From: an uncultured Methanosarcinaceae archaeon
Lineage (GTDB): Archaea > Halobacteriota > Methanosarcinia > Methanosarcinales > Methanosarcinaceae
DNA length: 64,000 nucleotides
Assembly (NCBI GenBank): GCA_963721455.1
Contig: CAVRJG010000051.1
Span: 54,820 to 118,819, forward strand
Direction of reading: 5' to 3'
Of this stretch, positions 1 to 64,000 are shown piece after piece; within the stretch, counting starts at the first letter, position 1, and each line of letters starts with the position of its first letter. Below the pieces are notes generated by a model. The model ran no database searches and was not told where the DNA came from. It worked only from the letters and a program-made list of their open reading frames with translations. The translations under genes were made by a program, and so were the position numbers.

Positions 1-9
1 GACACAAAA

Positions 10-115
10 AAGAGAGAAAAGTTTGTGAGCGGGTTGGAGAGTTTTGGGGAATAGTTGGGGAAATAGTTGGGGGAATAGTTGGGGGTTATACTATGGAAAA
101 TAGACCCGCTCACTT
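10..115 (-). ncRNA. candidate small RNA, copy A (terminal stem, C-rich repeats)
   Basis: Perfect 10-bp inverted repeat at 25-34/104-113 enclosing CCCCAACTATT-type repeats on the minus strand; TATA-like ATTTATAG at 143-136; T-rich tract downstream; no ORF. Confidence 0.5.
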
Positions 116-289
116 GACATGACTACCTATTCATGCTATAAATAGCTTTTCACTTTATTTTTTATAATTTATAATCGAGGATTTATAATTCAAGGCTCGT
201 CTATTTTGCAGGAAATTATACTTCTTTATGTAGAACTCGATAATTAATGGGCGGAATTAAAACCTAAATAAATATTTCTCTTTTATGAG

Positions 290-371
290 AATGGAATGAG
301 CGGGTTGGGGGTATGAATTGGGTTGTTGGGTTGTTGGGTGTTTATCTAACAAAAGAGAGACTCGCTCACAA
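290..371 (-). ncRNA. candidate small RNA, copy B (paralog of copy A)
   Basis: Same 5' start (GTGAGCGAGTCT) and 3' end (AACCCGCTCA) as copy A, CCCAACAA repeats inside, TATTTATA at 398-391 at near-identical spacing. Confidence 0.45.
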
Positions 372-684
372 GCTAATCATGCTAATCCGATATAAATATA
401 TTTTGTTTAATGTTTATATTCCTCAAAATTACAGCAGGCTTACCTGTAAATGAAATAAATCTAATTGTCCAAAACAAGTAAACTTTATTTCAGTTTTCCT
501 ATTTTTTCCTGTACACAAGATAGTAGACGTGAAGGATATACATCAATTTCACTTCGTGTTAATAATAATAATAATTCCTCAGATAATCTCTTAAGTTCCT
601 CCCCTAACAAAAGAGATATATATAACTAGTGACATTTTGACCCTGCACTTAGAGCAATTCTGCAAATGTAAGCAACGGTAAAAT

Positions 685-761
685 GGGCTCGTGGTCTAGT
701 CGGTTATGACATCGCCTTTACACGGCGGGGATCCTGAGTTCGAATCTCAGCGGGCCCACCA
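685..761 (+). tRNA. tRNA-Val (TAC), CCA encoded
   Basis: Cloverleaf GGGCTCG...CGGGCCC-ACCA, anticodon arm TCGCC-TT-TAC-AC-GGCGG, T-loop GTTCGAATC. Confidence 0.97.
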
Positions 762-1171
762 TATTTTTTTGAGTTAAATTATTTCTAATTTCTATAAATT
801 TCTTAAACAGTATTGGCTCACATATATGCCTCACATATATACTTTTGTGTATCTTTTCAGTTTTTCTCTTATACATTTTTAGTGTGTATTCTTCCTTAAT
901 ACTGATTTTTTTTAAAAAGACTAAGCAAGAGTTGTTTCCAATTTTTTCTCTTATAATTGCCCCTTTTCCCCCGCCGCAACAGGGAATCCATCAGTTATAA
1001 TCATTTTTCTTTATAACTTGACCTTTTATATAATACTGATATTGTTATATAGAAAGGAAAACGATTAAGATTTAGAATCTTTGTTACCTACAAAAAGATA
1101 CGCTTTAATATTTTTAAAGCGTAACTTCATACAAAGATTATTTTCGAATCTACCGTGGGGGAGGAGTCAGT

Positions 1172-1399
1172 ATTAAGAGAAGAAGCAGGACTGATATTGC
1201 AGTAGATATTTTAAGAGTAGCAATGAACGGGGCGAAGAAAACTCATATTGTATATGAGGTAAATCTAAACTTTAATATTGCCCAGAAATACCTGGAAATG
1301 TTGAAAGAGAAAGAGCTTATCAGGCACGAAAATGGGCTTTTTATCACTACCGACAAAGGAAAAGTTTTTCAGGAAATGGCTAAGGAACTCAAACTTTAA
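1172..1399 (+). CDS. small winged helix-turn-helix regulator (75 aa), probable ATT start; absent from the ORF track
   Basis: Manual translation IKRRSRTDIAVDILRVAMNGAKKTHIVYEVNLNFNIAQKYLEMLKEKELI...FITTDKGK..., typical archaeal wHTH; GGAGGAG SD 5 nt upstream of ATT. Confidence 0.8.
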   Translation: MKRRSRTDIAVDILRVAMNGAKKTHIVYEVNLNFNIAQKYLEMLKEKELIRHENGLFITTDKGKVFQEMAKELKL

Positions 1400-1641
1400 G
1401 CGGTTTTTTATCTCTTTTTAATTTTTTATTAAATCTTCCCATTTTTTTCCTTTTTCAGGTTTACTTTTTTTATTTCACTCTAAACCGATTTTTCTTTACT
1501 CCTACTTTTTTCTTTAACATTTCAATTACAAATTCCAGCCAGGATGATCAGAAAGAGCGCCCGGTAAGTAATTCAGTAATAATATTTCTGAATTATCGTG
1601 CGCTCCCGTATATATAAAGGCAGATTGGAAACATATACACT

Positions 1642-2289
1642 ATGGCGATGAAGGTACTTTTTTTGAACGGCACACTGAAAAAATCGCCTCAGGTATCGAA
1701 CACTCGTGCTCTTGTTGACAAGGCGGCGGCTATTTTTAAAGAATTTGGTGTTGAAGGTGAAGTGATAAGGGTTGTAGATTATAATGTAGCTTTCGGAGTT
1801 TCCTCGGATGAAGGAGGAGATGAGTGGCCCCTGATCCTTGAAAAAATAAAAGCCTGTGATATCCTGATAATCGCGTCTCCTATCTGGTTCGGGGTACGTT
1901 CTTCGGTAGCCCAGATGGTTATCGAAAGGCTGGATGGGACATACATGGAGGGGGACCCTCAAACAGGGCAGTATCCCCTTTATGGAAAGGTTGCAGGGGT
2001 CATAGTTACTGGAAATGAAAACGGGACGCACAATGTCGCCAGCACCACACTTTTCAACCTGACTCACCTGGACTGCACCGTACCTCCTAACGTGGATTGT
2101 TACTGGGTTGGTGATGCAGGTTCGGGTCCAAGTTACATAGAAGCTGGAGGAGATAGGCACCTCTATACAAATCGGACAGCCAGATATATGGCACACAACC
2201 TGGTATATTTTGCAAAGCTGTTCAAAGAAAACCCTATCCCTGCCAACTTAAAAAAACTTGATGAGGAGGCAAAGAAGGTAAGCGACTGA
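1642..2289 (+). CDS. flavodoxin-fold NAD(P)H-dependent FMN reductase family protein
   Basis: LNGTLK..SNT, IIASPIWFG, GKVAGVIVTG motifs. Confidence 0.85.
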   Translation: MAMKVLFLNGTLKKSPQVSNTRALVDKAAAIFKEFGVEGEVIRVVDYNVAFGVSSDEGGDEWPLILEKIKACDILIIASPIWFGVRSSVAQMVIERLDGTYMEGDPQTGQYPLYGKVAGVIVTGNENGTHNVASTTLFNLTHLDCTVPPNVDCYWVGDAGSGPSYIEAGGDRHLYTNRTARYMAHNLVYFAKLFKENPIPANLKKLDEEAKKVSD

Positions 2290-2365
2290 TGCTGATCAGC
2301 CTGAAAGCCGCTGATTTTTTCACAAAAGTCCTGAACACTCTTACTGCTGGAAATGGGGGTATTAT

Positions 2366-4660
2366 TTGACTGACAAGGATAAAACAACGATAAAATTGAA
2401 AGTTGCAGAAGCCGATCAACGGGATGTTGGAAAAGGCATCGTCCGGATAGACGAAAGCTTCAGGGAAAAGCTGGGCCTAAATCCCTTTGACGTTGTGGAA
2501 ATCAGGGGGGAGAAACCAACTTCAGCCCTCATAGGGCGGCCTTATCCGAGCGATGAGGGGCTTGATATCATTCGTATGGACGGGCTTATCCGCACGAATG
2601 CAAAGACCAGCATAGGGGAATATGTGGAAATCCGCAAAGCAGAGTGGAAAGAAGCAAAACATGTGACCCTATCTCCCGTAACGAGGGGCATGCAGATCTA
2701 CGCTCCCGGTGAGACTCTGAGTGCGGTCTTCATGAACCGTACGGTTTCAAAAGGAGACTTCATCTCCACCACCAGCTTAAGGAAGTCCAGGGACAGGGAC
2801 ACCTATAGCAAGGAACTCATGTTCGATGACTTTTTCCAGGACTTTTTCGGGCAGGGTTTCGGCCCCTCCTTCGGGCTTGGGGAAATCAAGCTGCAGGTTG
2901 TTTCCACCTCCCCGTCGGGGATCGTAAAGATCACGGACGTGACTGAAATCGAACTCCTTCCCGAAGCCGTGGAAATTGCTCCTGAGCAAAACATTCCCAC
3001 TGTTATGTACGAAGATCTGGGTGGGCTCAAGGATGCCATTACAAAAGTCAGGGAAATGATCGAACTTCCTCTAAAACACCCTGAACTTTTTGACAGGCTA
3101 GGGATTGATGCCCCAAAGGGGGTGTTGCTCCACGGCCCTCCAGGGACGGGCAAGACCCTGCTTGCAAGGGCGGTTGCAAATGAGTCTGATGCCCATTTCA
3201 TCTCCATCAACGGCCCGGAAATAATGTCTAAATATTACGGGGAATCCGAAAAAGCTATCCGTGATATCTTCGATGAGGCCGAAAAGAATGCCCCTGCAAT
3301 TATCTTTCTGGACGAGATCGATTCCATTGCCCCAAAAAGAGCTGAGGTCACAGGGGAGGTCGAGAGAAGAGTGGTCGCCCAGCTCCTTTCCTTGATGGAC
3401 GGCCTGAAAAGCCGCAAGAACGTGATCGTTATAGGTGCAACAAACCGCCCCGAAGCTCTGGACCTGGCACTGCGCCGTCCAGGCCGGTTTGACAGGGAAA
3501 TCGAGCTCCGGGTCCCGGACACCGAAGGCAGGCTAGAAATTTTCCAGATCCATACAAGGGGGATGCCCCTTACCGAGGACGTAGACCTCAGGGACCTCTC
3601 CCAGATTACCTATGGGTTTGTGGGGGCTGACATTGCGGCACTCTGCCGGGAATCCGCTATGAGTGCTCTTCGGCGCATCCTCCCGAAGATCAACCTGAAA
3701 GAACCTCAGATTCCAAAAGAAATCCTGGATTCCCTGCAGGTCACAAGGGCAGACTTCGAAGATGCCATGAAAGAAGTCCAGCCCTCAGCTATCCGGGAAA
3801 TCCTGATCGAGATTCCCGATGTCAGCTGGGACGATGTGGGCGGTCTGGAAAATGTAAAATGCCTCCTGAAAGAAGCCGTGGAATGGCCGCTTAAAAACCC
3901 TGAGTCTTACCGGGACATAGGGGTGGAAGCTCCGAAAGGCGTGCTTTTATATGGTCCCCCTGGTACGGGAAAGACTCTCCTTGCAAAAGCCATTGCCCAT
4001 GAATCCGATGCAAACTTTATCACTGCCAAAGGAAGTGATCTGCTTTCCAAATGGTACGGTGAGTCTGAGAAAAGGATTGCTGAGGTTTTTAAGCGGGCAA
4101 GGCAGGTTGCCCCTGCCATTGTTTTTCTGGACGAACTTGATTCGCTTGCTCCCATTCGAGGGGCCTATGCAGGCGAGCCTCAGGTTACGGCTCGGATACT
4201 TAATCAGCTCCTTTCCGAAATGGATGGGCTCGAAGAACTCCGGGGTGTGGTTGTGATCGGCGCAACCAACCGCCCTGATATCATCGATCCTGCTCTCATC
4301 CGGCCAGGGCGTTTTGATGAGCTTATTCTCGTTCCGATCCCTGATGAAGGAGCTCGAAGGGAAATTTTCAAAGTTCACACCGCGAAAATGGCTCTTGCAG
4401 AGGATGTTGATATTGAAAGTCTCATTTCAATGACAGATCAGTATACAGGTGCAGACATTGCAGCTGTGTGCAAAAAGGCAGGAAGGCATGCCCTGCGTGA
4501 GGATCTTCACGCAAAAAATGTCAAACAGAGGCACTTCCTTAAAGCAATTGCAGAATCGGGTCCTTCAGTTACTCCGGATACTATGAAATATTACGAAGCG
4601 ATAAAAGGTGAGCTCAGGACCAGGAAATCTAAGGAAATAGAGAACCCCTCTTATATCTGA
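2366..4660 (+). CDS. cdc48: CDC48/VCP family AAA+ ATPase
   Basis: N-domain plus two AAA modules (GPPGTGKT x2, FLDE x2, RPGRFD x2). Confidence 0.96.
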   Translation: MTDKDKTTIKLKVAEADQRDVGKGIVRIDESFREKLGLNPFDVVEIRGEKPTSALIGRPYPSDEGLDIIRMDGLIRTNAKTSIGEYVEIRKAEWKEAKHVTLSPVTRGMQIYAPGETLSAVFMNRTVSKGDFISTTSLRKSRDRDTYSKELMFDDFFQDFFGQGFGPSFGLGEIKLQVVSTSPSGIVKITDVTEIELLPEAVEIAPEQNIPTVMYEDLGGLKDAITKVREMIELPLKHPELFDRLGIDAPKGVLLHGPPGTGKTLLARAVANESDAHFISINGPEIMSKYYGESEKAIRDIFDEAEKNAPAIIFLDEIDSIAPKRAEVTGEVERRVVAQLLSLMDGLKSRKNVIVIGATNRPEALDLALRRPGRFDREIELRVPDTEGRLEIFQIHTRGMPLTEDVDLRDLSQITYGFVGADIAALCRESAMSALRRILPKINLKEPQIPKEILDSLQVTRADFEDAMKEVQPSAIREILIEIPDVSWDDVGGLENVKCLLKEAVEWPLKNPESYRDIGVEAPKGVLLYGPPGTGKTLLAKAIAHESDANFITAKGSDLLSKWYGESEKRIAEVFKRARQVAPAIVFLDELDSLAPIRGAYAGEPQVTARILNQLLSEMDGLEELRGVVVIGATNRPDIIDPALIRPGRFDELILVPIPDEGARREIFKVHTAKMALAEDVDIESLISMTDQYTGADIAAVCKKAGRHALREDLHAKNVKQRHFLKAIAESGPSVTPDTMKYYEAIKGELRTRKSKEIENPSYI

Positions 4661-4694
4661 GTAAGGACGGCGGTTTATTTTCCTATAATTTCCG

Positions 4695-4778
<84 letters not shown>

Positions 4779-5011
4779 TTTATTTTTATTTAACTACTTT
4801 TCTTACAAACTTAAACACTTTTATGATACTGTTATTGCATTAACTGATCTTTAAAGTCGACCAATTTTTTTAATTAGACTCTTTCTTACTCACCTATATT
4901 ACAGAGCTTTTCCAATAACGATTATTTGGTTCAGAGACTCATTTAGATATATACTCTATTAATTATGTTAACCAATGATATTAAATATCATAATTACTAT
5001 CGGTAATATAT

Positions 5012-5575
5012 ATGCAGCTTCCAACACCCGAAGATCTTAAAAAAAGAAGAAATGAACTCGGGCTTACCCAGAGCGACCTGGCTAAAAGGGCAGGAGTAAG
5101 CCAGCCCCTCATAGCTCGTATAGAATCAGGAGATGTGGACCCCAGACTTTCTACTGTCCGGAAAATCCTTGATGCTTTTGAGGAAGCTGAAAAGGAACAG
5201 CAGATTATCATAAGGGACCTGATGCATTCCCCTGTTATTCATGTTTCTCTGGATGACTCCCTGGAAGAGGTAGTAAACCTGATGCATGTTCATGGTTTTT
5301 CACAAATTCCTGTGCTTGATGGAGGCATTCCGGTTGGAAGCATTTCGGAAGAAATGATCGTGAAATTGATGGGCGAAAGTAAGAAAAAATCAATTTCCCA
5401 GTTGAAAGTCTCCGGAATAATGGGTGAGTCCTTCCCAACAGTATCTCCCGGCATTTCTATCTCAGTAGTTTCGCATATACTGGAAGGAAATCCTGCCGTA
5501 CTGGTGGTGGAAAAAGGGGCAGTAGTTGGTGTCGTAACAAAACATGATGTTATGAGGCTCCTTCAGAACCAATAA
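5012..5575 (+). CDS. XRE-type HTH regulator with tandem CBS domains (COG3620-like)
   Basis: LTQSDLAKRAGVSQPLIARIESG HTH followed by a CBS pair. Confidence 0.92.
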   Translation: MQLPTPEDLKKRRNELGLTQSDLAKRAGVSQPLIARIESGDVDPRLSTVRKILDAFEEAEKEQQIIIRDLMHSPVIHVSLDDSLEEVVNLMHVHGFSQIPVLDGGIPVGSISEEMIVKLMGESKKKSISQLKVSGIMGESFPTVSPGISISVVSHILEGNPAVLVVEKGAVVGVVTKHDVMRLLQNQ

Positions 5576-5916
5576 CCGGAATCCTTCTTCCTGATAGGGT
5601 GACATCTGAAGCTGAACATGGAAAGCACATCAATTATATACTAGGATTCAATTAAACCTGAACTCTAAATTTGATTTAACGCTTGATCTGTCCAAAGTAA
5701 CTGAATTTAATAAATCCTGTTGAAAAAAGTACCAGGACATAAGAAGGACATAAGAGATACTGTAGAGCCGTTAGGGCACACCGTATCAATACCGATATAA
5801 CTCTGAGTTATTTAAAAACGGTGGGATTTTAAAGCTACAGAATTTAAATAAATTTCCTTAAACATATAAAAAAACAAAAACCTATTAAATATTTCAAAAT
5901 ATGGAGCATAATATAT

Positions 5917-7069
5917 ATGGATCTGGAAGATACCCTTCTCATGATGCCTGGTCCCGTACCTGTTGCACCCAGAGTCCTTAGAGCCATGTCAAAACCGATG
6001 ATCAATCACCGGAGTGCGGAATTTGCCGGAATTTATACCGATTGCAGGGAAATCCTTTCCAGCGTTTTCCAGACAAAGAATGATCTCTTTTTGCTAAGTG
6101 GTTCGGGAACTGCGGGAATGGAAGCTGCTGTCGGGTCTGTGGCTGGAAGCGGGGACAAAGTCATTGCCATAGAAAATGGAAAGTTTGGAGAGCGCTTTAA
6201 AGATATTGCCAGCCCTCTATGCGGAAGTCGTTCCCCTTGTATTCGAATGGGGTCTTCCGATTGACCTTGAAATGGTCAAGGAAAAGCTTGAGGAAGGGGC
6301 AAAAGCCATCACCCTTGTCCACAACGAGACTTCAGCAGGTATTCTTAACCCGGCTGCGGAAATTGGCAAACTTGCCAAAAAGCATGACGCCCTCTTTATT
6401 ATGGACGGCGTGACCTCCCTTGGAGGAGATGACGTCAAAGTCGATGAATGGGGAGTTGACATTGCAATTGTAGGTTCACAGAAGTGCCTTGCAGCCCCTC
6501 CAGGGCTTGCAGTCGTTTCCGTAAGTGAAAAAGCTTTTGAGGCTATGAAGGGTGTCGCAAAAAAGCCTTATTATAACGACCTCATGGCATATAAAAAGAG
6601 TGGGGATAAACCCAGGCCAGAAACACCTTACACTCCTGCAATTCCTCTTTTCTATGCACTTCAGGAAGCTCTGCATATCGTAAAAGAGGAAGGTATGGAG
6701 GCAAGAATTAAAAGGCACAGGATCCTTTCAGAAGCCGTAAGAGCGGCAGTTGCCGAGATGAACATCGAGATGTTCCCGCAGCTTAACGAGTACAGCCATT
6801 ACTCCAATACAATCTCTGCCATGAAAGCTCCTGAAGGCATTGATGGAGAGGATATTAAGAATGATATGAAGAAGCGAGGCGTAATTATCGCAGGTGGGCA
6901 GGAACGCCTCAAGAGCAAGATTTTCAGAATCGGGTGCATGGGAAATGTCACCGCAAGGGACGTGCTCTCAACCATCCAGCAGCTGGAAATCGTACTGAAT
7001 AAACGTGGTTACATTGACAGCCTGGGAGCAGGCACAGAAGCTGCAACCAGGGTTATTGACAGGGCCTGA
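5917..7069 (+). pseudogene. class V PLP aminotransferase (serine-pyruvate/aspartate type), one frameshift near 6210; possibly a sequencing indel
   Basis: MPGPVPV N-terminus in ORF 5917-6264 and HNETSAG, GSQKCLAAPPG in ORF 6176-7069; removing one base at GCCAGCC joins them. Confidence 0.85.
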
Positions 7070-7078
7070 ATGGGATAA

Positions 7079-7615
<537 letters not shown>

Positions 7616-7654
7616 AGCAATTTAAGTAAAAACAACGACTGGAGACCTTATTAG

Positions 7655-8059
7655 ATGACTATCAGCCTAGGATTTGTTGTAGCTGAATTTAACAGGGATC
7701 TGACCTATCAGATGGAACTGCTTGGAAGAGAACACGCAGAGTTCCTGGGGGCAACAGTTAAAGAGACCATTCTCGTTCCAGGGGTCTTTGACATGCCCCT
7801 TGCAATCAAGAAGCTTTGCCAGAGGGATGACATTGATGCCGTGGTTACTATCGGGTCGGTAATCGAAGGTGAGACTGATCATGACCAGGTGGTTATGCAG
7901 CATGCTGCAAGGAAGATCATGGATCTTTCCCTTGAGTTCAATAAGCCTGTAACTCTCGGGATTCCAGGTCCGGGTATGACACGGATGGCGGCTCATGAGC
8001 GTGTGGACTATGCAAAACGGGCAGTTGAAGCTGCAGTAAAGCTGGTGCGGCGGCTGTGA
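7655..8059 (+). CDS. ribH: 6,7-dimethyl-8-ribityllumazine synthase
   Basis: [25 protein letters not shown] motifs. Confidence 0.95.
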
Positions 8060-8114
8060 ATTCCTGTAATTTCTTAAATAAGCTACCAAAATGTAACAAA
8101 CCAGGACCATCTCT

Positions 8115-9257
8115 ATGACATCCACAAGGCTCAAGCGTGTAGAAGAATCCGCAACGATCAGGATCTCCAACATTGCAACCAGAATGATTAAAGAGGGTAC
8201 AGACGTTATCAATTTCAGCCTTGGTGAACCTGATTTTAATACCCCGAAAAATATCTGCGACGCGGCGGCAAAGGCCATGTATGAGGGAAAAACCCACTAT
8301 GCCCCTTCCGGAGGCGTTCCGGAATTAAGGGCAGCCATTGCCGAAAAATTAAGAACGGAAAACAATCTCGATGTGACTGATTCAGGCGTGCTGGTAACTC
8401 CGGGGGCAAAGCAGGGAATTTTTGAGATAATGATGGGTGTCCTCGATGATGGGGACCAGGCTATTCTGTTTGACCCTTCATGGGTAACTTATGACGCATG
8501 CATCCGGTTTGCAGGAGCAGATACTGTCTGGGTTCCAACAGTGCCTGAAAAAGGTTTCCTGCCTGACAATTTTGCAGATTACATAAACGATAAAACAAAA
8601 CTCATTGTTGTAAATAGTCCGGGAAACCCTACAGGTGGGGTATTCGGAAAAAAGACTTTGCAATGTATTGCCGATCTTGCGATTGACCACGACCTTACAG
8701 TCGTCTCAGATGAAATCTATGAGAAAATTATCTATGACAGGGAGCATATCAGCATCGGCAGTTTTGACGGGATGCAGGAAAGAACCATTACTGTAAATGG
8801 CTTTTCCAAGGCATACGCCATGACAGGCTGGAGACTCGGCTACCTGACTGCTCCTCCTGAAATCTTCAAGCTTCTACTTAAGATTCAGTCCCATTCAGTA
8901 AGCAGTGCGACTACATTTGTTCAGTACGGCGGGCTTGAAGCCCTTCAGGGCCCTCAGGATGGCGTTAAAGCAATGGTGGACCGTTTCAAGGTACGGCGCG
9001 ATGTCCTCATCGATGGCCTTAACAAAATGGGCATCGAATGCAAAAAACCAGATGGAGCTTTTTATGCCTTTGCTAATGTCAGTGAGTATGGAAATGGCAC
9101 GGAGGTTGCAGAAAGGCTCCTGAAAGAAGCTCAGGTAGCAGTTACGCCTGGAATCGCTTTTGGTGCGTCTGGCGAGGATTTTATCAGAATTTCCTATGCG
9201 ACGTCAATTGACAGAATCAGGGAAGCCCTTGAAAGACTTGAAATAATATTTGCATAA
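8115..9257 (+). CDS. class I PLP-dependent (aspartate) aminotransferase
   Basis: GEPDF, NSPGNPTG, SDEIY, FSKAYAMTGWRLG. Confidence 0.93.
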   Translation: MTSTRLKRVEESATIRISNIATRMIKEGTDVINFSLGEPDFNTPKNICDAAAKAMYEGKTHYAPSGGVPELRAAIAEKLRTENNLDVTDSGVLVTPGAKQGIFEIMMGVLDDGDQAILFDPSWVTYDACIRFAGADTVWVPTVPEKGFLPDNFADYINDKTKLIVVNSPGNPTGGVFGKKTLQCIADLAIDHDLTVVSDEIYEKIIYDREHISIGSFDGMQERTITVNGFSKAYAMTGWRLGYLTAPPEIFKLLLKIQSHSVSSATTFVQYGGLEALQGPQDGVKAMVDRFKVRRDVLIDGLNKMGIECKKPDGAFYAFANVSEYGNGTEVAERLLKEAQVAVTPGIAFGASGEDFIRISYATSIDRIREALERLEIIFA

Positions 9258-9337
9258 ATTAAATGCAGCAAATAACCTTTCTAAAAAGGGGTAAGAATAA
9301 CAGGTATTGATTGAATACAGCAACGGTAGGGGTATGT

Positions 9338-9757
9338 TTATCCGTACCGTTTAAGTACCTCTTTTATGATTGCACCTGTACTGCAGAGGGGGCATTCCTT
9401 TGAAAGCGGAATCCTTATCACTTTTGCTGGAAGCCCTCTTTTTGTAAGTTCTTTTTCCAGAAGATCGGTGTCGAAGCGCTGGTCATAGCCCAGAGTAATG
9501 ATATCCGGCCTGATCTGCTTCAGGGGTTCAAACATATCTTTTTCGCTACCAAGGAACGCTTTATCGACCACGCCGAGTGCAGTTACCATTTCCAGCCGCT
9601 GCTCCTCGGGCACAATAGGCTTTGGCTTGTGAGTTACGTTTGAATCCCTGGCAACAATGACGAAAAGTTCGTCTCCCAGAGCCCTTGCCTGGGTCAGGAA
9701 ATAAACATGTCCGGGGTGGAGAATATCAAAAGTCCCGGTAGCAAGTACACGTGTCAA
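9338..9757 (-). CDS. ribL: archaeal FAD synthase (cytidylyltransferase fold)
   Basis: ATGTFDILHPGH, LGYDQ, C-terminal CPLCST; rib cluster context; TTG start after GGTGA. Confidence 0.9.
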   Translation of the reverse strand: MTRVLATGTFDILHPGHVYFLTQARALGDELFVIVARDSNVTHKPKPIVPEEQRLEMVTALGVVDKAFLGSEKDMFEPLKQIRPDIITLGYDQRFDTDLLEKELTKRGLPAKVIRIPLSKECPLCSTGAIIKEVLKRYG

Positions 9758-10120
9758 CAGATCACCTGGTCTCGGGTAATATCCTGCAAGCATAAGAAAC
9801 TTACTGAAAATAACCCTGTCCCCTGCCTCATAAGAACTCTGCGTTGTTCAAACTATATACTGTATGGACTTTTACAATCTATTTATAGCCAGCTATTATA
9901 ATGATGGAATTTCAATTATCGCAAGTAATATATATGGCTCACAAATATGATTATTGTTCATCGAACTAAGGATGCGAACCGGGAAGTCGGTAAATAAATC
10001 AAATGCGGACACAGCTTTTCGCTTCTTCTGGCAGGGCTGTTACCTTTTACATTATCACAAGTAATATATAATTCTAATAAATATTACGATCTAAATAAAC
10101 TTATAAAAAGAGGAAACCCA

Positions 10121-11623
10121 ATGATTAAAAAATCAATTCATGAGATCAATAGAAAAATTGAAGACGGAAGCGTCAATGTAGTCACAGCCGAGGAAATGGT
10201 CTCAATTGTTGAAGACCTTGGCGCGGAAGGCGCTGCAAAAGAAGTAGATGTAGTTACTACAGGCACATTCGGAGCTATGTGTTCATCCGGTTTGATGCTT
10301 AACCTTGGCCATTCCGAGCCACCTATTAAAATTCAGAAGGTCTGGTTCAATAATGTGGAAGCATACAGCGGACTTGCAGCCGTGGATGCTTATCTTGGGG
10401 CTGCCCAGATTTCAGATACTCGGGGAATTCAGTATGGTGGGGCTCATGTTATTGAAGATCTGCTCAGGGGAAAAGAAATCAATGTTCACGCAACTTCATA
10501 TGGTACGGACTGTTATCCCAGAAAAGTGCTTGATACGACAATTACCCTTGAAGATCTGAATGAAGCAGTCCTTCTTAATCCCAGGAATGCCTACCAGAAA
10601 TATGCAGCTGCAACCAACAGTTCCAAGAGGATTTTAAATACCTATATGGGTGAACTTCTTCCCAATTTCGGAAACGTAACCTATTCCGGGGCAGGAGTGC
10701 TTTCTCCCCTCTCAAATGATCCAAATTATGAAACTATCGGTACCGGGACCAGAATTTTCCTTGGAGGGGCCCAGGGATACATTATAGGAAACGGAACTCA
10801 GCACTCCCCCTCTTCCGGTTTTGGCACCCTGATGCTCAAGGGAAACCTGAAGGAAATGAGCCCTGATTATTTAAGGGCTGCTTCCTTTAACGGATACGGG
10901 ACCACCCTTTACATGGGAGTTGGGATCCCTATCCCTATTCTCAATGAAAAACTGGCGGCTGCAACTGCAGTGCGTGATGAGGATATAACAACCAATATCC
11001 TGGATTATGCCGTGGGCAGCCGGGAAAAACCGGTTATCAGACCGGTAAACTATGCTGAACTCAAATCAGGCCTGGTGAAAATTGACGGAAAGGATGTGCC
11101 TACTTCTTCTCTTTCCAGCTTCAAGAACGCAAGAAAAATAGCCAATGAGTTAAAGGAATGGGTGAAGCACAGAAAATTCTTTGTCAGCATGCCCGTGGAA
11201 AGACTTCTTGGAGAGGGTCTGGCCAAACCCATGAAGCAGACCCAGGCTGTACCTCTTGTAAAGGATGTGATGTCCGACTTTATTGTGACCATTAAAAAAG
11301 ACCAGACCGTTCAGGACGCTGCAAAGAAGATCTGGGAAAATTCTTTTAATCATCTGGCTGTGGTTTCTGATGCCGGTGAACTGGTTGGAATCCTGACCGC
11401 CTGGGATATCTCCAAAGCTGTTGCAGAAAACAGTTTTGATTCAGTTGAAAGTATTATGACGAAAAGGGTGCTGACCTGTGCTCCGAACGAACCGGTCGAT
11501 CTTGCAGCCCGCAGACTGGACCGCTATGGTGTGTCTGCTATGCCGGTAATCGATCCTCAGAGACGGGTTCTGGGAATAATAACAAGCGACAATATAAGCA
11601 AGCTCTTTGCAAGGAGGTGCTGA
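10121..11623 (+). CDS. L-aspartate semialdehyde sulfurtransferase (DUF39 + CBS; MA1821-type homocysteine biosynthesis)
   Basis: VDVVTTGTFGAMCSSG, TDCYPR, C-terminal CBS pair, coupled to a NIL-ferredoxin. Confidence 0.92.
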   Translation: MIKKSIHEINRKIEDGSVNVVTAEEMVSIVEDLGAEGAAKEVDVVTTGTFGAMCSSGLMLNLGHSEPPIKIQKVWFNNVEAYSGLAAVDAYLGAAQISDTRGIQYGGAHVIEDLLRGKEINVHATSYGTDCYPRKVLDTTITLEDLNEAVLLNPRNAYQKYAAATNSSKRILNTYMGELLPNFGNVTYSGAGVLSPLSNDPNYETIGTGTRIFLGGAQGYIIGNGTQHSPSSGFGTLMLKGNLKEMSPDYLRAASFNGYGTTLYMGVGIPIPILNEKLAAATAVRDEDITTNILDYAVGSREKPVIRPVNYAELKSGLVKIDGKDVPTSSLSSFKNARKIANELKEWVKHRKFFVSMPVERLLGEGLAKPMKQTQAVPLVKDVMSDFIVTIKKDQTVQDAAKKIWENSFNHLAVVSDAGELVGILTAWDISKAVAENSFDSVESIMTKRVLTCAPNEPVDLAARRLDRYGVSAMPVIDPQRRVLGIITSDNISKLFARRC

Positions 11624-11625
11624 AT

Positions 11626-12012
11626 ATGAAAATAAAGATCAGCATCCCTACAGAAAGGATCCATAACCCGATTATTTCCGAGTCCATAGTCGAAACCGGA
11701 ATTCTGATTAATATAATGGTCGCAAATATCGACTCGACTTACGGCGAACTGATTGCGGACGTAAACGATTTACGGTTCGATAGGATAAAAAACGCCCTTG
11801 AATCCAGGGGAGCGATAGTTTCCATTCTGGATCGGCCAATTCACAGGGATGAGGAAGAATGTGTAGATTGCGGGGCCTGTATTTCGGTCTGCCCTATGAA
11901 TGTTTATTCTTTTGATGAAGCCTGGAGTGTCCATGTGGATGAAAAGAAGTGCATCCAATGCGGCGTGTGCATTAAGATGTGCCCGCATGGCGCCTTGAAA
12001 CTGGGAGAATGA
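11626..12012 (+). CDS. NIL domain-2x[4Fe-4S] ferredoxin (MA1822-type partner)
   Basis: NIL-like N-terminus; two CxxCxxCxxxCP motifs. Confidence 0.9.
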   Translation: MKIKISIPTERIHNPIISESIVETGILINIMVANIDSTYGELIADVNDLRFDRIKNALESRGAIVSILDRPIHRDEEECVDCGACISVCPMNVYSFDEAWSVHVDEKKCIQCGVCIKMCPHGALKLGE

Positions 12013-12437
12013 AGAGAGGAAAGGAAGATTAAGCCACAAAATCTTTCCTTGACAATTTTTTTGTTTTTTTGTTTTTTTCGTTACGCTTTCTCCCTATTTT
12101 TTTCTTCTTTTCGATCTCTTCCTGGCACTTTTTGTTCTCTTAAAGTATGTATAGAGGTTTAGTTATGGATACTGATTTCTATTTAGAAACTCTCATTACT
12201 TATACTTTGAATCAAATAATTCTAAAGTACAATAAGAGAATAAGCATTAAAGGAGGGGTGCTGTCAGAACTGAACATTCGCAGGTTCTCAAGCAGCTTCT
12301 CTAATATTTCCGCGTTGGTCTCTGCTCCCTATTCTTTTCTTCCATTGTAAGGGGCAAAGTAACCCGAAATTTTATCTCTACAAAGAAATAGAAAATTGCA
12401 AAATAATCATTAAAATCCTTAAAAAGTGGGGTAAGTT

Positions 12438-13259
12438 ATGAAGATTCTTGTACTCTATTCAGGCGAACTTGGGAAAAAAGTGATCCAGAACCTGATTAAC
12501 TCGAGCAATTTCTGCGTGTCCTGCGGAGAGCTCTGCAACCACTGCAGGCAGGCCAGGAAGTCATACGCAAACTTGATTGTGGGAATTCATGAATTTCCCG
12601 GAGACCTGCCCCCATTTATAGAAGAGCCCGGACAGTACATGCCTACCAAGCTGCCGGAATGTGACCTGATACTGGCTATCGGCATCCATCCCGACCTCCT
12701 TGCAGCCCTTCCGGATGTCGCGCAGAATACGAAGGCAAAAGCCGTAATTGCCCCTGTTGAAGACTCGAAGAAAACCCCTGCAGGCGTCCTTGAGCAGCTT
12801 CGAAAAGAGCTTGAGGCCGTTGGAGTTGAGTTTGAGGCACCAAAGCCCTTCTGCGCTCTTGAAAAAACCGGACAGCCCGTTATAGATGCTTTCGTTGATC
12901 TCGGCTTCGGAAGGCCTGTGCTCAGGATCGAAATGAGCCCTGATGGGAAGATGTTTATCGGGGCAGGCGTAGTCAGGGATGCCCCCTGCGGTTCCACATG
13001 GTTTGTGGCAAAAAAGCTCGGCTGGACTGATGTTCCAGGATACAAGGAAACCATTTCAGGAGCCCATCACTCTTATCCCTGCACAGCCAGCATGGACAAA
13101 GACCCCCAGCTCGGAGATACTATCCTGCACAAGGCCGGGTATATCATCAGGGAAGCTGTTGAAGACGGAATGGAGTGTGCAGAAAAGGAAAAGTCCAGAC
13201 TGTCCCGAATTGCGCCTCGGGAGTACACTGACCTTTTCGCTTCCGCTCAAGAGGGCTAA
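12438..13259 (+). CDS. DUF166 family protein
   Basis: PKPFCAL, RDAPCGST, HHSYPCTASM, ILHKAG motifs. Confidence 0.75.
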   Translation: MKILVLYSGELGKKVIQNLINSSNFCVSCGELCNHCRQARKSYANLIVGIHEFPGDLPPFIEEPGQYMPTKLPECDLILAIGIHPDLLAALPDVAQNTKAKAVIAPVEDSKKTPAGVLEQLRKELEAVGVEFEAPKPFCALEKTGQPVIDAFVDLGFGRPVLRIEMSPDGKMFIGAGVVRDAPCGSTWFVAKKLGWTDVPGYKETISGAHHSYPCTASMDKDPQLGDTILHKAGYIIREAVEDGMECAEKEKSRLSRIAPREYTDLFASAQEG

Positions 13260-13402
13260 TATTACAAAGTTACAGCCTTCCTATACCCTTTTTTTCCGTG
13301 GTTATGGATTTTGGGGTGAGTTTCCCCTGCACGTCGGGGTTTTCCGCATTACTGAATCATAAATTGAGTTAAGTGCAGATATTTACATTCAAAACTGTAT
13401 TT

Positions 13403-14095
13403 TCAGGCCTGCGCCTGGAAGTAAACTTCTTCATAAGGTTGGATCACCACAAATCCTTCTCCTTTGAAAGCCATCTGGATGGACTCTCCACTGCTTCTTC
13501 CAACCAGGGTTTTCAGGGAGATGTCTGTTTTTATCTCAGGCTCCAGGTTTCCTGACCAGGCAACTGTAGCATTTGGGTCGGTGAAGACCGGGTGTCCTGC
13601 GCTTACCTGGAGAGTTAGGGGGTCATGGTGAGTTGTGACTGCAACCATGCCTGTCCCTTCAAGTTTCACGTTGAAAAGCCCTCCTGCCATCATACCGGCA
13701 ACCTTTCTAAGCAGCCTGATATCCCAGTTTATAGAGTTCTCAAAGGTGAGGAGATCGTTGCCGTTTACAAAAATAGATTCATTTTCAAGTTTCAGGACAG
13801 AAACCTTCTTTCCTCCGTCTGCGAGATAGAGTTTTCCTTTACCTTCGGCTTTTGTGAGGCTGACTCCTTCTCCTGTAAGAGATTTTTTCACGAGTTTGCC
13901 AATCCCATGCTCAAAAATCCCTTCCCGTGTAAACATTATGTCCCCTGTGTACGCGACCATTGAGCCTCTTTTTGTCCAGACCATACCGTCAAGGTTTACC
14001 TCAAGCAGGCGGTCGCGTTCCAGTTCAAAAACTCCCTGATTAAGATCCCTTTCTCCTGTGCTTTGAATAAAATCTTTTATTGAATAACGTTCCAT
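13403..14095 (-). CDS. AIM24 family protein
   Basis: GSMVAY, TGEG, VAWSG, SGESIQMAFKGEGFVVIQP. Confidence 0.88.
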   Translation of the reverse strand: MERYSIKDFIQSTGERDLNQGVFELERDRLLEVNLDGMVWTKRGSMVAYTGDIMFTREGIFEHGIGKLVKKSLTGEGVSLTKAEGKGKLYLADGGKKVSVLKLENESIFVNGNDLLTFENSINWDIRLLRKVAGMMAGGLFNVKLEGTGMVAVTTHHDPLTLQVSAGHPVFTDPNATVAWSGNLEPEIKTDISLKTLVGRSSGESIQMAFKGEGFVVIQPYEEVYFQAQA

Positions 14096-14567
14096 TTTAC
14101 CATCCCTTTTTGCGTTTTATTTTTTAAGACTGTTTAAATGTTATTGTTTATACTGGAATATAAAGTGCTCTCATATTTTTGGCTATCTTATCGAGCTGAG
14201 AATAGAGGTGTGCCGGGCATACCTGCCGTTTACATTAAGCAAGCTGTGTCTTAACAGAACTGATGTTTCTAAAATGCCATTTTGAGAAAACGGCTAACTC
14301 AGAGTTAATGAGCGTATCAAATAATTCAAAATTCACTCCCCTGAATCTCGCCTTTTGAATAACCAGGCAAGTTTCCAATAATGAAAGCAAGACAGATAAT
14401 ATCAGTAAACTCTGGTTCTTGTCCTCATTTCCCCATTAGATTTATAAATATTTGCCTTAATATATAATATCGGTTACATGTTAATGGGCCGCCCGTATTA
14501 TTGTTTTTACGTTATTCGTTAGCGTCAATAATAACGTACAGGTTAAAGCAAGCTAGAGGGACTAATC

Positions 14568-15533
14568 ATGAATCAAACCATTAACTTACTCGAACCAACG
14601 ACAAGAGCATTTTTGGAAAAAATAAACAAGCAGGATGGAACGCCAATTTACGAACTCTCACCGAAAGACGCCCGTAATGTTCTTTCCGGTTTGCAGGCTG
14701 CTGAGGTAGCAAAACTAACTGCAGACATTGACGATCTCAACATTCCAGTCGGTCCTGAGGGACAGGTTTCGATTCGAATAATCAGGCCAAAAGGAAACAG
14801 GGAGATATTGCCAGTCGTGATGTACTTTCACGGCGGCGGCTGGGTGCTAGGCGGAAAAGATACGCATGATCGGCTGGTTCGGGAAATCGCCAATGGAGCC
14901 AACGCCGCGGTTGTGTTTGTCAATTTCACGCCGTCTCCAGAGGCGAAATATCCGATACCGATCGAAGAGGCATACGCTGCGACAAAATATATTGCAGAGA
15001 ACGGAAAAAATTACAGCCTGGATACTTCAAGGTTCGCAGTGGCTGGCGACAGCGTAGGCGGAAACATGGCAGCAGCCGTTATACTGCTAGCAAAGGAGCG
15101 GGGTGGCCCGAGAATTGACTACCAGGTGCTTTTTTATCCTGTTACTGATGCTAATTTCGATACCAAATCGTATCAGCAGTATGCAACCGATATATGGCTC
15201 ACCCGCGAAGCGATGAAGTGGTTCTGGGATAACTATTTGCCCGATGAAGAAACGCGCAGGCAGCCGACAGCATCCCCTCTACAGGCACCGATTGATCAAC
15301 TCAAGGGACAGCCACCGGCTCTTGTGATCACTGATGAAAATGACGTGCTTCGTGACGAGGGTGAAGCGTATGCTCATAAGCTGATTCAGGCCGGTGTCAC
15401 TGTTACAGCTGTTCGATACCTGGGAACTATACACGATTTCGTGATGCTAAACGAACTTGCGAACACACCTGCGACTCGCAGCGCAATCAACCTGGCGAAT
15501 GATAATCTCAGGAAGGCTTTTGCCAGGTCGTAA
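14568..15533 (+). CDS. alpha/beta hydrolase, HSL-family esterase
   Basis: HGGGW, GDSVGG, DVLRDEG, HDF. Confidence 0.93.
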   Translation: MNQTINLLEPTTRAFLEKINKQDGTPIYELSPKDARNVLSGLQAAEVAKLTADIDDLNIPVGPEGQVSIRIIRPKGNREILPVVMYFHGGGWVLGGKDTHDRLVREIANGANAAVVFVNFTPSPEAKYPIPIEEAYAATKYIAENGKNYSLDTSRFAVAGDSVGGNMAAAVILLAKERGGPRIDYQVLFYPVTDANFDTKSYQQYATDIWLTREAMKWFWDNYLPDEETRRQPTASPLQAPIDQLKGQPPALVITDENDVLRDEGEAYAHKLIQAGVTVTAVRYLGTIHDFVMLNELANTPATRSAINLANDNLRKAFARS

Positions 15534-15905
15534 TCAGGCGGCTGCCCCCTGAATAAATTAGAGTTCATCTACGGTCTTTCAGCCGGTGCTATTGACTTCC
15601 CCATAGCAACTGTTTATTGGCTTCGAGAAAAGCATTAGCTATTGCTTTCTCAATTGGTTCACCGAATTTTGAGAGGCTTTCCATACTGTCCCGCCGCTTT
15701 AGGAGCTGCCATGCTCGGATATTCCACTATTATTAAAAAATCGAATACCTTCTATTGATGTCTTTTATTACTCTCAGTAATGCCAGATAATCTAATGCAC
15801 ATAATACCTGAGATAAGTTTGTGCACAACATAAGTATATATGAAGTATGTGTCACAATTGTAAAATATGCAATATCGTCTTCAACTTTAGTTTTAGAGGT
15901 GAACC

Positions 15906-16268
15906 ATGAAGCCAAAGATTGATTCTACGAGTTTTGGTTCGATTACTGTAGATGGAGAGACCTTTGACTATGACATTCTAATCCGCCTTAACGGGCAGGT
16001 CGAGAAAAGGGAGAAAGCACTATCAAAGGAACTGTACGGAACTTCTCATAAAATCTCACTTGAGGAAGCAAAGCACATCTATGAGGAAGGGACAGAAAAA
16101 ATTATTATAGGAACCGGGCAGACAGGTTTTGTGAAACTGTCTGAGGAAGCTGAAGATTTTTTCACGGGAAAAAAGTGTGGAATAGAACTGTTTCCGACGC
16201 CGTGGGCAATTGAACGCTGGAACGAACTTGAAGGCAGGATCACTGCAATGTTCCATGTAACATGTTAA
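15906..16268 (+). CDS. Mth938-like (DUF498) protein
   Basis: FGSITVDG, IIGTGQ, C-terminal HVTC. Confidence 0.85.
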   Translation: MKPKIDSTSFGSITVDGETFDYDILIRLNGQVEKREKALSKELYGTSHKISLEEAKHIYEEGTEKIIIGTGQTGFVKLSEEAEDFFTGKKCGIELFPTPWAIERWNELEGRITAMFHVTC

Positions 16269-16330
16269 TAAAATGGAGATAAGGTGGTCAGGCAGGTAAA
16301 GGCATGTTATTCAAAAGATAATTGGCTCTG

Positions 16331-17224
16331 CTAATATAGCCCTTCCGCATCGCGCCCTTCTTCCAGTGCTGTTATATTTTGTTCGATTGTGTGTTTTCCA
16401 CTTTCTTTTGGTTTAATTTCTTTTATATTTATATCCATCTGTGGGAACGGAATTTCAATTCCTTCTCTCGTGTAAGCCTCAAATACGCCTGCTATCAGAT
16501 TACTCTTTACAGTTCCCACATCCCCTGTCTTTGTCCATGCCCTGAGCTGCAAATTTATAGACGAATTCGCAAGTTCGGTAGTGACTACTGAAGGCTCAGG
16601 TTCGGGGAGGATAAGAGGGTGCCCTTTCATGAGGCCAAGTGATATTCCGATGGCTTTTTCAAAGTCTGAAGAATAACTTATTCCTACATCCACAGAAACT
16701 CTCCTGGTGGGCATACGTGTCATATTAACAATAGAATTTCCCCAGACAAGCTTATTCGGGATTGTTATAAGCTGGTTGTCAGGGGTCAGGAGTTCAGTTG
16801 ACATGATTCCTACGGTTTTTACTTTTCCTGTCTGTCCGTTTATGGTTACACTCTCTCCCATATCGATAGGCCTTATTGCCGCAATACATACCCCAGCAGT
16901 CAGGTTTGTAAGGGTATCCTGCATGCCGAGGCCCAGTACAAGACCTATTGCTGCAGATACTCCTACTATATAACCATCCACATCAAAATTCAAACTCTTC
17001 AAGAAGGTCAGGATCACAATTACATAAAGGAAAATACCCAGAAAATGGGCGAGAAACTGAATGGTAAGGTCTGGAATCTTTGTTTTCTGTATCCCTCTTC
17101 TGAAAGCATGAACTATATATTTTGATAAAACGAACCCCAGGACCAGCACTACAGTTGCGAAAATCAGTCTGGATACTGTTATCTCAGTATACGGAATTAC
17201 CTGTTCCATTATTTCGTAACTCAT
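16331..17224 (-). CDS. mscS: small-conductance mechanosensitive channel
   Basis: Three TM helices, GLGMQDTLTN, ITIPN, GIEIPFPQ. Confidence 0.9.
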   Translation of the reverse strand: MSYEIMEQVIPYTEITVSRLIFATVVLVLGFVLSKYIVHAFRRGIQKTKIPDLTIQFLAHFLGIFLYVIVILTFLKSLNFDVDGYIVGVSAAIGLVLGLGMQDTLTNLTAGVCIAAIRPIDMGESVTINGQTGKVKTVGIMSTELLTPDNQLITIPNKLVWGNSIVNMTRMPTRRVSVDVGISYSSDFEKAIGISLGLMKGHPLILPEPEPSVVTTELANSSINLQLRAWTKTGDVGTVKSNLIAGVFEAYTREGIEIPFPQMDINIKEIKPKESGKHTIEQNITALEEGRDAEGLY

Positions 17225-17522
17225 TTTTACCCTCCTCACTTTTTGTCTCTTTGTGTGGAGAAGATCAAAAACGATTTCATGCCGCTTTCCAGTACAATTT
17301 ATAAAGTAAGATGCAGAATTCTATTAGTCAGATTTGCCGTCAGTATAATATGCATTAATTTCTTTTATAAGTATCTGGTCGATGCCGTCTTTCTTTTATC
17401 CTGTTTTCTTAATCAGGAATAGTCTTTCATAGAAAAAGTCTTTCATAGGACAAGGTTCAACATATACAGGGATTAAAGAAATACATTTCAAATAGTTTCA
17501 TCAAATTCAGGGAAGGTCCAGG

Positions 17523-18800
17523 TTGAAGTGGATTAAAAAGTTCTTCGGAAAAAAAGAAGGTTCCAGTGAGGAAACTGTCTTCAAAGAGATCGATTTTGAA
17601 GACCTGCCCGCGTGGCTGGATGACAGCTTCCAAAAAATATCTTCCGGAATAGAAAAGGACGTCTCCGGCCTTTTGAGGGAACTTGAGGCTTCGCTTTCGG
17701 AACTCAAAAAAAGCAATTCCAGGCTCGCAGAAGCGAAAGTAGAGGGAGACTTTGATATCAGGGCTGTAAAGCGAGCGAAGAGCAATAGGGAAAACGTGAC
17801 AAAACAGGTCACGATGCTGATAGATAAAATCAGGGTGCAGGAAAACACAGACTTCAGGGCTCTGAGGGAGTTTTATGAGGCAGCCGCGCAGAATCTCGAT
17901 ACCTGCCTTGAGAATATGAACCGGAGTTTCAGGTATACCAGAGGTGTTTTTCCTCAGGAATCAAAAGAGGTTAGTGATAGCCTTGCCAGTTTAGGTCATG
18001 TCTTCAATGAGCTCAGAGAAACAATTCTGGAAAATAAAAAGGAAATGGATGGCATTGAAGCAGCTTCTTCAGATACGGACAAAATAAAGGAGCTTTCGGC
18101 TTCAATAGTAGCAGAAAAGCTGGAACTTGAATCTCGAAACCGAAAAATCCAGGCTTTGAAAGAGGAAACTTCCAGAGCCAGTCAGGCTCTCGAAGATTTC
18201 AGAAAAGGGGATGTCTGGCAGAGTTTACAGAGCCGGCAGGAAGAATTTGCTGCTGCCGGGGACAGGCTTAAGAAAGCCGAAGCAAGTTTGAGTTCTCTTG
18301 TCCTTCCGCTTTCAGGCCATTTCTCAAGGATTACAAAACTTCACGAAAGTGGCAGGTATACCTTAAAGCCGGAAGTAAAGAAGCAGCTTGACATTTGCCT
18401 TGAAAATCCCATACATGTCGATCCTTCTTTTTTCCCGGAACTTCAAAAGGTCTTTGAGGATAATGCTCTGGATATGCAGGCGCAGAAAAAGGAAAAAGCC
18501 CTGTCGCAGGTAAAAGCTGCAATTTCAAACTTTTCGGAGAGGAAAAAAGAGTATCTTGAAGTCCTGAAGGAATTCGAAGCAAAAAAAGCTGAAATCGCAG
18601 GCTTGGATACCGGAAAACTGGCCGGGCTCGAACATAAAGAAGCAGAACTTCTTAACAGGACTCGCTTGCTTGAAGAAGATATCGAAAATTCTGAAAAGAA
18701 GCTGGCCGTTTTAAGGGAAGAACTCGATGACAGGAAGGAAAAACTTCTCGCCAGTATCAATTTAGTCGACAGCAGTGTAAGAGTGAACTTCAGGCCTTAA
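17523..18800 (+). CDS. hypothetical coiled-coil protein
   Basis: 425-aa E/K/L-rich ORF with host-like codon usage. Confidence 0.75.
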   Translation: MKWIKKFFGKKEGSSEETVFKEIDFEDLPAWLDDSFQKISSGIEKDVSGLLRELEASLSELKKSNSRLAEAKVEGDFDIRAVKRAKSNRENVTKQVTMLIDKIRVQENTDFRALREFYEAAAQNLDTCLENMNRSFRYTRGVFPQESKEVSDSLASLGHVFNELRETILENKKEMDGIEAASSDTDKIKELSASIVAEKLELESRNRKIQALKEETSRASQALEDFRKGDVWQSLQSRQEEFAAAGDRLKKAEASLSSLVLPLSGHFSRITKLHESGRYTLKPEVKKQLDICLENPIHVDPSFFPELQKVFEDNALDMQAQKKEKALSQVKAAISNFSERKKEYLEVLKEFEAKKAEIAGLDTGKLAGLEHKEAELLNRTRLLEEDIENSEKKLAVLREELDDRKEKLLASINLVDSSVRVNFRP

Positions 18801-18972
18801 ATTTTTTAGTTTACATAACAGAATGAAGTGAGTTTTTCCTTGCCATCGGGGTTTTCATCAATTATAAAACCTGAGCTTGATTAAGTGTAAATTTATGTTC
18901 AAAACTGTATAGTTTATGTATCTGACAGTTTTAATTTCTCCTTAAATGAATTTTAAGAAAAGAGGTTTGGCA

Positions 18973-19704
18973 ATGACAGAAGCGCTCTACTTCCTTGACT
19001 GTTACCTTACAGAGTTCAAAGCAACTGTCGAAAAAGTGACGGATGGTAAATTTGTAGTTCTTGACCGTACAGCCTTTTATCCCGAAAGCGGAGGTCAACC
19101 AGGCGATACCGGAAAGTTAGTACGCGAATCCGATGGTGCTGAATTTGAGGTACTGTATGTGGGTAAGTTCAATGGAGAAATCAGCCATGAGATAGCTGGT
19201 GAAAATGTCTCTGCAGGATTAAAAGCAGGGGACAAAGTAAAAGGATTCATAGATTGGGATCGCCGCTACAGGCACATGCGTATGCATACAGCAACTCACG
19301 TAATCGCAAACGTAATTGAAAAAGAGGCAGGAGCCCAGATAACCGGAAACCAGCTCGGCCTTGATCAGAGCAGGGTGGATTTCAGCCTTGAGGTTTTTGA
19401 CAGGGACAGGTTCACTGAATATGAGAAAATCGCAAATACGGTGATAGCCCAGAATCGCCCTGTCAACCTCTATCTGGTCAGCCGTAAAGAAGCCGAAGAG
19501 AAGCTCTCAAGGCTTACCACCCTTGCCAAAGGTTTTTCCGAAGAGATAAGTCAAGTCCGCCTTGTTGAAATCGAAGGTGTGACAATCGAAGCATGCGGCG
19601 GGACCCACCTGAAGAATACAGGAGAGATAAAGGGTATCCGGATTGAGAAGCTTCAAAACAAAGGGAAAAGCAATAGGAGAATGTATTTTACACTTGTGGA
19701 TTAA
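18973..19704 (+). CDS. alaXM: alanyl-tRNA editing protein AlaX-M
   Basis: FYPESGGQPGD, HTATH and CGGTH zinc motifs. Confidence 0.93.
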   Translation: MTEALYFLDCYLTEFKATVEKVTDGKFVVLDRTAFYPESGGQPGDTGKLVRESDGAEFEVLYVGKFNGEISHEIAGENVSAGLKAGDKVKGFIDWDRRYRHMRMHTATHVIANVIEKEAGAQITGNQLGLDQSRVDFSLEVFDRDRFTEYEKIANTVIAQNRPVNLYLVSRKEAEEKLSRLTTLAKGFSEEISQVRLVEIEGVTIEACGGTHLKNTGEIKGIRIEKLQNKGKSNRRMYFTLVD

Positions 19705-19928
19705 GCTCGAAACCGAATTTGCATTTCTTTACTCTTTTTTTTCGATTCTTTTCTCCTTTTTCTTTATCTTTTCTTTATCTTTTCTTTTTCTGCCAGGGTT
19801 CAGGTCTCAAGAAGGCTTATTTCATAGGCAGGATGCATGAGATTGAAATGATGATTTTTAAGTCTGAATATGATTATTTAATATAATTTATAATTCTTAA
19901 ATTATATACGGATCAATGGGGGGTAAGA

Positions 19929-20927
19929 TTGCTTAAACTAGGATATAAAATTGCGCCTGAACAGTTTCCTCCGTCGGAGATGCTGCAACAGGCTATAACT
20001 GCTGAAAAAGCAGGCTTTGAAAGTCTTGATGCCAGTGACCATTTCCATCCATGGAGTGAAAGCGGACAGGCCTGTTTTATCTGGAGCTGGCTTGGTGCGG
20101 CGGCTGTGAGCACTCAGAGCATAGAACTGGGAACAGGGCTGACCTGCCCGATTCTGCGATATAACCCTGCTGTTATTGCCCAGGCTGCTGCAACAGTATC
20201 TTCGCTTGCCGGGGGGCGAACATACCTTGCCGTCGGAACAGGGGAAGCTTTAAATGAATATCCCGTAACCCTCGAATGGCCGGAATACGAGGAGCGCCAG
20301 ATACGGATGGTAGAGGCAATAGGACTCATTCGTGAGCTCTGGACAGGACAAAAGGTCAGTTTTGACGGGTGTTACTACCAAACAAAGAAAGCCAAATTAT
20401 ATACACTGCCAAAAAACGATATTCCGATCTATATCTCCTCTCTAGTACCTGAAAGTGCCTATATTGCAGGTTACTATGGAGACGGCCTTTTGACTGTAGG
20501 AGGGGAATCGGATATGCAGAAATATGAGCAGATTCTCTCCCAGTTCGAAAAAGGGGCTCAGGATTCAGGTAAGAGCACAGAAAACATGCCAAAGGCAATA
20601 GAGCTTTTTGTCGATTATGGGGTAGATCCTGAAGTATCTATTAAGAGTTTTATGGAATTCTGGGCAGGCGCTCTCATCCCTGCGCTTTTCGCGAATAAAA
20701 TATATACTCCCGAGATGTCTGCTCAGAACGGGAAAGTTGTGAGCCCGGAGGCAGTTCGAAAACATGTTTGCCTTTCCGAAAATCCTGAAGACCATATAAG
20801 TTTTGTGAAAAAATATATTGACTTGGGTTTCACACATATTTACTTCCATTCGGCAGCCCCGGACCAGATAGCTTTCCTCAAAGCTTACGGAAAAGATGTT
20901 TTACCCGCATTGAAAGAGATAGGATAA
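19929..20927 (+). CDS. F420-dependent LLM-class oxidoreductase (G6PDH-like family)
   Basis: PEQF, SDHFHPW, GTGEALNE. Confidence 0.9.
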   Translation: MLKLGYKIAPEQFPPSEMLQQAITAEKAGFESLDASDHFHPWSESGQACFIWSWLGAAAVSTQSIELGTGLTCPILRYNPAVIAQAAATVSSLAGGRTYLAVGTGEALNEYPVTLEWPEYEERQIRMVEAIGLIRELWTGQKVSFDGCYYQTKKAKLYTLPKNDIPIYISSLVPESAYIAGYYGDGLLTVGGESDMQKYEQILSQFEKGAQDSGKSTENMPKAIELFVDYGVDPEVSIKSFMEFWAGALIPALFANKIYTPEMSAQNGKVVSPEAVRKHVCLSENPEDHISFVKKYIDLGFTHIYFHSAAPDQIAFLKAYGKDVLPALKEIG

Positions 20928-21211
20928 ACTCTCTCTGTCTTTCAATTTTTATGAAAATATCTCTTTTAAAGTTTCTTTCGTGGAATGTATCATTGCCATA
21001 AAAATAAACCTCAATTATTCCCTTGAGCCCTCAGGTTCCTACTGTATCTGCTCTGTGAATGACATGAGTTCAGTTCTTAATGGTTTCTAATTTACTTTTA
21101 TTATCTGGGTGCAATAAATAACTTTTTCCATAAATGAATCCTCTAAAGGGCCTTTCTGTCTTTCAAAGTTACTTTATGTTTTGAAAAATAGATAATTCTG
21201 CGAATTTAAAA

Positions 21212-21582
21212 TTACCTAGCTTTTTCGTCATTCTCTCGGAGCCCAAAAGTGTTATTTTCTGTATCCGTACAAATTGCAAGATATCCCCAGCCTGGAACAA
21301 CGGTTTTTGGTATCAGTACTTTGCCTCCGAGTTTTTCAATTTTCGGAAGGAACTCATCCACTGAGCTGATACCTGTATAATTCACCATCCTCTGGTCTGC
21401 AGTTCCCCTTTTTCCAGGGCCTTCAACCATCCCGGATTTCCCTTCAAGGTCTAGGCCTCAACGAGATAGTATTCCATTGTTTCTACAGGCTCTTCAAACT
21501 TCCATCCGAACAGCCTGGCATAGAAAATCTTCACCAGCTCAGGATCATCTGCCGGGATATCAAAATGAACAATCGTTGGCAA
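21212..21582 (-). pseudogene. VOC/glyoxalase family protein, frameshifted near 21455
   Basis: N-half (L)PTIVHFDIPADDP..FYARLFGWKF and C-half GGKVLIPKTVVPGWGYLAICTDTENNTFGL lie in different frames. Confidence 0.8.
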
Positions 21583-21915
21583 TTTATTCCCCATCAATAC
21601 TTTTGCATGATTTAGTTCTTAAGGTCGCGGAAGATTTTTAAGAGTATTCCAGTTTAGAATCCGCAAGAAGACAGGTTTAGTATCGATTATTAACACTTCC
21701 TGCCGGATAAGTCGAAATTGAAAGCCAGATCATCTGTCTAATACTAACCATGTAAACTTATTCTGTATACATTTATATATTCCAGGAAATATTTCTTTTA
21801 TTATGCAGAACCACAGAGAATAAGGATTACTTTTCAGGCCTTTATTTTTCAGATATTTTAACTCTGGTTAGTTAGTCGGGCTCAGGTACGTGTAAGGTCA
21901 TGAAAGAGTGATTTC

Positions 21916-22581
21916 ATGGTAAACAGATATAACCAGAACTTAAAGTGTGATTACCGCGACAAAAGATCCTCTCTCAAAGGTGAAGTTGAGCGTCAGTTGA
22001 TACACCTGTTAACAGGCATAACTTTAATTCTTTTAATTCGGACAGCCGGCGACATGGCACTGGCTGTTCTGCTGCTCCTGCTTGCTTTCTATGCGACGAT
22101 TTCAGTCGTAATTATTCTAAATAAACTTCCTCTTTCACTGTCCGCCTTTCTGTGCAGGTGGGGAAGGCCTTCGAAGCAGACTATACCGTTTAAAGGAACT
22201 ATCCTGCTCCTTTGTGGAATAACTATTTCTTTCATATTATTTCCTGAAGAAATCGTTTATGCCTCGATCGCGGTAGTTGCATTCGGAGATTCGGTAGCAA
22301 CAGCAATAGGAGTACTGATAGGCAGGCATAAGCTGCCGTATTCGGAAAACAAAACCGTAGAAGGAACAGTCTCTGGTATAATCGCAGCCTTTTTAGCATC
22401 CTCTTTTTTTGTGACTCCTGTTCAGGCCCTTCTCGGGTCCGCAGGTGGGATGTTGCTGGAAAGCATTATAGATTTACAGACAATCCGTGAATTTAACTCG
22501 CAAATGATATTCAAGTTCTTTCTTAACGATAATTTTTTGATTCCTTTATTCTCAGGTTTACTCATGTTTATTATCGGTTGA
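21916..22581 (+). CDS. dolichol/phytol kinase-like membrane protein (SEC59/VTE5 family)
   Basis: RQLIH, FGDSVATAIG..GRHK...KTVEG, DNFLIP. Confidence 0.82.
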   Translation: MVNRYNQNLKCDYRDKRSSLKGEVERQLIHLLTGITLILLIRTAGDMALAVLLLLLAFYATISVVIILNKLPLSLSAFLCRWGRPSKQTIPFKGTILLLCGITISFILFPEEIVYASIAVVAFGDSVATAIGVLIGRHKLPYSENKTVEGTVSGIIAAFLASSFFVTPVQALLGSAGGMLLESIIDLQTIREFNSQMIFKFFLNDNFLIPLFSGLLMFIIG

Positions 22582-23962
22582 CGTGACACTTGAGGATTTT
22601 ACCGAAGCGTGCTGCAGATTTAAATTATATTTTATTTATCTATAAATGCAGGTAACTAAAATGCTAGCCTGGATTATAAGAGTAATTGTTTAATTAATCG
22701 CCCTTCTGATTCTGGTATGAATACTGATGAATTTACTTTAATCGGCAGGAAAAATAGTAGTAGTTATCACTACATTGTTAATCTTGTTTTTTCGCAGGCA
22801 GTTATAATGAATTTAATAATAGGGAATAGCTTCATAGAGGACATAAGGCTTAAGTGCATTATTAGAAGAAAACAGCAAGAAGTTTGAATTTTTTTTCCAA
22901 AACAGTCAACAATCAGTCAATAATTAGACTTATGCCCGCGTTTTGGTAATTTCGATTCCCTATTTTTTCAATTCGTCTTGAGCATTATAAAAGCGCTATA
23001 AGAAAAGCTCCTTGAAAAGCCATCAAAGCTTTCCTTCTCATCTTTTTATTTCTATCCAATGCTGACAAAAACAAGAAGTATTACACCTATTCCAGAAGCT
23101 TTACATCCGAAACCCCGCCTTGCTGAGATACTACCACCGCAGGTTCCTTGAGGGAAATCTCGACTGATCGCTATGCAACTTGTAATAATGTCCGCATAAG
23201 CGGATAGATCTATCTCCAGATAGGCTAAGCGTGGGTTTTAATATGGTAAAATAAAAAGTCGAAATAGATCTCTTTTTTCTTTTGTAAATTCTGAAACTCA
23301 GTTGCTTTCAAGAAAGTTTTTCTGTCCAGGTGGTGAACTTATTTCTTTATAGAGTGATTCTTCTAATTCGGGAGCCTTTATGAACAGACTTTTCCTTTAA
23401 TTTTCCTGTTTTAAGCCAGACTATATCCGGGGTATGGGTTTCAATCGGAGTTGGCTCAAAAGCCTGGTTCTCAGGTACCTTCAGTTTCCGATAATAACAA
23501 AATATAAAGAGCTGCTGGACCTAAATAATCATCTTCTTCCAAACGTTTGGGTTGAATTCTTTTTTATATTATATGCCACATAATACTGAATGGAGGGTGG
23601 GCAACTAATCCGGATAGGTAATAGATACCTGAATCTAGGGAGGTGAACTCATCAAGAGGGCTCCAAGCCAGATTAAGGTGTTTATAAAATGCAGGAAATG
23701 TACCAAACCAGAGTACTGAATTCAGTGAGTAGGAGATTTTTTAGTAATCCAGTACGGGTTCAGATGGCACGAAAGCATGTATTATCCCTGCAAAAGTGAT
23801 TTATCGAATATAATACAGTCGACATTGTCGATTAGCTGGAAAGTACGGTGCCAGAGGTTTGGTAACAGAAATGTCCAGAGGAGACTTTCTGACATAAAGT
23901 ATACCGATATTGAAATAGTTAGTAAGGAACTGAAAAATACACAAAATATGGGGGAAATTTAA

Positions 23963-24151
23963 ATGCAAACCAGTCCAATTGAAGTTCAGAAGGCTTTAAA
24001 GGATATAGATTATCCTGTAAATAAGAAGCAGCTTATTGAACACGCTAAAAAGCATAAAGCCGACAGTAAAGTACTTGAGGTTCTTAAGGATCTTCCGGAC
24101 AAGGAGTACACCAACGCTGCAGATGTCAGCAAGGCATTCGGAGGCAAATAA
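23963..24151 (+). CDS. DUF2795 small protein
   Basis: LKDIDYPVNKKQLIEHAK...LPDKEY..AADV. Confidence 0.85.
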   Translation: MQTSPIEVQKALKDIDYPVNKKQLIEHAKKHKADSKVLEVLKDLPDKEYTNAADVSKAFGGK

Positions 24152-24689
24152 CTCTACTTTAGAGTTAGTAAGGCATCAAATGGGGAGCGAGCAAAAAAGC
24201 TCCCCTTTATCCAGATAAAAGTAGGAGGCTAATAAATCTCCTTTCTTTCTCCGGAAATCGATACCTGACCGAAATTTCCGGGCTTTTTATATAATAACCC
24301 AAGTGCTAAAGTTTTTAGCAAAGCTGAGAAAGGTATTACGAATTTTTTGTCGGAACTCTTAAAGGAACTCTTAAATATTAATTATGGAGACTCATGTTCT
24401 TTATTGAGATCCTATTGATTGAGATCCAATGCGATAAATGCTGTACTAACATGTGAAGGGAAACAGCATAGCCGATAGAAATGGATTGTAATGCATTCGG
24501 TTCAAAAGGCAAGAAATTGTTAAAGCTTAATGCAACAAAATTAAATATCATAATACCAGATATTAATAACTCAATTAGTTCATCGAGACCCGCAGGGAAT
24601 AGTATATTCGTAAGTGAGGCTCTTTTTGAATTATTTGATACTTCTCTAAAGTATGAACTTTAACGGGAAATTATACAGGGGAAAACATA

Positions 24690-24884
24690 ATGGAAAGAAA
24701 AGGTTTCCAGAGTAAGGATCGGGGTTCCAGCAGAGAACGCGACTACAGTAAAGGGCCACAAACGATGCACAAAGCAACATGCGCAGACTGTGGTGAAGAA
24801 ACAGAGGTACCTTTTAAACCGGATCCCGACAGGCCGGTCTACTGCAGGGAGTGTTACGCAAAGCGCAAACCTAAAAGGTATTAA
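24690..24884 (+). CDS. CxxC-x17-CxxC zinc-binding small protein
   Basis: CADCGEETEVPFKPDPDRPVYCREC. Confidence 0.88.
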   Translation: MERKGFQSKDRGSSRERDYSKGPQTMHKATCADCGEETEVPFKPDPDRPVYCRECYAKRKPKRY

Positions 24885-25074
24885 GTAAATGCGATTCAGG
24901 TATCAACCCGTGGTGGTTTCATTCTACATTTATAATCTTTAATTGATTTGCCGAGGTTACTATTCTTACCTCAGCTTTTCTCTTTTTCTTTCTCTATTCT
25001 TGAGAAAATCCTTCTTTTCTCAAGATATGATGGAGATCATCTCAAAGATGAAAACGCCTTAAGTTTAAAGGGAT

Positions 25075-25419
25075 TTATTTCTTTTCCTCGGTTTCGAGTT
25101 CTCTTTCTAACTTCGTTATATCCAGCGATACCCGAAAGAAAGCGTCCCTCCCTGTATCTCTTACATTGATCTCTATGGGTTGAGCTAACGTAGCTTTAAC
25201 GGCTCTCCATTCTTCCCTGATGACATCAACTATTTCCCATGGGCCGGCAGAGTTGTTTTCCACTCTATCGCGGGCAAGCTGCAAAAGCAGGTGTTTCTTT
25301 TCTGTTCGGGTAAGATTCTCTATTCCCTTGACTTCTAACTCACTTACCGTAGCTTCACCCATTTTGGATTGAGCTACCATGGGCTCTCCTGTTTCATCTT
25401 TAACTCTTTTTTCCATCAA
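25075..25419 (-). CDS. hypothetical protein
   Basis: 114-aa ORF starting 22 nt after the TIR gene stop, G-rich SD. Confidence 0.6.
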   Translation of the reverse strand: MMEKRVKDETGEPMVAQSKMGEATVSELEVKGIENLTRTEKKHLLLQLARDRVENNSAGPWEIVDVIREEWRAVKATLAQPIEINVRDTGRDAFFRVSLDITKLERELETEEKK

Positions 25420-25441
25420 TTCCCCCCTACGTTAAAAATAC

Positions 25442-26002
25442 TCACGGTTTCGGGCTGAATGTTCTCGGGTCAAGGTAGATGTTTCTCTGGCAGTAGCTGC
25501 ATATGGTTTCAAGGTGTGTCCCTGCAAGAAGAGCTCTTTCTACCTCCTCTTCCGGTGAGATATACTGGGTCATTTCCTCTCCGCAGTAAGGACACTTTAT
25601 CTTCAGCCAGTCCAGTTTTGTAAGCTGCCTTATATTCTGTATAAGTTTTCCCAGGGCATCCTCATAGACGTCAGGGTAGAAGTCAATCGGCTGAAGGTGG
25701 CGCAACAGGACCGGCAGCTTTATCCCTTTCTCCAGGAGTGGAATTATTAGCTGATCGGTTCCTACAGCCAGACCTATCTCCTGGTTCACCTCCGGTGATA
25801 TTATCCCCTGCTGTGTGAGAATCGGGATAACACAGTCTGATTGACGGATGCCAAAACGTATCCTCTCTGCCAGGGAAATAATTCGAGCTTTCCTGTACAG
25901 GGATGAAAAGCTCTCCAGTTCCACGGTCCACAGAGCTCGAGCCAGTTCATGGGCAAGCGGTTCATCCTGCTCGCAGTGAGCTATATAAATTTTTGTGATC
26001 AT
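25442..26002 (-). CDS. TIR-domain protein with C-terminal zinc ribbon
   Basis: KIYIAH..D, IRQSDCVIPILT, SPEVNQEIG (TIR Glu), then CPYC...CSYC. Confidence 0.85.
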   Translation of the reverse strand: MITKIYIAHCEQDEPLAHELARALWTVELESFSSLYRKARIISLAERIRFGIRQSDCVIPILTQQGIISPEVNQEIGLAVGTDQLIIPLLEKGIKLPVLLRHLQPIDFYPDVYEDALGKLIQNIRQLTKLDWLKIKCPYCGEEMTQYISPEEEVERALLAGTHLETICSYCQRNIYLDPRTFSPKP

Positions 26003-26023
26003 ACCTGCTGTACCTTAACGCAG

Positions 26024-26164
26024 TTATCTTTTTTTCTTTGACTTGTTTTCATGCTTCGTTTCTGGCTCCGGGTGAGGTATCGGTTCAGGTGAAGGAACCG
26101 GTTGAGGTTCCGGGTAAGGTATTGGCTCAGGCTGAAAAGATGGTTCTTTGCTTTCTTTTTCCAA
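26024..26164 (-). CDS. 46-aa Pro/Glu-rich small protein; absent from the ORF track
   Basis: TTG start after AAGGAGGAG; MEKESKEPSFQPEPIPYPEPQPVPSPEPIPHPEPETKHENKSKKKR. Confidence 0.65.
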   Translation of the reverse strand: MEKESKEPSFQPEPIPYPEPQPVPSPEPIPHPEPETKHENKSKKKR

Positions 26165-26363
26165 AATGACTCCTCCTTTATCAGTAATATGGCTTTCAAA
26201 AGAATTTGCTTTCTTAGATGCCTGTTTTCTTAGAAATTTGCCTTTTTATGAATTTACATTGTTAAATTTTCCTTGTTAAGAAGTAAGTTAGCGGGAATCT
26301 GTTTTAAGCTAGTAAGAATTTTTTTGGTAGGGCTTTCTATCATGCAGTACTAAATCATGCAGG

Positions 26364-26573
26364 TCAGTCAGAAGCTAGCATCACGCTTGTTGCTTTTATT
26401 ACTGCATATACCTCGTGCCCTTCTTTCAAATCAAGATTTTCGGCCGAGTTTTTTGTGATAATGGAAGTAATTTCCACACCACCCGGAAGTTCAACTACTA
26501 CTTCCGAGTTGACGGATCCATGAACTATTCTTTTGACTTTGCCTTTCAGAACATTCCGTGCACTTATTTTCAT
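26364..26573 (-). CDS. molybdate-binding Mop/TOBE protein
   Basis: ISARNVLKGKV, SIIT, AVIKATSV. Confidence 0.92.
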   Translation of the reverse strand: MKISARNVLKGKVKRIVHGSVNSEVVVELPGGVEITSIITKNSAENLDLKEGHEVYAVIKATSVMLASD

Positions 26574-27282
26574 CTTCACCCCTCCCTAATTCAGGTATTT
26601 ATTTTGTTATCAATAAGGTTAGTCTTGTCAATTATAGAAGCATAGGAATCTTGTTTTCTGAACTCAAATCCGAATTATAAAATTTTATTTATATATTTGT
26701 GAATCTGGACTTTCCATCAAAATAACCCTTTGAGAACTGCATATCATAGAAAAAGGAAATAAGTAAGTATCCAGCTCTGTACTTACATTTTTCGATATGT
26801 CGTCTTTGCACGATTATTAGCAAAATATGAATCGAAGGACTGCAAAAAAGCTTTCTTATATTTTTTCCTTTCAATGAGGGTGGTTTTGATGAATGACAAG
26901 CTGATTTCAAATCTTCTTTTTTATTTTTGGCAGTTTCGGGTCACTTGCTAAACTTAGCCGAAGCAAACTTAATTTAGTGCAAAAACAGAATTTGACATGC
27001 TTTCCCCTTCTATTCGTCCCTATCTGTTAGAATTTGATTAATTTTATTACTTGAGGCAGGTAAGAAGTGAAAAAATCTTAATCTCCGGCGAGGAGATTAA
27101 TTTCAAGTCCTTTTCTTCCCCTTTCCTCCCACCAATTCCAACAAGTTTAAAAGTAATGCCCGTAATCAAAATGTGAATTTCAATGCTTGCAGATCAAGGT
27201 TTACAATTCCCTGGTTTATTTCTGGAAAAACCGGGTGGTTTTCCCTAGATTTTCAACCCTAGAAGCTTTATGAGAGATTAAA

Positions 27283-28068
27283 ATGGAACTCGACGAAGTC
27301 ATAATCACACGGGCAATTTTTGATGAGTATTCTAAAACCTTCCTCGATTACACGGACATCGATGTGGCACTTGTAGGAGGAGGGCCTGCAAACCTGGTGG
27401 CTGCAAAGTATATCTGGCAGAAGCAGGGGCAAAGGTCGCCATTTATGAACAAAAGCTGTCTCTCGGGGGCGGCATGTGGGGTGGGGGCATGATGTTCCCG
27501 CGCATAGTTTGTACAGGAAGAGGCCTGCCGCATCCTGGATGACTTCGGGATCAGGTATAAGGAGTACCAGCCGGGGTATTATGTGGCAAATTCCGTAGAG
27601 TCTGTCGGGAAGCTGATTGCAGGTGCAACTTCAGCCGGGGCTGAGGTCTTTAATCTTGTGAGCTTTGAAGATGTCATGATCCGGGAAAATGACAGGGTTA
27701 CGGGAATCGTTATCAACTGGGGGCCTGTGACAGCACAGCGCCTGCATGTTGACCCTCTCATGATCCGCACAAAACTCGTAATCGACGGGACAGGGCACGA
27801 TGCAGTTGTATGCAACACGATTCTCAGGAAGATTCCCAATGCAAAGATCGGAGAACTCGGGATGCTCGGGGAAAAACCCATGTGGTCAGAGGTTGGCGAG
27901 CGGCTGGCTGTTGACGCAACGCAGGAGATTTATCCGGGCCTGATCGTTGCGGGCATGGCTGCAAATGCCGCAACCTGCGCCCCGAGGATGGGTCCTGTCT
28001 TCGGAGGCATGCTCCTTTCGGGAGAAAAGGCTGCAAAACTTGCCCTTGACAGGCTCAAAGAACTCTGA
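27283..28068 (+). pseudogene. thi4: sulfide-dependent thiazole synthase Thi4 with two insertions (+2 near 27410, +1 near 27510); possibly sequencing errors
   Basis: [15 protein letters not shown] (shifted frame), LHVDP, DGTGH, PRMGPVFGGMLLSG. Confidence 0.88.
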
Positions 28069-28231
28069 TATCCGTCCATGGATTATTTTTAACCCAATTT
28101 TGCTCGTCTTGAGTGCCGGAAAGCAGACCCCTTCCCTTCCCTGAAGAGGGTCTCCTGCCCTTTCCGGCAAAAACTTTATATAAAAAAACTCCTTCTATAG
28201 GTTGCTTCAAATCTGAAGTACCAGACCCTGT

Positions 28232-28304
28232 GGCCGGGGTAGGGTAGAGGCCATCCTGTGGCCCTGTGGAGGCTACGACCCGAGTTCGATTCTCGGTCCC
28301 GGCC
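28232..28304 (+). tRNA. tRNA-His (GTG), G-1 encoded, CCA not encoded
   Basis: G-GCCGGGG...TCCCGGC-C acceptor stem, anticodon arm TGGCC-CT-GTG-GA-GGCTA, GTTCGATTC. Confidence 0.95.
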
Positions 28305-28720
28305 CTAATTATTTCTTTTAACTAATTTTTTTGTTTCTATGGCAGGCGTTTCTTTAATTTTCTTTGAGTAAGTGCCTTTTATATCGCTTCTAACATTTAT
28401 TTATAATTCTGAGCTTAAATATTTACACAACTCAGATTTCTATAACCACATCCCGCGCAGAAAATACCTGCATGCCGGAAAACCACTGGCGGGCACAGAC
28501 ACAAGTGGACACGGAAAAACTCTCTTAAGACTCTATAACCACGGAAACTTCCGTCTTTTCCGTGCCTTAAGTGGGTTTTTCGTTTAGATATCTCTAATAA
28601 GACTGTATCATCTGTTAATACCTGTAATTATTCACCTGTAAAATCACCTGTAATTTAATATCTTACCTCATTGCATATGCTTCCACCTTCGATTATCAAA
28701 CAAAGGAAACGAGAACTGAC

Positions 28721-30436
28721 ATGAAAGCACTCATTATAGACGGCTATGTGGACGAACCTGCCTGTCTTGGGGTTCCTCCCTACCTTTCTCCCTACCCGCG
28801 GTACATAGCAGGCGCCCTTCGAGAACGCGGGCTTTCCGAAAAGGACATTTACTACCTGACTATAGACACTCTAAGGGAAAACCCGCCCGGCGCCGGGGAA
28901 CTCATAGGGAAAGCAGACCTCCTTATCATTATTGCAGGCATGACCGTACCGGGAAAATATCTCCGGGCTTCTCCAATCACCCCTGGGGAAATCGAGGCTA
29001 TCTTCCGGGCTGCAAACGGAGTAAAAGTTATAGGCGGCCCTATCAGGCTTGGTTTCAGCAATGAAGGTGGAAGGGCTGCAAAAGGTACGGAAGGTGGAAT
29101 AAGCCTCGAAGGTGCAGTGCTTGCCAGAATGGATCTCGAATCTTTCGTCTATGACCTCTTTGAGGGTGGGACTGGTAGGAGCGGAAGCCTTCCTCCCATA
29201 CTGAAAGCTCCCGACGCCGTAGAACATCGTTTCAGGACAACAGCCGAAATCGGGAGATGGGGACTCAAAGGAGCTTTTTTGATCAGGCAGCACCCTGACT
29301 TTCCTTACTGCATGTGCGAGCTTGAGACCTACAGGGGCTGCGGCAGGCAGGTACACTGCTCTTTCTGCACGGAACCTTTTTACGGGGCTTCAGATTACCG
29401 GCCTGTTGAGGACGTGGTATCTGAGGTTTCCTCCCTTTATTCCCATGGAGCCCTCTGTTTCAGGATAGGACGGCAGCCTGACCTTTTCTCGTATCATGGG
29501 ACGGATGCCGGAGGACCTGTCCCGAAGCCCTCTCCTGCCGTTATAGAACGGCTCTACAGGGGGATCCGGAACTCTGCCCCTGACCTTTCCGTGCTCCATA
29601 TGGATAATGCAAATCCGATAACGCTTGCAGCTTACCCTGAAGAGTCGGAGCAGATCCTGAAGACGATAATTAGATATCATACAGCAGGCGACGTGACCGC
29701 TTTTGGAATGGAGAGTGCCGATCCGAAAGTGATTGCAGCAAATTTCCTTAAGGCAACTTCCGAGGAGGTCTTTGAAGCGATCAAACTTGTAAACAGGTTT
29801 GGGGCCGTGCGAGGGGCAAACGGGCTTCCTGAAATTCTTCCGGGAATCAATTTTGTGCACGGGCTGATGGGAGAATCTAAAAAAACTTTCCAGCTTAATT
29901 ATGATTTTCTGAAGTGCGTGCTTGATTCAGGGCTGCTCCTGCGCAGGATTAATATCCGCCAGGTAATGGCTTTCCCTGGAACACCTATGTACGGAAAGGA
30001 CGAAGCTGCGAGGAAACACAAGAAAATCTTTCTGGACTATAAGGGGCAGGTCAGGAAGAATATTGACCTCCCAATGCTGAGGCGCATTGTGCCAGACGGC
30101 ACGGTGCTCAGGGGTGTAATGTGTGAGGTACACGAAAAGGGAGTTACTTTCGGAAGGCAGCTTGGTTCATACCCCCTGCTGGTAGGAATTCCCACTTCTC
30201 TGCCTTTGCGGAAATTTGTTGACATTACCGTCACAGGGCACGGGATGCGCTCGATTACCGGTATCCCTTATCCTTTGCCTATAAACACCGCTTCTTCTTC
30301 CCTTATCAGGGAACTTCCCGGGCTTGGCAGGAAAGCTGCGGATTCGATAATTGCCGGAGCCCCCTATACTGACAGAGACGATTTTCTCAGGCGAGTAAGT
30401 GAAGGAGATAAATTACTCAGATTTATTGAGATTTAA
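28721..30436 (+). CDS. radical SAM protein with TRAM-like and C-terminal helix-hairpin-helix regions (COG1031-like)
   Basis: IDGYVDEPACLGVPPY, CGRQVHCSFC, RRINIRQV, FGRQLGSYPLLVG, LPGLG. Confidence 0.87.
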   Translation: MKALIIDGYVDEPACLGVPPYLSPYPRYIAGALRERGLSEKDIYYLTIDTLRENPPGAGELIGKADLLIIIAGMTVPGKYLRASPITPGEIEAIFRAANGVKVIGGPIRLGFSNEGGRAAKGTEGGISLEGAVLARMDLESFVYDLFEGGTGRSGSLPPILKAPDAVEHRFRTTAEIGRWGLKGAFLIRQHPDFPYCMCELETYRGCGRQVHCSFCTEPFYGASDYRPVEDVVSEVSSLYSHGALCFRIGRQPDLFSYHGTDAGGPVPKPSPAVIERLYRGIRNSAPDLSVLHMDNANPITLAAYPEESEQILKTIIRYHTAGDVTAFGMESADPKVIAANFLKATSEEVFEAIKLVNRFGAVRGANGLPEILPGINFVHGLMGESKKTFQLNYDFLKCVLDSGLLLRRINIRQVMAFPGTPMYGKDEAARKHKKIFLDYKGQVRKNIDLPMLRRIVPDGTVLRGVMCEVHEKGVTFGRQLGSYPLLVGIPTSLPLRKFVDITVTGHGMRSITGIPYPLPINTASSSLIRELPGLGRKAADSIIAGAPYTDRDDFLRRVSEGDKLLRFIEI

Positions 30437-30643
30437 TATTCTCAGGATCTGGTACTTTATTGGGGTCGGAAAAATTCTATCTGAACCCGCCAGGTTATGG
30501 AGAGTCTTAACCATATCAGTAAGTTCGGGTTTACCGCAGTTTCAGGTAATTCTTAAAAATTCTCTTTCACATGTATATTTTTCGGGTTCTGATACCTTCA
30601 TTTCAGATAAACACTTATTTATCCAATTGATAATTATTTTTTA

Positions 30644-30880
30644 GTGGGGATTTTTATAAGGGGGATCTTTTTGAGCGAGAGCGCGGAAATCTTATACAGA
30701 GCAAAAATTGCTCTTCAATTAAGCTTCATTGTCTGGGTCATGCTTGCGATTTTCATGTTTTATGCTACTTTTGAGGCAACGGCCAGAATGTACGGCACTT
30801 TTCTGCTCCTATTTATGGTAATCATTTTTACTCCTTTTCTGCCGGACGGGGCAGGTTATGAAGAAGGGGAACCGGAATGA
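30644..30880 (+). CDS. small two-TM membrane protein
   Basis: Two hydrophobic segments and an acidic tail; start uncertain. Confidence 0.45.
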   Translation: MGIFIRGIFLSESAEILYRAKIALQLSFIVWVMLAIFMFYATFEATARMYGTFLLLFMVIIFTPFLPDGAGYEEGEPE

Positions 30881-30923
30881 CTGCGAGGTAAACTGAACCT
30901 TCTCCTGCCAGTGCAGGCAGATC

Positions 30924-33452
30924 TCAAAATTTTACTCTTTTATAAAAAATTCTCTTTATTGTCTCAGCCGTAAGGATGTACAGCCCTATTATTGCTCCAA
31001 GAATCAAAATAACCTGTATTGGGAGAGGTTTGAAGCCAAAAGGTGCTGCAAAAGGTGTCAGGGGGAAGGCAAGTGCCAGAGCTCCGGTCAGCACGGTAGC
31101 CAGTAGCAGGTATTTTCCTGGTCTGCTCCTGAAAAAAGGTTTTCTGCTCCTGATTACCAGTACTATCATGGATGCTGAAATAACGGATTCAACAAACCAG
31201 CCTGTCCTGAACTCTTCTGTAATTCCTGGAAGGAGGAAAAGTAAAGTACCGAAAGTCAAGTAGTCGAATACAGAACTGGTAATGCCAAATACCAACATAA
31301 ACCTGCGGATAAAACCTATATCCCATCTGCGAGGCTTTTCGACCATTTCCCTATCCACTGCATCCGTGGCTATGGTCATCTCTGGAAAATCGGTCAATAA
31401 GTTGATTAACAGGATCTGTGTAGGCAGCAGGGGAAGGAAAGGCAAGAAAAGGGACGCTCCTGCCATGCTGAACATGTTCCCGAAATTGGCACTTGTAGCC
31501 ATGAAAACGTACTTCAGGGTATTGGCAAAGGTTTTCCTCCCCTCCTTTATCCCCTCCACAAGCGCATCCAGGCTCTTTTCCATCAGCACAATGTCTGCAG
31601 CTTCTTTGGCGACATCTGCAGCACTGTCAACCGAGATTCCCACATCTGCTGCATGAAGAGCAGAAGCGTCATTAATGCCGTCTCCCATATATCCGACGAC
31701 ATTTCCGCTTTTCTTAAGCGCAAGGATAATATGCTCTTTCTGGCTCGGCTCTACCTCGGCAAAGACATCATTATCGTTTACCTGTTTCATCAGGGCCTCG
31801 CTGCTCATCTTATCAAGTTCGCTTCCGGTTAGAACCTTTGAGTTCTTAAGCCCCACCTCCCGACTGATACTGCCAGCCACAAACCTGTTGTCTCCGGTAA
31901 TAATTTTCAGAGAAATTCCAAGCTGCCCCATGCTTTCTATCGTTTTTGTAATGTCTGGCTTTGGCGGGTCAAAAAAGAAGAGGAACCCGAGGAAGATCAT
32001 CCCTGTTTCCTGTTCTTTTCCGATAGTTTTCTGCTGCCCCATCTCCCTGTACGCAACTCCCAGCGTTCGAAGCCCTTTTTCGCTGAACTCCTCAAACTGC
32101 TGCTCAATCCATTCCTTTAACTCGGAAATTTCTACTGTTTTTCCAGGTTCAGCCTCTGCCAGGGAGCAAATTTCAAGAATATTCGGGAGCGCACCTTTGG
32201 TTATCATCAGGTTCGTGCCGCTTTTTGAGACGAGGATGCTCAATCTTTTGCGCACAAAATCATAAGGGATTTCGTCCAGTTTCTCATACTCGGCCAGATC
32301 GGGTTTATTCTGTGCAAGAATTGCCCTATCGATCGGGTTTTCAAAGCCTTTCTGATAATAGGCGTTAAGGCTGGAATAAAGCAGGATTTTTTCATTCTGT
32401 TCTCCTTTGAGGTCCTGAAAGGAATGGAGTTGCAGCTCCCCCTCGGTCAGAGTGCCGGTCTTGTCAGAACATAGCAGGTTCATGCTGCCAAGGTTTTCAA
32501 TGGAAGCCAGCCTTTTGACAATCACTTTCTTTTGCGCCATCTCTCTTGCGCCGTGGGAAAGGTTAACACTTATAATTGCAGGCAGGAGCTGAGGGGTCAG
32601 ACCCACTGCAAGAGCCAGCGAGAAAAGGAAAGAGTCAAGGATCGGGCGCTGGAGATATACATTGATCGCGAAGATGGTTATTACCATCAGCATCGTAACT
32701 TCCATTAAAAAGTATCCAAAATGTGAAATTCCCTTTTCAAATTCCGTTTCCGGGGGCCTGAGTTTTAGTTTCTCTGATATTTTCCCAAACTCAGTTCCCT
32801 TTCCTGTGGAAACTGCCAGCACTTTTCCGCTGCCGCTGACCACGCTGGTTCCCATCCAGAGGGAATTTGTGCGCTTTGCAAGCGGGGTTTCTGCTTTCAG
32901 TACGCCGACTATTTTTTCTACGGGATAGGTCTCTCCTGTGAGAGTGGCTTCACTAACGAAAAGGTTCTTTGAGTCCAGAATAAGGCAGTCTGCAGGAATT
33001 ATATCTCCTGCGTTGAGGATTATTATATCCCCTGGCACGATCTCTTCCACAGGGATTTCTTTTTCTTCGCCGTCTCTGAGCACTGCCGCCCTTATTTGCA
33101 CCGCAGCCAGAAGTTTCTCAAAAGCGTTAGATGCTCCCTTTTCCTGCCAGAATCCAAGCAGACTGCTGACCAGAATAATAGCCGCGATGATTATGGTGTC
33201 TGTTGGTTCGTGGAGGAAAAAGGCAAGTCCGGCTGCAAAAAGGAGGATAAGGGTAATCGGACTTTTGAATTGCGAAAGCAGGAGTGTAAGGGTATCGGAC
33301 CGTTTTTTTGGTTTGAGAATGTTAGCCCCGTATTTTTTAAGGCGTTCACTGCTTTCGGAGCTTTTCAGGCCTTCAGCCGTTGTTTGGAGTTCCTGTAACA
33401 TCCCGGACGCAGAAATACTCCAGAATTCAAGCTTTTTCTCCTTATTGGCCAA
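30924..33452 (-). CDS. mgtA: magnesium-translocating P-type ATPase
   Basis: TGET, AVGLTPQLLP, DKTGTLT, GDGINDA, SANFGNMFS. Confidence 0.93.
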   Translation of the reverse strand: MANKEKKLEFWSISASGMLQELQTTAEGLKSSESSERLKKYGANILKPKKRSDTLTLLLSQFKSPITLILLFAAGLAFFLHEPTDTIIIAAIILVSSLLGFWQEKGASNAFEKLLAAVQIRAAVLRDGEEKEIPVEEIVPGDIIILNAGDIIPADCLILDSKNLFVSEATLTGETYPVEKIVGVLKAETPLAKRTNSLWMGTSVVSGSGKVLAVSTGKGTEFGKISEKLKLRPPETEFEKGISHFGYFLMEVTMLMVITIFAINVYLQRPILDSFLFSLALAVGLTPQLLPAIISVNLSHGAREMAQKKVIVKRLASIENLGSMNLLCSDKTGTLTEGELQLHSFQDLKGEQNEKILLYSSLNAYYQKGFENPIDRAILAQNKPDLAEYEKLDEIPYDFVRKRLSILVSKSGTNLMITKGALPNILEICSLAEAEPGKTVEISELKEWIEQQFEEFSEKGLRTLGVAYREMGQQKTIGKEQETGMIFLGFLFFFDPPKPDITKTIESMGQLGISLKIITGDNRFVAGSISREVGLKNSKVLTGSELDKMSSEALMKQVNDNDVFAEVEPSQKEHIILALKKSGNVVGYMGDGINDASALHAADVGISVDSAADVAKEAADIVLMEKSLDALVEGIKEGRKTFANTLKYVFMATSANFGNMFSMAGASLFLPFLPLLPTQILLINLLTDFPEMTIATDAVDREMVEKPRRWDIGFIRRFMLVFGITSSVFDYLTFGTLLFLLPGITEEFRTGWFVESVISASMIVLVIRSRKPFFRSRPGKYLLLATVLTGALALAFPLTPFAAPFGFKPLPIQVILILGAIIGLYILTAETIKRIFYKRVKF

Positions 33453-33507
33453 CCGGATGTCCCCTTATCTTCTCCTTATCGCCTGCTCATTACCTGCTTA
33501 TTTTCCC

Positions 33508-34644
33508 TCAAGCCTCCGTAACCCTCAAGATTTTGGCAAGCTCCTGTCCTTCGCTCCCTATGGTTGAAAGTTCTCTCAAAATCTCCGACTTCCCAAGGTA
33601 TTTTTCTGTTCTGATCCCTTCGGGCTCTTCGATTTTGAGGGTAATTTCCCCTTTAGTATATCCTTTTTCAATGCATTGCGTTACCAGTTGTCCGTATATA
33701 GCAGCAATTAGCTTCAGGCAGTCAAAAACTCTGTTCTCGTCGATTACGTTTTTGCCGTCAAGCATAATACGCCTGAGCCTCTTTGACCCCACGGATTCCG
33801 TGAAGAGCTCTATGAGCTTTATTATGAATATATTGACAGAGTCCCTGTTTAAAGCGGCGGACAGTTCTTCATATCCTGTAATTTCATAATCCTTGTGCAC
33901 AATCAGGAAAGTCTTCCCATCCGCCGACATTATGAATCTGTTTTCCGGGTCTTTGTTGTCTTCAAGTATAGCTCTCAGGTTATTTCCTTCGTATTCTATA
34001 CTCGAGATATAGAAGTCAGATATATCGAGTTTTTTCACCTTTTTTTCCCTGGATATGATTCCGCTCTTTGACCAGACCGGCAAAGTCAGGTCATGAAGGT
34101 CCTTTACCTTTTGCGTGTCCCGCGTGAAATCCAGTTCAAACTCGTATTGAATGCCGTCACCAAAACTAACCTGCTTTCCTTTCAGTTTTTTATCCTCAAC
34201 GGAAGCATAATAGGTGCTTTTAGTTCCATAGATACTGTCTTCAAAAAAAGGGCTCAGGGTTGAGAGTATCCTTGTCTCAAGCTGCTGCACTTCCATGAGG
34301 TCCAGTTTATTCCCCCTGTCGAGCTCTTCAAGTTTTTCATTCTTTTTTGCCAGCGCCACTGTCGAGGAGGTCTCAAGAGTTCTGGCTTTTACCTCAAGAA
34401 TCTCCGCTGCATCGACTCCAGCTGCACGGCTTTCAATACAATCCCTTATATCTTTCTCAAACATGTCTATTTCTTTAATCCTTTTTTCGGAAATTACAAT
34501 CTTTTCTCTGTTCTCGTTTTTGATCTTGATAGCTGATTTTTCCAGAGGTATGACTTCTTTTGAAATTCTTATAAAATCCTGCAGGTCCTGGATAAAATCT
34601 CTCTGGACAGGAAAATCGGTAGAATCCTGAAAAGTATATCTCAT
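33508..34644 (-). CDS. hypothetical protein (coiled-coil N-half)
   Basis: 378-aa ORF co-oriented directly upstream of mgtA. Confidence 0.75.
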   Translation of the reverse strand: MRYTFQDSTDFPVQRDFIQDLQDFIRISKEVIPLEKSAIKIKNENREKIVISEKRIKEIDMFEKDIRDCIESRAAGVDAAEILEVKARTLETSSTVALAKKNEKLEELDRGNKLDLMEVQQLETRILSTLSPFFEDSIYGTKSTYYASVEDKKLKGKQVSFGDGIQYEFELDFTRDTQKVKDLHDLTLPVWSKSGIISREKKVKKLDISDFYISSIEYEGNNLRAILEDNKDPENRFIMSADGKTFLIVHKDYEITGYEELSAALNRDSVNIFIIKLIELFTESVGSKRLRRIMLDGKNVIDENRVFDCLKLIAAIYGQLVTQCIEKGYTKGEITLKIEEPEGIRTEKYLGKSEILRELSTIGSEGQELAKILRVTEA

Positions 34645-35530
34645 TTTAAAATCTCCATTCCTTCCGCATTAAAAACGTTTTTATTTAAATTATGTTTTTT
34701 CCCACATTAAGTTTGTGAGCTTACATTTTTGAAAAGGATAATGCGGTTTCCTCTCTTATTTCCAGGGATTTCAAAAAATCTGAGAAGTCTCTCTAAATAT
34801 TAAAGTCTTATTCTGTCTGGATTTTCTCTATAACCTTAAATCAAATAACCTATCTTCCCAGGTTTTCAACTTCAAAATTTTTTCATTAATTAATATTGAA
34901 TTTCCTTTTTTATTTCATTCAAAATTTTTCAACTTGTATCTTTCAGAAAGATTTATATCAGTTATTGTGCAATCTTAGTTATATTATCATCACAAGATAA
35001 TATATAAAGACGTGTACTCTATGTAAAAATAGAACATTTGCCGTCAGTGGAATTTAGCTTACGATAAATTTACGCTGACGCTTTGCGATAATAGGTGCAT
35101 GTCTTATGTTCCGGGCTGATTGTCAGCACTGGTACAAAAACGGGATTAATTCACGGCTTACCTGATTGCAGCAAGAACCAATTAGGTTACTGCTTGCCGC
35201 ACCAGGATCAGAGGTACCGCATTTCTCTCAAAAACGAGTTCATGAGAAGTGTTAGGTTTCTTGTCAACTGAGTAGATAAGAATTATATCAGTTTAATTAT
35301 GTAGAGGGGGTTGGGCTGAGAAAATAGGGGTAAATTATAAACTATGATTATCCTAACAGTCTTTTCTTATTTAATATGTTAATTCCTTATGGGCTTAACA
35401 TTTATAGACTGTTTGTCGAATGGTATTTTAATATCTGGGTCTGCTATACCTCTTGACTTATAAATATTATTTTATATGATCTACTATTCAATATTAAATT
35501 GGAGTTAAATTGGAAATTTGAGGAATCAAG

Positions 35531-38395
35531 GTGCAGAACATGAAACAAAGATCAATACAATTTAGTGCACTGCTCATCATATTCCTTGTCTCAGGGATAG
35601 GAAGTGCACTTGCAGAACCATTCTCTTTTCCAGAAGCCAATGTGACCGCTGGTAATATGAGCGTTCTGATCAACTACACCGTAACCGGTTACGAACCGGG
35701 AGACACTGTAAATATCACCGCAGATTTCAATCGATCTGTCGATCACGCAAACATATCGATTGCTCCAGGCAATCTAAGTAATTTTAACCGCAGTCGTCCA
35801 AATTTAGTGGGCGCTAGTAATGACCTGGGCGTTAGTGACTTTTTAGTAACTGATGCTCCGATGACACCACAAGTAGGTGGTAATGAACTAGGTGGTAACT
35901 CCTTTAGCTTTGACTCTCCGATCCCACAGGACCTGATGGGTCTTTTCGATGTTGAAATCTCTCCATTTGACGCTGAAGGAAATCCGCTGAATGGCGGCGG
36001 AGATCTTTCAGATCTTGGTGGATTTGAAGTTGATCCGTACATAGATATCATTAGCCCTGACTCCGAGTTCGCCAACAACAGCTGTGTCAACTTCAATTTC
36101 AGTGCATACGATTATGCTGGATACGGTCAAGCTGGAGGGCAAATCACCTACACTTTCTATCTCAATGGTATTGCAAAGAGTACCGGGGCTATAGCCTCTG
36201 GTGCATATAAACAACTTGAGCTTAATCTGGCTGACGGCTATTACACATGGGAAGTTAAAACCAAGGACAGTATGAACACCATACACACAAGTGGCTCTCG
36301 TTCTCTGTACGTGGACACTCAATGTCCCAGTGTAACACTTATTTCTCCTGAAGATTGCTTTAAAGAAGTAATAGGTCCCGAAACAAAATTCAACTTCACC
36401 TGTGGAGATGCCTTAACAGCTCAATACCCAAGTGACCTTGATCTCACATACACATTGTATGTAGATGGACAACCTGCAGGTCTTCCCGGGGACATAGATC
36501 TCGAAGATCTGGCTTCTGAGGCCGGCATGGATTTCGCAGATATGCTTTCCCTCATATATCCCGACGGTAAGAGTTCCGGGGTCATGGACTCTGGAGCCTA
36601 TAAAGTCGAGGAACAAACTCTCGATGACGGTGTTCACTACTGGTATGTTTCAGTTGAGGATGGAGCTGGAAACAGCGTTACAAGTGAAGTCAGGAAATTC
36701 TATGTGAGTCTTGACGGGCTTATAGTCACTCTCGTTTCTCCTAACGGAGTATTCGTTCCCTCAAACCCGACATTCAACTTCAATGTTACGGGACAAGTTA
36801 TAGGATCTGATAACGGGACCGAAGTCGAGGAAGGAGCAGGGCTGCCTTTCGACGTCAAACTTCTCATTGACGGTAAAGAAGTAAAGGTAAGTAGCGAATG
36901 CGACGGCGACTGCCCCAACTGTGACGAAGAAGAAAATGTCTGCGACGAATGTGGCGAAGACGAAAATGTATGCGACTGCCCCAACTGTGACGAAGAAGAA
37001 AATGGCAAAAACTGTGTGAGCTGCGCCGAAGGAGATTGCACCGGAGGAAATTGCGACGAGTGTGGCTTCTTTGTCGGTGAACGCGCCTATTCCGTAACAG
37101 CTGCGGTAGCAGATGGAATTAACAAAAACTGGACAGTAATTATTACTGACAGTACAACCGGCAAAACCTACCAGCCTAATGTGTTCGGTTTCTCAGTTGA
37201 TAGTGTTGCCCCGGCTGCTGTGGCAAACCTGAATGTTGAAGATGCACTGGGTTCTACCGATTGGACCTCTACGAGAGATTATCCCGGGCTGATGGTTAAC
37301 TGGAATGCAAGCACTGACAAAGATCTTGCCGGTATGCCATATGAAGTCTATATCAGCACATTTGAGCCAAGCTGCATTGAGGATATGCAAAAGGTAGACA
37401 CATCTGGGTTAGAGACTCACACAGATGGGACAAAGACTCCAAACCAGAAATTAGAGAATTCAAGCGTTACGGATCTGTGCATTGAAGCACTCGACGGAAA
37501 TGACCTTGTCTACGGCAAGGACTACTGGGTGGCTGTTATTGCTCGGGACAACGCCAGCAACTACAACTCTGCTTTCTCCAGGTGCGGTCCTGTACGGACA
37601 TATGAAGATATGGATATTACGCTTGAACAGGGCTGGAACCTGAAATCCGTTCCGAAGAGCCTCGTTGCATCGAATGCCTGCGCATCGGTCTTTGGTGAAG
37701 GTAGTACAGTTCTCTACTGGGACGGCTCATGCTGGCAATTCCCCGAAACCATTGAACCGTGCAAAGGCTACTGGGTCTACACTCCGGCAGCTCGCATGAC
37801 CAACGTCAAGTTCAAGGGAATGTCAGCTGACGGCACCAGTCCTGATGTGCCAGCTTCTCTTGAGCTCACTTCAGGGTGGCACATGATAGGGCACACCTCT
37901 GCATATGCTCAACCCTGGTCCACAACTTTGGTTTCTCTCAACAATCTCCATACTGAAACAGCCGACGACTACAGTTTCTCCAACCTTATCACTTATTCTA
38001 ACGGTGAAGGTTGGGGTGGCATAGTCCCTGTCAAAGAGGAGTCTGCAGGAGAATCCCTTAGTGGTAACAGTCATCCCGTGCCAGTTGAAGCTCTTCAGTC
38101 CAAAGGCTATATGGTTCCCGGACAGGGCTACTGGATCTTCATGAAGGATAAGGGTACCTACGCATCCATCGAAAACGTATACAACCCGAATGTAGGCCAG
38201 AATACGAACAACAACGGAGGTTTCCCGGAAGGCTTTGATCTGGATAATCAGGGTACGTGGCCTTCAGGCTTTGAACCGTCGGATGCAGGTACGTGGCCTG
38301 TAGGTTTTAATCCGTTGAATACAGATACGTGGCCTGTAGGTTTTGATCTGGCTGATCTTAGCGAGTTACTGAACGTGATGAATCTGGAATCCTAA
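35531..38395 (+). CDS. large secreted Ig/FN3-like surface protein with Cys-rich insert and C-terminal 12-aa repeats
   Basis: Signal peptide, repeated beta-sandwich motifs (YTWEV/HYWYV), two (L)..GW(N/H)...PxxGYW domains. Confidence 0.85.
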   Translation: MQNMKQRSIQFSALLIIFLVSGIGSALAEPFSFPEANVTAGNMSVLINYTVTGYEPGDTVNITADFNRSVDHANISIAPGNLSNFNRSRPNLVGASNDLGVSDFLVTDAPMTPQVGGNELGGNSFSFDSPIPQDLMGLFDVEISPFDAEGNPLNGGGDLSDLGGFEVDPYIDIISPDSEFANNSCVNFNFSAYDYAGYGQAGGQITYTFYLNGIAKSTGAIASGAYKQLELNLADGYYTWEVKTKDSMNTIHTSGSRSLYVDTQCPSVTLISPEDCFKEVIGPETKFNFTCGDALTAQYPSDLDLTYTLYVDGQPAGLPGDIDLEDLASEAGMDFADMLSLIYPDGKSSGVMDSGAYKVEEQTLDDGVHYWYVSVEDGAGNSVTSEVRKFYVSLDGLIVTLVSPNGVFVPSNPTFNFNVTGQVIGSDNGTEVEEGAGLPFDVKLLIDGKEVKVSSECDGDCPNCDEEENVCDECGEDENVCDCPNCDEEENGKNCVSCAEGDCTGGNCDECGFFVGERAYSVTAAVADGINKNWTVIITDSTTGKTYQPNVFGFSVDSVAPAAVANLNVEDALGSTDWTSTRDYPGLMVNWNASTDKDLAGMPYEVYISTFEPSCIEDMQKVDTSGLETHTDGTKTPNQKLENSSVTDLCIEALDGNDLVYGKDYWVAVIARDNASNYNSAFSRCGPVRTYEDMDITLEQGWNLKSVPKSLVASNACASVFGEGSTVLYWDGSCWQFPETIEPCKGYWVYTPAARMTNVKFKGMSADGTSPDVPASLELTSGWHMIGHTSAYAQPWSTTLVSLNNLHTETADDYSFSNLITYSNGEGWGGIVPVKEESAGESLSGNSHPVPVEALQSKGYMVPGQGYWIFMKDKGTYASIENVYNPNVGQNTNNNGGFPEGFDLDNQGTWPSGFEPSDAGTWPVGFNPLNTDTWPVGFDLADLSELLNVMNLES

Positions 38396-38479
38396 TTTCC
38401 GGAACAACTGACTGTTCAGCCTGAACCGGCTGAACGGTTCTTTTTCTTTTTGTTGTTCGCGTATAATTGGAGGTCTACA

Positions 38480-39208
38480 ATGAATACAAAATTAAAAAAT
38501 GGCCTGTTAGGAACATCTATACTACTGTTGTTTTTCCTGGCCTTCTCCCAGACATGCATGGCAGAAGCGGATGTTCCTTCAGCTCCTCCGACGCTCCCGA
38601 TGACAGTAACAGGAGTTGCCCTCATTGACGGCACACCTGCTCCCAACGGGACTGTTGTTGCAGCTTACCTTAATGAAAAAGAGTTTCTCGCAAATACTTC
38701 CTCTGGAAATTACTATCTCTTGATTTCTGGAGCTGCTGAGGATGAGGGAAAACCGGTTACTTTTAAAGTGGACGGAAAGAATGCTGCAAGCAGTGTTGCC
38801 TGGGGATCCGGAGGTATAGTTACCGTCGAACTGCCTGATGGTAAGGTAGTTTATTCGGAGACTACTGAAAGTAATTCAAATAGTGACACAAATATTAACA
38901 CAAATAGTAATTCAAATAGTAATCCAAATTTAAAAACAGGTTCAGAACCTTTGACAGCAAGTAAAGAACAGGGAGTTTCCGCAGAGGGCCTCAAAGCCGA
39001 GAACATTAAAAGCTCAGTCCTTGAGCCGAACATGACGGCTCTGAAAAATACGAGCGCAAACTCCGGAGATAAAGAGGCAGCAGAATCTTCCGAAGCTTCC
39101 CCTAAACCAAAAAGTGCTCCAGGTTTCCCTATTGCTTATGTGTTTGCAGGCATACTTCTGCTCGCTTTCGGATCCGATTTCGGGAGGGGATCTCGAAGGA
39201 ATCCCTGA
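38480..39208 (+). CDS. secreted protein with PGF-CTERM-like anchor
   Basis: Signal peptide, Asn/Ser linker, APGF + TM helix + basic tail. Confidence 0.8.
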   Translation: MNTKLKNGLLGTSILLLFFLAFSQTCMAEADVPSAPPTLPMTVTGVALIDGTPAPNGTVVAAYLNEKEFLANTSSGNYYLLISGAAEDEGKPVTFKVDGKNAASSVAWGSGGIVTVELPDGKVVYSETTESNSNSDTNINTNSNSNSNPNLKTGSEPLTASKEQGVSAEGLKAENIKSSVLEPNMTALKNTSANSGDKEAAESSEASPKPKSAPGFPIAYVFAGILLLAFGSDFGRGSRRNP

Positions 39209-39263
39209 AGGACTTTTTTAAAAAAAGTCTACATAATTAATGGTAAAATTTCAAGGTGACACG

Positions 39264-41162
39264 ATGACCATCAAGGACAAATATTTAAAAATTTTATCAT
39301 GCCTGGTTATTCTCCTACTGGGCTTATCCCTTGTTCCGTCTGCATCTGCCAGCAGTCCTCCTACTATCCCCAACGTGTTTGAAGGAAACCTTAAAGGAGA
39401 TGCTGCAAATGCGGGTCCCGGAATTACAATATCTGCATATATAGATTCAGAGCTTGTTGGCTCGAACACTCTTAAAGAGATTGGAAAGTACAAAGTGACA
39501 GTCTCGGGTACTGAGAAATATAATGGAAAAGCGATAACCTTCAAGCTGGGAGGCGTCGCATCCGAACCTGTTTCCGTTACCTATAAGCACGGAGCTTTGC
39601 CAGCGAAACTTGACCTGACTTTCTACGGAGACTTTATACCCCCAACTATAGAAACTTTATCTGCATCTCCCATATTCATCCTGAATGACGGGAAGGATTT
39701 CTCGACTGTCACGGCAAAGGTTGTAGATCCAAAATCCTCTAAAATTCCATTAGTGACCATCGACCTTACCCCCATAGGACAGGGAGTGGTTTCATTGAAT
39801 TCAGAGGGTGGAAACCTTTATACCTGCAACGTAAACAGTACTGTACCAGGTGAGTTTAAATTAGCCTTTACGGCTGCGTATCCCTCCGGAAGCAGTGTTA
39901 CAGAGAGGATCTCTATCACCGTATTGAAAGAAAGTGAACTCGCAACCAGGTTTGGAGGCGCTGACGGGGTCTTCTCTCCTGAGGAAATTAAGACTCTTGT
40001 AAATGATAACAATGTATCCAGTGGAATCAAATATGCAGTTCTGAGTGGATACTTTGCTGATGGGTGGGATCGGATTTTATATGCTGCTCAGGCTTCGGCA
40101 GGCAGTTCAGGAAGGGCTTTTCCTTCTTCGGTCACTCCCAATCAGGAGTTCCAGGTAACGGTCAATGTAGCCGACTACGGTGCTGCCGGGCAGGTCCTTG
40201 AAATGCTTCCTGCTGGTTTCACATTTGTTGGCTCGAATCTTCCGGAAAGAGCTATAACTGTAAATGGCAGCAATGTTTCCTTCCTGTTGATGAATGAAAA
40301 AAGCCTCAGCTACACCCTGAAAGCTCCGGCATCAACCGGTACATACAAAATTGTGGGTCTTTTAAGAGATATCAACAAAGCTGAATTTGCTATCCTTCCT
40401 GCCGACTGTTCCATCACTGTCAGTCAACCTTCCAGTAGCGACTCAGGCGGAAGCAGCTCAGGCGGAAGCAGTTCACACGGAAGCAGTTCAGGCGGCGGAG
40501 CAGGCGGTTCCCCCGAGCCCCAGAGCAACGTCGCTTCCAAGGAGCTGTCCCAGAAGTCTATCATCGCTGGAACACACGTAAAGTTCGAGTTTCCAAAGGG
40601 TACAACCTGCATAAGGTATGTGGAGTTTGATGCCAAAAAGAATCTGGGAAAGATCACTACTGTTGTCGAAATGTTGAAAGGTCAGTCCAAGCTGGTTTCG
40701 AGCCTGCCTGAAGGCACAGTTTACAAAAACGTGAACATCTGGGTAGGTTCAGGAGGAATAGCAAATCCTGAAAACATCGAAAACGCGGTCGTCGGCTTCA
40801 GAGTCGAAAAGACATGGCTCGAAAAATGCGGAGCTAATGCAACGTCTCTGGCTCTCTGGCACTACGATAAAACATGGAGCAAGCTTGAAACCAAAGAAGT
40901 TGGTGAAGACAACACCTACGTTTTCTTCGACGCCAAAACTCCAGGTTTCGGTCCCTTCACAATTGTCGTACCCAATGAGAACATAGAACTGAATCCTTCT
41001 GATTTGGTAAGTGGCAACTCCCCCATTCCTGAGGTTCCGAAATCGAACCTGGCGTCTGATTCGGAAAAGCCTTCGGACGAGAAATCATCTATTCCAGGTT
41101 TTGAGTCCGTAGCAGCCCTCGGAGTCCTTGGAGCTGTGTACCAGGTCCTGAGACGGAAGTAA
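39264..41162 (+). CDS. PGF-pre-PGF domain surface protein with PGF-CTERM
   Basis: GGGAGGSPEPQSNV, VYKNVNIWVG, TPGFGPF, IPGF-TM-RRK. Confidence 0.92.
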   Translation: MTIKDKYLKILSCLVILLLGLSLVPSASASSPPTIPNVFEGNLKGDAANAGPGITISAYIDSELVGSNTLKEIGKYKVTVSGTEKYNGKAITFKLGGVASEPVSVTYKHGALPAKLDLTFYGDFIPPTIETLSASPIFILNDGKDFSTVTAKVVDPKSSKIPLVTIDLTPIGQGVVSLNSEGGNLYTCNVNSTVPGEFKLAFTAAYPSGSSVTERISITVLKESELATRFGGADGVFSPEEIKTLVNDNNVSSGIKYAVLSGYFADGWDRILYAAQASAGSSGRAFPSSVTPNQEFQVTVNVADYGAAGQVLEMLPAGFTFVGSNLPERAITVNGSNVSFLLMNEKSLSYTLKAPASTGTYKIVGLLRDINKAEFAILPADCSITVSQPSSSDSGGSSSGGSSSHGSSSGGGAGGSPEPQSNVASKELSQKSIIAGTHVKFEFPKGTTCIRYVEFDAKKNLGKITTVVEMLKGQSKLVSSLPEGTVYKNVNIWVGSGGIANPENIENAVVGFRVEKTWLEKCGANATSLALWHYDKTWSKLETKEVGEDNTYVFFDAKTPGFGPFTIVVPNENIELNPSDLVSGNSPIPEVPKSNLASDSEKPSDEKSSIPGFESVAALGVLGAVYQVLRRK

Positions 41163-41199
41163 GAATAAAGTACTAAATCCCGAAATAAATTTCCATTTA

Positions 41200-41232
41200 A
41201 AGCAGCCTTCAAAGCTGCTTATTTTCTTTTTT
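41200..41232 (+). terminator. hairpin plus T-tract after the surface-protein cluster
   Basis: AAGCAGC-CTTCAAA-GCTGCTT followed by a T-rich run. Confidence 0.6.
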
Positions 41233-41347
41233 AATCCTGCTTTCCAGCGATTTCATGTTTTCTCACACTCATTTTCTCAGAAAAGACAATAACTTTACAT
41301 CATCGGTTTTATATTTCTAATGTACACATCTACACTTAATTCACTCC

Positions 41348-41510
41348 AGACTCTATAACCACGGAAAATTATGGAGTACACGGAAAAGCTAAAACTTTTC
41401 AACTCAGTCCGCTTGAGCGAGCAAAGCGAGTGAAACGGACAGCGTACTCCCGAGGCGCAATTCGGGAAGTGAAACGGCCCCCGTGCTGTTGCGATTGCAT
41501 CGCAACTCCC
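41348..41510. repeat. GC-rich multi-hairpin intergenic repeat element
   Basis: Stems 41407-11/41436-40, 41448-53/41462-67, 41488-95/41499-506; first 20 bp identical to 28528-28547. Confidence 0.6.
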
Positions 41511-41659
41511 GGAAAATCTCCGATTTTTGTGATTTTAATAATAGAAATACCCTTAAACGATAAATTGCACATATGTACTTAAACTTTTATGTTTGATTGT
41601 AGATTTTTGAGTGTTCCAAATAATCCAGGATTTTCTCGGTAGAAGATTTTTCTAATTCG

Positions 41660-42943
41660 TTGAAGCTCTCAAATTAGAATTTTGACTTAAAAACCTATTC
41701 TTTTTTTCACTGACTCTGATAGGCACTTGTCTTTATTCGATAGTGGCAACTTTAAATAATGCCAGATATGCCGTTCTCATGGCGAAAAATAGTATGTTAT
41801 ATAAAGGAGTCCTCTTCGAGGACTCCTTCGATAACTATCTTAGCAGAGAAAGCACTTCAATTTGCCAATTCCTGCACTTCCTCTGCATTGACGATATTGC
41901 AAAGCACGTCGAGCGTACTTTTTATACCAACAAAAGTTGGCACTTTAAATACAGTGTTTCTTCTATGATAAAACTCTTTGTTGTGAAATGTTTCAGGAAA
42001 CTTTCATATGATAAAACCATTTCTTCCTTAACAGAGGAAGAAGCTATCGTGCTCTCTTTTTTTGATGAAAGCGGTCAGATTAAACTTCCTTCAGGTGGAA
42101 CCCTTCATCATTTTGTGAAGTATAGGCTTGGAGATGAAGGAATCAATGAGATAATGATGCTTTTAGGTGAAAAAATTCTCAAACTTTCTCAGAAAAAGGA
42201 AGTTAAGATCGATTCCACTCCACTTGAAGCTTCAAGATACGATAAACATGCTGATTACAATTCTCATTATGAATGCAAAATGGATAAGGCGCATATTACA
42301 ATGGTTGGAACTTACCCTGTTTTCATGACTCATACAAAAGGAGTTGCTGGTGATTCTCCAGAACTTCTCAACCATATTGAAGCTCTAAAGAAGATGAACG
42401 CTGATCTCGAATTGTATTCTGCAGATGGAGGTTATGATTCATTCCTTAATCATTCTGACATTTGGTATCATCTGGATGCAAAACCGATTATCTCCTACGC
42501 CTCAAATGCCGTAATCAATCAAGAAGGTGAAGAGGAAAGAATCAATCACTGGGTAAATAAAAAGTGGAGAATCGGCGGAGATGTTCATGCACCGATGGAA
42601 AACAAGCTCAAATTTCTATATGAGATTGGAAGGAAAGAACAGGTAGGAATGTACCTGAGAAACCAGAACATCAGAGATGAGTCATTCGATAAGCAGTACA
42701 AAAAGAGATCTGAATGTGAAAAGATACATGGACATATTAAGGGTACAGTAAAATTTGATATCAGAAGAGTGAGAAACGAGAGTAGAGGACTCTACTCTCT
42801 ATTGAGTTTCATAGCATATCAACTGCTGGTGCTGACAGAAATGCAAAATAAGGTTGGAAATAAGAATTCATTTGGGAGATACTTTTAAAGAAACGGGTGT
42901 CAAATTAGATTATAGATTTTAAGAGCTAATTTGAGATCCTCAA
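41660..42943 (+). mobile_element. insertion sequence with 18-bp imperfect terminal inverted repeats
   Basis: TTGAAGCTCTCAAATTAG (41660-77) versus CTAATTTGAGATCCTCAA (42926-43), 16/18 match, around a transposase. Confidence 0.85.
41743..42888 (+). CDS. DDE transposase (IS4/IS5-superfamily-like)
   Basis: IDSTPL, ADGGYD, YKKRSECEKIHGHIK (Y-R-E-K signature); true start may be ATG 41794. Confidence 0.9.
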   Translation: MATLNNARYAVLMAKNSMLYKGVLFEDSFDNYLSRESTSICQFLHFLCIDDIAKHVERTFYTNKSWHFKYSVSSMIKLFVVKCFRKLSYDKTISSLTEEEAIVLSFFDESGQIKLPSGGTLHHFVKYRLGDEGINEIMMLLGEKILKLSQKKEVKIDSTPLEASRYDKHADYNSHYECKMDKAHITMVGTYPVFMTHTKGVAGDSPELLNHIEALKKMNADLELYSADGGYDSFLNHSDIWYHLDAKPIISYASNAVINQEGEEERINHWVNKKWRIGGDVHAPMENKLKFLYEIGRKEQVGMYLRNQNIRDESFDKQYKKRSECEKIHGHIKGTVKFDIRRVRNESRGLYSLLSFIAYQLLVLTEMQNKVGNKNSFGRYF

Positions 42944-43006
42944 TCTAATCTGTATAATAAAAAGATAAGTTTATAACCGTAGCTGTATTGGAACTAAGAA
43001 TCACTT

Positions 43007-43318
43007 ATGAGAACAGCCACCTCTGAGATGAAAATAATGGACGCATTAGAAAAAATCTTTGGAAAAACCGCACAGATGACAGTCCTTAAGAACCTGATCG
43101 AAAACCAGAATGAACCAACCTACCTTTCAGGAATAGCTGAGGAAACTGGCCTGTCTCATTCCAGCGTATCAAGGGTTATTACACCTTTAATCGACTCTGG
43201 CGTTGTGCTAGAAAAACTACTCGGAAAGCAAATCCGAACTTTCCAGCTGAACAGGGAAAACGAGGCAACAAATTTGATTATAGATTTTTACAATAAAATC
43301 AACCAGATAATGGATTAA
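43007..43318 (+). CDS. winged-helix transcriptional regulator
   Basis: YLSGIAEETGLSHSSVSRVITPL HTH. Confidence 0.85.
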   Translation: MRTATSEMKIMDALEKIFGKTAQMTVLKNLIENQNEPTYLSGIAEETGLSHSSVSRVITPLIDSGVVLEKLLGKQIRTFQLNRENEATNLIIDFYNKINQIMD

Positions 43319-43456
43319 GTCTGAATAATAAGAAGCATGGGCAATTGAAATCCGAGAAAGGACATACCTACGGATCTTTCTTTCCAAGCTTTAAATAGAT
43401 ATAGAACTTACACATTGTAGGCTCAGAATATCTTTTTATTACTTTTTTATATTACG

Positions 43457-43582
43457 AGCTCATCCTAAAACTTATAATTTGCTTCTAAAATCTTATATTC
43501 CGAGTAATCTATCAAGTTTCTGATTGGAAAATCGTTCTGAAACTCTTACCGCTTGAGAATAAAATTGGTTTTGGGATAAGCT
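43457..43582. mobile_element. MITE family 1 (126 bp, complete)
   Basis: Terminal IR AGCTCATCCTAAAAC / GTTTTGGGATAAGCT (13/15); partial copies at 51403-51452 and 55389-55480. Confidence 0.8.
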
Positions 43583-43681
43583 AATTAATAATATTTTTGT
43601 AAAGGCATATTTTCCGTATATTATACACCAGCTTTCTTGTATTAAAGATTCATTTGTATACCTGCTATTTCAACGCGGTTT

Positions 43682-44092
43682 TCAGGAAGTATTTCTCTTC
43701 TTTTCTAAAAGTACCCACAACCTTTCGCACTCCTCAGAGGTCAACCCTATCTGTTTGACCAGATATTCCTCCGTTTTTTGGTTTTTTACCGTGTTTCTTA
43801 TCAAATGGCTTATTGTATCCCTGTGGTGCCCTGTTATCCGTTCAATACTACGTATTCCATTTTTTTCAATAAAAAGCCGGTATATCAGCTTTATCTCATC
43901 GCCTGACAGATGTTTGTGATATACAGCGGTACCTATCGTGTCCATAAAGAATTTCCCGCAATGTTTACAGTAGTACCGCTGGTGGCCGGTTTTATACTTC
44001 CCCCGCTTTATAATAGCTTTTCCTTCCACCTTGAGATAACATTCACATTTAGGATTTGGGCACGCAACTTCATTTAGGTTCTCAACTTGCAT
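43682..44092 (-). CDS. IS1-family InsA-like protein (zinc ribbon + HTH, no DDE domain)
   Basis: CPNPKC...QRYYCKHCGKFF...GIRSIERITGHHRDTI. Confidence 0.8.
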   Translation of the reverse strand: MQVENLNEVACPNPKCECYLKVEGKAIIKRGKYKTGHQRYYCKHCGKFFMDTIGTAVYHKHLSGDEIKLIYRLFIEKNGIRSIERITGHHRDTISHLIRNTVKNQKTEEYLVKQIGLTSEECERLWVLLEKKRNTS

Positions 44093-44174
44093 AATTTAAT
44101 CACTGAGTTGCAACTTAATGAATATATTTTTTGTCCAGGTCAGTTTCAGACACTTTTCATCAAGAGCAAAGAGA

Positions 44175-44270
44175 GGGCGTGTCAATGAGTTGTTGAAAAT
44201 TGTAAATACAAGAATCTCTCTAAACTTTCCTAAAAATGGAAAGTATACTCGCTTTCAGATTTGATCAATT
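44175..44270. mobile_element. MITE family 4, truncated copy
   Basis: Aligns with 55769-55866 (TGAGTT.TTGAAAA..GTAAA.ACAAGAATCTCTCTA...TACTCGCTTT...TTGATCAAT). Confidence 0.6.
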
Positions 44271-44604
44271 CATGAAAAAAATACAGATAATAATATATAA
44301 GACTTGACTTTATAACGAAGCGATTTGCACTAGAATAGAATACTTTGCTATATTAGAATACTTTGCGATTTATTACTCTAGTTTTATACTACTTCATTGG
44401 TCATCGGTTAAGGAATTTTTTTGCCTGAGGACTGTCGATTTTGGATCAGAAGTCTGCCTCAAATTTTGCCCGCTTTACCTCAAATCGATACCTTGCTTCA
44501 TCCCCTGCTCTGTTAAAATCTTGAACATCTGTTGTAGAAATGGATGCAATTTATCATGATTCCTCACTTAACCGAAGACGCATGAAACAATATTATAAAC
44601 AGAG

Positions 44605-45054
44605 TCAGCCACATATACTTTTTTTCCGTATGCAGTTGCTGCAAATGCCAAATATGTTAAAATTCCATCCTCCAGCAGAAAAATCTGCTTCATTTGACAT
44701 CCGATCCACAATTTCTGAAATCATGGGGTCTGTGCAGTCATTGATACTTTTGCACTGAAGGCAAACCAGATGTGCGTGTGGCTTCATATTGAGATCAAAT
44801 CTGGCCTGATCTTTCTCTAAATTTAATTCCTGGATCAAACCTGCCTCTTTCAAGATTTGAACAGTTTTATAAATTGTTGCAAGACTGACTGTTGGATAGA
44901 CCTTCTTGACTTCGCTATAAATTCTCTGGGCCGTTGGATGGGCATGAGTGTGGAGAACAAATTGACCGATCGCTATTCTCTGGGGCGTAGCCTTGTATCC
45001 TTTTTCGCGGAGAGCTTTGATTATGGATGAGTCTGAGTCTTGAAGGCTATTCAT
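44605..45054 (-). CDS. Fur family regulator, PerR-like
   Basis: TPQR, HPTA, SLATIYK, HAHLVCLQC, CSNC; divergent from katG. Confidence 0.92.
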   Translation of the reverse strand: MNSLQDSDSSIIKALREKGYKATPQRIAIGQFVLHTHAHPTAQRIYSEVKKVYPTVSLATIYKTVQILKEAGLIQELNLEKDQARFDLNMKPHAHLVCLQCKSINDCTDPMISEIVDRMSNEADFSAGGWNFNIFGICSNCIRKKSICG

Positions 45055-45059
45055 AGCTC

Positions 45060-45075
45060 ATTATTATGTAATAAT
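45060..45075. promoter_or_regulatory. candidate PerR/Fur operator
   Basis: Perfect palindrome ATTATTA-TG-TAATAAT immediately upstream of the Fur-family start codon. Confidence 0.45.
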
Positions 45076-45491
45076 CAATATTAAATAGATATCCGCGGTT
45101 ATAGTAGTTGAATATTGAACTGTAATAAGTTCTTCAAGGATAGTAAATTATTAGTAATGATTAGAGGAGGAAATATAGCCAGAATCGGAGTCGTAAGACC
45201 TAAAGTAACGAACTTCCAGGATTGAAAAGGCAAATTCGACAAGAGGATGACGGTTTGAAAGAATAGCGGATGGACCTTACATGAGCTGTATTATGATGAA
45301 GCCTATTAAGAGGCTTTGTCGTTCAACCTTAAAAGATGACAAATTGTACATGGCAAAACAGCATGTAAGAATTTCAAGCTCTTGGAAAGCGGACCGAAAT
45401 TAAGCCCTATGGCAATCGGCATTCAATTCTCCCAAGAGGAGACAAGATTGAAGAGATTGCATACTAGAGATTTGGTCTTGAATTTTAGTAA

Positions 45492-47702
<2,211 letters not shown>

Positions 47703-47727
47703 TCGTAGCATAAATGTCTTCAAGGGC

Positions 47728-47934
47728 TTGAAGATCTTCAAAACAAACGACTTTGCTCAGGCTGGAGAAAGGTATCGGTCGCTTGACAAGACAGGGCAGA
47801 AACATATGATTGGCAACCTTGTGGCGGACCTGAGCCATGTCACCATTCCAGCTATTTAGAGACGTGCAATCGAAAACTTGCGGTAGGCTGATGAGACTTT
47901 TGCAGCATCTGTGGCAAAAGGATTGGGCCTTTAG
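47728..47934 (+). pseudogene. 3' remnant of a monofunctional heme catalase (KatE/KatA type)
   Basis: KIFKTNDFAQAGERYRSLDKTGQKHMIGNLVADLSHVTIPAI*RRAIENLR*ADETFAASVAKGLGL*, catalase C-terminal helical domain with two internal TAG stops. Confidence 0.8.
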
Positions 47935-48039
47935 ATGTTGAGTGGAGCCTGATAGACTTGGTTGATCTATGAAGCGGCTCAGATCATTCAGGTTCCTCTT
48001 GATTTATAAGCCTTGAATTAGATATGGTGAAAGAATAAA

Positions 48040-48190
48040 GGGTTCTGTTGCAAAAATAATTTTTCTACCCTTTTAGGCTATAATAATTTCTTTTTGTGTT
48101 ATTATTGATCTGCTTATGACATCTTAATATCCCAATTGTGATGTTTTTCACTGGTTTGGTAAAACAGCCCGAGTTTTTGCAACAGAACCC
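48040..48190. mobile_element. MITE family 2 (151 bp)
   Basis: Perfect 17-bp IR GGGTTCTGTTGCAAAAA / TTTTTGCAACAGAACCC, non-coding interior, 3 nt from the arsA stop. Confidence 0.85.
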
Positions 48191-48193
48191 ATA

Positions 48194-49948
48194 TTACTGT
48201 ATTAAATCTAGTAGCTTTTCATCTTTGATTTCATCTGCTTTCCATTCTATGACTGCAAAATTTCCATTGGAATGTTTGTCAACCTTGTTTATCCATTCAA
48301 TTTCATTGCTGGCCTTCGCTGTGAGCGTTTTATTCGTTGTTGCAGTTGCATATAAACTGGCATTGATTATCCACCATTTGCTATTGATTCCTGCACGTTT
48401 CAGGTCAGACTCAAGCCGCATTGCCTCGTACACAGGTGTAGTTTCTGCTAATGTAATGATTAGAACCTCGGTTTCATCAGCGTTTCTCAACCTGGGTAAC
48501 AAATTTTTAACCGATTCTGGGATGTTACTTTGCAAACGACTGATTTCTCTATGATAACTCTGGGTTGAATCGAGAAGTAAAAGAGTATGTCCTGTGGGTG
48601 CTGTATCAATAACAACAACCTCATTTTTAGCTTTCTCTACAACTCGAGCAAACGCTCTGAAAACAGCAATTTCCTGGGTACAGGGTGACCTTAAATCTTC
48701 TTCGACATAGGCGATATCATCTTCACCCATTGTTTCCCTTGCTTTGGTGAGCACTTCCTCTTTGTATTTAGCAAGCTCTGCCTCTTCGTCAATCCTACTT
48801 ACTGTGATATCATTACTTTCTTCAATAACGAATTTAATATGTGCTGCAGGATCTGTCGTTGTGAGGTGAACTTTAGCACCCTTTCGAGCCATACCTAATG
48901 CAATTGCTGCTGCAATCGTTGTTTTTCCCACTCCACCTTTACCCATGGTGAATATTACTTTTTTGCCAGAAGTATATAGGTCATCTATAACATTTTTGAG
49001 TTTAGGAATCCGCTTAGAATTGATCTTCTCATCACTAATTTTATCGTTATCCCGATGTAAGAATGCTCTTACGTTATCTATGCCTGTAATATTATACGCT
49101 CTAAGAGGGATTTCATAGGTCACAAAGTTTTTTAAACCAATGGGCATACTTTTCAAAGCCTCTTGTTGCTTATCAAAAAGGCTCTGAGATACGGTATCAT
49201 CATAGCTTTGCAATACACCATTGATTATAAGTATTTGATTATTAACACCTAACTCCTTAAGTTCCTGTGAAGCCCTTTCAGCTTCTTTAAGAGGTTCTTT
49301 TTCCGGGCGGGAAACAAGAATAAGAGTAGTCATATTTTTATTAGACAATGTTTCGACGGCTTGCTTATAAATCTCTTTTTTACTTTCAAGCCCGGAAAGT
49401 TGACCTAAACAAGATGCTCCATGTGTACTTTCGCTTATGAAATTACTCCAGGCTGAAGGCAACTGCATCAATCGAAGAGTGTGCCCAGTAGGGGCTGTAT
49501 CAAAAATGATGTAGTCATATTCTTGCTCAGTCTTTTCATCAGTTATAAATGCTGAAAACTCATTAAAGGCCGCGATTTCAACAGAACACGAACCGGAAAG
49601 CTGTTCCTCCATATTTTGAATTACTACCTCAGGCAGCTTCCCTCTATAGGGTGCGACAATACTTTCTTTATATTCCTGGGCAGCTTCTTCAGGATCAATA
49701 TTGACCACAATCAAATTGGGCACATCTTTTATGGAAACTCCTTTATTATTTAACTCGGCGTTAAATACATCTTGCAGATTTGAGGCCGGATCAGTACTGA
49801 TCAGCAAAACCATTTTCCCTTCGTCCGCCAGAGTTACAGCAGTAGCACAAGCAGTGGAAGTTTTTCCAACGCCACCTTTACCCGTAAAAAATAAATATTT
49901 AGTAAGTTTTATTTGTTTAAGATTAAACGCTTCAAACAATATACTCAC
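48194..49948 (-). CDS. arsA: arsenite-activated ATPase
   Basis: Two GKGGVGKT and two DTAPTGH motifs, SGSC and GASCLG cysteines. Confidence 0.96.
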   Translation of the reverse strand: MSILFEAFNLKQIKLTKYLFFTGKGGVGKTSTACATAVTLADEGKMVLLISTDPASNLQDVFNAELNNKGVSIKDVPNLIVVNIDPEEAAQEYKESIVAPYRGKLPEVVIQNMEEQLSGSCSVEIAAFNEFSAFITDEKTEQEYDYIIFDTAPTGHTLRLMQLPSAWSNFISESTHGASCLGQLSGLESKKEIYKQAVETLSNKNMTTLILVSRPEKEPLKEAERASQELKELGVNNQILIINGVLQSYDDTVSQSLFDKQQEALKSMPIGLKNFVTYEIPLRAYNITGIDNVRAFLHRDNDKISDEKINSKRIPKLKNVIDDLYTSGKKVIFTMGKGGVGKTTIAAAIALGMARKGAKVHLTTTDPAAHIKFVIEESNDITVSRIDEEAELAKYKEEVLTKARETMGEDDIAYVEEDLRSPCTQEIAVFRAFARVVEKAKNEVVVIDTAPTGHTLLLLDSTQSYHREISRLQSNIPESVKNLLPRLRNADETEVLIITLAETTPVYEAMRLESDLKRAGINSKWWIINASLYATATTNKTLTAKASNEIEWINKVDKHSNGNFAVIEWKADEIKDEKLLDLIQ

Positions 49949-49963
49949 CTAGATGGCTTAATA

Positions 49964-50335
49964 TTAACAACATCCATCGTCACAACAGGAACGCTTCGCC
50001 GCAGGCTTTCCTTTTGCTTTTAAATAATTTTCTGGCACATCCAATAATTTAAGCAACTCATCGTTTGTAGGATATTTCTTGGTCTTGACCACTTTACCGT
50101 CAACAATAGTTACAGGTAACGCATCAACCCCGTCTCGGTTCAGTATTTCGCTTATAACTATGTTATCTGCAAAGGCTTGCGGATTACTGTTAAGGTTATA
50201 TCTTTCAACCTTTACACCATTTATTTGTAAATTACTTATAGCTGTTGATATCCTTAAAAGCTCCACGTCAATTACAGGTCCACATAAACCCGTGGAACAA
50301 CACATTGCAGGCTCAAAAATTATCATTTTCACCAT
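49964..50335 (-). CDS. arsD: arsenite metallochaperone
   Basis: FEPAMCCSTGLCG, RYNL..NP..F, C-terminal CC..CC. Confidence 0.94.
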   Translation of the reverse strand: MVKMIIFEPAMCCSTGLCGPVIDVELLRISTAISNLQINGVKVERYNLNSNPQAFADNIVISEILNRDGVDALPVTIVDGKVVKTKKYPTNDELLKLLDVPENYLKAKGKPAAKRSCCDDGCC

Positions 50336-50840
50336 AAAATATCTCTCCTTTGATTTTGATGTTATTTCCACTGATATTCTCTTGGCTTGATTATTCATTC
50401 AGCTTATCCATGTCGCTTAATCTCTTTCTCAATTTTGTCTATTTGAGCACACTTTATTTTTATCACATATCAATATATAATTATATAAAAATATACGGCA
50501 ATATGATATAAAGGTTATTAATACAAAAAATAGTGTATTCAAATACCTATCACTCGATTTTGTAATTGGTTGTAATCTTCGAGATAATACTTCTGGATTG
50601 AAGTATTTAGATGTTGAATATTGACTTTGATTGAAGATCGGATTCTTCTTGTGAATTCAGATTTTCAATCACAAAATGAAAAAATCACTTTAAATATAGA
50701 TTGAAAATTATTCCGAAATTCAGGTATAAATTAATCGCGTTGTAGAATATTTTACTCCCATTGTAGAATCAAATGTAGTTTTGAGATAGTCTGTTTTGAA
50801 GCTTTTTTCTTGAAATATCTTGCTGAAAAAAGAATCCAAA

Positions 50841-51332
50841 TTATTCTCTGTATTTTATAACTTTTGCAGGGTTCCCTACCACAATTGCGTTTTCCGGAAT
50901 ATCTCTCGTAACTACGGAACCGGCTCCTATTACTGCACCGTCGCCAATACAAACTCCTTTTAAGATAGTTGCGTTCGCTCCAATCCATACATCGTTTCCT
51001 ATTGTTATGGGCATTCTAATATCGGGCTGTTTTCGGATGAGCTCTCCTCTCCGAATTCCTTTGTCTTTACCCCATATTACGGTTTTGGGGCCAATCAGAA
51101 CATCATTTCCGATTATGATTTCACCTAAAATATGGCAACCTGTGTTCATGTAAAAGTTATTTCCAATTGTTATTTCTGGATCTCCTATTAGCCTACAGTA
51201 TGGATCTATTTGAGCTCTGCCTGCGAAATTCACTCCTGAAAATGTGCAATTATTATGAATCACAACACCTTTTCTTCTTAACAAAAGCTTTTTTACGAAT
51301 AATCGCGCTTTGTTTGGTATATTTTTAGGCAT
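50841..51332 (-). CDS. hexapeptide-repeat (LbH) acyltransferase
   Basis: [31 protein letters not shown]...GNPA. Confidence 0.9.
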
Positions 51333-51402
51333 ACTTCATTACCATCTTTAGCTTACTTTACAAAAACATTAATCACAATGGAAACGACTAAACTTTCTTT
51401 TT

Positions 51403-51452
51403 GAGCTTATCCTAAACCAATTTTGTCCTTGCTCATCAAAAATTTTCAGGAT
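51403..51452. mobile_element. MITE family 1, end fragment
   Basis: GAGCTTATCCTAAACCAATTTT...CATCAAAAATTTT matches the 55389 and 43582 ends. Confidence 0.55.
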
Positions 51453-51482
51453 ACTGCCAAAAAGGTAGTGATGTTAAAAGAT

Positions 51483-53414
51483 TTACTTAGGTATAATTTC
51501 TCTCATTCCCACTCCCATCACCAGTAGATTTGTCTCCATGGGAGGATGGTTCCAGCCATCAGGAGTGATAGTCTTTTTCTCAAGTGAAATTTCAACCTGG
51601 TTCCCGCTGAGGCCGCAATCTTTCATATAATCTTCAACAAGCTTTTTCCCAATTTCTGTTGCTGTTTCAAGAGCTTCCGAATAAGTCTCGAACCTCAGCC
51701 TGCTGTCGGGAGCAAAGACAAGGAAATCCCTATCTGGGGACATTAGGCTTGCTGGCCTTATGAGAATTTCAGCTCTTTTGATGCCTTTTCCTACAAGTGC
51801 CCCTATAGCATTCCCTACCTCGGCATGTTCAGGAACCAGGATGTCGGCGTCTATCAACTCTTCCAATTCTTTCCTGTGCGCCCGGACAGGGCCTCCAAGG
51901 AGGACAACAGGGATTCCAAGTTTGAATTTTACAGGATAGTTCCCGTCCAGAATCTTTTCAACAGCTGTTTCCGGAACTCCTGCCAGGATATACGAGAGCA
52001 GATGAAGGGCCATGTTCCTAGCAACCCTCTTTTTTACGGCGGTGCAGAACTCCCCTGGGGTCATGCGCATGAGCCTTGCAAGTCTTTCTGCTCCAATACG
52101 GGAAGCTTCTTTGTTCCAGACTGTGTATTCTCCAAGCACATGCAAAGCGTCTGTAGGAGTAAAACCAATTACCTGGACAAGGCGTTTTTTGATCAGAGTA
52201 TCAAGAGTTTGAGGGTGAAGGTCTTTTCTTATAAGGGCTGAAATTTCCGGCACTGAAACTGGTTCGTCTCCTATAACTTCCAGCACCTCGGCTTCGATCC
52301 TGCTCAGTTCTCCTGCCGGATAGCCTGATCTTACAAAAAACTTTGTGGGCTGAATGTTTTCTCCGAGGTCTTCTCTTGGAGGTATAGGTGTCCTTTTGAG
52401 GTTATTCAGAAACCCCTGATACTTCACTGCAGCTACTGCCAGAGGCATAACCCGTCTGGGCCCGAGGAAGAGTTTCCTATCTACTACCCAGATATGGCTA
52501 TCTCCGCCTGTAGCCGTTGTCTCCATCCTTATTGCCCGAACTCGGGTCTTCCAGCCTCCCACAATGGCTCCTTCGTCGCTCAGGTCAGGAACACCCATAC
52601 AGATTGAGGAGATATCGGTACTTGTCCCTCCCACATCTACAACCGCGCAGGTCTTAAGCCCTGAAAGGTAAGAAGCCCCTACAAGGCTTGCTGCTGGGCC
52701 TGAAAAGATCGTTTCTATTGGTTTTTTCAGGGCATCTCTTATCCCAACTACCGAACCGTCGCATTTGAGCATAAGGAGCCGGGCATTAATCCCACGGTTC
52801 GTGATATCTGAAATAATTGACTGCACAAATTGTCTTGTTATAGGGATTAGTTGGGCATTGAGAAAAGCCGTTACTGCTCTTTCGTAAGCCCCAAGCTCCT
52901 GGGAAAGTTCATGTCCGCAAACCGCAGGTAGCCCCGTAAGCTCAAGAATCCTGTCCCTGGCTTTTATTTCGTGTTCAGGGTTCCTCGTGCTGAAAAAAGA
53001 CGATATGGCAAAAGCTGAAACTTTACCTTTCGCCTTCAGGGCAAAATTCTCAATAGCTTCAAGGTCAAGGGCAGCAACCTCTTCTCCATTGTGATTATGT
53101 CCACCTGTAACGAAAAGTACATGTTCGGTTGGCACTTCCTTTCCAAGAGGATGATCTCCTATAAGAATCAGGGCTACTGGAAAACCTGTGCCTTCAAGGA
53201 TAGTGTTGGTGGAAAGAGTTGTGGAAACCGAGACTAGCTTTACGTTTTCGATATATTCAGAATTCAGGCCGTCTATTACGTTTTTGATGCCTTCAAGAGG
53301 ATCAGGATAGGTGGTAAGCGCTTTATTTGAATCGACAATGGCACCGTCCGTATCCCTTATAAGCACCTCATCGGTGTAAGTACCTCCTGCATCAATCCCA
53401 AGGCTGTATTGCAT
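51483..53414 (-). CDS. hydantoinase/oxoprolinase family protein
   Basis: GIDAGGTYTD, STTLSTN, SGPAAS, DVGGTSTD, TPTDALH. Confidence 0.92.
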   Translation of the reverse strand: MQYSLGIDAGGTYTDEVLIRDTDGAIVDSNKALTTYPDPLEGIKNVIDGLNSEYIENVKLVSVSTTLSTNTILEGTGFPVALILIGDHPLGKEVPTEHVLFVTGGHNHNGEEVAALDLEAIENFALKAKGKVSAFAISSFFSTRNPEHEIKARDRILELTGLPAVCGHELSQELGAYERAVTAFLNAQLIPITRQFVQSIISDITNRGINARLLMLKCDGSVVGIRDALKKPIETIFSGPAASLVGASYLSGLKTCAVVDVGGTSTDISSICMGVPDLSDEGAIVGGWKTRVRAIRMETTATGGDSHIWVVDRKLFLGPRRVMPLAVAAVKYQGFLNNLKRTPIPPREDLGENIQPTKFFVRSGYPAGELSRIEAEVLEVIGDEPVSVPEISALIRKDLHPQTLDTLIKKRLVQVIGFTPTDALHVLGEYTVWNKEASRIGAERLARLMRMTPGEFCTAVKKRVARNMALHLLSYILAGVPETAVEKILDGNYPVKFKLGIPVVLLGGPVRAHRKELEELIDADILVPEHAEVGNAIGALVGKGIKRAEILIRPASLMSPDRDFLVFAPDSRLRFETYSEALETATEIGKKLVEDYMKDCGLSGNQVEISLEKKTITPDGWNHPPMETNLLVMGVGMREIIPK

Positions 53415-53709
53415 GTTGAAAACGACTCCTTTTTTTACTTTATGAAAAATATGTATTGATTTCTCGGCTAGGTTTCATTTATACGCTGGATGAATGGACA
53501 TCGGATTTTAATAAAGAATGGGCAACAAAAGATAAATAAAAGGATAAATCCGAATGAACGGATAAACCCCTTAAACACAGAGAGTATAGCTCCATGTAAG
53601 TGCAGCATTAATTGACTGTAAAAACTGAACTGCAGATAGTTAAATGCCTCTCCAGATTTTGTTTTCCAGACTTGGCTAAACTCTTAATTTTCAGCAAAGA
53701 TGTGAGCTA

Positions 53710-54774
53710 TTATTCTCCACACATTTTGAAGTTAATACAATATTTCTTTCTCCAGTAAAGTGCGACATTCACAAGTCCTATCATAACTGGCACTTCAATC
53801 AAAGGGCCTACTACCGCTGCAAATGCCTGCCCGGAATCGATGCCAAAAACCGCTACTGCTACTGCAATCGCCAGTTCGAAGTTATTGCTGGCTGCGGTAA
53901 AAGAAAGGGATGTGGTCTGTCCATAGTTTACCCCCAATTTCATAGAGATAAAAAAGGAGACACTAAACATAATTACAAAATAGATTAAGAGGGGAATTGC
54001 AATCCTTACTACATCTAAAGGAAGGGCAACAATATATTCGCCTTTTAAAGAAAACATCACGATAATCGTGAACAGCAGGGCATAAAGTGCAATTGGACCT
54101 GATTTAGGAACGAATGTGCCGTCATACCATTCGGCTCCTTTTGCTGGACGCAGGAAGTAACGGGTTAAAAAGCCAGCAGTAAAGGGAATTCCCAGGTAGA
54201 TGGCAACACTCTGGGCAACTTCTCCCATAGATACATTTACTTCCATACCACTAAGCCCCAGCCACTCAGGCAGTATGGTTATAAAGAAATAAGCAAAAAC
54301 GGAGTAAAAGACTACCTGAAAGATTGAATTGAAGGCGACTAGAGCAGCAGCATACTCATTGTCCCCATCTGCCAGGGTATTCCAGACAATCACCATGGCT
54401 ATGCACCTGGCCAGACCAATTAGAATAACACCTACCATGTATTCCGGGTATCCCCTGAGAAATACAATCGCCAGGATAAACATCAGAATCGGGCCAATGA
54501 CCCAGTTTTGCAGTAAAGATAAACCTAATACCTTACGATTCTTGAACACCTTACCTAATTCCTCATATTTAACCCGTGCCAGGGGAGGATACATCATAAC
54601 TATCAAACCAATGGCAATGGGAATGGATGTGGTGCCAATAGATAGGCTCTTTAAAAATTCTGCAAAGCCCGGATAAACAAAGCCCAGGGCTACACCAACA
54701 AACATAGCCAGAAAGATCCACAGGGTTAAATAACGATTGAGAAACGACAATTTTGATACAACAGATTTTTCCAA
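53710..54774 (-). CDS. acr3: ACR3 family arsenite efflux transporter
   Basis: [34 protein letters not shown]. Confidence 0.95.
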
Positions 54775-54948
54775 AATAAACACCTGCATTCCTTTTAGTA
54801 AACCTGATTATTTTTTTTCCATCTGATAGCCACTTGAAATTTATTGTCTTCAGAGAATTTCGATAAACCTCAATATTTGGCTGATTATTTATAAGGAGTA
54901 TATAAGCAATTTATTGAAATCAGAGGTTTATCGAAATTTTCTTCAATA

Positions 54949-55305
54949 TTATTTGATAACAGAATCGCAAGATTTACCACTTGCTTTGAATTTCTTCAAT
55001 AGCACTAAATCGTCTTTACAAACACTGATTTTTCCGATTTCATCCTCAATGATGATTGAAAGGAAGGGAAATTTCACAAAAGTTTCATCTTTTAATCGAT
55101 AGTAGACCCACTGGGATTTTTTTTCGGAGACAATTATTCCTGCTACCTTCAGTCTATTTAAGTGTCTAGAAGCATTGGATTGTTTAATATCTAGAGTAGC
55201 CTCAATATCACAGACACATAATTCATCGTTTCTTAAAAGATTCAGTATCCGTATTCTGTTCTCGTCAGCCAAAGCCTTAAGTATACAAACAATATCCGCA
55301 AACAT
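54949..55305 (-). CDS. arsR: ArsR/SmtB family repressor
   Basis: ALADENRIRI, ELCVCD, QSNASRHL. Confidence 0.93.
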   Translation of the reverse strand: MFADIVCILKALADENRIRILNLLRNDELCVCDIEATLDIKQSNASRHLNRLKVAGIIVSEKKSQWVYYRLKDETFVKFPFLSIIIEDEIGKISVCKDDLVLLKKFKASGKSCDSVIK

Positions 55306-55388
55306 CACCACTAATATATGATTATATGCAACTATGATCATATAGTATTTAATATTGCTGTTTTATTTTTTATTGTTAATTATACTAT

Positions 55389-55480
55389 GAGCCTATCCCA
55401 AAAGCCATTTGATTCTTAATCATCAAAAATTTTAGGATTGTTTTCATGATTAGAAACTTGATTGATTATTCGGAATACAG
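55389..55480. mobile_element. MITE family 1, interrupted copy
   Basis: Aligns with the reverse complement of 43457-43582 up to TCGGAATA. Confidence 0.75.
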
Positions 55481-55757
55481 CCTACTTTCGGCAGGTCGAC
55501 ATTAAAAATTAGAATATTTTTCTTGATGCCGTTTTTGAACATTCACTAACTATAGATTAGGTTTAAAGCTGGTTAACAGGTGGCTCAACTCCCACAGCAT
55601 ATATAAATACTAAATCATTTTTTCATTAAAGTTTAGTATGAGAAATTAATAATTGGTCATATGTAAACCTATCAATTACACACAAGTAAGGAGCATTATT
55701 TCAAAATCGCCATCAGTAAAATTATCAAAAATTAAACGTCGACCTGCCGAAAGTAGG
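55481..55757. mobile_element. MITE family 3 (277 bp) with 6-bp target duplication
   Basis: Perfect 20-bp IR CCTACTTTCGGCAGGTCGAC; ATACAG duplicated at 55475-80 and 55758-63. Confidence 0.92.
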
Positions 55758-55768
55758 ATACAGGATTC

Positions 55769-55883
55769 GGTCGTGGGTGTGAGTTATTGAAAACCGTAAA
55801 CACAAGAATCTCTCTACATTTTTCTCAAATACAGGAGATGTACTCGCTTTTTCGGAATTGATCAATAACTCGTGTACACGACC
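55769..55883. mobile_element. MITE family 4 (115 bp)
   Basis: Imperfect IR GGTCGTG-N5-GAGTTATTGA / TCAATAACTC-N5-CACGACC. Confidence 0.7.
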
Positions 55884-56140
55884 CAAAATATGATAAGGGG
55901 AAATGGAGTAATTATTATATTTTTCCTGTGATTGAAAACCCATCAAATTTGAAGAGGATACATAAAATTGTCCAATCATATAATAAAAAATTTGCCCAGT
56001 TAGGAAACTATTTATAGACCGGTTCTACAGATATTTCCATAAGTAAATTATAAAATAATGACAAAGATCTATACTAACGACCAGATTTAAGAAACTTCCC
56101 GTGGGCTGACCATGAAATGATCTAACTGAGGCTAAAAATC

Positions 56141-57830
56141 ATGACAACAATAAAATACTCCCTGCTTAAAAAAATAAAATCTTTTCTGCTTATATTTACG
56201 GTCTTGATTTTGTGCCTGGCGGGCAGCCCGGGTTTTGCTGCAGGAAGTGTCGAAGATCCTGAAATGCCGCAGAACTGCACATCTTCTGCTGAATCCGTGG
56301 TTGAATCTGTGATTGAAACAGCACCGATAAATCCCGACTTTCTGGAAGACTGGCAGCCTTACTCGATTGAACCTCTTTCTTTTGGAGATAGTTACGGACA
56401 GACTTCAGGCACAGGGTATAGACCCTCGCCTGTGAACCTGCCAGAACTTGCAAGCTCTGAAGGAAGACTTTTACTGAGAGCTTCAGGTTCAGACCTTCCG
56501 CCTGCTTATGATCTGCGCAAGGAAGGAAAAGTAACAGTTGCAAAGAATCAGGGAAAGGATGGAAGCTGCTGGGCCTTTGCAAGCATGGCATCTCTTGAAT
56601 CTTATCTTCTGGGAGCAGAAAGAAAAAGCTATGACTATTCCGAAAACAACATGAAGAACCTTGTCTCAAAGAACTATCCGGAAGGTTTCGATCTAACTTC
56701 GGATGACGGCGGGAACGCATTCATATCAACAGCATACCTTTCTCGCTGGAGCGGGCCTGTAAATGAATCCTTAGACCCTTATAACGAGTTGTCCGCCTAT
56801 TCACCCACAGGGCTTCCTGTACAGAAACATGTGCAGGAGGTATTTTTCCTCCCTGAAAAGACAGAGTTTCTGGATAACGAGGTTCTCAAAAGGGCACTTC
56901 TAGAATACGGGGCTGTATACTCTACACTGTACTGGAATCTGGCTTATTATCAGGAAAAAAGTCACACCTATCGATATACTGGGAACCGGTTTGTCAATCA
57001 CGCTGTAACCATTGTGGGCTGGAATGACTCTTTTGACAGGAATTTGTTTACGCAGGTTCCGCCCGGAGACGGGGCTTTTATAGCGAAGAATAGCTGGGGT
57101 GAAACTTGGGGTGAAGACGGGTACTTCTATATTTCATACTACGACACAAAAATCGGATTTGATGAAAATGCCGTATTCACAGCTGAAAGTCAGGATAATT
57201 ATGACCATATCTACCAGTATGACCCTCTTGGATGGATAGTATCAAAAGAATATCCAGGAAGCTCGATTGCCTGGGGTGGTAATGTCTTTACATCTGAAAG
57301 GGATGAAACCCTCAGAGCTATAGGATTCTATACTACTGGACCTTAATACGGCTTACGAGATATACGTCTAGAAATCCGGTTTCCGGCCCGTTAACTCGGG
57401 ACAAGGATTCGTTGCAAAGGAAAACGGCCGATACTCCTTCCCAGGATACCATACACGGGCGCCGAACTCGGGAGTACCCATACGTGCAGGAGATAAATTC
57501 TCAGTAGTTATAAGATTCCAGCAACCCTTCTGCTAAGGTCCTCTTGCAGTCGAACAGCCTGTAGCCCTTTACAGCAGCAGGGCACAGGCAAATCCCGAAG
57601 AAAGTTATGTGAGCCCGGACGGGGTCAAGTGGGAAGATATATCCAGCAACTCGGAAGCGAATCTCTGCATAAAAGCTTTCACAACCAGCAATGAAATTCC
57701 TGAGGCTGGCTTTTCCTCAAATATCACAGGCGGGGTTTATCCTCTTACGGTCCAGTTCACTGACCTCTCCAAAAATGCCTTTTCATGGGAGTCGGACATG
57801 AACGGAGATGGAAATACAGATTCTACATCC
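56141..57830 (+). pseudogene. papain-like C1A cysteine protease with lectin-like and PKD domains; several indels after 57340, truncated at about 57830
   Basis: NQG..GSCWAF, NHAV, KNSWG, YQYDPLG, NLCIKAF, YPLTVQFTDLS. Confidence 0.87.
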
Positions 57831-57831
57831 A

Positions 57832-58359
57832 CAAAACGAAGGCAAGCAATGCAAGTATTGCGGCGCAACATTCGCCCGTCTTCACAAAACAGAACCCGTG
57901 ACAAATCCCAATCCAATGACCGGCAAGAAATCTGCCAGTTTGTTTGTTCGTGTTTTCCGAGTATTCGGATGCATAAGCCTTGCATGCCTGATGATTGTTC
58001 CACATTCTTATTGCTGCGGATATGGCTTCGCCGCCGCAGATCGTAATCCCCCCAGGAGATGCGCAAAAGCTGAAGCAAAAGTCCAAAGTTTCCAAGCCTC
58101 CATGCGCGAAGGAAGGCCGGATACGCTTCAAACGGGTGAACGTCAACCAGAGCTGAATGGCTGGCTCGGCGCAAATCTTGTGCTCAATCAACCGCGTGGA
58201 TCGGAATCATCTCGTCCTCCGGATTTAGCTTCGGCCATTGATCCAGCCAGGAAAGCCGACGAACCGCTGAATAATGCCGAACTGCAACAAGCTGAATCTT
58301 CTGTCCATGACGTAAAAGCCGAATTGGACGAAGATACGGTAAAAGCTTACGTTCTTTGA
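57832..58359 (+). other. fragment of a non-archaeal-looking hypothetical gene (CxxC + hydrophobic segment)
   Basis: CKYCGATF...VFGCISLACLMIV; 5' end lost at the junction. Confidence 0.3.
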
Positions 58360-58770
58360 TTTTCATGGGAAAGATATGCTGTCTAAGTCTAATGGCCGCG
58401 TCTTCATTCAGGATGGATATCTGAGGCTGGCACCGACCAGCGGAAGCTTGTTCTTCCTTCCATTGTGGCTCTTCAGCGCATAATAGATCAAAGCTTCAAT
58501 TCACCTCAGAACAAAGAAAAATTCAAACTGCCTCCCGGGATTCATGATATTACAATTAGAAACGGCCAATTGATCGTCTCCTCACAGTAATAGACATTCG
58601 CGTAAATCCTTCGAGTTACTTTATTTCTCCAACCAACTTGGTGAATGCTCTCCAAACCAAGATTTAACCCGTCAATTGTTCTTTCAATTGTGACCATGGC
58701 GGCGTTCAGTACTTGGTTTTAAATATACCTAACCCGGCAGAGCCGGAACCAAACAGGGTCAAAATGAAGT

Positions 58771-59702
58771 ATGATGCTCGGCATGAGCATCGAACTATTA
58801 ACAAACCGTCATTCGAAACAAATTGCTGGAATCATCTCCTGTTATGACCGCATATTGATTGTCGGTACTCTTCCAAAAATTTGTTATGCCGCAGGCTTGA
58901 CGTCGTTTCTTTATCAGAATCAAACACGGATTTTCGATTACCCAAGATTCGCTGAACCATTTCGGAATCAGAAATCTCACACGTACTGCCATTCATACCG
59001 TCAAGCCGGACAATATTGCTACTTTTCTCGGACGTAAAATAAACGGCAATTATCAGGACGAAATCGGAAACCGCTTTAACATCCGCATCGAGGGCACTCG
59101 TATCAAGCACTCGATGGGACCTGTTTCGATTAAGATGTACGATAAGTTCTCTCTTATTCTTCGAATTGAGACCACTGTCAATGACGTCTCCTTTTTTAAA
59201 CACTACCGTGAGGTAGAACATCGCGATGGCAGAAAGGAGACCAAATGGGCTCGCATGCAGAAGACCATCTACAGTCTTCCTGCACTGTGCGAGCTTCTCT
59301 CTGCCGCCAATCGCCGTTACCTTGAATTCATCTCTACGATCGACGATCCTCGTTCCGGGAATGATAAACTCAACAAGTTGTCCAGCCCTGCGAAAGACAA
59401 CGATCGATCTTTTCCCGGTTTCAATTTCTTTGATCCGGACGATCAATCTCTGTTTGAAGCTATTGCCCGAGGCGAATACAACATCAGCGGCTTTCAGAAC
59501 AAAAATCTTCGTCGCTATTTGGCAGATAAAAAACCCGGCCCAAATTTCGCGTCAACTCAAACGCCTCCGTCTTCACGGACTGATCAAGAAAATCGGACGA
59601 ACCTATAAGTACTATCTGACTTCTTTCGGCAAACAGGTCATAGCAACTGGATTAAAACTCAAGCAACTTTTCATCATCCCTCAATTGGTTTCAGCTCGTT
59701 GA
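58771..59702 (+). pseudogene. putative mobile-element protein (YDK..LRIE core, C-terminal wHTH), frameshifted and probably internally deleted
   Basis: Three ORF pieces: SCYDRILIVGTL; KMYDKFSLILRIETTVNDVSFFKHYREVEHRDG; ISRQLKRLRLHGLIKKIGRTYKYYLT. Confidence 0.7.
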
Positions 59703-60079
59703 GTAGAAATATTATGACCGTTTTGCATAGGATGTGTTTGTATAGGTACTATAGGGCAGCTCGGTCTGATTGGCTCCCATCTTCCATACCCCAATAGCAT
59801 TTCCTCCCTATACGTCCAAGGAGCTTGTTCATCTTAATCGACACTTGATGATAAGATGTTTGCGCGGCCCAAGATCTGGTGCCCCCACTGAATTCATCGA
59901 AGGCCAGCCCATGTCGGCTGAAACAAATCTTCGACTTTTTACAGAGTTCCCACGTCAAATTCAATCATGAGGACACGGGGGCTATATAGAGATAGAGGGC
60001 ATACTTTGTTTTTGCTACAGCATCAGCACTCCCTGATTTCGTTTTCTGAAGCTGCGGTATTTGCAATAGGAGGTTTTTA

Positions 60080-60984
60080 ATGGCTATTCGACACTGTCAG
60101 ATCCTACTGGTCGCGTTTGCAATGGCTATGTTATTCTCTAATGCGTCGGCTTCTTCTAAGCCCCTCCTAGTGGCCCTCCCATTTATGTAGCCGAACGAAA
60201 CGGGGCCAAGGTCTATATTCTCGGAGAGCATCACCCTCCGGCTCTAAATGGCTCACTCCAACGATAAAATCGGCGCTCATGGAGAGCAAAGAACTTTGGC
60301 AGGAGGACCCCACAGAGCAAGCATTTAATCAATCCTTGTGGGAAGAACTTGGATACCGTAAGCACGGGACGCTTTTTGACGATTTGGGTGAGAATGGCTA
60401 ATCGGTGAGGAAGACCGCGCAAATCTATGGTGTCAAAGAAGAGGATCTTGCGCGGCAACGGACCTGGTTTTCTGCATTGACGCTTGTCTGTGCATGGCTT
60501 GCCAAAGTAGGAATGACTTTAGGACAGACCGGGAATCCGGAGGGCGTCATCTCGGAACTGGCGACAAAAAACCACATACCAATTCACTCGGAAATGACGT
60601 CTGATGATTTTCCGAAACTCCTGTCAGCATTGCCCAAGAAAACACAGCTTCAATACCTCTCCTACGAACTGGACTATATTGAGCGAGGCACAAATAAAAC
60701 GGGCTCAAAAGAAACAGATGCGATGAAGGCTGGGCTGTGGGCCAACTGGACGAATGTGCACAATCTCAAAACAAATGCGCACTCGTTACCATGACCTTTA
60801 TGTGGCTCTCAACGTCGTGCGAAATGGTGAATGGGTTGAACGAATCGATAAAATGTTGAACGAAGGGGGGGTACACTTCATTGATGTCGGAATCAATCAC
60901 ACTCTCGGTCCTGACAGCATCCAAGTGCAGCTAAAACGTCGCGAAATCCAAGTTCGCCGTATCCGTGAGTCCGGCCGCAGCTAA
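60080..60984 (+). pseudogene. TraB/GumN family protein, several frameshifts
   Basis: Signal peptide after AGGAGG SD, KVYILG, RNGEWVERIDKML...FIDVGINHTLGPDSI. Confidence 0.7.
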
Positions 60985-61266
60985 ATTGATTGAGATTGCC
61001 CATTCTCGCGATTGCCGGTCACCGCAAACCAAACTCCCCTGGATACATGCCATAGGGGAAACTACGAAGCTGCTTCGGATGATCTCTCTTTTGCTAAAAT
61101 TGACGTTTCTCAACGCGACTTCATGGGAGTTAGAATAAATCTGTCCAGTATTTAGAACCAATCCAAGGCAGGAAGGCGGATTATTGGCTGATTAGAACAC
61201 AGCGACAAGTATAGTCGGAATAAAGTGCCTTTGGTCGGGAAATCCGGCCGTCCAGGCTCCTCAACA

Positions 61267-61295
61267 AGTTCTGATAAGTATGGCTTATGTAAACT
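61267..61295 (+). other. dif-like XerC/XerD site (left)
   Basis: AGTTCTGATAA-GTATGGC-TTATGTAAACT. Confidence 0.75.
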
Positions 61296-61475
61296 TCGGT
61301 CTTTGAATTTGCCCATTAATCGAATTCGATGGTATTCTATGTCAGAATTGGGGGTCTAGAAAGGGATTTCGGGCATGCCTATAATGCAGCATGCCTATAT
61401 TGCAAAGCGGATTAGCCACCATCGGAATGTCTGGGCTGCAAAGCTGAAGACAATGCGGATGAGTTGCTGATCTCA

Positions 61476-63053
61476 CTAAAACAACATCCACTCATCATCC
61501 GGTTTGGCAGGAGTTATGGGCGGAGCCCTTGAAGGGAGTCCAAGACAGGTCAGTATCTTTTGTATTGCATCGGGTGGATGAATCGCGCATAGAACCCTCA
61601 TTTTTGAGCCACAGCGGGGACAGACGAGGACGTCCAATTCGAACACACGTTTCAAAAGCTGAGCCCATGAATAATTTTTCGGCTTTTTGCCCCGCTTTGG
61701 CTTGGTTTCAGCCTCTTCGGTTGTCGAAATTTCGGCTTTCGCCGAGCAACCCGGATGCGCCGGCGCAATATCGGATTTATCTTCAGGAACAATGTATGGC
61801 CTGAGACTTGAGGCAGGGGCCAGCACGCCATAATAACGAACGATATTGAATCTTGGCGGTGGCACGAGCGCCACAAGCCGTTCCATCAATTCCATCGGTT
61901 CATAGATCACAGCCGTTGTCCCGTCATTCCAGCGGCGCTTGAGTTTGTAGCGAAGCCTGCCGTCCGGCAAGAGCGAAAGTCTCTCATTTGAGATCGGGCC
62001 GCGTGCAGCATATCTTAGAAGCCGCTCCAATCGAAGACGATCGCGTGACGGAACGCAGACTCCGGCATGGACGCTGAAGCCTTCAACCATTGCGCAGCAG
62101 CGTCCAGATTTGGCTTCGGCTCCCTCGAAATCCGGCTCAACGCCGACTCTCACAATACGCCTGCCTGCGCGCGGTCCCGTCGCTACGCGCCCCGCTACGG
62201 ATGCGCTATAAAGTTCGGCAAGCAGCAGTTCATCGCGCCGAAGGGGATCGGCCTCCTCCGGATCCGCCTCCGGATCGATGTCCCGCCGCTTCATGAGGCG
62301 CATCACACGCCGATGAACGCGATCCGCAACGCGCGCCACTTCGGCATCGCTCGGCGGCCCAACATGCAGGAACGTCAATTCGTTTTTACTATTCTCTATA
62401 TAGATCCCATCCAAGGCCATAACATGGCAATGGGGGTCGAGATTTAAAGCGTCGGAGAAGCGCTGAATGAAACCGACGGCGCCGCAGCGAGCCTTGCGGT
62501 TGGATGAGGCAATGCCGGCCCTGCGGCGAATTGAGGAAAAGACAGTGCGCACGAAGATCTGCGCTACATCCCTGACAAGGGAAGAATCATAAGCAAGACG
62601 ATAGCGAAGAGAAAAAGGAACAGAAAGCACCCACTGCCGCACCGGGACTTCGGGAAATACATGATCCACGAGATGAGCGGCCGTTTCCGCCATGCGCCGT
62701 CCGTAGCACGACGGACAGAAGGCCCTACTTTTGCAGCTGAAGGGAACAACGCGGTCCATGCCGCATGCATCGCAGTGAACCCGGATAAAACCTCGCTCTA
62801 AAATGCCGCAATCAAGAAAATCACGTAGGTCATTTCCAACGAAGCCGGGAACTACTCGCCCGCGCTCCTGTTGGCGCGCCAGAAAAGATTCGAGGTTTTC
62901 AGCCACCACACGGTAAAGAACGGTCTCTTCAGGACGGCGCGGTTGATATTCAAAAGCGGCTTCGCAGACGCTGAAACCCTGACCTTCAAATAGAAACTCT
63001 TCATCAGCATACTGCTTTCCCTTGTTAAAAACCGCCGATGGACAGAGGGCCAT
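61476..63053 (-). CDS. IS91/ISCR-family rolling-circle (HUH) transposase
   Basis: Zn-binding CDAC..SCKSRAFCPSC, PVRQWVLSVP, HUH motif PHCH, LLRYAAR, VRYYGV, CPRC. Confidence 0.92.
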   Translation of the reverse strand: MALCPSAVFNKGKQYADEEFLFEGQGFSVCEAAFEYQPRRPEETVLYRVVAENLESFLARQQERGRVVPGFVGNDLRDFLDCGILERGFIRVHCDACGMDRVVPFSCKSRAFCPSCYGRRMAETAAHLVDHVFPEVPVRQWVLSVPFSLRYRLAYDSSLVRDVAQIFVRTVFSSIRRRAGIASSNRKARCGAVGFIQRFSDALNLDPHCHVMALDGIYIENSKNELTFLHVGPPSDAEVARVADRVHRRVMRLMKRRDIDPEADPEEADPLRRDELLLAELYSASVAGRVATGPRAGRRIVRVGVEPDFEGAEAKSGRCCAMVEGFSVHAGVCVPSRDRLRLERLLRYAARGPISNERLSLLPDGRLRYKLKRRWNDGTTAVIYEPMELMERLVALVPPPRFNIVRYYGVLAPASSLRPYIVPEDKSDIAPAHPGCSAKAEISTTEEAETKPKRGKKPKNYSWAQLLKRVFELDVLVCPRCGSKMRVLCAIHPPDAIQKILTCLGLPSRAPPITPAKPDDEWMLF

Positions 63054-63353
63054 TTATTTCGCTCCGTAACCCGCAGGCCTGAAGCTGCACTATGACTAAT
63101 AGGCCATGAGGTTCATTGAGCGAAAAATTTATTGATCTTTGTTTCTGTCAGGCTTTTTCAGAAGGTGGAGCGGTTCGTTCGGCAACGATCTGTCGGTTCT
63201 CCTGTCGAGCGGCTTTCAGGCAGCGGTGACCACACGCGTGCGTTCGCCTCTGAAAATCCATCGATTCTCAAAATCGACTTTGCACTATAGGTGCATTATC
63301 GAAATTCCCAAATCTTTTATAAAATATTCTCGTCAGCAAGATTCTGGGTTCTT

Positions 63354-63382
63354 AATTTACATAACCAACTATTATCAGAAGT
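63354..63382 (-). other. dif-like XerC/XerD site (right, inverted)
   Basis: Minus strand ACTTCTGATAA-TAGTTGG-TTATGTAAATT. Confidence 0.75.
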
Positions 63383-64000
63383 TCCCATGATGTCAATCGG
63401 CATGGATCGGCAGCTTGTCCTGCCTATCCTTTTTTTATGCTCTCCGGTTCCGGCCAGGAATGTTTCGGGTATCGCCGCTGCAGTTCTCGGCGGATAGCCG
63501 GGTAATGATTTCCCCAAAATCCGGCAAGATCCTTTCGTTACCTGCACTGCGCGCCCATTGGGGAACAGATGAACGGTTAAGGGAATCCGCCCTGCGCAAA
63601 TGACAGGTGTGGCATAGGTGCCAAAACTGGACAGACCGCGGACTCTAATCCAGGGAAATCCAGAATTTTCATAGTGGATTCTAACGATACGCCCGGATTT
63701 CAGTTTGATGCGTTCCGGCGTTTCCCGCCGGAGGAGCAGCCCTCTGCCGGTCTGTCAGCTTATCCGTTAGCACATCCACAATCGACGAAGCAGCCAATTC
63801 TGCCAGGCTGCGTTTCCCGGCGCACAACAACCCCACTGTTGCACGTATTTCCTGTTCCGATGCCTGCGCGGGATTTTCCTGGGGGAAACACTGCAAAACC
63901 GGGACAGCCTCGACCGAAATGCCTGCAGGGAAGAAACGTCATGAAACGGGAGAGGGTCCCTGCTCAAGACTGCGGATGCAAGATAGGGAGGCTTCTTCAG

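Follow-up and report, generated by a model that had tools for sequence, protein, structure and literature searches.

A dif-like site that tracks the host inside the oriIS end of an IS91/ISCR-type transposon clade and its probable role as a XerC/XerD-binding accessory

The end of the stretch of DNA analysed here (64,000 nucleotides, hereafter the window) carries an IS91/ISCR-type transposase gene between two inverted dif-like sites, an arrangement that an earlier note took for a 2.1-kb unit bounded by these sites. The explanation that we favour, and which taken as a whole we regard as rather likely, is that the region consists of two separate things, an intact IS91/ISCR-family transposon (element A) and a solo oriIS end (mini-element X); that the dif-like site is conserved within the oriIS region throughout this transposon clade, its arms apparently copying the XerC and XerD arms of the host; that element A would move by ordinary IS91-type transposition, its copies ending at oriIS beside CTTN-like target bases; and that short derivatives running from a conserved box to oriIS may spread like MITEs, in one orientation. 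Judged from its sequence, the site probably serves oriIS as an accessory to which host XerC/D bind, and transposons of this clade may use the host Xer recombinase. The features are listed in Table 1.

Table 1. Features at the end of the window (positions in the window; strand as given for each feature)
Feature	Position	Strand	Description
Element A	61209..63133	-	complete IS91/ISCR-family element, about 1.93 kb, oriIS end to terIS-side end
oriIS terminal sequence of A	61209..61229	-	in gene orientation ...GGCACTTTATTCCGACTATAC, then TTGT
dif-like site of A	61267-61295	+	AGTTCTGATAA-gtatggc-TTATGTAAACT; XerC-type arm outermost (oriIS side), 7-bp spacer, XerD-type arm innermost
Tandemly duplicated 16-bp box	61373..61404	-	consensus in relatives TTGCACTATAGGTGCA
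Transposase gene	61476..63053	-	525 aa, intact; HCH at residues 208-210, RYYG at 405-408
terIS-side end of A	63054..63133	-	imperfect subterminal palindrome (63057-63075 / 63107-63125; inverted repeat I6)
49-bp segment	63134..63182	.	ends in GTTCGTTCGG; common to the window and contigs of two soil runs
Fragment of Acidobacteriota-type chromosomal gene	63180..63282	+	91% over 104 bp to G003:C107
Mini-element X	63280..63431	+	solo oriIS end, about 150 bp, orientation opposite to A; box, dif-like site, terminal ...GGCAGCTTGTCCTGCCTATCC
dif-like site of X (upstream site of the earlier note)	63354-63382	-	ACTTCTGATAA-tagttgg-TTATGTAAATT
Helicase-like chromosomal gene, 3' end	63432..64000	-	frame-broken; 84% over 569 bp to G002:C17:288761-289333

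The earlier assignment of the transposase to the IS91/ISCR type is confirmed on three counts. The protein contains the Pfam domains Y2_Tnp (9.1e-29) and Zn_Tnp_IS91 (6.6e-17), it shares about 40% amino-acid identity with ISVsa3/ISCR2 over 92% of length, and it is scored by the NCBIfam models ISCR_clade_Ia (369.8 against a curated cut-off of 925) and transpos_IS91 (95.7 against 125) at values under the cut-offs, which places it in a separate clade. Its best plasmid matches are annotated as IS91 family or ISVsa3, and full-length homologues of 521-537 aa from Acidobacteriota are 76-54% identical to it; the clade occurs in genome bins of Acidobacteriota, Myxococcota, and Spirochaetota. The element as a whole shows defining features of IS91/ISCR members, namely a HUH (Y2) transposase with an N-terminal zinc-binding domain, an oriIS terminus beyond the 3' end of the gene, and, on the other side, a terIS-side end that is distinct from it and bears a palindrome. 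With regard to a recombinase of its own, a Phage_integrase domain was detected in just 2 of the 139 flank ORFs screened, which were the longest of 644 ORFs from 80 loci.

Homology of element A with four Acidobacteriota loci (L002, L004, L005, and L006) begins at window positions 63127-63137, and its other limit lies at 61259-61261 (L002 and L007) or at 61207 (L005, 96-97% identity). It passes the downstream site to reach oriIS at 61209 and halts at about 63130-63137, before the upstream site, which contradicts a unit bounded by the two sites; copy boundaries, whose coincidence with the sites the earlier note had put forward as a check, lie instead at oriIS and on the terIS side. The terIS-side end of A falls about 220 bp short of the upstream site, and a site upstream of the transposase gene was present in none of nine related loci. 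Element A occurs in a single copy in the window's genome. Its two flanks are unlike each other, and its ends are distinct, with neither terminal inverted repeats nor a target duplication.

No classical oriIS had been recognised previously, but an ISCR-like one is present at 61209-61229, 58 bp beyond the downstream site; the distance from the terminus to the outer site edge is thus 58 bp in A, and it is about 49 bp in X. The terminus of A also occurs in L005a and L005b, with a different flank beyond it in each, and is close to the ISCR2/ISVsa3 terminus GGCGTTTATTCTTCCTATAC as read in L012 and L013. In a soil-metagenome contig, similarity to the window sets in at 61206, and the 248 letters of the contig that precede this point are absent from the window. 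Nine aligned ends stop at ...CCTATCC or ...CTATAC, with flanks that are all different, and TT follows in eight of them; counting the last C of the terminus, the bases read CTTG, CTTC, CTTT, or CTTA in eight of the nine ends and CATG in L007, as read in occupied sites. The 11-bp direct repeat reported downstream of the gene is real and forms part of the 16-bp tandem duplication (61373-61388 and 61389-61404, 94%). This duplicated box (repeat family D3) is conserved in related elements, and solo A-type ends begin at it, at element positions 1738-1745, corresponding to window 61389-61396.

On the opposite side, the common sequence starts at ATAAATTWTTCGCTCAAT in the window, L002, and L006. The 49 bp at 63134-63182 are absent from the four Acidobacteriota loci, and two soil-run contig records stop at 63182; this segment could be either a shared flank or read-through past terIS. 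In contigs of public runs, which are blind to rare forms, there was neither an oriIS-terIS circle joint nor an inverted joint at the sites. Four runs were compared, as contigs only, and at most 0.23 of the sampled words occurred in any run; run contigs cover just two repeats, 58728-59759 and 61206-63182, plus 63327-63431.

Both 29-bp sites claimed previously were found where they had been placed, with corresponding arms identical at 10/11 positions, 7-bp spacers that are unlike, and D-like arms that face inward, and the pair was recovered as inverted repeat I1 in a repeat search of the window. The core pattern TCTGATAA-N7-TTATGTAAA has exactly two matches in the 64-kb window, both mismatch-free, compared to a mean of 0.33 matches in shuffles at up to three mismatches, where at least two matches appeared in 5 of 100. 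The spacers of both sites are 7 bp long, as opposed to the 6 bp of 28-bp pdif-type sites. In five other loci (L002, L003, L005, L006, and L007), a site agrees with that of A in both position and orientation. The upstream partner site belongs to mini-element X: a 160-bp segment (window 63272-63431) shares 95% identity with the downstream end of a different element, L006, behind the transposase remnant there, and the spacer and position of the site are identical in the two. The two inverted sites seem to enclose the gene because A and X each carry one site between terminus and gene. Moreover, both flanks of each site are collinear with its own parent (A with L005, X with L006), indicating that no exchange or inversion took place between the sites of A and X.

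Mini-element X lies about 150 bp past the terIS side of A, and soil-run contigs have loose ends at 63426 and 63431. Further X-type solo copies with 84-95% identity are present in G002, on C18 (five, including that of L006), C6 (two), and C17 (one). The chromosomal fragment preceding X has a counterpart within a long open coding stretch in G003:C107, the gene of which we take by eye to be fibronectin-III-like. Homology to the helicase-like gene of G002:C17, presumably HrpB-like according to our reading of the C-terminal peptide, begins precisely at the terminus of X. The contig end bearing A and X looks like Acidobacteriota-like DNA and not like that of the host genome, and the last 3.6 kb or more of the contig, starting at about 60.4 kb or perhaps already at about 57.5 kb, are probably foreign to the binned genome. 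The window's genome showed neither a dif of the Acidobacteriota type nor a XerD-family match at E<=1e-20, and the site may therefore be out of context there. The DNA flanks and the TraB-like fragment were not found in 20 relatives of the window's genome, as searched.

The dif-like character of the sites is borne out by comparison with the Acidobacteriota that hold the closest relatives. Each of four such genomes (G001-G004) has one site, ACTTCTGATAA-GATATC/GATATA-TTATGT(A/C)AACT, with a 6-bp spacer, and the element arms share 21 or 22 of their 22 positions with these dif candidates; the arms of A's site differ from the candidates of G001 and G003 at one position of 22. A GC-skew check, which covered 2 of 22 dif candidates and one of the four Acidobacteriota genomes, placed the candidate of G002 at the cumulative GC-skew maximum, and likewise that of the complete chromosome G025. 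XerD-family genes occur in all of G001-G004; in G002 and G004, such a gene is just 2.5 kb away from the candidate.

Downstream sequence of 300 bp or more was available for 60 transposase loci, and 26 of these contain a generic dif-like motif followed by an oriIS-like heptamer within 95 bp, compared to 1 of 60 in the reverse-complement control. In the Myxococcota and Spirochaetota relatives, the XerC-side arm shifts along with the host dif. The arm A(C/G/T)G(T/C)CCG... is found in elements whose hosts have the dif arm A(C/T)G(T/A)CCGATAA, and ACCAC(C/T)GATA in elements whose hosts have ACCAC(C/T)GATAA; the latter pairing had been predicted before the host dif was examined. At 14 of 22 sites, at least 9 of 11 bases equal the XerC arm of the element's own host. 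The mean score to own-host dif was 16.46 of 22, which was reached by none of 20000 label shuffles, a test that overstates independence because elements and hosts are related among themselves. This tracking of host dif makes Xer exploitation by the transposon lineage more likely.

The match is uneven across the clade. Poor XerC-arm matches to the own host were obtained for L287 (6/11), L266 (5/11), L268 (6/11), and L283 (7/11), the XerD-side arm is degenerate in Myxococcota elements (6-9 of 11), and the site is absent from 2 of 24 loci, L252 and L170, where the contig ends. The spacer is usually 7 bp instead of 6 and differs among lineages. Two copies of ISCR2/ISVsa3 contained no dif-like motif (best score 9/13), so the feature is not general to ISCR. 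An exact-pattern scan of genome contigs yielded 119 loci, nine of which are Acidobacteria ends with an oriIS terminus. Many matches in Pelagibacteraceae were set aside as chance, all of them lying within one conserved coding stretch, and the scan also matched Staphylococcus and Bacillus.

A single clear mosaic was found. L139 is like element A in 14 of 14 alignment windows (88-100%) up to the site spacer and beyond it is of the L146/L155 type (26/30 and 24/28, versus 12/30 and 16/27 for A), with the parental switch falling inside the 7-bp spacer; template switching at the short identical arms could be an alternative source. It was the only convincing case from a clustering of inner versus outer ends, in which the oriIS filter dropped A-type ends and the divergence of most groups was too great. 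Some ends that have the same spacer are directly repeated, the distance between them being 761 bp in L003, 1.8 kb in L005, 3.2 kb in G003:C598, and 11.6 kb in G002:C17. The persistence of such close same-spacer repeats argues against efficient resolution.

In the explanation that we favour, host XerC and XerD would bind the site, which would act in cis with oriIS. The more likely roles would be the recombination of sister or tandem copies arising from replicative or one-ended transposition, in a cer/psi- or res-like manner, or assistance in the assembly of the oriIS nicking complex. The observations do not support integration at dif as the role of the site: the clustering at chromosomal dif suggested in the earlier note was seen in 0 of 19 genomes, for which the surroundings of dif were examined over about 5-15 kb on each side (less at contig ends) in four genomes and up to +-1.5 kb in 15. 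A broader proposal, to which we give a little less than an even chance, is that a large IS91/ISCR clade spanning Acidobacteriota, Myxococcota, and Spirochaetota recruited the chromosome-dimer resolution machinery, by means of a dif-copying site that co-evolves with the host, is kept in 150-bp derivatives, and is used by XerC/XerD in the life cycle of the element. The candidate XerC/XerD step could be the resolution of tandem or one-ended products, the swapping of ends between elements, or the licensing of the oriIS nick.

It is conceivable, but unlikely, that the motif is instead the transposase's own subterminal recognition element, as double-stranded DNA or a single-stranded hairpin, with Xer uninvolved and the likeness to dif either incidental or owing to a shared preference for AT-rich inverted half-sites. 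According to PMC13181058, the oriIS regions of IS91 and IS801 contain two imperfect subterminal palindromes, and the last 82 bp are enough for transposition; the motif described here is located within the last 90 bp or so. Constant arms around a free spacer would also suit a hairpin whose loop is unconstrained, A's site is able to fold as a weak hairpin, and the motif is retained in solo mini-elements. However, in Acidobacteriota the arms equal host dif at 21 or 22 of 22 positions, and in two further dif types it is the XerC-side arm that follows host dif, which a transposase site would have no reason to do. The hairpin reading was rejected because folding was not above that of shuffles (z from -0.6 to -1.85). 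In addition, the site of X is unfolded in the minimum-energy structure, and the arms of L262 (Myxococcota) pair at 4/11 positions, yet its XerC-side arm agrees with the host at 11/11 (counted by hand).

A further explanation, which we consider improbable, is that the site is attP-like and that XerCD occasionally captures double-stranded circular by-products into dif or into the site of another copy, giving rare or unstable products. Double-stranded IS91 circles form and are not inserted by TnpA, as described in PMC13181058, which would leave a niche for another route. Capture would also be in keeping with arms equal to host dif, with the mosaic at the spacer, with a G001 mini-element located 4.5 kb from dif in the same orientation, and with the placement of four Myxococcota dif candidates at 260-510 bp from contig ends, since assemblies are often interrupted at repeats. 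Nevertheless, element DNA adjoins dif in none of the 19 genomes, ordinary long ORFs occupy the interval between the G001 mini-element and dif, the box and oriIS boundaries of that mini-element are normal, and a tandem ori-ter junction occurs in none of the loci read. Finally, it is hardly credible that Xer mobilises the 2.1 kb between the inverted sites as a unit, be it a dif module with a transposase as cargo or a minimal element whose circles XerCD would insert at dif. The inverted orientation, dif-like arms, and differing spacers of the two sites, their match to host dif, and one mosaic with a breakpoint within the site would fit, but copies are bounded by oriIS and the terIS side, nine related loci lack an upstream site, each site is collinear on both flanks with a different parent, and no dif candidate in the 19 genomes adjoins transposase or element DNA.

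Element A resembles the IS91 family (IS91, IS801, and IS1294) and ISCR, most closely ISCR2/ISVsa3, in its Y2 transposase with a zinc domain, its oriIS terminus, and its two unlike ends. The T-rich CTTN-like bases beside oriIS in this clade are comparable with the CTTG/GTTC targets reported in PMC13181058. Unlike ISCR2 (two copies), the clade bears a bipartite site copying host dif just inside oriIS. Two sources describe a link between IS91 and Xer or integron-like recombinases: those in IS91 transposons were assigned to an integron-like subgroup (bioRxiv 10.1101/542381), and an IS91 transposase gene adjoins a XerD-type gene (PMC11194056). In contrast to such IS91 members with their own tyrosine recombinase, the clade studied here generally has none (2/139 flank ORFs) and carries host dif arms instead. 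Literature linking the oriIS of IS91/ISCR with Xer or dif was not found in a search whose range excluded subscription journals, TnPedia/ISfinder texts, and supplements.

The pdif/dif modules of Acinetobacter plasmids consist of inverted pairs of XerC/D-like sites around a gene, with conserved arms and differing spacers. The pair in the window is similar in its inverted orientation, conserved arms, and varying spacers, but a pdif/dif module was rejected: here the sites are not module boundaries, 0/9 relatives have the upstream site, the spacers are 7 bp long, the surroundings are chromosomal, and either site is part of a transposon end. IMEX such as the CTX, VGJ, and TLC phages are found at chromosomal dif between dif-like direct repeats and have an HUH-type initiator without a recombinase. 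The clade has the same type of HUH enzyme, one dif-like site per element, and generally no recombinase of its own, but its copies end at oriIS/terIS, and an IMEX was rejected, with neither transposase nor element DNA beside a dif candidate in 19 genomes. Neither a pdif module nor an IMEX fits because no element sits at chromosomal dif in these genomes. At cer/psi and transposon res, which act in cis, a recombinase resolves tandem or cointegrate products, and the central regions of 6-8 bp lie between arms fitted to host XerC/D. The site of the clade likewise has two inverted 11-bp arms around a 6-8 bp centre that appear fitted to the host; here, however, close same-spacer direct repeats persist.

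IS91 and ISCR elements are important gene movers, the mechanism of which is still poorly known; to our knowledge, few of them have been shown to transpose, and no host factor has been established. A dif-like cis site that tracks the host across phyla points to XerC/XerD as a host factor of IS91/ISCR elements, and the natural 150-bp mini-element makes this idea directly testable. At the same time, caution is needed in that paired dif-like sites around a transposase can be two nearby transposon ends. For a transposon, the use of Xer at places other than dif would be new and, if true, would constitute a third route of Xer exploitation by mobile DNA, beside the IMEX phages and the dif modules.

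The window holds two 29-bp dif-like sites, each composed of two 11-bp arms (XerC-type and XerD-type) around a spacer, whose positions, arms, and spacers were all borne out by re-reading the sequence. The core site pattern matches twice in the window with 0 mismatches each, compared to a mean of 0.33 matches at ≤3 mismatches in shuffled sequence, and a repeat search ranks the pair first among the inverted repeats in this region. The gene between them is, as previously proposed, an IS91/ISCR-type transposase, since its Pfam domains were found. Its best matches in a plasmid collection are ISVsa3/ISCR2-type transposases with ~40% identity, and the nearest NCBIfam entry is ISCR clade Ia, with a score far under the cut-off. 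The element carrying this gene (element A) is present once in the window's genome.

Features of the window and its contig tail
Feature	Positions	Strand	Description
Second repeat	58728-59759		sharp ends
TraB/GumN-like fragment	60405-60984		Acidobacteriota-like, contig tail
Element A	61209-63133	-	IS91/ISCR-family element
Downstream dif-like site	61267-61295	+	within element A
Transposase ORF	61476-63053	-	525 aa; Pfam Y2_Tnp and Zn_Tnp_IS91
Gene fragment	63180-63282		Acidobacteriota-like, contig tail
Mini-element X	63280-63431	+	150-bp solo oriIS end
Upstream dif-like site	63354-63382	-	within mini-element X
Helicase 3' end	63432-64000		Acidobacteriota-like, contig tail

The earlier note had read the two sites as enclosing one 2.1-kb unit, a candidate Xer-exploiting module, and this reading is contradicted by the limits of homology. 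The closest relatives of element A sit in Acidobacteriota genome bins; one of them (L005) shows 96-97% DNA identity and carries a 689-bp internal deletion. Homology to four related loci (L002, L004, L005, and L006) starts at 63127-63137, ~80 bp before the start codon, with ~220 bp still separating it from the upstream site. At the other side, homology stops at 61259-61261 (L002 and L007) or 61207 (L005), past the downstream site. Nine ends aligned in gene orientation all finish with ...CCTATCC or ...CTATAC, after which divergence is complete, and TT directly follows the terminus in eight of the nine. A classical oriIS end had not been recognised in the earlier note; the terminus of element A, ...GGCACTTTATTCCGACTATAC, lies downstream of the gene and closely resembles GGCGTTTATTCTTCCTATAC, the ISCR2 terminus as read downstream of two ISVsa3 genes. 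The upstream boundary bears an imperfect palindrome and begins with ATAAATTWTTCGCTCAAT in three loci. In contigs of two soil runs, the match extends as far as 63182 (window sequence GTTCGTTCGG at this point), reflecting either a shared flank or read-through past terIS. On the basis of the homology limits, the shared termini, and the upstream boundary, element A is an ordinary IS91/ISCR unit of ~1.93 kb with an oriIS and a terIS-side end. The reported 11-bp direct repeat is present, and it represents a tandem duplication, within element A, of the conserved box found at the start of solo ends.

The stretch including the upstream site (63272-63431) shows 95% identity, with the same spacer, to the stretch after a transposase remnant in L006, which assigns this site to the oriIS end of a separate, L006-type element in opposite orientation to element A. 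This mini-element X begins at the conserved box (TTGCACTATAGGTGCA) and terminates with ...GTCCTGCCTATCC. Both flanks of each window site are collinear with one parent, L005 for A and L006 for X, so neither inversion nor exchange has occurred between the two sites. The sequence between A and X is a chromosomal gene fragment 91% identical to the Acidobacteriota genome G003, and X is followed by a helicase-like gene 3' end with 84% identity to another such genome, G002, the homology beginning exactly at the X terminus. Solo oriIS ends of 150-190 bp are common. Five X-type ends occur in G002 within 30 kb of one contig (G002:C18:310000-340000; L238 and L239), all in one orientation with unrelated unique genes between them, together with two X-type ends on another contig and two A-type ends on a third. 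A pattern search in G002 gave ten matches, every one of them on the contig's reverse strand, with four (dif and three element sites) on C17 and three on C18; this suggests that insertion is strand-specific. The locus L003 (4751-6104) holds four dif-like sites in 1.4 kb downstream of its transposase, comprising two identical ends 761 bp apart and a further two, oppositely oriented sites whose arms are TTCTGTAAA.

Each relative of element A has a single site, which follows the gene at a distance of 120-310 bp and has its XerC-type arm closest to the terminus. ISCR2 is without a dif-like site, unlike element A's clade. Among 60 loci chosen by protein only and with enough downstream sequence, 26 show a generic dif-like motif followed by an oriIS-like heptamer within 95 bp, compared to 1/60 in a reverse-complement control. 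A search of four Acidobacteriota genomes (G001-G004) with ATAA-N6/7-TTATGTNAA yielded 27 matches, of which 18 are 7-bp-spacer sites inside oriIS ends, as judged from flanks read by eye, and four, one per genome, have a 6-bp spacer (ACTTCTGATAA-GATATC/GATATA-TTATGT(A/C)AACT); of the other five, one is ambiguous and four unrelated. The 6-bp-spacer site, present once per genome, is likely the chromosomal dif. In G002, the cumulative GC skew reaches its maximum at this site (left +0.045, right -0.039). The site is also ~2.5 kb from an xerD-family gene in G002 (C17:116785-117649), where the gene is in two frames, and in G004 (C50:64079-64942). The arms of the window's two sites differ from those of the four dif candidates at 1 of 22 positions. 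Identical arms around a 7-bp spacer also occur in many species of Staphylococcus and in some genomes of the Bacillus group (L017, L031, L042, L046, L052, L062, L072, L078, L085, and others; L014, L022, and L092), with two recurrent spacers, tcgatga and taggccg, and no oriIS-like terminus after them; in L022, 75 bp separate two such sites.

In Myxococcota and Spirochaetota, more distant relatives have a comparable bipartite motif, located 13-31 bp inside oriIS, with other XerC-side arms, and their genomes have one 6-bp-spacer dif candidate each, which coincides with a local skew maximum in the complete chromosome G025. Four of ten such candidates (L327, L344, L345, and L347) lie 260-510 bp from a contig end, which could be explained by a repeat next to dif. 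Two predictions were set before look-up in ten further genomes: elements with ACCAC(C/T)GATA in hosts whose dif arm is of the same type, and elements with A(C/G/T)G(T/C)CCG... in hosts with A(C/T)G(T/A)CCGATAA. The latter group fits in 5/5 cases (8-10 of 11 bases) and the former in 3/5 (9-10 of 11), the misses being L287 (6/11) and L324 (7/11). Across 24 loci, with 22 host candidates, best scores against the own host's arms average 16.46/22, a value that 0 of 20000 host-label shuffles reach, although this figure overstates the evidence because elements and hosts are related among themselves. Nevertheless, three distinct arm types follow the host dif. The sites of L287 (Gemmatimonadota bin) and L323 (Spirochaetaceae bin) are near-identical with the same spacer, and that of L287 does not fit its own-genome dif candidate, a pattern that could result from recent transfer or a binning error.

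The locus L139 (G002:C10) is a mosaic: between the transposase 3' end and the first spacer bases it matches element A (88-100% in every 30-column alignment window), whereas from the spacer to the terminus it is of the L146/L155 type (26/30 and 24/28, compared to 12/30 and 16/27 for A). This switch, seen in one case, is the pattern that would be expected from strand exchange in the central region, and could also be produced by template switching at such short identical arms. Insertion of copies at dif by host XerCD, as the earlier note envisaged, would place them there, but such clustering was seen in 0/19 genomes, none of which has transposase or element DNA adjoining the dif candidate. In G001, one mini-element with normal boundaries is 4.5 kb away from dif, and ordinary long ORFs separate the two; the flanks of 80 loci are unrelated housekeeping genes. 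Some IS91 transposons encode tyrosine recombinases, according to bioRxiv 10.1101/542381; an integrase domain occurs in only two of the 139 flank ORFs examined. A hairpin reading of the site was rejected, as it folds no better than shuffles.

In the window's genome, neither this dif type nor an XerD-family match at E≤1e-20 was found, and both flanks are absent from twenty relatives of this genome. Between 57.5 and 61.5 kb, the k-mer composition stops resembling the host and becomes Acidobacteriota-like; in composition, the stretch 57500-64000 is unlike the first 50 kb and contains Acidobacteriota-like gene fragments. The contig tail is probably a mis-join or a foreign island. The second repeat, which soil and wetland runs contain at high depth, lies at the composition transition and may mark where a mis-join occurred. 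Three runs (X1, X2, and X8) hold 599 extra letters at 58972/58973, indicating that the window's copy is internally deleted, and its broken ORFs have no Pfam match. A 2-kb stretch at 45500-47500 is also Acidobacteriota-like by k-mers and may just be a GC-rich gene.

Collectively, the observations show ends of the IS91 type and, at each oriIS end, a single dif-like site that shares its arms with the host dif, tracks it from host to host, and is kept in short derivatives, along with one mosaic at the spacer; from these we infer that XerC/XerD bind the site and that it acts together with oriIS. No literature linking oriIS with Xer or dif was found in a search that covered neither supplements nor subscription journals. 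In PMC13181058, oriIS is described as holding subterminal palindromes, and single-stranded circles as the active form, double-stranded circles being inert for TnpA. Recombination between sister copies from replicative or one-ended transposition would be the favoured role of the site, one in which the lineage-specific 7-bp spacers would stop copies from recombining with one another or with dif, although the persistence of close direct repeats with identical spacers weakens it; an architectural role at the nick is the next choice.
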